Assembly: GCA_964599115.1 (NCBI GenBank)
Contig: CAZREZ010000002.1
Span: 1-39,662, forward strand
DNA: 39,662 nt
Direction of reading: 5' to 3'
Source of the DNA: an uncultured Bacteroidales bacterium
GTDB lineage: Bacteria > Bacteroidota > Bacteroidia > Bacteroidales > JADFUO01
Numbering within the stretch: position 1 is the stretch's first letter; every line of letters begins with the position of its first letter. Made by a program: the position numbers and the translations under genes. Of the stretch, positions 1 to 39,662 are shown one piece after another. The notes under the pieces were generated by a model, which saw only the letters and a program-made list of their open reading frames with translations, was not told the DNA's origin and did no database searches.

Positions 1-1616
1 ACAGACGAACCTAATTCTTCAATAATATTTGATTCTATAGCTTCAGATTGGTTGTTTGCAATATCTATTCCCTCTTGATTTTTATGTTCTTGATGATCTT
101 TATCATAAACAGCTATGTATGGTAACTTAAATTTGTTCATTAAACTCAGATACAAAGGGATATTAGTTTTAGAACTACAATCTATTATTGAATATTCATA
201 CCTATAACAATCTATTTTTTTTGCTATATATGGTATAATAATTTTATCTGTTGGGCCTTCAACAAGAATAACTTTTTTAGAAAAGAACAATTCTCCTCTG
301 TCAGGATTTATCCAATAGTTCAAATTGAAATTCTTCTTTTCATCCAAATTATCAAACAATTCCTCATGGCATTGAAGAAATTTTGTGCCTATTTCAAGAT
401 TTTCTTTAAAAACAATAACAATTGATTTATATCTTTCTAAATCAAGAAATGCACTTGAGTGCGTAGAAAAGATAACTTGAGCTTCAGTTTCGGAGATATT
501 TGTTAATGAGGAGTATAATTCTTTTTGAGCTTGAGGATGAAGATAAAGTTCAGGTTCTTCAATGATAAAATAACTTGATTCCGAAGCTTTTCTTGTGGAT
601 TGTTGACTATCACTTTCACCTGTTCTTAATTGTTTTGACCAGACTTTAATTAGAGCAAATATTAAAGCTCGTTGTAAACCATGACCTTTTCTTTCAACAT
701 CAGTTTTAGTACCATCATCCACCCATACATTTGTGCCATTTTTTATAATATCTTCAACATTAGGCGGATCAACTTCAATCTCAATTGAAGTATTCCAAGC
801 TTCCATCTCATTTTTAATATCTGCCTCAAGTTGCCCAAACTCTTCAGGTCTATTTTCATTAATTTCACCTTCGGGTGTGGTTTTATTTAATAGACTTATA
901 AGATTATTAATTCCGCTTTTTACAACTTGAAAACTTTTACTCTTTTCGGCATATTTTGTAATAATTCTACTGTAAAGTTGATTAAAAATTGATTTACCTC
1001 TTAGCGCCAATTCATCAGCTGCATTTTTTACAGCAGGAATAAAAAAAATTTCACCAAATATTCCTTGTGCTACAGTTGTTAGACCTAAAAAATTAGTGGT
1101 CTCAAGCTCATAATTGAATTCCAAGTTATCTCTATTTTCCTTGATGTATTGTATTTGTGCTTTTAGAAAAACATCTTTTGAAATTCTCCCATTTGGAGGT
1201 AATTTATCATATAATGGCAAAGTTTCAGCTATTTCTCGTTTGTTATATTCAACTATTTTATCCTCTTTAAGCCAATCGTTAACTGGATTTTCAAGATAAC
1301 CATGATATTCTATACTTCCATCTAAAGCTCCCTTTTTTTGTACCTTAATCTTATTGTCTGTAGTAATATATTTTTTAAAATTTGATTTGTCATCATCATG
1401 TAAATCCGTGAAAGTAACTTCTACTTTAATTTCTTCTTCGGCATTATTAAAATCTAATTTTGTTTGTTTTATTTGGCCAAAAAAGAAAAGTAATGCCGAT
1501 AAAATATTTGATTTACCATGGTTGTTTTGTCCAATAAAAACCATTAAATGTTTGAAGTCAATTTCTATACTTTTAATAGATCTCCAATTATTGATTTTAA
1601 CATGTTCAATCCTCAT
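1..1616 (-). CDS. OLD-family ATP-dependent endonuclease (N-terminal ABC/AAA_15-like ATPase plus C-terminal Toprim); the 3' end is cut by the window edge
   Basis: The minus-strand frame starting at ATG 1616..1614 stays open for about 538 codons to position 3. It begins MRIEHVKINNWRSIKSIEIDFKHLMVFIGQNNHGKSNILSALLFFFG, giving a Walker A motif GQNNHGKS with K35. Further motifs are Walker B/D-loop YFIIEEPELYLHP, H-loop FSTHS, and the Toprim motifs KKVILVEGPTDKIII and IAVYDKDH. The ORF track omits it because no stop codon lies inside the window. The + strand ORFs at 733..930, 1114..1299 and 1354..1620 are antisense shadows of this gene. Confidence 0.85.
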   Translation of the reverse strand, partial: MRIEHVKINNWRSIKSIEIDFKHLMVFIGQNNHGKSNILSALLFFFGQIKQTKLDFNNAEEEIKVEVTFTDLHDDDKSNFKKYITTDNKIKVQKKGALDGSIEYHGYLENPVNDWLKEDKIVEYNKREIAETLPLYDKLPPNGRISKDVFLKAQIQYIKENRDNLEFNYELETTNFLGLTTVAQGIFGEIFFIPAVKNAADELALRGKSIFNQLYSRIITKYAEKSKSFQVVKSGINNLISLLNKTTPEGEINENRPEEFGQLEADIKNEMEAWNTSIEIEVDPPNVEDIIKNGTNVWVDDGTKTDVERKGHGLQRALIFALIKVWSKQLRTGESDSQQSTRKASESSYFIIEEPELYLHPQAQKELYSSLTNISETEAQVIFSTHSSAFLDLERYKSIVIVFKENLEIGTKFLQCHEELFDNLDEKKNFNLNYWINPDRGELFFSKKVILVEGPTDKIIIPYIAKKIDCYRYEYSIIDCSSKTNIPLYLSLMNKFKLPYIAVYDKDHQEHKNQEGIDIANNQSEAIESNIIEELGSS

Positions 1617-1620
1617 ATAA

Positions 1621-1836
1621 TTATCTTATTTTTCTAAAAGGGTAACCCCCTTTCTTTATGTTTCTATCAAAATATTGACCATGTGATGAGGCATTCATTA
1701 ATCCATTATATATACTATATGGAATATTTTCATATTGATAAATGCCACCATGGTTAAATTCAATCTCTAAAATTTGGTTTTCCGCATCATAGCCAACTGA
1801 GGCTAAATTTGACGAACTTACATTATCTCTTTTCAT
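1621..1836 (-). CDS. Free-standing KTSC-domain protein (71 aa)
   Basis: The sequence LASVGYDAENQILEIEFNHGGIYQYENIPYSIYNGLMNASSHGQYF matches the KTSC signature: a central Y-x-Y and a SHG-x-YF tail. It starts 12 nt after the upstream stop, and the OLD gene starts 4 nt downstream of its own stop. Confidence 0.8.
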   Translation of the reverse strand: MKRDNVSSSNLASVGYDAENQILEIEFNHGGIYQYENIPYSIYNGLMNASSHGQYFDRNIKKGGYPFRKIR

Positions 1837-1848
1837 ATTTATTCAATT

Positions 1849-3852
1849 TTATATTTTTTGATATTCATAATTATCTTTTATATTATGATAAAAATAGCTT
1901 CCGTGTGAACTTGCACTCATTAATGAATCATATTCATCTTGTGGTACATTATAATATTGATAAATGCCACCATGATTAAATTCAATTTCCAGTATTTCCT
2001 TCTCAGCATCGTAACCCACCGAGGCAATATTTGCTGAATGTACGTGAGTTCTATTTATCCGGGAAAATTCATTTTTTAATATTGTTTTTCCCGTTTCAGA
2101 AATAATGTATTGCTGGTTTCTGCTTCTGGGCTTATCGGGCAGGGTATGTAAAATCCAGCCCATTGTAAGCAATGGTTTTATGTGTTTATTGTAATTTTTT
2201 GTGTTGTTATACATTTGAATTTTCCCAAAAATGGCTTCCCTGCTTCGGTCATGTAAACAGAATTCTAATATATCTATACTGTTTTGTTTGATAAAGGGTT
2301 TAAGCAGCGATAATAGTTCATTTGCCTTGTTATAATTATATTTTTTTATCCATATGTTAAGAGTTTCCAAAGCTTGAAAATTTAAATAATCATGCTGCTT
2401 TTTGTCTTCGTCTCTATTTTGAGAGACTAAGAGACTAAGATGATGATGGATTTCGTTTAAAGATTTTATTGCCAAACTCTTATAGATGTCTCTTTTTTTG
2501 GATACTAAGAGACTAAGATAATTATTTATATCACCTACTGAATTAACTATCCATTCAATATCTTTGTAATCATCTTTAGCTTCTTTTATTTTTATCTGTT
2601 CAGCTAAAGCATGAATCTTAATAGTACTCAGAAAATAAGACCTGTTATCGTTTGTTTCAAATATTGGCGGTGGTGAGCCGTTAATTTCAAGACTATTATA
2701 GATAATAGGAAAGCCGGTTCCCCTGCCTTCGGTTAATTTAAGCTCTTTTAAAAATCCTCCAAGTTTACGGTTTCTGTATTCTCTTGTAATAATTCTTTCT
2801 TTTTTAAGCATCTCTTTGTCAACAGGAGGCATGGGACCCGGGAAGCTCAAAATTTCAATTTTATCAGGATGTATCTGTATTTCAACAGGATTTTCACGTT
2901 CATAGCTTCTGTGATAAACGGCATTTACCAATGCTTCTTCAATTGCCTGATAAGGATAATTAAAAAACCTGACCGCTTCTGCCTGTCCGGGAGACTTTGA
3001 TACTTGTTCCTGAATAATATTGGTATTGATGAAATTCAGTACATCTCTCACTTGTTTGACAATAGTACCAGTGAATATTTTTTCCACGTAATCTTTACCA
3101 ACTTTGCCTTTGTGTATTACAAGTTCTATTTTGGCTCCGGGTAAGAATTGCTCGGGGTGATCTTTAAAAAGCAATAACCCAACATTTGTAGGTCTGAGAT
3201 TTTCATCCGGCCCTTTTGCAATTTTCATTTGTTTGCATAAATCCTGAAAAGGAATTTTCGTGCTTTCATTATACAATGGACTCATTACCTCTTTCAGATG
3301 CGATTGAATTAATTGTAAACTCAAGTCATCAAGTGTTGCTCCTTGATTAATCCTATCATCAAAAGGTATCCTTGCCGTAAGCTCAAGCAATCTTCTTTCA
3401 TCATCAGAACCATCTTTTACCTTAACGGTTTTTGATCCTCGTTTGATGTACCATGCCTTTTCCGACTTCTTTTCGCTGAGGCTTACCGGAGCTTTATAAG
3501 GACGATTATCTCCTGCAGGTGCCCAGATGATTAAAATATGTTTTCCGTCTTTTATATACGGCTGTGAAACCGGAATATAAGTAGGAGATATTTTATACGA
3601 CAATTCAATTAATTTCTTTTGCATCACATCCAGTTGATTCGGTTTTAATCCCAAAGGAGGAAGCTTTGCTACTCCATTATCTTCTTCCACACCAACAACT
3701 ATGTATCCTCCATCCCAATTATTAATATCATTGGCATAAGAACAAAGAGAGTGTATAATATCTTCGGGGTTCCAACCTTTTTTAAGCTCAATTCGATCCC
3801 ATTCAACCGTATGGCCGTTTAATAATTCATCTATGTTTATGGGTAATGCCAC
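1849..3852 (-). CDS. AlbA_2 (Schlafen-like, divergent AAA) + HATPase_c_4 + wHTH-like + C-terminal KTSC fusion protein (667 aa, GTG start)
   Basis: N-terminal motifs are typical of AlbA_2: VEWDRIELKKGWNPEDIIHSLCSYANDINNWDGGYIVVGVEE, RPYKAP, WYIKRGSKTV and RIPFDDR. The middle carries a GHKL-like HATPase_c_4 region (AIEEALVNAVYHRSYERENPVEIQIHPDKIEILSFPGPMPP and LTEGRGTGFPIIY). A wHTH-like segment follows (LPDKPRSRNQQYIISETGKTIL). The last ~62 aa form a KTSC domain (IASVGYDAEKEILEIEFNHGGIYQYYNVPQDEYDSLMSASSHGSYF). Confidence 0.8.
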   Translation of the reverse strand: MALPINIDELLNGHTVEWDRIELKKGWNPEDIIHSLCSYANDINNWDGGYIVVGVEEDNGVAKLPPLGLKPNQLDVMQKKLIELSYKISPTYIPVSQPYIKDGKHILIIWAPAGDNRPYKAPVSLSEKKSEKAWYIKRGSKTVKVKDGSDDERRLLELTARIPFDDRINQGATLDDLSLQLIQSHLKEVMSPLYNESTKIPFQDLCKQMKIAKGPDENLRPTNVGLLLFKDHPEQFLPGAKIELVIHKGKVGKDYVEKIFTGTIVKQVRDVLNFINTNIIQEQVSKSPGQAEAVRFFNYPYQAIEEALVNAVYHRSYERENPVEIQIHPDKIEILSFPGPMPPVDKEMLKKERIITREYRNRKLGGFLKELKLTEGRGTGFPIIYNSLEINGSPPPIFETNDNRSYFLSTIKIHALAEQIKIKEAKDDYKDIEWIVNSVGDINNYLSLLVSKKRDIYKSLAIKSLNEIHHHLSLLVSQNRDEDKKQHDYLNFQALETLNIWIKKYNYNKANELLSLLKPFIKQNSIDILEFCLHDRSREAIFGKIQMYNNTKNYNKHIKPLLTMGWILHTLPDKPRSRNQQYIISETGKTILKNEFSRINRTHVHSANIASVGYDAEKEILEIEFNHGGIYQYYNVPQDEYDSLMSASSHGSYFYHNIKDNYEYQKI

Positions 3853-3863
3853 TTTTATTTATG

Positions 3864-4070
3864 TTAATTTTTTAGATTCCACATTAAATACCCTATCCCT
3901 TTTGAATGATTTTCATCGAACCAATACCATATTTCATTTCTTGAAGTACCTTTTTAAAAAGAATGATAATCCATTGCAATGACAAGTTCATCATCACAGT
4001 CTTCATTTAAAGGAACATCTTCCATGTTTTTCCATATCTTTTCTATTGTTTTTATATCTAATATACTCAT
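3864..4070 (-). pseudogene. Small Trp-rich ORF (68 codons) interrupted by an in-frame TAA at 3954..3956
   Basis: Read from ATG 4070, the frame gives MSILDIKTIEKIWKNMEDVPLNEDCDDELVIAMDYHSF, then TAA, then KGTSRNEIWYWFDENHSKGIGYLMWNLKN, then TAA, all in one frame. The KGT..EIW.WFDE segment resembles small phage/plasmid-associated proteins I recall seeing next to XRE regulators. That family assignment is from memory and is not verified. Confidence 0.5.
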
Positions 4071-4077
4071 ACCATTT

Positions 4078-4380
4078 TCATTCAAATTTATTTTTTAAAT
4101 ATTCAACCTTTTTTTCTGCTGCTCTTAATACTTCTTTTTCTATATTTTCATTTACAATTTCATAAGCAATATTATCACTATAATATTCAATCAATAATTT
4201 ATTTTCATTAAGTTTCAATACTTCAGCAATTTTCAATATTTGTTCTTTTCTTGCTTTTCTTTCGCCTCGTTCAATTTTACTAACTATTGCCTGGTCAATA
4301 TCAACCAATGCAGCAAGTTGCCTGAGAAGCATTCCTTTATCTTCTCTTTTTTTCCTTATTATTTCTCCTACTTTATTCAT
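4078..4380 (-). CDS. XRE/Cro-CI family helix-turn-helix transcriptional regulator (100 aa from ATG 4380; the track extends it to TTG 4401)
   Basis: The sequence MNKVGEIIRKKREDKGMLLRQLAALVDIDQAIVSKIERGERKARKEQILKIAEVL fits the HTH_3 pattern, followed by a ~40-aa helical tail. It is the first gene of the operon. Confidence 0.85.
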   Translation of the reverse strand: MNKVGEIIRKKREDKGMLLRQLAALVDIDQAIVSKIERGERKARKEQILKIAEVLKLNENKLLIEYYSDNIAYEIVNENIEKEVLRAAEKKVEYLKNKFE

Positions 4381-4394
4381 TTGAAATAATCTTC

Positions 4395-4416
4395 TTGACA
4401 ATAATTGTCAAATATA
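4395..4416 (-). promoter_or_regulatory. Putative promoter/operator: a perfect 8-1-8 palindrome overlapping a Bacteroidota-type -7 box
   Basis: The palindrome TTGACAAT-A-ATTGTCAA occupies 4395..4411. On the minus strand the sequence reads TATATTTGACAATTATTGTCAA. The TAnnTTTG -7 motif (4416..4409) therefore shares its TTG with the palindrome arm. The palindrome centre lies 23 nt upstream of ATG 4380. Confidence 0.45.
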
Positions 4417-4549
4417 TAAAAAATAATTACTTAAAGTAGAATTTATTTGATTTTTTTTATTCAAGTTATTAAAATGTAACCTATCCCAGATATACCAATA
4501 ATAGAAGTGTTTGACTATAATGTATAAGTATTTATAAAAAATGATTTAC

Positions 4550-4621
4550 GAACAAGGATTGCAGATTTTAGAGTTATGATTTTCAAATACTTCTAAAATC
4601 ATAAATCGTTAATCCTTGTTC
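4550..4621 (-). repeat. Two-tier imperfect palindrome (possible terminator of the M28 gene, or an island boundary element)
   Basis: The outer stem is a perfect 11 bp: gaacaaggatt (4550..4560) pairs with aatccttgttc (4611..4621). The inner stem is a perfect 10 bp: ttatgatttt (4574..4583) pairs with aaaatcataa (4595..4604), with an 11-nt loop. On the minus-strand RNA a U-run (UUUUUU) begins about 9 nt after the stem. Confidence 0.5.
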
Positions 4622-4668
4622 TTAAATTTAAAAAAGCTGACTTTATGGACAGACTATAGTTGTAAAAA

Positions 4669-5676
4669 TCACCTCTCTTCAAAAATCACTGTTAAAACCG
4701 TTTGTCCTACAACTTTTAATGTTGCCGGGTCAATAACATCAATATTATCATTTATTGTATGCCAATGCCTAAAGAAGCCGGAACGGGTATTCGGGTCATG
4801 ATGGATAATATCAATAGTTGGGATATTAATAATATCATTAATATAATAATGGTCGTCAATAATTCCGTTTGTTTGGTCAGAAATAAAATAATCCTGATAC
4901 CCGATTTTATTTGCAACATCCCAAACTTTTTTCATTATGTCGGGAGCATAATACATAGATGTTCCTTCCATTGTAAATGTCGCATCGGAAGCACCCACCA
5001 TGTCAAGCAGTATTCCGTATCTTGCCCTGTAATTAATTTTATGAGGATTTTTTGACCAGTATTGAGAACCAAGTGCCCATGTGTCTTCTTTGTTGCTTTG
5101 TAAACTTTCAGGTGTGCCATAATCTTCCATATCAAACAATATAATATCTACTCCAAGTTTTGGTTTATAAAGTTTCAATTGTCTTGCAATTTCTAAAAGC
5201 ACACCAACACCGCTTGCACCATCATTGGCACCATCAATTGGTTTGTTAAAATTATTTTTATCTGGGTCGTGGTCGGCAAAAGGACGGGAATCCCAGTGTG
5301 CACACAAAAAAATACGACTTTGTATTTCGGGATTAAAAGAAACTATGATATTTTTACCATTAAAAATAGTGCCGTTAAAAATACGTGCTTTGAAATTCTG
5401 AACAGTAACATCAGGTGAAAATCTTTTTAAAGTGTTTTCAAGAAATATTGCACAAGCTGAATTTGCTTTTGATCCCGGTACTCGCGGACCAAATTCTACT
5501 TGTTTGGCAACAAAGTAATATGCAGAATCTGCATTAAAATCAGGAACAAAAATTTTTTCCGATTTTTGAATTATGGATTTATTCTTTTCCTGAGATGTTT
5601 TTTTGTTATCTCCGCAAGAGAAAAATAAAACGGAGATTAAGAATAAAATGAATATTAAATGAAGTTTGGTTTTCAT
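4669..5676 (-). CDS. M28-family zinc peptidase-like lipoprotein, probably glutaminyl-peptide cyclotransferase
   Basis: It has a lipoprotein signal (LISVLFFSCGDN). The metal-site motifs CAHWDSRPFADHD, GANDGASGVGVLLEIARQL, ILFDMEDYG and WHTINDN are present. Its size (335 aa) and architecture resemble the type II glutaminyl cyclases of Bacteroidota. Confidence 0.75.
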   Translation of the reverse strand: MKTKLHLIFILFLISVLFFSCGDNKKTSQEKNKSIIQKSEKIFVPDFNADSAYYFVAKQVEFGPRVPGSKANSACAIFLENTLKRFSPDVTVQNFKARIFNGTIFNGKNIIVSFNPEIQSRIFLCAHWDSRPFADHDPDKNNFNKPIDGANDGASGVGVLLEIARQLKLYKPKLGVDIILFDMEDYGTPESLQSNKEDTWALGSQYWSKNPHKINYRARYGILLDMVGASDATFTMEGTSMYYAPDIMKKVWDVANKIGYQDYFISDQTNGIIDDHYYINDIINIPTIDIIHHDPNTRSGFFRHWHTINDNIDVIDPATLKVVGQTVLTVIFEER

Positions 5677-5687
5677 AAAAAATCAAA

Positions 5688-7055
5688 TTAGAAAGTTAAT
5701 GTAAACACAGTTTCCTTACCAGGTATTGATTTAACATAAATACTTCCCTTATGTAAATGCATTATCTGACGAGATAAACTCAAACCTATTCCTGAACCTT
5801 CTTTTTTTGAAGTAAAGAAAGGCATAAAAATTTTATCCAAAATGTCGGGTTTTATACCGTATCCATTATCAACAAAATCAATTGAAATTCTATTGCTAAT
5901 ATTACTTGATGCAATAACTGAAATTTTTGGGTTTTTAACATTTTTTACAGCGTCAATTGCATTTAGCAATAAATTGATAATTACCTGATCAATCAGATCG
6001 GGGTCAGCTGTTAACATTAAATCTTTGGGGAAAATTTTATGAGAATAAGAGATGTTAAATTTTTCTATTTTGGGTTTTAGCAGTTCTTCGGCTCTCTCAA
6101 AAAGTTCAATAACAGGAAAGTATCTGAAATTTGGTTTTGGGATACGGGTAAGATTCCTGTATATCTCAACAAAATTTAATAATCCGTTGCTGCGGTTCTC
6201 AATAGTATTTAAAGCACTCTGAATACCTTCAATACTCTCATCATCAATATTATCTTTAAGAATTATTTTGTCTTTATAACTTTCCAGCAACATCTCCCTT
6301 ACTGTTGATGCTAATGAAGAAATTGGTGTAATAGAATTCATTATTTCATGAGTTAGCACCCTGATTAATTTTTGCCATGATTCAATTTCTTTTTCTTCTA
6401 ATTCGGCATGAATATTTTGTAATGAAATTAAAATATATTCTTCACCTCTCATTCGAAATTCAGTAGCATGTATTGATATTTGCAGAATTTCATCTTTAAT
6501 AAAAAGTTTTACCAGATTTTTATCTCCAACTTTTATGTTTAATAATAAATCGGGCAAATCTTCTTTTACTCGTTTCAGTTCATAAATATTTCTTAGGTTA
6601 TTTATTCTTAGTAATCTTTTTGCTGCAGCATTAAAAATATCCACTTTGCCGTCATGCCGGTAAGCAATAATACCTATGCTAATGTGCTGAACAACTGTTT
6701 GTAAGTAATTAAAATGTTCTTCTTTTTCAGTCCGGTTTTTTTTGAATTCATCAATAACATGATTAAATTCTTTGTTTAATTCTGTAAAACTTTTCCCCAT
6801 TCCATTATCGGAAAAAGAACTTGCAAAATCTGAAAAGCGAATGCTTTCAAAGAACTTTGTAAGTTTTTTATTAGTATGTTCTACATATCTAATTAAGCTG
6901 ATAACCTGAAGTAATATAAGTAATGCTATAATTATTATACTTATATTGTATTTTCCCAGATCAGTTAAATAGAACAGTGTAAAAATAGAAAATGCAAGTA
7001 ATAATATCCTGATTATTACTATTAAACGGAATCTTTTATAAATCATATTTTTCAA
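5688..7055 (-). CDS. Sensor histidine kinase (two N-terminal TM segments, PAS-like region, HisKA, HATPase_c)
   Basis: Kinase boxes are present: H-box LTHEIMNSITPISSLAS, N-box INLLLNAIDA, G1 VDNGYGI and G2 GSGIGLSLSRQI. The gene overlaps the response-regulator gene by 20 nt. Confidence 0.9.
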   Translation of the reverse strand: MKNMIYKRFRLIVIIRILLLAFSIFTLFYLTDLGKYNISIIIIALLILLQVISLIRYVEHTNKKLTKFFESIRFSDFASSFSDNGMGKSFTELNKEFNHVIDEFKKNRTEKEEHFNYLQTVVQHISIGIIAYRHDGKVDIFNAAAKRLLRINNLRNIYELKRVKEDLPDLLLNIKVGDKNLVKLFIKDEILQISIHATEFRMRGEEYILISLQNIHAELEEKEIESWQKLIRVLTHEIMNSITPISSLASTVREMLLESYKDKIILKDNIDDESIEGIQSALNTIENRSNGLLNFVEIYRNLTRIPKPNFRYFPVIELFERAEELLKPKIEKFNISYSHKIFPKDLMLTADPDLIDQVIINLLLNAIDAVKNVKNPKISVIASSNISNRISIDFVDNGYGIKPDILDKIFMPFFTSKKEGSGIGLSLSRQIMHLHKGSIYVKSIPGKETVFTLTF

Positions 7056-8415
7056 TTCTACGATATAACGAAGCTCTTGTCAGCCCGAGTTCTTTAGCTG
7101 CTTTGCTGATATTTCCACCATGCTTGTCAATGACTTTACGGATGAGTATTTTTTCAGTATCTTCAAGGTTCATATTTGAGGAAACAACACCTTCATTTTT
7201 TTCGTCGTCCATTTTAGAAAGGAAGAAATCATGGGGTAGAAGCATATTGGATTCGCTCATAATAACAGCTCTTTCAACAGCGTGTTGTAATTCCCTGATA
7301 TTACCGGGCCAGTTATGTTTTTCTAATCTTTTCAAGGTGCTTTGATTTATCCGTTTTAAAGATATTTTATATTTCTTGCAGTAAATTTCCAGAAAATGGT
7401 CAACTAATAGAGAAATATCTTCAATTCGTTCCCTTAGAGAAGGAATAGGAATTTCTACAGTATTAATTCTGTATAATAAATCCTGCCGGAACTTGTTTTC
7501 ATTAACCATTTGATAAAGCGGCATATTGGTGGCACAAATAAGTCTTACGTCAATTGGTATTTCTTTATTAGTACCAAGTCTAACCACATTTCTGTTTTGA
7601 ATAACAGATAATAATTTTGATTGTAAGCTAAATGAAAGGTTACCGATTTCATCAAGGAAAATTGTTCCTTTATTGGCTGCCTCAAACCTGCCTGCCCTGT
7701 CTTCTTTAGCATCTGTGAAAGCACCTTTTTTAAATCCGAACAGTTCGCTTTCAAAAAGGGTTTCGCTGATAGCGCCTAAATCAACGCTTATAAAAACTTG
7801 GTCTTTACGGTTTGAAGCACGATGGACGGCTCTTGCAATTAATTCTTTACCTGTTCCATTCTCGCCAAGTATTAAAACATTGGCATCTGTATTTGCTACT
7901 TTTTGAACTGTAGTTAATACTTTTTCCATTGCAGGTGATTGGCCGATTAAATTACTGTATGTCTGGTTCTGGTCAGCAATTAGTATTTTTTGTTTTGTAC
8001 GAAGGCCTTCAAGTTCAACCTTTGACTTTCGAAGTTCAAGTGTGGTTGTAATTGTGGCAAGAAGTTTTTTGTTTTCCCATGGCTTTAATAAGAAATTGGT
8101 TGATCCTTCCTTTATTCCCTGAACTGCTAATTCAATATCACCGTATCCTGTAATAAGAATAACTATAGCAACAGGATCAATTTCAAGGATTTTATTCATC
8201 CAGTGAAAACCTTCTTTCCCGCTTGTAGCATCAGGCGAAAAGTTCATGTCTAACAGAATCAGGTCGTAGTTTTCATTTCTTATCAGATCGGGAATGTTTT
8301 CAGGATTTTTTTCTGTATGAACAATCTGAATATGTTGTTTGAGAAAAAGCTTAGCTGCAAGCAATACATCCTGATCATCATCAACTATTAAAATTTTAGC
8401 ATCTATCTTATTCAT
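7036..8415 (-). CDS. Sigma-54-dependent response regulator (receiver + AAA+ + Fis-type HTH, NtrC family)
   Basis: The receiver domain shows ILIVDDDQDV...DLILLDMNF. The AAA+ domain has Walker A GENGTGKE, a GAFTGA-type loop written GAFTDA, and Walker B FLDEIGNL. The C-terminal HTH reads ISKAAKELGLTRASLYRRIEKY. Confidence 0.92.
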   Translation of the reverse strand: MNKIDAKILIVDDDQDVLLAAKLFLKQHIQIVHTEKNPENIPDLIRNENYDLILLDMNFSPDATSGKEGFHWMNKILEIDPVAIVILITGYGDIELAVQGIKEGSTNFLLKPWENKKLLATITTTLELRKSKVELEGLRTKQKILIADQNQTYSNLIGQSPAMEKVLTTVQKVANTDANVLILGENGTGKELIARAVHRASNRKDQVFISVDLGAISETLFESELFGFKKGAFTDAKEDRAGRFEAANKGTIFLDEIGNLSFSLQSKLLSVIQNRNVVRLGTNKEIPIDVRLICATNMPLYQMVNENKFRQDLLYRINTVEIPIPSLRERIEDISLLVDHFLEIYCKKYKISLKRINQSTLKRLEKHNWPGNIRELQHAVERAVIMSESNMLLPHDFFLSKMDDEKNEGVVSSNMNLEDTEKILIRKVIDKHGGNISKAAKELGLTRASLYRRIEKYDL

Positions 8416-8536
8416 TATGTAAAATTAAATAATTATGTTCACAATTGTACAAAACATGAACGATAACGAACAATATTAATTGCATTAACCCTAAAAAACC
8501 TTTGTAATAGCATAAAAAACAAAGCATTATAATTAG

Positions 8537-8552
8537 TGGCATAGTATTAGTT
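8537..8552 (+). promoter_or_regulatory. Weak sigma-54 (-24/-12)-like element upstream of the HlyD gene
   Basis: The sequence TGGCATAGTATTAGTT has a good -24 TGGCA. The position 10 nt after the GG reads GT instead of the canonical GC. It lies about 30 nt upstream of ATG 8583 and next to a sigma-54 activator gene. Confidence 0.25.
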
Positions 8553-8582
8553 AAAAAATGTTAAAACTAAAGAATTTTAAAA

Positions 8583-9833
8583 ATGGATAGAATTATTAAA
8601 AAAAAGAAATGGACTACAAGGAAAATTTTAACTATTATTGGAATTACAGCATTTGTGTTTTTTCTTATTTTCCTTTTATTTTTAAGAGATAAATCAAGCA
8701 AATTATATGTAGATAAAAATCAAATTTCAATTGCTACAGTGCTTGAAGATAAGTTCCAGGAATTTATACCGGTTGATGGAGTTGTATACCCTAAAAACAC
8801 AATTTACATTGATGCAATACAGGGTGGAGTGGTTGAAGCTGTATATGTTGAAGATGGTGCTATACTTGAAAAAGGTGATACTATTTTAAAATTACTCAAT
8901 ACTGCAATGGAATTGAATTTTATGGAACAGGAAACAAGGATGCTTGCAGAAATTAATAATTTACAAAACACACTTCTTGCCCTAGAACAAAACAAATATT
9001 TACGCCAAAAAGAAATTGTTCAGTTGGATTACTTGATTGATGGTACTGAAATAGATTTTACAAGGAAAGTACAACTGTTTCATGATAGTGTTATTTCTGT
9101 CAAAGAATTTGAGGATGCTCAAAGAGAATTTGAATTTACATTAAAACAGTTAAATATTTCATTAAAACTACAAAAGCTTGATTCTATTTCAGGTGCTGCA
9201 CAATCAAATAATATAAAAAATTCGTTGGCAAGAATGAATGATAATTTGATTTTATTAAGAAAAAATATAGAAAATGCTTATGTTAAAGCTCCTGCTAATG
9301 GAAAGCTGTCTTCTTTTAGTGCCGAGATCGGCGAAACAAAATCAACAGGCGAACATCTCGGTCAGATAGATTTACCGGATGGATTCAAATTACGTGTAAA
9401 TATTGATGAGAGGTATATTTCAAGAGTATTTAAAGGCCAGGAAGCTGAATTTGATTTTACCGGACATAACTATCAGTTGTACATCGATAAAATTTATACA
9501 GATGTTACGGCTGGTTCGTTTCAGGTTGATATGTTCTTTGATTCAATAGCCCCTGCCAGTGTTAAGCGTGGACAGACGATACAGCTTAGATTAAAATTCA
9601 GTGGTGAAACCGATGCAATTATTGTAAAAAGAGGTGGCTTTTTCCAGGAAACAGGAGGAAACTGGATTTATATTATTGATCCCACTGAAAGTTTTGCTAC
9701 TAAAAGAAAGATAAGAATAAATAGGCAAAACACTAATTTTTACGAGGTGTTAGAAGGTTTGCAGCCAGGAGAGAAAGTTATAGTATCTTCTTATGATTCG
9801 TTTGGTGATAAGGATAAATTGATATTTAAATAA
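8583..9833 (+). CDS. HlyD/MacA-family periplasmic adaptor (membrane fusion protein)
   Basis: It has an N-terminal TM anchor (ILTIIGITAFVFFLIFLLFL), a lipoyl-like motif (GGVVEAVYVEDGAILEKGDTILKL), a long coiled-coil region and a C-terminal beta-barrel region. It sits 5 nt upstream of the first permease gene. Confidence 0.85.
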   Translation: MDRIIKKKKWTTRKILTIIGITAFVFFLIFLLFLRDKSSKLYVDKNQISIATVLEDKFQEFIPVDGVVYPKNTIYIDAIQGGVVEAVYVEDGAILEKGDTILKLLNTAMELNFMEQETRMLAEINNLQNTLLALEQNKYLRQKEIVQLDYLIDGTEIDFTRKVQLFHDSVISVKEFEDAQREFEFTLKQLNISLKLQKLDSISGAAQSNNIKNSLARMNDNLILLRKNIENAYVKAPANGKLSSFSAEIGETKSTGEHLGQIDLPDGFKLRVNIDERYISRVFKGQEAEFDFTGHNYQLYIDKIYTDVTAGSFQVDMFFDSIAPASVKRGQTIQLRLKFSGETDAIIVKRGGFFQETGGNWIYIIDPTESFATKRKIRINRQNTNFYEVLEGLQPGEKVIVSSYDSFGDKDKLIFK

Positions 9834-9838
9834 TAATT

Positions 9839-12262
9839 ATGTTAAGAAACTATTTTAAAGTTGCTTTAAGGAATTTGTTAAGATATAAATTCTTTTCATT
9901 AATTAATATAATTGGATTGGCAATAGGTATGGCAGCTTCAATTTTGATAGCTTTATGGGTGATTGATGAATTGAGTTATGATGAATATAATGAAAAGGCA
10001 GATCGAATATATAGGGTTGAACGTGACATATTTTATAATAATGAGAGATTTTTGGTTCCGGTTACCGGTGCTATTTACGGAAGTACTATTAAATCTGATC
10101 TCCCTGAGTTTGAGGACATGGTACGTTTATATCCTAATGAGCTTTCAATTGAGGACAATAGGGGTGTAGATCACCGCGAGAGAGTATTCTTTGCCGATGC
10201 AAGTATTTTTAATGTATTTACTTTTCAATTCTTACGTGGAGATCCGGGCAAATCTTTAGAGGAGCCATTTACAGTTGTTCTAACATCAAAAGGAGCTGAA
10301 AAATATTTTGGAAATGAAGATCCAATAAACAAACATTTACTTATAGAATGGGGAGATGAAAAAAAATCTTATCTCGTTACAGGTATTATTGAAAATGTCC
10401 CTGATAACAGTCATTTTCATTTTGATGTTTTAGCTTCGTTTAATACGCTTGAGACATATATGCCGGACAATTTAAAAAGCTGGTTAAATAATAATCTTTA
10501 TACTTATGTTTTATTAAAGGATGGAATTGAAAAAGAACAGGCTGAGGCCAAACTTCAGATATTAGTGGAACAATATATTTTACCTGCCTACAGCCAATTT
10601 TTTCAGGATGATGAGCCTGAGGCTTCTATGGAATTATATCTTTTACCCATCAAAGATATTCATCTGACTGATAGAATGTGGAGTATTGAATCTGGTGGAA
10701 GTAAAACATCCGTTTATATTTTTTCCATTATTGCAGTTTTAATATTGGTGATTGCATGTTTTAATTTTATGAATTTATCAACTGCTTTGGCAAGAAGAAG
10801 ATCTTTGGAAGTTGGAGTTAGAAAAACCATGGGAGCAAATAAAAAGCAGTTAGTTTCCCAATTCTTAACCGAATCATTTATTCTGGCTGTAATCTCGTTT
10901 GTTTTGGCTCTTTTAATTATCGAGATTATTTTACCAAATTATAATACTTTTGCCAATAAGTCATTATCATTACTTACCCTTGGAAAGACAGAAAATTTAC
11001 TTTTACTTTTAATAATTATTATTGGTACCGGTATAATAGCCGGATTATATCCTGCAGTTTATTTGTCATCATTCAAACCGATAGCTGTTTTAAAAGGGAA
11101 AATGAATGGGAAGACCAGTAATTTCAACTTTAGACAAATTTTAGTAATATTACAATTCGGAATATCCATAAGCTTGATTATAGGCACATTAACAGCTTAC
11201 CTGCAAATTAATTATTTTCAAAACAAATCATTGGGTTTTGAAAAGGAAAACATGCTAATAATTCCCGTTGAAAGTAATTATGTGCAAGAGCATTATCAAG
11301 CATTCCGTGATGAATTAAAACAACAACCAATAATTCAAAACGTAGCATCTTCATTCGCTATTCCAACCCAATCGAATTATTGGGATACCGTATTTGAAAC
11401 AGAATTGTTACCGGATGAAACTTTTTTAAGTCGATATTATTCGATAGATTATGATTATTTCAAAACTTATGGGATAGAAATAATTGCAGGGCGAAACTTT
11501 TCAAAAGAATATCCAAATGATACATTGGGTAGATGGATTCTTAATGAGGCAGCTATAAAAAAAATGGGAATCAAGGATCCTGAAAAAGCTGTTGGGGCCA
11601 CATATACTCATTTTGGTAATGAATCGGAAACCAAAGGGAAAATCATAGGTGTTGTGAAAGATTATCATTATCAGGGGCTTGATAAAAAAATTGAACCAAT
11701 GTCTCATTTTTTATCAAGAAATCAATTCGGGTATATAAGTGTGAAATATGCAGAAGGAAAAGAAAAAGGAATAGTTGAACTTGTTGAAAAAAAATGGAAG
11801 AAACAATTTCCGGGTGTGCAATTCTCAAGCATATTTTTAACAGAACGTTATAATAATCTTTATCAGAATGAACAGAAAATGAAAAAAACCCTGATTGGAT
11901 TTATAATTTTGGCAATTTTTATTGCCTGTTTGGGATTATTTGGCTTAGCTGCGTTTATTGCTCAACAAAAAACAAAAGAAATTGGAATCCGTAAAGTACA
12001 TGGTGCATCTATAAATTCGATCATTCAAATGTTAAATAAAGTATTTATTAAATGGGTGCTGATAGCAAATGTTATTGCCTGGCCTGTAGCGTACTATTTT
12101 CTTGATGAATGGTTAGCCGGTTTTTATTACAGGATCAGCTTACCTGTCTGGGTTTTTATTATTTCCGGATTAATAGGCTTACTAATTGCTATAATGACTG
12201 TGAGCTATCAAGCATATAAAGCTGCCAGGTCAAATCCGCTTAATGCATTGAAATATGAATAA
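9839..12262 (+). CDS. ABC transporter permease, MacB type with two FtsX modules (paralog 1, 807 aa)
   Basis: The N-terminus MLRNYFKVALRNLLRYKFFSLINIIGLAIGMAA is followed by a periplasmic domain. There are two FtsX-type TM bundles, with signature loops RRRSLEVGVRKTMGA and QKTKEIGIRKVHGA. The C-terminus reads SNPLNALKYE. Confidence 0.9.
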   Translation: MLRNYFKVALRNLLRYKFFSLINIIGLAIGMAASILIALWVIDELSYDEYNEKADRIYRVERDIFYNNERFLVPVTGAIYGSTIKSDLPEFEDMVRLYPNELSIEDNRGVDHRERVFFADASIFNVFTFQFLRGDPGKSLEEPFTVVLTSKGAEKYFGNEDPINKHLLIEWGDEKKSYLVTGIIENVPDNSHFHFDVLASFNTLETYMPDNLKSWLNNNLYTYVLLKDGIEKEQAEAKLQILVEQYILPAYSQFFQDDEPEASMELYLLPIKDIHLTDRMWSIESGGSKTSVYIFSIIAVLILVIACFNFMNLSTALARRRSLEVGVRKTMGANKKQLVSQFLTESFILAVISFVLALLIIEIILPNYNTFANKSLSLLTLGKTENLLLLLIIIIGTGIIAGLYPAVYLSSFKPIAVLKGKMNGKTSNFNFRQILVILQFGISISLIIGTLTAYLQINYFQNKSLGFEKENMLIIPVESNYVQEHYQAFRDELKQQPIIQNVASSFAIPTQSNYWDTVFETELLPDETFLSRYYSIDYDYFKTYGIEIIAGRNFSKEYPNDTLGRWILNEAAIKKMGIKDPEKAVGATYTHFGNESETKGKIIGVVKDYHYQGLDKKIEPMSHFLSRNQFGYISVKYAEGKEKGIVELVEKKWKKQFPGVQFSSIFLTERYNNLYQNEQKMKKTLIGFIILAIFIACLGLFGLAAFIAQQKTKEIGIRKVHGASINSIIQMLNKVFIKWVLIANVIAWPVAYYFLDEWLAGFYYRISLPVWVFIISGLIGLLIAIMTVSYQAYKAARSNPLNALKYE

Positions 12263-12346
12263 GTTTATTAATTAATAAATTGTAGTAGAATATTATTATA
12301 AAAATTTTTGTTAGCATCATTTTGTTTATGTCACAAAGAATCTTAA

Positions 12347-14752
12347 ATGTTTAAAAATTATTTAAAAATCAGTATCAGGAATCTTATAAGAGAAAAGGTA
12401 TATACTCTTATAATTATAATTGGCTTAACTATTAGTATAGTTTCATTTTTACTTATTGTGCTTTATATTCAAAACGAGTTAAGTTATGATAAGCATATTC
12501 CGGATGCTGACCGTTTATTCAGGTGTGTAGAATTACAACATGCAGAAGGTGTTGGTGACCAGCATGTAGCTGTTACAATGGGTCCTTTGGCAGATGCTTT
12601 GGTTAATGATTTCCCCGAGGTTGAAAAAGCAGTTAGATTAATGGCTTGGGGTAGTTTACCCATTGAATATAATGGTAAACAATTTAACCAGGATTTCGTT
12701 GTTTTTACAGACCCTGAAATTTTTGATCTTTTTGATGTACAACTCATCAGGGGTGATACTTCAAGTGCATTGGATGAGCTTAAATCAATAATTGTTTCTG
12801 AAAAGGTTGCAAAAAAGTTTTTTAACTCTGTTGATGAAGCTGTAGGCAAGATTGTTACATTTTATAATAAAGAAGGATTTTTAGTTACCGGTGTAATGAA
12901 AGATCAACCCGAGAATGCACATTTCAAAATGGAAGTTCTTATTCCTTTTAAATGTATTGAATCACAATTCTCATGGCTTAAGGGCTGGGGAAGTAATTCA
13001 TTAGATACTTATATTCGTCTTACAAAAGGGTCAGATTATCATGATTTAGAAGAAAAATTCGAAGAATTTCTGTTAAAATATATTGATATTCCTGAAGAAA
13101 ACAGACATCGTATGTTCCAGCTTTATTTACAGCCGGTTCTTGATATACATCTAAAATCAGATAAAATGAAATTCCAGGTTATGAATTATAATCAGGGTAG
13201 CATTACATTGATATATGTATTTTCTGTCGTTGCCATATTAATAATTATAATAGCCTGTATTAATTTTATAAATATTGCAATAAGCCGTTCGGTTAAGAGA
13301 AGTAAAGAAGTTGGAATACGAAAAGTATTAGGTGCTAACCGTCGAAATTTAATATATCAATTTCTTGGAGAATCATTTATCATTACTTTTTTTTCAATAC
13401 TATTTGCACTCGTATTAGTTGAATTTCTTTTGCCATCGTTTAACCAAATATTGGGAACCAGCCTTGAAATAGACTTTATTAATAACTGGATTTTTAATTT
13501 TGGTTTATTGGCAATATTATTGATTGTTAGTTTTTTCTCAGGAGCTTACCCTGCATTTTATCTTTCACGATTTCATCCAATAAAAATATTAAAAAATACT
13601 TCATCGCTGCGAAATACAAAGTCGGGGATATTAAGCAAGATTTTAGTTGTGTTTCAGTTTGTGATTTCTATAAGCTTGATTTTTTGCGTTATGATTATTT
13701 ACACCCAGTTCAATTATGTCTTAAATAAAGATCTTGGATATAATTATAATGATGTGGTATCCATTCCATTATTTGATAATAATACGCCTGAAAAAATTGA
13801 ACAAATAAAGAACGAGTTAAAGCAAAATCCAAATATTATTAATATTTCCGTAGCTTCCAGCGTTAGCGGAGCGAGTGGAACCCAAGCTACAATAGAAGTT
13901 GATGATACAGCACAAACAAGGATTACTTCACGTATATGTAGTATAGATTATAATTTCTTTCAAATGATGGAAATACCGGTTATTAAGGGTCGTAATTTTA
14001 GTAAAGAATATGCCTTGGATGAAAATGAGGCAATAATTCTAAATGAATCAGCAGTTCATTATCTTGGATGGGATGACCCTATTGGAAAAGTTTTTAAACC
14101 CATATTATTAGATACAGTTGCAAAAAGAAGAGTAATTGGAGTGATACAAGATTATCATTATTATTCTTTACATTCAAAAATTGAACCGGCTGTTTATATT
14201 ATTGATAATGAACGAAACAGAACACTATGTATTAAATTAAATAAATCGGCAATTAAAGAAACTGTTGAATTTATTGAATCGAAGTGGAATGAATTGTTTC
14301 CCGGCGTTCCATTTGAAATGGTGTTTGCAAATGAACAATTAAAAGAATACTATGAAGATGAAAAGAATACAATGAAGTTATTTACATTCTTCACTTTGCT
14401 GTCAATTATAATTTCATGTTTGGGTCTTTACGGTCTTATATCCTATATTGTTGAACAGCGAACAAAGGAAATTGGAATTCGTAAGGTTTTAGGAAGCAAA
14501 ACATTACAAATTGTAAATCTTCTAATTAAAAATTTTATTAAACTTATATTAATAGCAGGTATTATTGCATCTCCAATAGCCTGGTATTTTATGGATAAAG
14601 CATTACAAAATTTTGCTTACAGGATAAATATTTCATGGTATTATTTTGTTATTGCTATAGTTGTAGCATTGATTATAGCTATACTAACGATTTTATACCA
14701 CGCTCTTAAAACAGCTAATAAAAATCCTGTTGATGCATTGAAATATGAATAA
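12347..14752 (+). CDS. ABC transporter permease, MacB type with two FtsX modules (paralog 2, 801 aa)
   Basis: It has the same architecture as paralog 1: N-terminus MFKNYLKISIRNLIREK, FtsX loops KRSKEVGIRKVLGA and QRTKEIGIRKVLGS, and C-terminus NPVDALKYE. Confidence 0.9.
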   Translation: MFKNYLKISIRNLIREKVYTLIIIIGLTISIVSFLLIVLYIQNELSYDKHIPDADRLFRCVELQHAEGVGDQHVAVTMGPLADALVNDFPEVEKAVRLMAWGSLPIEYNGKQFNQDFVVFTDPEIFDLFDVQLIRGDTSSALDELKSIIVSEKVAKKFFNSVDEAVGKIVTFYNKEGFLVTGVMKDQPENAHFKMEVLIPFKCIESQFSWLKGWGSNSLDTYIRLTKGSDYHDLEEKFEEFLLKYIDIPEENRHRMFQLYLQPVLDIHLKSDKMKFQVMNYNQGSITLIYVFSVVAILIIIIACINFINIAISRSVKRSKEVGIRKVLGANRRNLIYQFLGESFIITFFSILFALVLVEFLLPSFNQILGTSLEIDFINNWIFNFGLLAILLIVSFFSGAYPAFYLSRFHPIKILKNTSSLRNTKSGILSKILVVFQFVISISLIFCVMIIYTQFNYVLNKDLGYNYNDVVSIPLFDNNTPEKIEQIKNELKQNPNIINISVASSVSGASGTQATIEVDDTAQTRITSRICSIDYNFFQMMEIPVIKGRNFSKEYALDENEAIILNESAVHYLGWDDPIGKVFKPILLDTVAKRRVIGVIQDYHYYSLHSKIEPAVYIIDNERNRTLCIKLNKSAIKETVEFIESKWNELFPGVPFEMVFANEQLKEYYEDEKNTMKLFTFFTLLSIIISCLGLYGLISYIVEQRTKEIGIRKVLGSKTLQIVNLLIKNFIKLILIAGIIASPIAWYFMDKALQNFAYRINISWYYFVIAIVVALIIAILTILYHALKTANKNPVDALKYE

Positions 14753-14776
14753 ATTGATTATTTAAATATAAAAATT

Positions 14777-15112
14777 ATGAGAGAAGTAGTAATTTTAATT
14801 CCTGATGTTGACATTGAACAAAACATTGAAATTGATGTCAGGATCAATGGTAGAAAAAGAACCATTCAATACAGAGTTGAATTATTGAACTGGGAAGGAA
14901 ATGATGTTCCGCCCAAAGATAAAGTTAACGTTTTAAAACATTGGATTGCCGATTATGACAAGCAATGGGAACTTGTGGAAATTGGCGCACCTGGTGATGA
15001 AAACATTCCGCTAATGTTCAGAAAGAAGATACAACCATTAACTGAGAAAGGTTTTAATCAGGGATTCAATTTGCTTATTTTGAGAAATAATTCGATGATG
15101 GATGGAAAATAG
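14777..15112 (+). CDS. Hypothetical cytoplasmic protein (111 aa) embedded between permease paralogs
   Basis: The ORF is on the same strand as its neighbours, 24 nt after the upstream stop and 29 nt before the next ATG. It has no signal peptide or TM segment, and I recognise no domain. It ends in TAG. Confidence 0.55.
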   Translation: MREVVILIPDVDIEQNIEIDVRINGRKRTIQYRVELLNWEGNDVPPKDKVNVLKHWIADYDKQWELVEIGAPGDENIPLMFRKKIQPLTEKGFNQGFNLLILRNNSMMDGK

Positions 15113-15141
15113 TTAGTAAGATATATAACAAGGAGTCTTAA

Positions 15142-17550
15142 ATGTTTAAAAATTATTTTAAAATAGCAATAAGGAATTTGGTAAAACGCAAGTTTTATTC
15201 CCTGATAAATATTAGCGGTCTTGCTATTGGTCTTGCCAGCTTTATAATTATTATGTTGTATATTATTGATGAGTTAAGCTATGACCGATATCATAAGAAT
15301 GCCGAAAATATCTACAGGCTTGTTAATGTTTATGATTTTAGCGGAGTTGGTGAAAATTCTGCAAGTAGCCCTTTTCCCGTTGCATTTACTATGAAAGACG
15401 AATATCCCGGAATGATTAAAAATGTTGTCCGGGTTTTTAATTTTCAAACCCCAAGAATGTTAATTGAGATTGGTGATAACAGATACAATGAAAGGAGGTT
15501 CTTTTTTGCAGATTCTACTTTCTTTAACATTTTTGATCACGAATTTATTAATGGCAACCCAAAAACCGTTTTGAATGAATCTTACTCAGTTGTTTTGACC
15601 GAGTCTGCAGCAAAAAAATATTTTGGTGATGATGATCCTATAAATAAAACAATAAAATTTGAGAAACAGATTGATTTAAAAGTTACAGGTATAATAAAAG
15701 ACGTTCCTGCTCAATCACATTTTAATTTTGATTTTATTGCTTCAATGTCATCGGTAAGAAAAATATATGGCGGAAAGCTCCCTAAAACCTGGGTTTGGAA
15801 TCCATGCTGGACATATTTACTTCTTGAAGATGGAGCAGCTCCTGTACTGGAAAAAAAGTTTCCCGATTTTATTAATAAATTTTTTAATGATGCAGAAAAA
15901 GAGAATATTTCTCTTTATCTCCAACCATTGACGGATATACACTTAAAATCAAGACTTGATTATGAATTAGAACCCAATAATAATATTTCTTATATCTATA
16001 TTTTATCGGCAATTGCAGCATTTTTACTGATAATTGCAAGCATTAATTTTATGAACCTTGCAACAGCAACATCTGCAGCCAGAGCAAAAGAAATAGGAAT
16101 TAAAAAAGTTGTTGGGAGTTACCGTTCACAGTTAATTTTTCAGTTTATCAGCGAATCAATTATTATAAGTTTTATTTCCTTAATAATTGCTCTGATTTTA
16201 GTTGAACTGTTATTACCTGTTTTTAATACATTTGCAAATAAAGAGATTGTTCTTAGTATTTTGCTTCAACCTAAATATTTATTGGCATTAATTGTATTAG
16301 TATTATTTACAGGAGTATTTTCGGGTATATACCCGGCATTTTATTTATCTGCATTTAAGCCGATATCCGTATTAAAAGGAAGTATAAAAAAAGAAAATAA
16401 AAGCACACTGCCAAGAAAAATACTGGTTGTTTTACAATTTGTTATTTCTATAACTTTAATTATTGGCACATTAACGGTTTTTAGCCAATTAAAATTTTTA
16501 CAAAATGCTGATTTGGGATTCAACAAAGAAGAAATTATAATTATTCCGGTTAATCACACACCAATTGCCCGGTCATACAAGAGTTTTAAAAACGAATTAC
16601 TCTTAAATAATGATATAATCAGCATTACGGCTGTGGATGATATATTTGGTGTTGCTCATAATACCCATGAATTCAGTCCAGAAGGATTTCCGCAGGATAA
16701 GTTGCAATTTTATCCTGCATTGGTTGTCAGGTATGATTTTGTTAAAACATTTGATATAAAAATACTTGCGGGAAGAGATTATAATGAAGATAATAAAACC
16801 GACCCTGAAAAAGGTATGCTTATTAATGAAGCTATGGTCAAGCATCTCGGTTGGGGAAGTAATGAACAAGCTCTTGGCAAAAAGTTTAAATCATTATATG
16901 GGGAGGAAAGAGTAATTGGTGTTACAAATAATTTTAATACCACTTCATTGTATGAACAAGCAGGTCCGTTTGTTCTGAATATTAAAGAAAATCAAGGTGA
17001 AGTTATGTGGTTTTTAAAATTTATGGCAATCCGAATAACTCCGGATAACAATAAAAAAACAATAGACTTTATAGAAAATAAATGGAAAGAGTTTGCTCCA
17101 AACCGTCCTTTTGAATATTCTTTTTTAGATCAGGAACTCAATAAACTTTATAAGGATGAGAATAATTTCGGAAAACTTTCATTAATTTTCTCTTTAATGA
17201 TAATTTTTATTGCAAGTCTTGGCTTGTTTGGTTTGACCTCATTTATGGCAGAACAACGAACAAAGGAAATTGGCATAAGGAAAATTTTGGGTGCTAAAGT
17301 AAACGATATAATCACATTGTTATCCAAAGAATTTTTTAAATTAATTGTGATTGCAATACTGATTGCATGGCCAATTGCATTTTTATTAATTGATGATTGG
17401 CTCAGCCATTTTGCATACCGGACTGCCATTAATTGGTTTGTGTTTATTCTTGCAGGTTTGTTTGCATTAATTATTGCATTATTGATTACTGCTTACAAAG
17501 CTTATGTTACATCACAGTCTAATCCTGTTGATACTTTAAAATATGAATAA
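15142..17550 (+). CDS. ABC transporter permease, MacB type with two FtsX modules (paralog 3, 802 aa)
   Basis: N-terminus MFKNYFKIAIRNLVKRK, FtsX loops ARAKEIGIKKVVGS and QRTKEIGIRKILGA, and C-terminus NPVDTLKYE. Confidence 0.9.
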   Translation: MFKNYFKIAIRNLVKRKFYSLINISGLAIGLASFIIIMLYIIDELSYDRYHKNAENIYRLVNVYDFSGVGENSASSPFPVAFTMKDEYPGMIKNVVRVFNFQTPRMLIEIGDNRYNERRFFFADSTFFNIFDHEFINGNPKTVLNESYSVVLTESAAKKYFGDDDPINKTIKFEKQIDLKVTGIIKDVPAQSHFNFDFIASMSSVRKIYGGKLPKTWVWNPCWTYLLLEDGAAPVLEKKFPDFINKFFNDAEKENISLYLQPLTDIHLKSRLDYELEPNNNISYIYILSAIAAFLLIIASINFMNLATATSAARAKEIGIKKVVGSYRSQLIFQFISESIIISFISLIIALILVELLLPVFNTFANKEIVLSILLQPKYLLALIVLVLFTGVFSGIYPAFYLSAFKPISVLKGSIKKENKSTLPRKILVVLQFVISITLIIGTLTVFSQLKFLQNADLGFNKEEIIIIPVNHTPIARSYKSFKNELLLNNDIISITAVDDIFGVAHNTHEFSPEGFPQDKLQFYPALVVRYDFVKTFDIKILAGRDYNEDNKTDPEKGMLINEAMVKHLGWGSNEQALGKKFKSLYGEERVIGVTNNFNTTSLYEQAGPFVLNIKENQGEVMWFLKFMAIRITPDNNKKTIDFIENKWKEFAPNRPFEYSFLDQELNKLYKDENNFGKLSLIFSLMIIFIASLGLFGLTSFMAEQRTKEIGIRKILGAKVNDIITLLSKEFFKLIVIAILIAWPIAFLLIDDWLSHFAYRTAINWFVFILAGLFALIIALLITAYKAYVTSQSNPVDTLKYE

Positions 17551-17764
17551 TTTATAGAAAATAAAAGTCACAGATTAATCCTGTAGAATCTCATTAGCGA
17601 GCAATGCTATTAAACAGGGTGAACAGATAAACTTATGAAATATTCAGAACAGAAATATCAATTATAAAAAAAGATTAATTTTATAATCGGTGAATCAGTA
17701 GCAAATTTGATTATCATTTTATCCATTATAGAACAATATTATTAAACATTTAAATATTTAAATC

Positions 17765-18451
17765 ATGATTAAAACAGTAAAACTTACAAAAATCTTCAGA
17801 ACAGATGAAGTTGAAACTTCAGCATTAAATGAAGTTTCATTTGAAATCAACAAAGGTGAATTTGTTGCAATTATGGGGCCTTCCGGATGCGGAAAGTCAA
17901 CATTATTGAATATCCTTGGATTGCTTGATAACCCATCCGAAGGTGAATATTTTTTTCTTGATAACGAAGTGTCGAAATTCTCTGAAAAACAAAGGGCAAG
18001 ATTAAGAAAACAAAATATTGGATTTGTTTTTCAGAATTTTAACCTGATTGATGAACTCACAGTTTTTGAAAATGTGGAATTACCATTGATTTACCTCGGC
18101 ATGCATGCAAAAGACCGGAAAGCAAGGGTAGAGGAAGTTTTAGAGCAAATGCAAATGAGCCACAGGAAAAAACATTTTCCTTTACAATTGTCGGGTGGTC
18201 AGCAACAAAGGGTTGCAGTATCAAGGGCGGTTATTGCCAAGCCATCATTAATACTTGCTGATGAGCCAACCGGTAACCTTGATTCAGCACATGGCGAAGA
18301 AGTAATGAACCTGCTTGTTGATCTTAATCAAAACGGTACTACAATTATTATTGTAACGCACTCACAAAGAGATGCCGAATACAGCCAACGGATTGTACGA
18401 TTATTTGACGGACAAATTGTTACTGAAAATATCAGGCAAAGTGTTTTGTAA
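17765..18451 (+). CDS. ABC transporter ATP-binding protein (MacB/LolD-like nucleotide-binding domain)
   Basis: Walker A GPSGCGKST, Q-loop, signature LSGGQQQR, Walker B LILADEPTGNLD and H-loop VTHS are all present. Confidence 0.93.
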   Translation: MIKTVKLTKIFRTDEVETSALNEVSFEINKGEFVAIMGPSGCGKSTLLNILGLLDNPSEGEYFFLDNEVSKFSEKQRARLRKQNIGFVFQNFNLIDELTVFENVELPLIYLGMHAKDRKARVEEVLEQMQMSHRKKHFPLQLSGGQQQRVAVSRAVIAKPSLILADEPTGNLDSAHGEEVMNLLVDLNQNGTTIIIVTHSQRDAEYSQRIVRLFDGQIVTENIRQSVL

Positions 18452-18542
18452 AATGATTTAGATTATAAAATTAGCAACCTTTAATAATATAAATAATTAA
18501 TCTAAAATATAAAATCTTAATTCTAAAATCTAATTCACAATC

Positions 18543-21062
18543 ATGTTTAAAAATTATATTAAAAGTGCCTACAGAAATATCGTAAGGAATAAATTTTATT
18601 CGGCAATAAATATTATTGGCCTGTCAATCGGAATTATTGCTACGATTTTTATTCTTCTTTATAATCAGAGTGAACTTGCTTATGACAGACATCACGAAAA
18701 GCACGAAAGGATCTATCGCCTTGAGTCAAACTTTACAATAAGTGGCAAACATGACCTTTTTGCAGTAACATCTATTCCGTTGGGCCCTGCATTCAAATTA
18801 GAATTTCCAGAGGTAGAGGAGTTTGTTAGGTTTGCAGGAGGCGATGGAATATTGATAAAATACGAAAAAAAAGAATTTTATGAAGATGCATTGTTTTATA
18901 CGGATTCAACAATTTTTGATGTATTTACCCACGAATTTATTTTGGGTAAGCCTGAAAAAGCACTGACAGAACCAAATACTTGTGTCTTTACCGAAACATT
19001 AGCTAAAAAATATTTTGGTGATAAAAATCCTATCGGCGAAGTTATTACAGATGCCGATAATGTGGATTTTAAAATTACAGGTGTAATAAAAGATCTGCCT
19101 GAAAATTCACATTTAAAATTCAATGGTTTATTTTCTGTAGCTACACTTTCCGAGCGTTATGGCAGAGAACGCTTCAATAGTTTTGAACCCAGAACTTTCT
19201 GGAATATAACACCATATACTTATCTTTTACTGAAAGAGAACAGCAATATTGAAACTGTTTTTGAGAAGTTCCCGCAGTTTTATGAGAAATATATGAAATC
19301 AATTGGCGATCAGATCAATGCAAGTTTTCAGGTAATGGCAACACCTCTGGCTGATATTCATCTTACTTCAAATCTTAGTGGCGATGAACCTACAGGAAAT
19401 AAAGCTTATGTATATATATTTTCATTTGTTGCCCTTTTTATTTTATTAATTGCTGCAATTAATTATATGAATATGGCAACAGCCAGATCAGCAAATAGAG
19501 CAAAAGAAGTTGGAATAAGAAAAGTTTTGGGAGCATTCCGGTCGCAACTAATGCGGCAATTCCTCAGTGAATCTGTTATCTTAGCAATTATTGCCCTTGT
19601 AATAGCTGTTATTTCAGTATACTTGCTACTGCCTAATTTTAATGAGATTGCCGGAAAAAATTTAGTGTTTGGTTTTAGCTCAACACCGTTTATCCTGATA
19701 GAAATATTTGTGATAGCAGTAATTATCGGTCTTATTTCGGGAAGTTATCCTGCCTTTTATTTATCTTCATTTCTTCCTGTAAAAGTACTGAAAGGTAAAA
19801 TTAATACCGGCAGAAAAGGTGGATTACTTAGAAAAATTCTGGTTGTATTTCAGTTTGCGATTTCAATACTTATGATAATCGGGACTATTGTTGTTTCAAA
19901 ACAATTAAATTATCTTAAAACAAAAGACCTTGGTTTTGAAAAGGAAAATGTTATTGTAGTTGGTGTTCAGGATACTGCATTTTTAAGAAAGGTTCCGGTA
20001 TTCAGGGAAGAGGTTTTACAAAATCCAAATATTAAAAATGTTTCAACCTCATCAGGTGTGCCTGGTAATATTCGAAGCATAATTGTTATGAGGGTTGAAA
20101 AAGATGAGAAAATCAGTACACCTGCAGAAACCGGTGATAGCCTGAAAGTTTCAAGTGTGGATAGTACCGGAAATACAGATACTACAACTTTCCAAACCGG
20201 AAGCAGAATGGTTGAGCATGCCCTGAATTTTATTATGACTGATACTAATTATATTGACTTATTTAATATTGAGATAACAGAGGGCAGGAATTTTGACCGC
20301 AAGATGGGAACAGACCTTGAAGAAGGAGTAATAATAAATGAAGCTGCTGCCAGGGAATTGGGCTGGACTGACGATCCTTTGGGTAAAAAAATAGATTTCG
20401 GAATTGATCTGGACGGCACTGCTTTAAGATATACAAAAGTAATTGGTGTTGTTAAAGACTTTCATTATCGTTCTCTGCATAACAACATTGACCCCTTGTT
20501 AATTTTCCTCAGTAATCGCCCCAGATACTTCATGTCAATTCATATTAATGAAAAGAACCAACGGCAAACACTTGATTATATTGAAGAAAAATGGTACGAA
20601 TTTGGAAATATTAATCCTTTTGATTATGATTTTCTTGATAAAACCATGGATGAAATGTATGAAGCTGAAGAAAACATCGGGAGGATATTTCGCATAGCTT
20701 CGGTATTGTCAATATTTATTGCTTTATTAGGATTACTTGGCTTATCTTCATTTATTGCAGAGCAAAGAACCAAAGAAATCGGGATACGTAAAGTGCTTGG
20801 CGCCTCAATTGAAAGTATCTTAAAAATATTATATAAAGAGTTTGTTATCCTTATTGTAATTGCATTTATTATTGCTTCACCTTTAGCATGGTGGATACTT
20901 GATGACTGGTTGAACACTAATTTCATTTATAGCACAACAATCGGATGGTTTTCGTATGTATTAGCCGGATTGTTGGCTCTTGTAATAGGCTTACTAACAA
21001 TCAGCTATCACATTGTAAAAGCTGCGACAGCTAACCCGGTTGATTCAATTATGTGTGAGTGA
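18543..21062 (+). CDS. ABC transporter permease, MacB type with two FtsX modules (paralog 4, 839 aa, with an extra insert)
   Basis: N-terminus MFKNYIKSAYRNIVRNK and FtsX loops NRAKEVGIRKVLGA and QRTKEIGIRKVLGA. A ~37-aa Ser/Thr/Gly-rich insert lies in the second periplasmic domain. The C-terminus is NPVDSIMCE rather than ..LKYE. Confidence 0.9.
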   Translation: MFKNYIKSAYRNIVRNKFYSAINIIGLSIGIIATIFILLYNQSELAYDRHHEKHERIYRLESNFTISGKHDLFAVTSIPLGPAFKLEFPEVEEFVRFAGGDGILIKYEKKEFYEDALFYTDSTIFDVFTHEFILGKPEKALTEPNTCVFTETLAKKYFGDKNPIGEVITDADNVDFKITGVIKDLPENSHLKFNGLFSVATLSERYGRERFNSFEPRTFWNITPYTYLLLKENSNIETVFEKFPQFYEKYMKSIGDQINASFQVMATPLADIHLTSNLSGDEPTGNKAYVYIFSFVALFILLIAAINYMNMATARSANRAKEVGIRKVLGAFRSQLMRQFLSESVILAIIALVIAVISVYLLLPNFNEIAGKNLVFGFSSTPFILIEIFVIAVIIGLISGSYPAFYLSSFLPVKVLKGKINTGRKGGLLRKILVVFQFAISILMIIGTIVVSKQLNYLKTKDLGFEKENVIVVGVQDTAFLRKVPVFREEVLQNPNIKNVSTSSGVPGNIRSIIVMRVEKDEKISTPAETGDSLKVSSVDSTGNTDTTTFQTGSRMVEHALNFIMTDTNYIDLFNIEITEGRNFDRKMGTDLEEGVIINEAAARELGWTDDPLGKKIDFGIDLDGTALRYTKVIGVVKDFHYRSLHNNIDPLLIFLSNRPRYFMSIHINEKNQRQTLDYIEEKWYEFGNINPFDYDFLDKTMDEMYEAEENIGRIFRIASVLSIFIALLGLLGLSSFIAEQRTKEIGIRKVLGASIESILKILYKEFVILIVIAFIIASPLAWWILDDWLNTNFIYSTTIGWFSYVLAGLLALVIGLLTISYHIVKAATANPVDSIMCE

Positions 21063-21072
21063 TAATCTATGT

Positions 21073-21327
21073 TTAAATATTTAACCATTTCCTGAAATCA
21101 CTTAATCTACTGTAACTGACTATTGTTTCCTGTTCGGTTTTGGGTTTTAGAACTATTTTAAACCTGCTTTTTGATAAGGAGTACATATTTTCAATTGCAC
21201 TGAAATTAACGATAAATTGACGGTTTATCCTGAAAAAATATTTTGGGTCAAGAATGTTTTCTAATTTATCTAAAGAAAAATATCCATTAATATCGGTAAT
21301 TGTACCAATTTTTGGTATACAGAATGG
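21073..21327 (-). pseudogene. 5'-truncated remnant of a LytTR DNA-binding domain (LytR/AlgR-type response regulator C-terminus)
   Basis: The minus-strand frame is open for 84 codons between a TGA and a TAA. It reads PFCIPKIGTITDINGYFSLDKLENILDPKYFFRINRQFIVNFSAIENMYSLSKSRFKIVLKPKTEQETIVSYSRLSDFRKWLNI. The FFRINRQFIVN...I and SR.. motifs are LytTR signatures. There is no start codon, no receiver domain, and the first LytTR strands are missing. Confidence 0.6.
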
Positions 21328-21438
21328 TCAATTTATTTCAGGCAGGGGCACAGCCTATTAATTGCCAACTGCCGACTGAAACAGGAAACCAGAATCAAGA
21401 AAATAAACTATATAAATTCAACCGGTTTAGAGGATTTA

Positions 21439-23064
21439 TTAAGCAGATAGCTTAAGTGATTTTTTTCTGTTGACAATACCCATGGAAATAGTGATAAGGA
21501 TAAACAAGGCACTTATAAAAGCGGAAATTCTACCTAAGTAGTCCCCATACTTAACATAAAAAGTTAACTTTGAGTTAGCGTTGATGTTTTGCCTGATAAC
21601 TGCAGGAACCCAATATTCGGTTTTTTGAAATACATCGCCTTTTTGATTGATAAAACACGAAATACCTGTATTTGCCGACCTTGCAAAACTTCGCCTGGTT
21701 TCAATTGCTCTTAAAGGAGAAAATGAAAAATGCTGGCGATGACCCGGTGTATTTCCCCACCAACCGTCATTAGTTATCAAAAAAACCAGGTTGGCACCGT
21801 TCCTTACGAATTTTGTAACAAATTCTCCGTAAACCGATTCATAGCAAATAATCACAGCAACTTTTAATGAATCTTTTGTGTTAAATACTTTTTTTTCTTT
21901 ATCAGTTGCAAGCGTTCCTATGGTTCCGCCAAGGTTAATTGCAAAATTTTCCAAAGGTTTTAATATTTTCCATGAAGGCATTTTTTCAACTCCAGGAGTA
22001 AGTTTTGATTTATGATAAAGCCTGACAATATCTGATGAATCAAGAAAAATAACAGTATTGTATGCGTAATAATAATTATCACTATCATAGAATTTTCTGG
22101 CAGAATTTGTGATGGCTTGCTCATCTTCCAGCCTTTTATATGTTGAAGCTCCAATAACAAAGCTTATATGCGAATATTTTTTTATAAACTTTTTTAACTG
22201 AATTATTGATGGGTAGTTTTTTATATTTCTTTCCCAGATGTCTTCCTGATTGGCGGATTCCGGACAAACAACAAAATCGGTAAGACTGTCAATTTCAGGT
22301 TCGGCAAGCTTAAATATTTTATCAATTATTACCGAAGGAGGTAAATTATATTGTTCGGAATAGGGATCAATATTGGGTTGGACAACAACAATGCTTACAG
22401 GGTTTTTTGTTTCTTCATAATTATTATAAATAATGTATGAAAATATTATTGGAAAAAAAATCAATAAAAAAGATGAGCAAGATAAAACTATGATCTTTTT
22501 TAATGATTTGTTTTTGTTTAGTAATTCAGCTAATAGTTTATAAATGATAATATTAACAAGTAATACCCATAGTGTTCCGCCGAAAGTGCCTGTAAATTCA
22601 TACCATTGAATCCATTTTATATAAGATGCAAATCCATTTCCGAGATTAAGCCATGGCCATGAAAGATCCCAGTCAAGATGCAAAAACTCCCATGTTATCC
22701 AGTAAAAAATTAAGATGAAATATCCCTGATTGTTTTTATATAATATTCTTTTTGTGATATGGTAAAGGTTAAAAAACACAGACATAAAAAGCGAGTTCAA
22801 AAGTATTGCCATAATTGCTCCTATTTCCGTTGAATTCCATACCCACCAGGTAGTGAGTAAATTCCAAACGAAAAAAGCCGGATAGGAATAAAAAAGAATG
22901 CTGAATATGCTGAAGTTCTTTTTGTTTTTGCAAATAAAATCTTCAATATAAAGCAGAGGTACGAACGAAAAAAATAAAAATATAGGAAAACCGTTTACAG
23001 GCCAGGCAATAGAAAGCAATATTCCCGAAAAAATTGAAAGTAAAATCAGATGGTATTTCTTCAT
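21439..23064 (-). CDS. lnt: Apolipoprotein N-acyltransferase
   Basis: The N-terminal half is polytopic. The C-terminal half is a nitrilase-like CN-hydrolase domain with the catalytic Cys context VAVIICYES and the motif NDGWWG. Confidence 0.88.
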   Translation of the reverse strand: MKKYHLILLSIFSGILLSIAWPVNGFPIFLFFSFVPLLYIEDFICKNKKNFSIFSILFYSYPAFFVWNLLTTWWVWNSTEIGAIMAILLNSLFMSVFFNLYHITKRILYKNNQGYFILIFYWITWEFLHLDWDLSWPWLNLGNGFASYIKWIQWYEFTGTFGGTLWVLLVNIIIYKLLAELLNKNKSLKKIIVLSCSSFLLIFFPIIFSYIIYNNYEETKNPVSIVVVQPNIDPYSEQYNLPPSVIIDKIFKLAEPEIDSLTDFVVCPESANQEDIWERNIKNYPSIIQLKKFIKKYSHISFVIGASTYKRLEDEQAITNSARKFYDSDNYYYAYNTVIFLDSSDIVRLYHKSKLTPGVEKMPSWKILKPLENFAINLGGTIGTLATDKEKKVFNTKDSLKVAVIICYESVYGEFVTKFVRNGANLVFLITNDGWWGNTPGHRQHFSFSPLRAIETRRSFARSANTGISCFINQKGDVFQKTEYWVPAVIRQNINANSKLTFYVKYGDYLGRISAFISALFILITISMGIVNRKKSLKLSA

Positions 23065-23090
23065 TTTTATCAGAAGATTAAAATTTCAGG

Positions 23091-23120
23091 CAAATATATC
23101 TATTTTTATTAAACGTCAAA
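23091..23120 (-). promoter_or_regulatory. Putative Bacteroidota sigma-A promoter for lnt
   Basis: On the minus strand a TTTG (-33-like, 23120..23117) is followed by an 18-nt spacer and then TATATTTG (a TAnnTTTG -7 box, 23098..23091). The element lies 27 nt upstream of ATG 23064. Confidence 0.3.
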
Positions 23121-23148
23121 TATCAAACGTCAAACGGATTTTTAGTTT

Positions 23149-24333
23149 CTAATACAAAAAATCATTATAAGGATATTTCTTAATATGAATCTTCTTCACT
23201 TCTTCGTAAAGTATTTTTCTCATTTCCTTGTAATTTTGTTTTTCTATAGCTGAAATAAACAGACAAGGTGTATTAACTTTAGCCATCCACGAATTTTTCA
23301 GGTCTTCAAGGCAGATGTTTTCTTTTGTTATTGGCAAGAGGTCGTCTTCTTCTTTCTCAATAAAAGTGTATATATCAATTTTATTAAAGACTGTGATTAT
23401 TGGTTTATCAATTACTTTAATGTCGGCGAGGGTTTGATTTACAATGTTAATTTGTTCTTCAAAATCGTGGTGAGAAATATCAACTACATGAATAAGGATA
23501 TCAGCTTCTCTTACTTCATCCAGTGTTGATTTGAATGATTCTACAATCCAATGCGGGAGTTTACGTATAAAACCGACTGTGTCGGATATTAGGAAAGGCA
23601 GATTATTAATTACAACTTTCCGTACGGTTGTATCCAGGGTGGCAAAAAGTTTATTTTCAGCAAAAATATTTGATTTACTTAGAAGGTTCATCAGTGTTGA
23701 TTTACCTACATTTGTATAACCCACTAAAGCAACCCGCACTAAACTTTCCCTGTTTTTTCTCTGTGTTGTTTTTTGTTTATCAATATGAGCTAATTTTTTT
23801 TTGAGCAGGGAAATTTTATTACGAATAATTCGCCGGTCGGTTTCAATTTCTGTTTCCCCCGGACCTCTTAACCCGATACCACCCTTTTGGCGTTCAAGGT
23901 GGGTCCACATCCTTGTCAGCCTGGGCAGAAGATATTCATATTGCGCCAGTTCAACCTGGGTTTTTGCATTAGCTGTCATTGCACGGCTCGCGAATATATC
24001 AAGTATTAAATTTGTACGGTCAAGTATTTTGCAGTTTAAAGTTCTTTCAAGATTACGAATTTGTGAAGGATTTAGTTCATCATCAAAAACAGCAATGTCA
24101 ATATTGGCGGTTTCAACATATTGTTTTATTTCATCTAATTTTCCGGAGCCTACGAATGTTTTTGAGTTTGGAATATCCAGTGTCTGGACAAAGCGTTTTA
24201 CAGGTATTCCCCCTGCTGTGTCAATCAAAAATTCAAGTTCATCTAAATATTCGTTGATTTTTTTCTTATCCTGTTGCTTTGTTATTAATCCAACTAGTAT
24301 TGCTTTTTCTTTTTTAGGGGAAGTATCTATCAT
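23149..24333 (-). CDS. hflX: GTPase HflX
   Basis: The HflX N-domain is present (AILVGL...EYLDELEFLIDTAGG), together with G motifs GYTNVGKST, DTVGF and NKID. The gene ends in TAG. Confidence 0.92.
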   Translation of the reverse strand: MIDTSPKKEKAILVGLITKQQDKKKINEYLDELEFLIDTAGGIPVKRFVQTLDIPNSKTFVGSGKLDEIKQYVETANIDIAVFDDELNPSQIRNLERTLNCKILDRTNLILDIFASRAMTANAKTQVELAQYEYLLPRLTRMWTHLERQKGGIGLRGPGETEIETDRRIIRNKISLLKKKLAHIDKQKTTQRKNRESLVRVALVGYTNVGKSTLMNLLSKSNIFAENKLFATLDTTVRKVVINNLPFLISDTVGFIRKLPHWIVESFKSTLDEVREADILIHVVDISHHDFEEQINIVNQTLADIKVIDKPIITVFNKIDIYTFIEKEEDDLLPITKENICLEDLKNSWMAKVNTPCLFISAIEKQNYKEMRKILYEEVKKIHIKKYPYNDFLY

Positions 24334-24350
24334 CTTTAAGCTAGTTCCAT

Positions 24351-24722
24351 TTAGTACCGCTTCTTTCTATGTGATCTGTCGGTTTTTGACATAAAGTAAA
24401 TTGAAACAATTATCAGTAAAAAGTAATTAACTTGCTCAAATGACAATCCTGTTTTAAAAGCGATATCAAGAATTTTATAAAAACTACCTATAAAAACAAT
24501 GAAAAAACCTAAATTATAAAATCTTGATTTTTTCAGGAATATAATTGCTAAACTCAAGCCAATAAAAAAAATTATTAATAATATTTTTACTATCCAGTTC
24601 CAAAAAGCTTGTTCTAAGTTAATGTCAATATAATTATTATAAAAGAACGGAAAGATAAAAAGTATAATGGCTATTCTTAAAAACCAGTTAACAATTATTG
24701 ATAATAATTCTTTTGAATCCAT
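24351..24722 (-). CDS. Hypothetical small membrane protein (123 aa, about 4 TM segments)
   Basis: Hydrophobic segments are evident (IVNWFLRIAIILFIFPFF, ILLIIFFIGLSLAIIFL, LGFFIVFIGSFY, LLIIVSIYFM). It starts 5 nt downstream of the trpS stop. Confidence 0.6.
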   Translation of the reverse strand: MDSKELLSIIVNWFLRIAIILFIFPFFYNNYIDINLEQAFWNWIVKILLIIFFIGLSLAIIFLKKSRFYNLGFFIVFIGSFYKILDIAFKTGLSFEQVNYFLLIIVSIYFMSKTDRSHRKKRY

Positions 24723-24727
24723 TTTAT

Positions 24728-25723
24728 TTAGAATTTTTTAAAACCAATTATTTCTCTTACTTCTTTAATAGTTTTGGAAGCACTTTCGCGGGCTTTATCA
24801 GCACCTTGTTTTACAACTTTTCTTAAGTAATCGTTATTTGTAGATAATTCGGTAATCTTATCACGAAGAGGTGCTGTGAAGTTAATTATATCTTCGGCTA
24901 ATTGTTTTTTTAAATAACCATAACGAATTTCACATTTATTATAAAGGTCATTAAAGTGAGTTACTGTATCTGGTGTTGAAACAACTTTCAGTAATGTAAA
25001 GAGGTTTTCAATAGGTTCTGATTTATTCTGGTTTATTTCCGTTGGCCCGCTATCAGTAACAGCCTTCTAAACTTTTTTACGAATTACTTCAGGCTTGTCT
25101 GCTAAAAAAATTGCATTTCCTTCGCCTTCTGATTTTCCCATTTTTCCTCTACCGTCCAAACCGGGAATTTTAACAAGGGCTTCACCGAAATTATATGCTG
25201 TTGGAATAGGAAAATATTCGGTTTTGTATATACGGTTGAATCGTCTGGTGAAAGTTCGTATCATTTCAAGGTTTTGTTCCTGGTCTTTTCCTACAGGGAC
25301 TTTTGCAGCTTTGTGGATAATAACATCTGCAGCCATCAATGTTGGATATGTTAGAAGTCCGGCATTAATATTTTCAGGTTGTTTCCTTACTTTTTCCTTA
25401 AAAGAAGTACATCTTTCAAGTTCGCCAAGATATGCATTCATATTAAGCAAAAGATAAAGTTCGCTTACTTCGGGCAAGTCACTTTGAATATAAATTGTTG
25501 CTTTTTCAGGGTTCAATCCTGCAGCTAAATATTCGACTAACACCTGCTTAACACTCTCATGAAGATTATCCAGAGTAGGATGTGTTGTTAATGAATGATA
25601 ATCTGCAATAAAGAAATAACAATTGTTTTCTTCTTGCATTTTGATAAAATTTTTTATTGCACCGAAGTAATTTCCCAAATGTAAATTACCTGTTGGTCTT
25701 ATTCCGCTTACTACTATTTCCAT
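24728..25723 (-). CDS. trpS: Tryptophan--tRNA ligase reading frame (332 codons including the terminal stop) interrupted by an in-frame TAG at codon 219 (25067..25069)
   Basis: A HIGH-type motif (PTGNLHLGNY) and a KMSKS-type motif (KMGKSEG) are present. The track ORF stops at ...PEVIRKKV followed by TAG. The same frame continues without any stop or shift for 112 more codons (KAVTDSGPTEINQNK...KTIKEVREIIGFKKF, then TAA at 24728..24730). This continuation is the expected anticodon-binding C-terminal domain (compare the KK-I/V-x-K/R-A-V-T-D-S region of bacterial TrpRS). Confidence 0.85.
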
Positions 25724-25810
25724 GATTGCAAAAATATAAAATATTAGTTATATCTCAATATTTATGAGAATATTAGATTTATAAAATAGAATATTATTCA
25801 ATGGACTACA

Positions 25811-27361
25811 TCATATTTTTATCTCATCATTATTTTTATCAAAAAAATGACATTCAAGGAAGTGATAAGAAGGCATTGAGCGTATCTTAATCCATTTTTT
25901 AAATTTAAAAAACCATTTTATCTGGATTGAAAATAAACCTTTGGTAAGGTAGGCATATAAATACGGATGCAGCGACAGAGTAAGTTGAGGTTCATTTTGG
26001 TCGTGGAGCAGATATTTAATATTTTTTTCAATTTCGTCGGTAAAAATTATGCTTGGTTTTATTTTACCTGAACCATCACAAACCGGACATTTTTCAAGAA
26101 TTTCAATATTCATTTCCGGGCGGACTCTTTGGCGTGTTATTTGTACAAGCCCAAATTTACTTGGAGGCAAAACAGTATGTTTGGCATGGTCTTTTGCCAT
26201 TTCATCTTTAATTTTCTGAAAGAGTGCTTTGCGATTTTTTGCTTCATGCATATCAATAAAATCAACAACTATAATACCGCCCATATCACGCAACCGAAGT
26301 TGTCGGGCTATTTCTATGGCTGCTTCAAGGTTAACTTCCAGAGCGTTAGTTTCCTGGCTGTTTTCTTTGTTAATTTTGTGTCCGCTGTTAACGTCAATCA
26401 CATGCATGGCTTCGGTATGTTCAATAACCAAATAAATACCGCTTTTTATGGTTACGGTTTTACCGAATGAACTTTTTATTTGCTTATCAATACCGTAAAA
26501 TTCAAAAATTGGTTTTTTGCCTTTGTATAATTTGACTATATCAATTTTTTGAGGTGCAAACGTTCCAATGTAGCTTTTAATATCTTCGTAAAGAACAGGA
26601 TTATCAACGTAAATATTATTAAAAGATTCGTTAAGAAGATCCCTGAGTAAAGTTGTTGTAAGGTCAAGTTCGCTGAAAATTTTTTGAAGCGCTTTTGCTG
26701 AAGCAAGTTTCTTGGTCAAATTATTCCATTTTTCTATCAGGTCTTTCATATCTGTATCCAAATCAGCAACACGTATGTTTTCAGCAACCGTACGAATAAT
26801 TACTCCGAAATTGTTAGGCTTGATACTTTGAATTAGTCTTTTTAAACGACTTCTTTCCTCAATACTTTTGATTTTTTGTGAGATAGAAATTCTGTTAGAA
26901 AACGGAACGAGTACAAGAAATCTTCCTGCAAAAGATAATTCTGAGGAGATTCTAGGTCCTTTTGTTGAAATTGGTTCCTTGGCTATTTGGACTAAAATTT
27001 GCTGATTAGTGTTCAGAACCTGGGAAATTTTCCCGGTTTTCTCAATATTACTTTCAAGTTTGAATTTTTCAAGTGAAAATTGTCCGGCTCCTGATGATTG
27101 TATAATTTTGGTGAATTTGTCTGAAGATTTTATCTGTGGGCCAAGGTCAAAATAATGTAAAAATGCATCTTTTTTATAACCAATATTTACAAAAGCAGCG
27201 TTAAGCCCTGGTATGATTTTTTTTACTCTTCCCAGATAAACATCACCTACAGAATAGTTATTATTATTTTTCTCTTTGTGTAATTCAACAAGGAATTTAT
27301 CCTCTAACAGAGCTATATCAATTTCAGTAGAACTTGAATTTATTATTAATTCCTTATCCAC
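25811..27361 (-). CDS. rng: Ribonuclease E/G family protein (RNase G)
   Basis: It has an S1 domain (VGDVYLGRVKKIIPGLNAAFVNIG), catalytic-core motifs HVIDVNSG and GGIIVVDFIDM, and a Zn-link-like motif CPVCDGSG. Confidence 0.9.
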   Translation of the reverse strand: MDKELIINSSSTEIDIALLEDKFLVELHKEKNNNNYSVGDVYLGRVKKIIPGLNAAFVNIGYKKDAFLHYFDLGPQIKSSDKFTKIIQSSGAGQFSLEKFKLESNIEKTGKISQVLNTNQQILVQIAKEPISTKGPRISSELSFAGRFLVLVPFSNRISISQKIKSIEERSRLKRLIQSIKPNNFGVIIRTVAENIRVADLDTDMKDLIEKWNNLTKKLASAKALQKIFSELDLTTTLLRDLLNESFNNIYVDNPVLYEDIKSYIGTFAPQKIDIVKLYKGKKPIFEFYGIDKQIKSSFGKTVTIKSGIYLVIEHTEAMHVIDVNSGHKINKENSQETNALEVNLEAAIEIARQLRLRDMGGIIVVDFIDMHEAKNRKALFQKIKDEMAKDHAKHTVLPPSKFGLVQITRQRVRPEMNIEILEKCPVCDGSGKIKPSIIFTDEIEKNIKYLLHDQNEPQLTLSLHPYLYAYLTKGLFSIQIKWFFKFKKWIKIRSMPSYHFLECHFFDKNNDEIKI

Positions 27362-27512
27362 AATAAAATATTTTAGATAAATATATGAACACTGATCAAC
27401 TCAGTGGTAATTAGATAAACAGGGAAGAAATATATAATTTGTAAGGAATAAAACATTATCACATAATACCTTAACACATTATATGATAATGCTGTAAAAT
27501 AAAAATTAATTT

Positions 27513-27602
27513 TTATTTCTTTTTATGTCTGTTTTTTCTTAAGCGTTTTTTACGCTTATGTGTCGACATCTTATGTCGTTTTCTTTTTTTCCCGCTAGGC
27601 AT
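27513..27602 (-). CDS. Very basic 29-aa micro-ORF, bS22-like (AURKAIP1/COX24-type) small ribosomal-protein candidate
   Basis: The minus-strand ORF reads MPSGKKRKRHKMSTHKRKKRLRKNRHKKK then TAA. It is too short for the supplied ORF track. The sequence pattern matches the small Lys/Arg-rich protein commonly encoded in Bacteroidota (recalled from memory, not searched). Confidence 0.6.
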   Translation of the reverse strand: MPSGKKRKRHKMSTHKRKKRLRKNRHKKK

Positions 27603-27624
27603 AACTCAGATAAAAAAATTAGTA

Positions 27625-27909
27625 CTATTTTACGTTAGATTTAACTTCGTTAACAAATGATTTAGCAGGTTTAAAAGAAGGAATATTATGAGCAGGAATA
27701 ATAATAGTAGTGTTTTTTGAAATATTTCTTCCCGTTTTTTCAGCTCTTTTTTTAATGATAAAACTGCCAAAGCCTCTTAAATAAACATTTTCACCATTAA
27801 TCATGGATTTTTTTACAGTTTCCATTAAAGTTTCAACTGTAGATTGAACAGCAACTTTTTCAATTCCTGTTTTATTAGCAATTTCTGCTACAATTTCTGC
27901 TTTTGTCAT
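27625..27909 (-). CDS. hup: HU-family nucleoid-associated DNA-binding protein
   Basis: The sequence MTKAEIVAEIANKTGIEKVAVQSTVETLMETV...LRGFGSFIIKKRAEKTGRNISKNTTIIIPAHNIPSFKP is a typical HU fold. The gene ends in TAG. Confidence 0.92.
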   Translation of the reverse strand: MTKAEIVAEIANKTGIEKVAVQSTVETLMETVKKSMINGENVYLRGFGSFIIKKRAEKTGRNISKNTTIIIPAHNIPSFKPAKSFVNEVKSNVK

Positions 27910-28139
27910 ATCTTTTATATTTTAATAGTTTGATAATAAATTTATTAAATAGGGCTGCAAAGATAATATTTTTTTAATTTAATGCTAAAATAATAATATT
28001 TTTTTATTTTATTATTAAAACATTCCATTTTTTTCATCCCGATGTTTTGGAACTTGATTCCGTATTAGTATAACTGGTATTCAGTTTGAAGCCGCTAACC
28101 GGCTTTTATATTTCAATTCAATTAGGATTTAAGAACTTT

Positions 28140-29678
28140 CTAAAGTGGAATATTCCCATGTTTTTTTGGTGGGTTGGATTTGCTTTTGTTCCGGGTCATT
28201 TCCAATGCTTGAATGAGTTTATATCGTGTTTGTTTAGGGTAAATTATTTCATCAATATAACCGAGTTCAGCAGCTCTATAAGGATTTGCAAATGTATTTT
28301 TATAATCATCAACAGCTTTTTTCTTGTCTTCATCCGATAAAGCATTTCTAAAGATAATATTTACAGCTCCCTCAGATCCCATCACTGCAATTTCAGCAGT
28401 TGGATATGCAAAGTTAACATCAGCACCAATATGTTTACTTGACATCACGTCGTAGGCACCTCCATATGCCTTACGTGTAATTAAAGTTATTTTAGGCACA
28501 GTTGCTTCACAGAAAGCAAACAACAGTTTTGCACCATGTTTGATTATCCCGCCAAATTCCTGAGCAGTACCGGGTAAGAAACCCGGAACATCTTCAAAAG
28601 TTATAATAGGTATATTGAATGCATCGCAAAATCTAACAAATCTTGCACCCTTGATTGAAGAATTTATATCAAGAACACCTGCAAGAATAGCCGGCTGGTT
28701 TGCAACTATTCCAACGGACCTTCCGCCTAATCGTGCAAAACCAACAACAATATTTTGAGCATAATGTGGCTGAACTTCAAAGAAATTAAAATCATCAACA
28801 ACTGTTGTGATGATCTCTTTTATATCATAAGGTTTGTTGGGGTCAACAGGAACTATGGTTTGCAGTTTTTCATCTTCTCTTTTAATGTCGTCGGTACAAG
28901 GTTTAACAGGAGGATCTTCCAGATTGTTTGATGGAATGAAACTCAATAATTCTCTTATCATCATCATGGCTTGCTCATCATTTTCGGCAGTAAAATGGGC
29001 TACGCCACTTTTTGAATTATGGGTCATTGCACCTCCTAGGTCTTCTTTTGTAACTTCCTCATGGGTAACGGTTTTAATTACATCGGGTCCGGTAACAAAC
29101 ATATAACTTGACTTTTTTACCATTAATATGAAATCGGTAATAGCAGGGGAGTAAACTGCACCACCTGCACAGGGACCTAAAATTGCCGAGATTTGCGGAA
29201 TTACACCTGATGCCATAGTATTGCGGTAAAATATATCGGCATATCCGGCTAAGCTTTCAACCCCTTCCTGTATCCGTGCTCCACCCGAATCATTTAAGCC
29301 GATAACCGGAGCACCCATTTTCATTGCCAAGTCCATGATTTTTACTACTTTGTCGGAGTTGGCACGGCTAAGTGTTCCACCGAATACCGTAAAATCCTGT
29401 GCAAAAATATATACTAATCTGCCGTCAATCTTTCCGTACCCTGTAACTACACCGTCGCCTAATATTTTATTTTTATCCATTCCGAAATCGGTAGCCCTGT
29501 GCGTAACAAGTTTGTCAAGTTCAACAAAAGTTTCCGGATCAAGTAAAAGATATATTCTCTCTCGTGATGTTAATCTGCCTGCTTTATGTTGCCTGTCAAT
29601 TCTTTCCTTACCGCCTCCAAGTTCAGCAATTTTGTTTTTTAACTCAAATTGTTTGAATTTTTCTTCTAAAGATGACAT
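28140..29678 (-). CDS. Acyl-CoA carboxylase carboxyltransferase subunit (propionyl-CoA carboxylase beta / methylmalonyl-CoA decarboxylase alpha-like)
   Basis: Carboxyl-transferase motifs are present: [32 protein letters not shown] and [11 protein letters not shown]. The protein is 512 aa and the gene ends in TAG. Confidence 0.9.
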
Positions 29679-29709
29679 TTTTTTGGTTTTAGTTTTTTGT
29701 CAAATATTT

Positions 29710-30216
29710 TTATTCAATTATTATTAATGGTTGATGTCCATCAATTATATCGCCTTCCTTTACTAAAATATCTTTTATCAACCTGTTTTTTTTGACTTTA
29801 TATTCACTTTCCATTTTCATTGCAGAAACAATAATAACGGTTTCGCCGGCTTTTACTTTATCGCCAACCTTAACAAGGATTTTTACCACCTTGCCGGGCA
29901 TTGGTGAGGAAATTGTTTTCTTTTCGGCTGAATCATCTTTTTTTCTGTTTTTCAGATATTTGCTTTCAGCATCAACAATTTCAACATCAAAAGATTCATA
30001 TAATGTGTTTACTATGTATTTTTTACTTGAGTTATTTTCAATAAGTTCAATATTATATGATATACCATTGTGAATAATTGAATAAACACCGTTTTCAACC
30101 ATTACAATATCCACATCGTATTTTTTACCGTCAACAGCAATTTTAACTTTATTTCCTTTCCTGTTCAGTAACTCAACATTTGCTGCTCTATCGTTTAAAT
30201 TAACTTCAAATGACAT
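29710..30216 (-). CDS. Biotin carboxyl carrier protein (biotin/lipoyl attachment domain)
   Basis: The C-terminal region reads PMPGKVVKILVKVGDKVKAGETVIIVSAMKMESEY, which contains the biotinyl-lysine AMKM motif. Confidence 0.88.
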   Translation of the reverse strand: MSFEVNLNDRAANVELLNRKGNKVKIAVDGKKYDVDIVMVENGVYSIIHNGISYNIELIENNSSKKYIVNTLYESFDVEIVDAESKYLKNRKKDDSAEKKTISSPMPGKVVKILVKVGDKVKAGETVIIVSAMKMESEYKVKKNRLIKDILVKEGDIIDGHQPLIIIE

Positions 30217-30247
30217 GTGTGTGTTTTTTGCGTTAAAATATTCCTAA

Positions 30248-31756
30248 TTATAGTCTAATCACGCCTTTTTTTCTTCCAAAATCCTTCCAGTTATTGCAGA
30301 GTTTAAGCGACTCTTTTTCGGGTTGCAGTTTTTCAATTTTTGTGATATAATCAATAAATGCTGTAATAATTGCAATGTCCTGAAATTTACCTACACTTTT
30401 TTTCTTTGACATCAGGTATTTCCTGTTTTGTTCAATAAAATGAGTATTATATTTTCCTGTTTCAAAATCCTGACAGTCTAATATTTTTTCAAGAAATTTT
30501 ATAGTTGTTTTAACACCTGTAATTTTATAATTATATAAAGCTCTTTTTAATCTTGCGATTGCTTCTTCTCTTGTTTTAGCCCAGACTATCAATTTTGAAA
30601 TCAAAGGATCGTAATACATCGGGATTTCATATCCTTCGTAAACATATCCGTCAATACGTACTCCAAGTCCGAATGGTTCTGTTATATGTTTGATTTTTCC
30701 AGGACTCGGCATAAAATCTTTATCAGGATCCTCGGCATAAATACGGCATTCTATGGAATGTCCGTTCTGTTTTAAATCATTTTGTTTGTATTTCAGTTTT
30801 TCTCCGTTAGCTATTTTAATTTGTTCTTTTACAAGGTCAATACCAACAACACGTTCGGTTATAGGATGTTCAACCTGAAGGCGGGTATTCATTTCAAGGA
30901 AATAATAATTCAGGTCATCATCAACAATAAATTCAATAGTTCCTGCCCCTTCGTAATTAACTGCTTTAGCGGCGGCAACTGCATGATTACCCATTTCATT
31001 CCTGATTTTTTCATTCATCAGGGGAGAAGGAGTTTCTTCAATTACTTTCTGATGGCGTCGTTGAACTGAACATTCACGTTCAAAAAGATGTATGACATTT
31101 CCATGTCTGTCGGCTAAAATCTGAAATTCAATATGGTGTGGCGAATCAATATATTTTTCAATGTAAACCGTGTCATTACCGAATGAAGCTTTAGCTTCGG
31201 ATTTTGCAGCTCTGATTGCACTTGAAACATCGGAAATTTTTCTAACCAACCTCATACCTTTGCCTCCACCACCTGCAGAAGCTTTGATCATAACAGGTAA
31301 TCCAATATCAGTTATTATTTTTACGGCTGATTTAATATCCTTTATTTTTTCGGTTGTACCCGGAATAACCGGTATATCTACCTTGATCATTGTTTTGCGG
31401 GCGGTAATTTTGTCGCCCATTGTATTTATGGCAAATGCCGAAGGACCGATAAAAATAATTCCTTCATCCTTACACCTGTTAGAAAATTCTGCATTTTCTG
31501 ATAAAAAACCATAACCAGGATGAATTGCATCAGCTTTGGATTTTTTTGCTATCTGTAAGATTTTGTCAATAACTAAGTAGCTTTCGTTGGAAGGTGAAGG
31601 ACCTATACAATATGCTTCATCAGCATATCTGACATGCATAGAAGTACGATCAGCTTCAGAAAAAACAGCAACGGTTTTAATGCCGAGTTCCCTGCATGAT
31701 CTCATTACCCTGACTGCTATCTCACCCCTGTTGGCTATAAGAACTTTTTTAATCAT
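30248..31756 (-). CDS. accC: Biotin carboxylase (ATP-grasp) subunit of acetyl/propionyl-CoA carboxylase
   Basis: Motifs include MIKKVLIANRGEIAVRV, KASAGGGGKGMRLV, EMNTRLQVEHPITE and the biotin carboxylase C-domain. Confidence 0.92.
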   Translation of the reverse strand: MIKKVLIANRGEIAVRVMRSCRELGIKTVAVFSEADRTSMHVRYADEAYCIGPSPSNESYLVIDKILQIAKKSKADAIHPGYGFLSENAEFSNRCKDEGIIFIGPSAFAINTMGDKITARKTMIKVDIPVIPGTTEKIKDIKSAVKIITDIGLPVMIKASAGGGGKGMRLVRKISDVSSAIRAAKSEAKASFGNDTVYIEKYIDSPHHIEFQILADRHGNVIHLFERECSVQRRHQKVIEETPSPLMNEKIRNEMGNHAVAAAKAVNYEGAGTIEFIVDDDLNYYFLEMNTRLQVEHPITERVVGIDLVKEQIKIANGEKLKYKQNDLKQNGHSIECRIYAEDPDKDFMPSPGKIKHITEPFGLGVRIDGYVYEGYEIPMYYDPLISKLIVWAKTREEAIARLKRALYNYKITGVKTTIKFLEKILDCQDFETGKYNTHFIEQNRKYLMSKKKSVGKFQDIAIITAFIDYITKIEKLQPEKESLKLCNNWKDFGRKKGVIRL

Positions 31757-32056
31757 TCTATAATTTTATCATACTTTTGCCTATTAATTAAAAAATATTA
31801 TATTCCCTTTTATACTGAAACGCATACATACGTACTAACTTCGTGTCGTAAACTTAACAAACACCAAATTAACTAACTATTTGCTATTAAATTAAGTGTA
31901 CACCTGTCTTTTTGCATTATCGTTCAGTGTCATTTTAAAATAATCAATTATCTTAAATTCAGGTAATTTTTTTGAACTGTAAATATAATATTTTTTTCAA
32001 ACTACAAGTAATTTGGGAAATTTATTAAAATGCTAAGTTTATAGTCAGACACTTAG

Positions 32057-32130
32057 CGACCCCGGAAGGACTCGAACCCTCAACCCTCTGATCCGAAGTC
32101 AGATGCTCTGTCCAGTTGAGCTACGGGGCC
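32057..32130 (-). tRNA. tRNA-Arg (anticodon UCG)
   Basis: The minus-strand sequence is GGCCCCGTAGCTCAACTGGACAGAGCATCTGACTTCGGATCAGAGGGTTGAGGGTTCGAGTCCTTCCGGGGTCG. It folds as a cloverleaf with a 7-bp acceptor stem (one G-U pair), a GCTC/GAGC D-stem, a TCTGA/TCAGA anticodon stem, the loop C-T-TCG-G-A, and a GAGGG/CCTTC T-stem with a TTCGAGT loop. The CCA end is not encoded. Confidence 0.93.
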
Positions 32131-32251
32131 GTTTTTGAAAATATTAAATTTTTATGCAAATGTAATAATTCATTTATGAACAATGATATTGATAAAAAAT
32201 AATTAATTTTGACAATTATTATTATTATTGAATTTTTTTAAAAAAAATATT

Positions 32252-33331
32252 ATGACAGAAAAAGTATTAAATAAAGTTGCTCCCGGAGTTGTTACCGGGA
32301 ACGGTGTTCAGGAAATTTTTAGAATTGCAAAGGAAAACAAATTTGCATTACCTGCAGTAAATGTAGTTGGAACAGACTCAATTAATGCTGTTTTAGAGGC
32401 AGCAAAAGTTGTAAATTCACCTGTGATAATACAGTTTTCAAGTGGCGGCGCTGTTTTTTATGCAGGAAAATCTTTATCAAATGATAAGCAGAAAGCAGCC
32501 ATTGTCGGTGCTGTATCAGGAGCTCAGCATATTCACGAGATTGCGGAATTATATGGTGTTCCTGTAATGATCCATACTGACCATGCAGCAAAAAAATTAT
32601 TGCCATGGATTGATGGTTTACTAAATATTGGCGAAAAACATTTTAAAAAATATGGTAAGCCTCTTTACAGTTCTCACATGCTGGATTTATCCGAAGAACC
32701 AATAGAAGAGAATGTTGAAATATGTAAAAAGTATCTTGAGCGAATGAGCAAAATTGATATGACCCTTGAAATTGAATTGGGTATTACAGGTGGTGAAGAA
32801 GATGGTGTTGACCATACAGATATTGACAGTTCAAGACTATACACTCAACCCGAAGAAGTTGCTTATGCTTATGAACAATTAAGCAGCATCAGTAATAAGT
32901 TTACTATTGCTGCAGCTTTTGGAAATGTCCATGGTGTTTATAAACCGGGTAATGTAAAATTAGAACCCGTTATTCTTCGTAATTCACAAAAATACATACA
33001 GGAAAAATTCAATACCGGTCCAAATCCGGTAAACTTTGTTTTTCATGGTGGCTCAGGTTCTTCCCAGGAAAAAATCAGAGAAGCGATTTCTTATGGAGTA
33101 ATAAAAATGAATATTGATACTGACACCCAGTGGGCTTTCTGGGAAGGTGTTAAGGATTATTATTCAAAGTATAAGGATTATCTACAGGGACAAATCGGTA
33201 ATCCTGATGGTGAAGATAAACCGAATAAAAAATATTACGACCCAAGAAAATGGCTGCGTGAAGGAGAAATTTCTATTGTTAAGAGATTAATAATTGCTTT
33301 TGAAGATTTGAATGCCATGAATAGGGATTAA
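32252..33331 (+). CDS. fba: Class II fructose-1,6-bisphosphate aldolase
   Basis: Motifs include LPAVNVVGTDSINAVLEAA, HTDHAAKK, AAFGNVHGVYKPGNV and FVFHGGSGS. ATG 32252 (MTEKVLNK) is preferred over the TTG at 32228 used by the track. Confidence 0.92.
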   Translation: MTEKVLNKVAPGVVTGNGVQEIFRIAKENKFALPAVNVVGTDSINAVLEAAKVVNSPVIIQFSSGGAVFYAGKSLSNDKQKAAIVGAVSGAQHIHEIAELYGVPVMIHTDHAAKKLLPWIDGLLNIGEKHFKKYGKPLYSSHMLDLSEEPIEENVEICKKYLERMSKIDMTLEIELGITGGEEDGVDHTDIDSSRLYTQPEEVAYAYEQLSSISNKFTIAAAFGNVHGVYKPGNVKLEPVILRNSQKYIQEKFNTGPNPVNFVFHGGSGSSQEKIREAISYGVIKMNIDTDTQWAFWEGVKDYYSKYKDYLQGQIGNPDGEDKPNKKYYDPRKWLREGEISIVKRLIIAFEDLNAMNRD

Positions 33332-33348
33332 AGACAGAACAAAAAAAT

Positions 33349-33388
33349 AAAACCCTCAATAAATCAGAAATATTGAGGGTTTTTTATT
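33349..33388. terminator. Bidirectional rho-independent terminator between fba (+) and the USP gene (-)
   Basis: A perfect 13-bp stem pairs aaaaccctcaata (33349..33361) with tattgagggtttt (33371..33383), with a 9-nt loop. It is flanked by an A-run on the left and a T-run on the right, so either strand gives a hairpin followed by a U-tract. Confidence 0.8.
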
Positions 33389-33414
33389 TATAGTTACTAA
33401 ATTTATCTTGATAA

Positions 33415-34251
33415 TTAAATAGACATTTGCTTTGGATGAATGCTTAATACAGGAATTGGTGAATGATTAACCATTTGTGCTGCATAAGGTCCTAACCAAA
33501 GATTAGCAGTAGTTTTTTCCTGTTCTGTCATTATCGAAATTAAGTTTGCATCAATTTTTTCGGCATATTGTATAGTGGTATTTGTAAGATTATCTGTACG
33601 AATACTATCCAAATGATATTTAATACCCTCTTTTTCAAGGTGTTCGGTAATTTGATTAGCATAGTGATCCACCCTGCTTTGTACGGCTTTTATATTAGTT
33701 GTATAAAGAGCAAGTATGTAGATTTCGGCATTAAATAATTTTGCAAGTATGGATGTAAAGGATGCTTTTTGGCGGGTTTCCAGACTACTATCAATAGGCA
33801 TGACAATTTTACTGAGTTTACGGTCAATATCTATACCTCCCCTGATTGTAATAACCGGTAGTTTAGATGCTGAAACTATTTTATTGGCATTGCTCCCTGC
33901 CCAAAATTTCTCAAAACCCGAAGTTCCGTGTGTTCCTGTAACTATCAAAAAAGCACCGCTTTCTTCTGATTCTTTAACGATTTCTTTATAAATTTTTCCT
34001 TCTCTGATTTTGTATTCCAGTTTTCCATTCTTAAATCCGATCTTATACTTCTTAATTAGTTCCTCAAACCGTTTTTTAACTTCTTCTAATAGATTTTCAG
34101 GCAAAATTGAAAAAATATCTTTTGTGTTGTCGGGTTTTTTAGCCCAAACCATTAAGATGTCAGCTTTTGCTTTATCAGCAATTGTAATGGCATGTTCCAA
34201 TGCATTGATTGAACAATCAGAAAAATCAATTGCAACGATAATTTTATTCAT
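33415..34251 (-). CDS. Universal stress protein with tandem Usp domains (278 aa)
   Basis: The sequence shows MNKIIVAIDFSDCSINALEHA..., GTHGTSGFEKFWAGSNANKIV, a second Usp repeat, and PVLSIHP. Confidence 0.85.
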   Translation of the reverse strand: MNKIIVAIDFSDCSINALEHAITIADKAKADILMVWAKKPDNTKDIFSILPENLLEEVKKRFEELIKKYKIGFKNGKLEYKIREGKIYKEIVKESEESGAFLIVTGTHGTSGFEKFWAGSNANKIVSASKLPVITIRGGIDIDRKLSKIVMPIDSSLETRQKASFTSILAKLFNAEIYILALYTTNIKAVQSRVDHYANQITEHLEKEGIKYHLDSIRTDNLTNTTIQYAEKIDANLISIMTEQEKTTANLWLGPYAAQMVNHSPIPVLSIHPKQMSI

Positions 34252-34278
34252 AGCTTAGTAGTTTAAATTTTTATAAAG

Positions 34279-34713
34279 TTAATATAATTTTGGGAAATTA
34301 ATATCGTCTTTAATGATCCATGCATTAGGATATCTGAAAATTATTTTTCTCAGAAATCCTTCCGCTTCTAATTTAGTTCTGAAATCGCCTACTCTCACTC
34401 TGTAATATGGTTCTCTGAACGAAATATAAGTTTCAATATTGTGATATCTTTTGGAAAAAGCTTCTATGATCTCAGTTGCATTATTTTTAGAATTATTGCC
34501 AGAGTCAAAAAATATCTGAATACGATAACCTTTAATTCCATTATGATTTTCTTTTGTAATAAGGTATTCATTAATTGAGATATGCTTTTGAATCAAAGTA
34601 TCTATTCTTAGGTCCTGAATTATTTCTATGTTTCCGGCAACATTATTTTGTGCTATGGAAAAAAAAATAATATTCGTAAAAAAAATTATGAATAAAATAT
34701 TTATTGGTTTCAT
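34279..34713 (-). CDS. SPOR-domain protein with an N-terminal signal/anchor (144 aa)
   Basis: The N-terminus is hydrophobic (INILFIIFFTNIIFFSIA). The C-terminus carries a SPOR-like beta-alpha-beta repeat (GYRIQIFFDSGNN...AFSKRY...YYRVRVGDFRTKLEAEGFLRKI). Confidence 0.7.
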   Translation of the reverse strand: MKPINILFIIFFTNIIFFSIAQNNVAGNIEIIQDLRIDTLIQKHISINEYLITKENHNGIKGYRIQIFFDSGNNSKNNATEIIEAFSKRYHNIETYISFREPYYRVRVGDFRTKLEAEGFLRKIIFRYPNAWIIKDDINFPKLY

Positions 34714-34727
34714 TTTGTAATATCTTT

Positions 34728-35573
34728 TTAATTACTAATAATTTTTTGAGCACGAATGCTTAGAATCGGAATAGGTGAATGACTGACCATTTTTTCTGCT
34801 AAAGGACCAAGAAAAATATTTGCAGTGGTTGATTCCTGTTCTGTCATAATTGCTATTAAATCAATATTTTGTTTTTCAGCATAATCTAATGCTGTTTTGG
34901 TAATATTATCAGTTTTTATTCTTTCCAGAACATATTTTAATTTTTTGTCTTCAAAATGCTTAATAGCATTGATTGCAGAACTATCGATTTTACGTTGAAC
35001 TGATTTTAATGATGTTGAATAAAGAAGTAAAACATGTATTTCAGCATTAAAATAACTTGCTAGGTCGGCAGTAAAAGGAAATTTTTGTTTTGATTCAAGT
35101 GTGTTATCAATAGGGAATAAGATTTTTTTAATTGAATTAAAAAATTTAAATTCGTTTCGTAGAGTAATTACAGGACACGGAGAATAGGTGACAATTCTAT
35201 AAGCATTACTTCCTATCCAGTATTTTTCAAATCCAGAAACACCATGTGTGCCTGCTATAATCAAATAAGCATTATCTTGTTTTACCTGATTTGCAATTTC
35301 GTGATAAACCTTGCCTTTTCTAAGTTTATATTTTAATTTTCCGGGCATTAAATTTTTCTTATATTTTTTTAACAGATTTTCAAAGTGTTTTTTAACTTCA
35401 ATACTGTTTTGGTTTACAATAGACGCAGGTGAAAAAACGGTTTCTGGGGTAATAAAATTGTTTACCCAAACCATGCTGATATTTGCATTGATCTTTTTTG
35501 CAATGTTTATAGCATATTCAAGGGCATGTATAGAACTTTTTGAAAAATCAATAGCAACAACTATTTCTTTCAT
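34728..35573 (-). CDS. Universal stress protein with tandem Usp domains (281 aa), paralog of 33415..34251
   Basis: The sequence shows MKEIVVAIDFSKSSIHALEYA..., GTHGVSGFEKYWIGSNAYRIV and PILSIRA. It is collinear with the other USP gene along its whole length. Confidence 0.85.
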   Translation of the reverse strand: MKEIVVAIDFSKSSIHALEYAINIAKKINANISMVWVNNFITPETVFSPASIVNQNSIEVKKHFENLLKKYKKNLMPGKLKYKLRKGKVYHEIANQVKQDNAYLIIAGTHGVSGFEKYWIGSNAYRIVTYSPCPVITLRNEFKFFNSIKKILFPIDNTLESKQKFPFTADLASYFNAEIHVLLLYSTSLKSVQRKIDSSAINAIKHFEDKKLKYVLERIKTDNITKTALDYAEKQNIDLIAIMTEQESTTANIFLGPLAEKMVSHSPIPILSIRAQKIISN

Positions 35574-35683
35574 TTTTAATGAGTTTTATGAAGAACTTTT
35601 GACATAGCTAAAGTAAAAAAAAAACAGAAACAAAATAAATATTTTTTATAATTAATAATTTTATCAGTTACTTTGTTTTTTAC

Positions 35684-35691
35684 TACCTTTG
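35684..35691 (+). promoter_or_regulatory. Bacteroidota-type -7 box (TAnnTTTG) upstream of ruvB
   Basis: The sequence TACCTTTG lies 27 nt upstream of ATG 35718. No clear -33 TTTG is present at the expected spacing. Confidence 0.3.
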
Positions 35692-35717
35692 TTTAGAAGA
35701 TTTAAAAAATATAAAAG

Positions 35718-36743
35718 ATGAACGAAAATCTTGATCCAGGCGGCAAACATTTAAGTCAGGCAGAAAAAGAAATTGAAATGGTTTTACGACCATCCGACTT
35801 TAGTGGCTTTTTTGGTCAGCTAAAAGTAGTTGAAAACCTGAAAATATTTGTAGAAGCTACAAAACAGAGAAGCGAAGCGCTGGATCATATATTGTTGCAT
35901 GGACCTCCAGGATTGGGTAAAACAACTCTTTCTTACATAATTGCTAATGAGCTGGAAGTTAATATCAGGGTGTCTTCAGGTCCGGTGCTTGATAAACCGG
36001 GCGATCTTGCAGGCTTGCTTACAAATCTTGAAGAAAATGATGTTCTTTTTATTGATGAGATTCACAGGTTAAGCCCTGTTGTTGAAGAATATTTATATTC
36101 TGCCATGGAAGACTATAAGATTGATATTATGATTGAAACCGGTCCGAATGCCAGAAGCGTACAAATAAATTTAAGTCCGTTTACTCTTATAGGTGCTACT
36201 ACACGCTCCGGATTACTAACTGCTCCTCTCAGGTCGCGTTTTGGAATAAACTTACGGTTATCATATTACGAAGCTGATATACTGAAAAAAATTATCCATC
36301 GTTCTGCAAAAATCTTAAGAGTTGCTATCAACGATAATGCTGCTGATGAAATTGCCAGACGTAGCAGGGGAACACCAAGAATTGCCAATTTACTTTTAAG
36401 GAGAGTAAGAGATTTTGCCCAAATAAAAGGAGATGGTAATATTGATATTGATATTTCCCAAATTGCCCTTTCAGCTCTTAATGTTGATAAAAACGGTCTT
36501 GATGAAATGGATAACAAGATTCTTTTAACAATTATTGATAAATTTAAAGGCGGACCTGTTGGAATTACTACTATTGCAACTGCTGTAGCAGAAGAGGCAG
36601 GTACTATTGAAGAAGTATATGAACCCTTTTTGATCCAGGAAGGATATTTGATGAGAACTCCAAGAGGAAGAGAAGCAACGGAAATGGCATATAAACATCT
36701 TGGGAAAATAAAATATTCAGAGCAAAGGAAACTGTTTGATTAA
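35718..36743 (+). CDS. ruvB: Holliday junction branch migration DNA helicase RuvB
   Basis: Motifs include Walker [11 protein letters not shown], Walker [10 protein letters not shown], sensor [16 protein letters not shown], and the C-terminal winged helix. Confidence 0.95.
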
Positions 36744-36776
36744 TGTGTTTGTCAATAAAATTTCAATTAAGTTTTT

Positions 36777-37721
36777 GTGAACTTATCTAAAAATAAAGAC
36801 AAGCTAACCCTGCTTATCAAATCAAGTGCTTATGAACTTGATTTTTCATTTTGTGGTGTGTCGAAAGCTGATTATCTTAAAGATGAAGCTGTAAAGCTGA
36901 AAAATTGGCTTGATAATAAAAAACACGGGCAAATGACTTACATGCAGAATAATTTTGAAAAACGACTTAACCCAGGTTTATTGGTTGAAAATGCTAAATC
37001 AATTATTTCAGTTCTGTTAAACTATTATCCTAAAACAAAACTTACAACGGAAAATAATTACAAAATTGCAAAATACGCTTATGGCAAAGATTATCATTTT
37101 GTATTAAAGAATAAATTACATAAACTTATATCAATAATTGAAAATAATACCGGTAAAAGAAATTACCGTGTATTTGTTGATTCGGCGCCGGTTATGGAAA
37201 AAGCATGGGCACAAAAAAGCGGCTTGGGCTGGATTGGGAAAAATACCTGTTTGATAAATAAAAAAATCGGTTCTTTCTTTTTTATCGGGCAAATTATTAT
37301 TGACCTTGAGTTAAATTATGATAAACCTGGGAAAAATTATTGTGGTGATTGTACAAAATGTATTGATGCCTGTCCGACCGGTGCAATAACCAAACCCTTT
37401 GAAATTGATGCAAACAAGTGTATTTCTTATCTTACAATTGAATATAAAAATAAACTTCCTAATGAGTTAAAAAGTAAATTCAATAACTGGATTTTCGGTT
37501 GTGATGTTTGTCAGGATGTTTGCCCGTGGAACAGATTTGCAAAACCTCACAATGAGCCTGCATTTTATCCAAATGAAGGATTACAAAAAATGAAAAAAAC
37601 CGATTGGGAGAATCTTGATGAGGTAAAATTCAAAAAAATTTTTACGGATTCTGCAGTGAAACGAATTAATTTTGAAGAATTAAAACGGAATATTGAGTTT
37701 GTGAAATCTATGTTATACTAA
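36777..37721 (+). CDS. queG: tRNA epoxyqueuosine(34) reductase QueG
   Basis: Two 4Fe-4S motifs are present (CGDCTKCIDACPTGA and CDVCQDVCPWN), along with YAYGKDYH and GLGWIGKNT. The start codon is GTG. Confidence 0.88.
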   Translation: MNLSKNKDKLTLLIKSSAYELDFSFCGVSKADYLKDEAVKLKNWLDNKKHGQMTYMQNNFEKRLNPGLLVENAKSIISVLLNYYPKTKLTTENNYKIAKYAYGKDYHFVLKNKLHKLISIIENNTGKRNYRVFVDSAPVMEKAWAQKSGLGWIGKNTCLINKKIGSFFFIGQIIIDLELNYDKPGKNYCGDCTKCIDACPTGAITKPFEIDANKCISYLTIEYKNKLPNELKSKFNNWIFGCDVCQDVCPWNRFAKPHNEPAFYPNEGLQKMKKTDWENLDEVKFKKIFTDSAVKRINFEELKRNIEFVKSMLY

Positions 37722-37762
37722 TGCGGAACAGAAATGCAAAAGTTTTATAGGTCTGTTCCGCA
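37722..37762 (+). repeat. Perfect 11-bp inverted repeat/hairpin immediately after the queG stop
   Basis: The arm tgcggaacaga (37722..37732) pairs with tctgttccgca (37752..37762), with a 19-nt loop. No T-tract follows (cgcataac). Confidence 0.5.
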
Positions 37763-37843
37763 CGCATAACTACTTCTAAACAGCTATGCTTCGTCCCGAA
37801 TTTTTCAGCGATTTTTTAAGTATAATTTAGTTTAGTAATTCCT

Positions 37844-39109
37844 TTACTTAAATCTAAAATCTACTTTAAAATTATAAAGCCACGGAACTCTTGGATCAAT
37901 ACCTTCGGCTTCTAATTTATTTGGAAGATTTTCATAATAATTTTGCAAATTTAATTCTTTTGGCAAATTATAGCAAGTTATAATAATTGTATCATCTTTC
38001 ACTTTAATATCACCATCAATTTTACTAAATACGGCATCTGCTAAATGAGTTGCATTCCAGCGATCATAAGGCTTTGGTAGTTTTTGTCTAAATTGATATG
38101 TAGCTGCTTGGGATAATAATGCTAAAGACATTTTACCATAACGAATATTAAGATTAAATGTTGAAGCTCTATCAAATCCCATCGCACCATCAAAATTGAA
38201 GAAATCTTCTATTGACCATCTTTCTCCATACTTTTCACTCAACAGGGTTACAGCAGGTTTTTTAGATATTGTTAAAAATGATTTGTACTTGTATTTACTT
38301 TCAATTTCGCCTTCCCTTTGCACTATTAGCCGGAATTTTTCTTTATGTCCTGAGAAATTAAAGAGTGTTTCTGCTATTGCATATCCAGCCCATTTACACT
38401 GGAATTTAAGTGATCTTTCTATTTTCTTTATTCTATCATAAGATATTACCGGAACAAGGAACTCAAACTGCCCATCCTTTTTTAAGCCATGTAACAGGTC
38501 ACTTGTAAAATGTTCTTTGTCTGCCAGTACCAGCGCTTTGTTATGAATTATATTATTTGACATTTTCAATAAATCAAAAGTTGCTTTTGTCGTATTAGTT
38601 CCTGGTGAGCCTATACCAAAACCAATAGGTTGACCTGTACCGGTATCTAAAGAGAAGAAAGTCTGTAACATCTTTTTTGATGGTTCTTGTGGCTGTTTCT
38701 TTTTTTTAGGCATTACTCTTTTACTGGTAGTTATTATACGGTGGGGATCAACAGCAATAGTCTCCCCTTTATAATGCCCAAGGTTTGATCGTATCATTGA
38801 TAATGTTACCTGCATGTCTTGTGCTTGAGCAACAGTATGTTTTTCAAGAAAGTTATGGACAGCTTCATCACTTGCAAGAAACCCCAAGCCGTTCAATAGT
38901 TCAAAGCCCTGATGGGTTATGTAATTTTTATTCCTGACCCTGTTTTGGCAAATTGCAGCCTCATTGACAATCTGCATGGCAATGCGTGGCTCGATATAAG
39001 TACAGTTGTGACCACTAAAACCCTTTATTAAGTCCCAACTACCAAGCCGGAGGTGTTCTGCCACAAGAAACCAAAGCCCGACCATCGTGCTGCACACTTT
39101 GTTTGACAA
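37844..39109 (-). CDS. IS orfB: DDE transposase catalytic part (track start is TTG 39109; the frame is open upstream to about 39270)
   Basis: The DDE context is listed under the mobile-element entry. No ATG lies near the 5' end. The frame stays open back across the A8 tract, where it overlaps orfA in the -1 frame. Confidence 0.75.
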   Translation of the reverse strand: MSNKVCSTMVGLWFLVAEHLRLGSWDLIKGFSGHNCTYIEPRIAMQIVNEAAICQNRVRNKNYITHQGFELLNGLGFLASDEAVHNFLEKHTVAQAQDMQVTLSMIRSNLGHYKGETIAVDPHRIITTSKRVMPKKKKQPQEPSKKMLQTFFSLDTGTGQPIGFGIGSPGTNTTKATFDLLKMSNNIIHNKALVLADKEHFTSDLLHGLKKDGQFEFLVPVISYDRIKKIERSLKFQCKWAGYAIAETLFNFSGHKEKFRLIVQREGEIESKYKYKSFLTISKKPAVTLLSEKYGERWSIEDFFNFDGAMGFDRASTFNLNIRYGKMSLALLSQAATYQFRQKLPKPYDRWNATHLADAVFSKIDGDIKVKDDTIIITCYNLPKELNLQNYYENLPNKLEAEGIDPRVPWLYNFKVDFRFK

Positions 39110-39228
39110 GGATTCCCTGACTTTTCTTTCATTGCTTTGGCTATCTGTTTTTATAGTTTGGGTTTTCCGCTTAGAAACAATAATTTCGACTTCTTCCTTT
39201 TCTTTTTTCCTTGATTCTTTTTCAGGGT

Positions 39229-39612
39229 TTAAGTTATGCGTTTTTTTTGGAGCCCGTATTCTGTTATCGTGCGCTCAATACTCCGCACACTTACCTTATA
39301 TCCATTTTGTTTCATTTTTTGGGCTATTACATCAGACCCTGAATCAGGGTCTAAAAAGCGCAACCTTATTATTTGGTTGGTAACCTCTTGAGTCCTTACG
39401 TGTTGCCTTAATGGCCCTTTTTTCTTACCTATGAGCCCTGCCGATCCTTCCTTTTTAAACCTTTTTAGCAGCTTATAATACCATTGTAATGTATACCCGT
39501 ATTTTTTTATCGCTTCTCCCGGACCAATAGTACAATGTGCTTCAAATAGCATAGCAAATTTTAAGCCTGTTTTGTCTTGTTCTTTTATAACAAAATCATT
39601 TCCATTAATCAT
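39229..39612 (-). CDS. IS orfA: helix-turn-helix DNA-binding protein (127 aa)
   Basis: Two HTH-like segments are present: ..GEAIKKYGYTLQWYYKLLKRFKKEG.. and ..DVIAQKMKQNGYKVSVRSIERTITEYGL... The ORF ends 10 nt after the A8 tract. Confidence 0.75.
   Translation of the reverse strand: MINGNDFVIKEQDKTGLKFAMLFEAHCTIGPGEAIKKYGYTLQWYYKLLKRFKKEGSAGLIGKKKGPLRQHVRTQEVTNQIIRLRFLDPDSGSDVIAQKMKQNGYKVSVRSIERTITEYGLQKKRIT
39241..39248 (-). other. A8 homopolymer: candidate -1 programmed frameshift or transcriptional slippage site (A AAA AAA in the orfA frame)
   Basis: In the orfA frame the minus strand reads CTC CAA AAA AAA CGC ATA ACT TAA. The orfB frame reads GCT CCA AAA AAA ACG CAT AAC, which is exactly -1. 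One extra A would fuse both into a single 589-aa ORF. Confidence 0.55.
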
Positions 39613-39662
39613 AGATAATCACGGAATTTTTAATACGTAATCTTATTATCTGTCATCCATAC

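Follow-up and report, generated by a model that had tools for sequence, protein, structure and literature searches.

Does the tryptophanyl-tRNA synthetase (TrpRS) gene of this bacterium carry a nonsense codon, or does the stop belong to one assembly of its genome and not to the organism? The window (the whole stretch of DNA analysed, a contig of 39,662 nucleotides from the metagenome-assembled genome, or MAG, of an uncultured Bacteroidales bacterium) holds on its minus strand a trpS gene that translates as 218 residues, a stop, a further 112 residues and a terminal TAA. The TrpRS gene trpS is essential. A first reading made from the sequence alone had placed an in-frame TAG at codon 219 of this gene and left four options: an error of assembly or base calling, a nonsense allele of very recent origin, a second trpS elsewhere in the genome, or site-specific read-through or suppression. 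Every detail of that description that was checked holds, the position of the TAG being confirmed by sequence and translation, and the parts of the gene are these:

24728..25723, minus strand: trpS (tryptophan--tRNA ligase), 331 codons plus a terminal TAA, with TAG at codon 219 in this assembly
25070..25723, minus strand: N-terminal 218 codons, the catalytic Rossmann-fold part, through the KMGKS loop
25067..25069, minus strand: the in-frame TAG, codon 219; CTA on the plus strand, where public contigs have CAA, that is, TTG (Leu) on the coding strand
24731..25066, minus strand: C-terminal 112 codons, open, in frame and lacking any start codon

On the minus strand the site reads ...CGT AAA AAA GTT TAG AAG GCT GTT ACT..., with the TAG at 25069..25067, and its plus-strand context is ...CTTCTAAAC.... 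A gene caller obtains only the 218-aa N-terminal product from the window contig, as an ORF listed at 25067..25723 on the minus strand. The profiles nevertheless see one complete enzyme: TIGR00233, the NCBIfam equivalog for trpS, reaches 291.3 bits (cut-off 176.75), its positions 4-328 of 328 matching residues 3-328 in an alignment that runs across the stop (entered as X), and Pfam PF00579 scores 204.9 bits over residues 3-282, also crossing the stop. The 112 open codons are thus the C-terminal part of TrpRS, as had been proposed from the letters, and the stop does fall inside a conserved segment, RKKV-x-[KR]AVTD in an alignment of 29 relatives. Further upstream lie TGNLHLGN and KMGKS, which we take to stand at the HIGH and KMSKS signature positions. 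Among the 112 post-stop codons there is no ATG, GTG or TTG, so this part cannot be a separately started gene; by arithmetic from base composition, the chance of a 112-codon open stretch is roughly 1e-4 at 32% G+C.

The same strain can be read at this codon in other public data. Part of the interval 24300..25900 is contained in 24 public runs, the best of which contains half of the sampled words, and the four best runs (X1-X4) were compared with that interval, all as Logan contigs; such contigs drop rare variants, and the comparison was made at contig level. Three of the four runs span the codon with one contig each: X1 at 24934-25427 (494 bases, depth 4.5), X2 at 24908-25343 (436 bases, depth 2.7) and X3 at 25047-25353 (307 bases, depth 3.8). 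Each differs from the window at a single base, 25068 T>A, and an A for the T at this plus-strand position gives TTG (Leu) on the coding strand in place of TAG. The contigs of X4 do not reach the site. Exact-pattern scans of metagenome contigs around the codon, with its variable bases left open, gave no match, which carries no weight in either direction because the set scanned may lack records of this genome or of a very near one. Pieces of at least 99% identity from the four runs cover, by our count, about 1,333 distinct window bases, and 25068 is the only difference in them. X1, X2 and X3 are three samples under three study codes, all described as 'salt lake metagenome' and dated 2017-2018.

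A homologue search adds a protein, P0001, a full-length 331-aa TrpRS on a 14,770-base contig of another assembly (JGI/IMG and ENA), which carries Leu219 (...RKKVLKAVTD...) and agrees with the read-through translation of the window gene at each of the 330 remaining positions. X1-X3 may share one campaign, and the P0001 contig may derive from one of them, in which case these supports are not fully independent. An exact look-up of the truncated 218-aa product finds one contig on record, the window's own 39,662-base one; the two other members of its cluster are fragments from relatives, one with Met219 and the other diverging before residue 219. The reading frame of the complete enzyme is broken at codon 219 in the window and unbroken in three runs and in P0001. 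The TAG is private to the window's assembly, and the same strain has TTG elsewhere. A sense codon in the reads had been named in advance as the mark of an artefact, and TTG is what the contigs of three runs and P0001 hold, at contig level only.

Codon 219 is a sense codon in the relatives as well. The sequence-only reading had advised aligning orthologues to learn which codon sits there, and among 109 relatives it is Met in 105 (ATG), Lys in three (AAA) and Ala in one (GCT), with a stop in none. The first 29 relatives aligned account for 26 ATG and the three AAA; the further 80 Bacteroidales and Bacteroidota loci account for 79 ATG and the GCT, and none of these 80 trpS loci has an in-frame stop anywhere. 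A trpS match was found in 40 of 40 related genomes searched, with a stop inside the match in none of the 40; this search itself puts the four same-genus genes at 95-96% identity. Four genomes of the same genus have an uninterrupted trpS at 94-96% amino-acid and 94.2-95.1% nucleotide identity to the window gene, and at the level of the order amino-acid identity is 67-74%. We counted 25 changes private to the window lineage, 15 before the stop (11 synonymous, 4 non-synonymous), 9 after it (8 synonymous, 1 non-synonymous) and one that is the stop codon itself. The ratio of eight synonymous changes to one non-synonymous after the stop indicates that the downstream part is as constrained as the upstream part and gives no sign of decay; neither a second stop nor a frameshift is present downstream of the codon-219 TAG.

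Two other residues of the window gene are unusual among these relatives. Tyr270 (24914-24916, minus strand) aligns with Asp in 105 of 108 relatives and Glu in the other three, and Leu51 (25571-25573, minus strand) with Pro in 108 of 109. Both are present in the independently assembled P0001, and codon 270 is covered by the contigs of X1, X2 and X3 without any difference, which marks these as real substitutions. X3 also contains a 119-base contig, at depth 20.7, which aligns with the 5' end of the gene (25578-25672) with 6 differences, which suggests that a more abundant related Bacteroidales strain is present in that sample.

We consider it probable that the TAG is a consensus or base-call error, or else an erroneous assembly path in thin coverage. 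The organism's working trpS would then be intact, with TTG (Leu) at codon 219, and the discrepancy would amount to one base, T to A on the coding strand and A to T at plus-strand 25068; thin coverage may have led the assembler along a false k-mer path. From the ATG of most relatives through TTG to TAG, each step changes one base. The MAG comprises 3,537,207 bases in 640 contigs (96.85% complete, 1.04% contamination, 32.3% G+C), its nearest named relatives being uncultured Bacteroidales MAGs, and the number of contigs together with contig depths of 2.7-4.5 in the public runs describes a thinly covered genome of low abundance. Single-base consensus errors in thinly covered MAGs yield 'internal stop' pseudogene calls. 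The present case is like these in being a substitution seen in one assembly, in an otherwise conserved essential gene, in a MAG of 640 contigs with depths of 2.7-4.5; it is unlike them in that two other in-frame stops of the same MAG are genuine, which leaves the trpS stop an isolated discrepancy. Our literature search returned no paper on MAG assembly errors with premature stops. Most likely, then, the stop is no real biological feature, or at most a rare dead-end variant, and of the two origins that remain within this statement, an error is the most likely one, rather than a real minority allele.

The minority allele is the alternative that survives best. It says that the source sample does contain a rare nonsense allele with this TAG, assembled instead of the majority TTG and carried by a dead-end mutant or by DNA from non-growing cells, and we regard it as unlikely, if still worth weighing. 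Both it and an error fit the data, the two of the four original options that stand. A single base separates the TAG from the TTG of the strain; minority variants are, moreover, invisible in contigs. Against this, a loss-of-function allele of an essential gene present in one copy would be expected at a frequency far too low to prevail in a consensus, TTG alone appears in three runs and one other assembly, and a single contig accounts for every record of the truncated product. The quality of the assembly also enters here, and is best judged from the other interrupted genes of the MAG.

A screen for same-frame ORF pairs with at least 80 codons on each side of the separating stop gave 199 pairs. 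In 34 of them the 25 codons that follow the stop contain no start codon, and trpS ranks at the top of these 34 by codon-usage score. From the other 33 pairs, nine were inspected from the codon-usage ranking, and five were chosen by eye, fetched and scanned. A Pfam domain crosses the stop in four of the five scanned (the fifth, L035, has no Pfam match):

L031:1-2403, contig C126: MacB_PCD/FtsX permease, in-frame TAA inside the Pfam domain
L032:1-1137, contig C502: GlcNAc 2-epimerase-like, in-frame TAG inside the Pfam domain
L033:1-882, contig C456: NAD-dependent epimerase, TAA just past the YGISKLS segment, inside the Pfam domain
L034:1-2004, contig C130: glycosyltransferase-methyltransferase fusion, in-frame TAA inside the Pfam domain

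By exact look-up, L031 and L034 each have their truncated product on two contigs, in NCBI plus JGI/IMG and ENA. Because these truncations recur in independent assemblies, we take both loci for genuine pseudogenes of accessory genes; for L034, intact versions of 657-658 aa exist in related strains. The truncated product of L033 is recorded from the MAG only, and the homologue search gave no identical intact counterpart, its best match being 81% identical. The four same-genus genomes hold only paralogues, to L033 at 22-33% identity and to L031 at no more than about 40% over long matches. The idea that the MAG is generally error-ridden was dropped, since two of the three other interrupted genes looked up are reproduced elsewhere. 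That the in-frame stops of L031 and L034 are genuine lends something to the rare allele, the assembly being not obviously sloppy. Independent assemblies share those two stops but not the one in trpS, and it is on this ground that we call the trpS TAG an isolated discrepancy.

Far less probable is that the TAG is decoded. Programmed read-through, suppression or recoding would give a full-length TrpRS from the gene as assembled, and the frame after the stop is indeed intact and conserved; we nonetheless hold this to be very improbable, given that other data for the strain show TTG at this codon and that no relative of the 109 has a stop there. In this genome TAG functions as an ordinary terminator, ending 265 of 1,639 stop-to-stop ORFs of at least 250 codons (TAA 1,116, TGA 258), and in the window it terminates minus-strand genes at 23149, 27625 and 28140 and the plus-strand ORF 14753..15112, the counter-argument already raised in the sequence-only reading and upheld here. 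Nor is TAG in excess among the stops that separate the 199 same-frame pairs (TAA 125, TGA 42, TAG 32). Release factor RF1 is encoded by an unbroken gene (TIGR00019, 485.8 bits; cut-off 423.25), and the best score for PylS in the MAG is 19.8 bits against a cut-off of 178.15. ARAGORN finds no tRNA with a CUA anticodon among 26 tRNAs and one tmRNA, which is weak evidence because the tRNA set is incomplete and a suppressor tRNA could be missed. Recoding of TAG is known from pyrrolysine systems and, as TAG to Gln, from some phages of Bacteroidota. The present case resembles such systems in that a TAG lies in frame within a conserved gene that is otherwise intact; it differs from them in that the genome encodes RF1 and commonly ends genes with TAG, that neither a tRNA-CUA nor PylS turned up, and that other data for the same strain lack the TAG. 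Among the titles and abstract openings that our literature search covered, there is no report of a natural nonsense codon in a bacterial trpS.

A related idea is that a viable TAG subpopulation of this salt-lake Bacteroidales strain carries the nonsense codon in its only trpS and survives through UAG suppression. We find this hardly credible; the means would be, for example, a chromosomal or phage-borne tRNA-CUA absent from the 26 recovered tRNAs. As trpS is single-copy and essential, a fixed nonsense allele would need suppression, and no trace of suppression was found. Should such a viable allele exist, it would show an essential gene of Bacteroidales being maintained by UAG suppression in nature.

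That the window gene is a decaying paralogue, with a second intact trpS elsewhere in the genome, we judge to be next to negligible. A MAG that is 96.85% complete in 640 contigs could lack a gene that the organism has. A protein search of the whole MAG nevertheless finds one trpS, in keeping with the single copy that the sequence-only reading gave as normal for TrpRS, and the search with PF00579 returns two genes, the window trpS and a tyrS (TIGR00234, 405.8 bits). The same-genus relatives have no second full-length copy, the extra match in one of them (G003) being a 122-residue piece at a contig end, and the part after the stop shows no decay. Scarcely any weight attaches, finally, to the idea that this TrpRS is naturally produced as two polypeptides, for although both parts are open and coding-like, the downstream part has no start codon and no relative is split.

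Set beside bacterial TrpRS in general (TIGR00233, PF00579, class I W/Y synthetases), the window gene is a full-length match above the curated cut-off, single-copy beside one tyrS and with uninterrupted orthologues, and it differs only by the codon-219 TAG, in this assembly alone. In practice it is best treated as an intact trpS that encodes Leu219. The case calls for caution: when a single-copy essential gene in a MAG contains an in-frame stop, the picture mimics recoding or gene decay, and here the stop vanishes when the same strain is checked in other public data. The same kind of check set the artefact-like trpS stop apart from two genuine pseudogenes of the same MAG.

Elsewhere in the window, three tandem plus-strand ORFs of about 800 codons each lie at 9830-12262, 12347-14752 and 15142-17550, with a 119-codon ORF between the second and the third. 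Judged by size alone, these tandem ORFs are like the FtsX/MacB-type permease paralogues found elsewhere in the genus.
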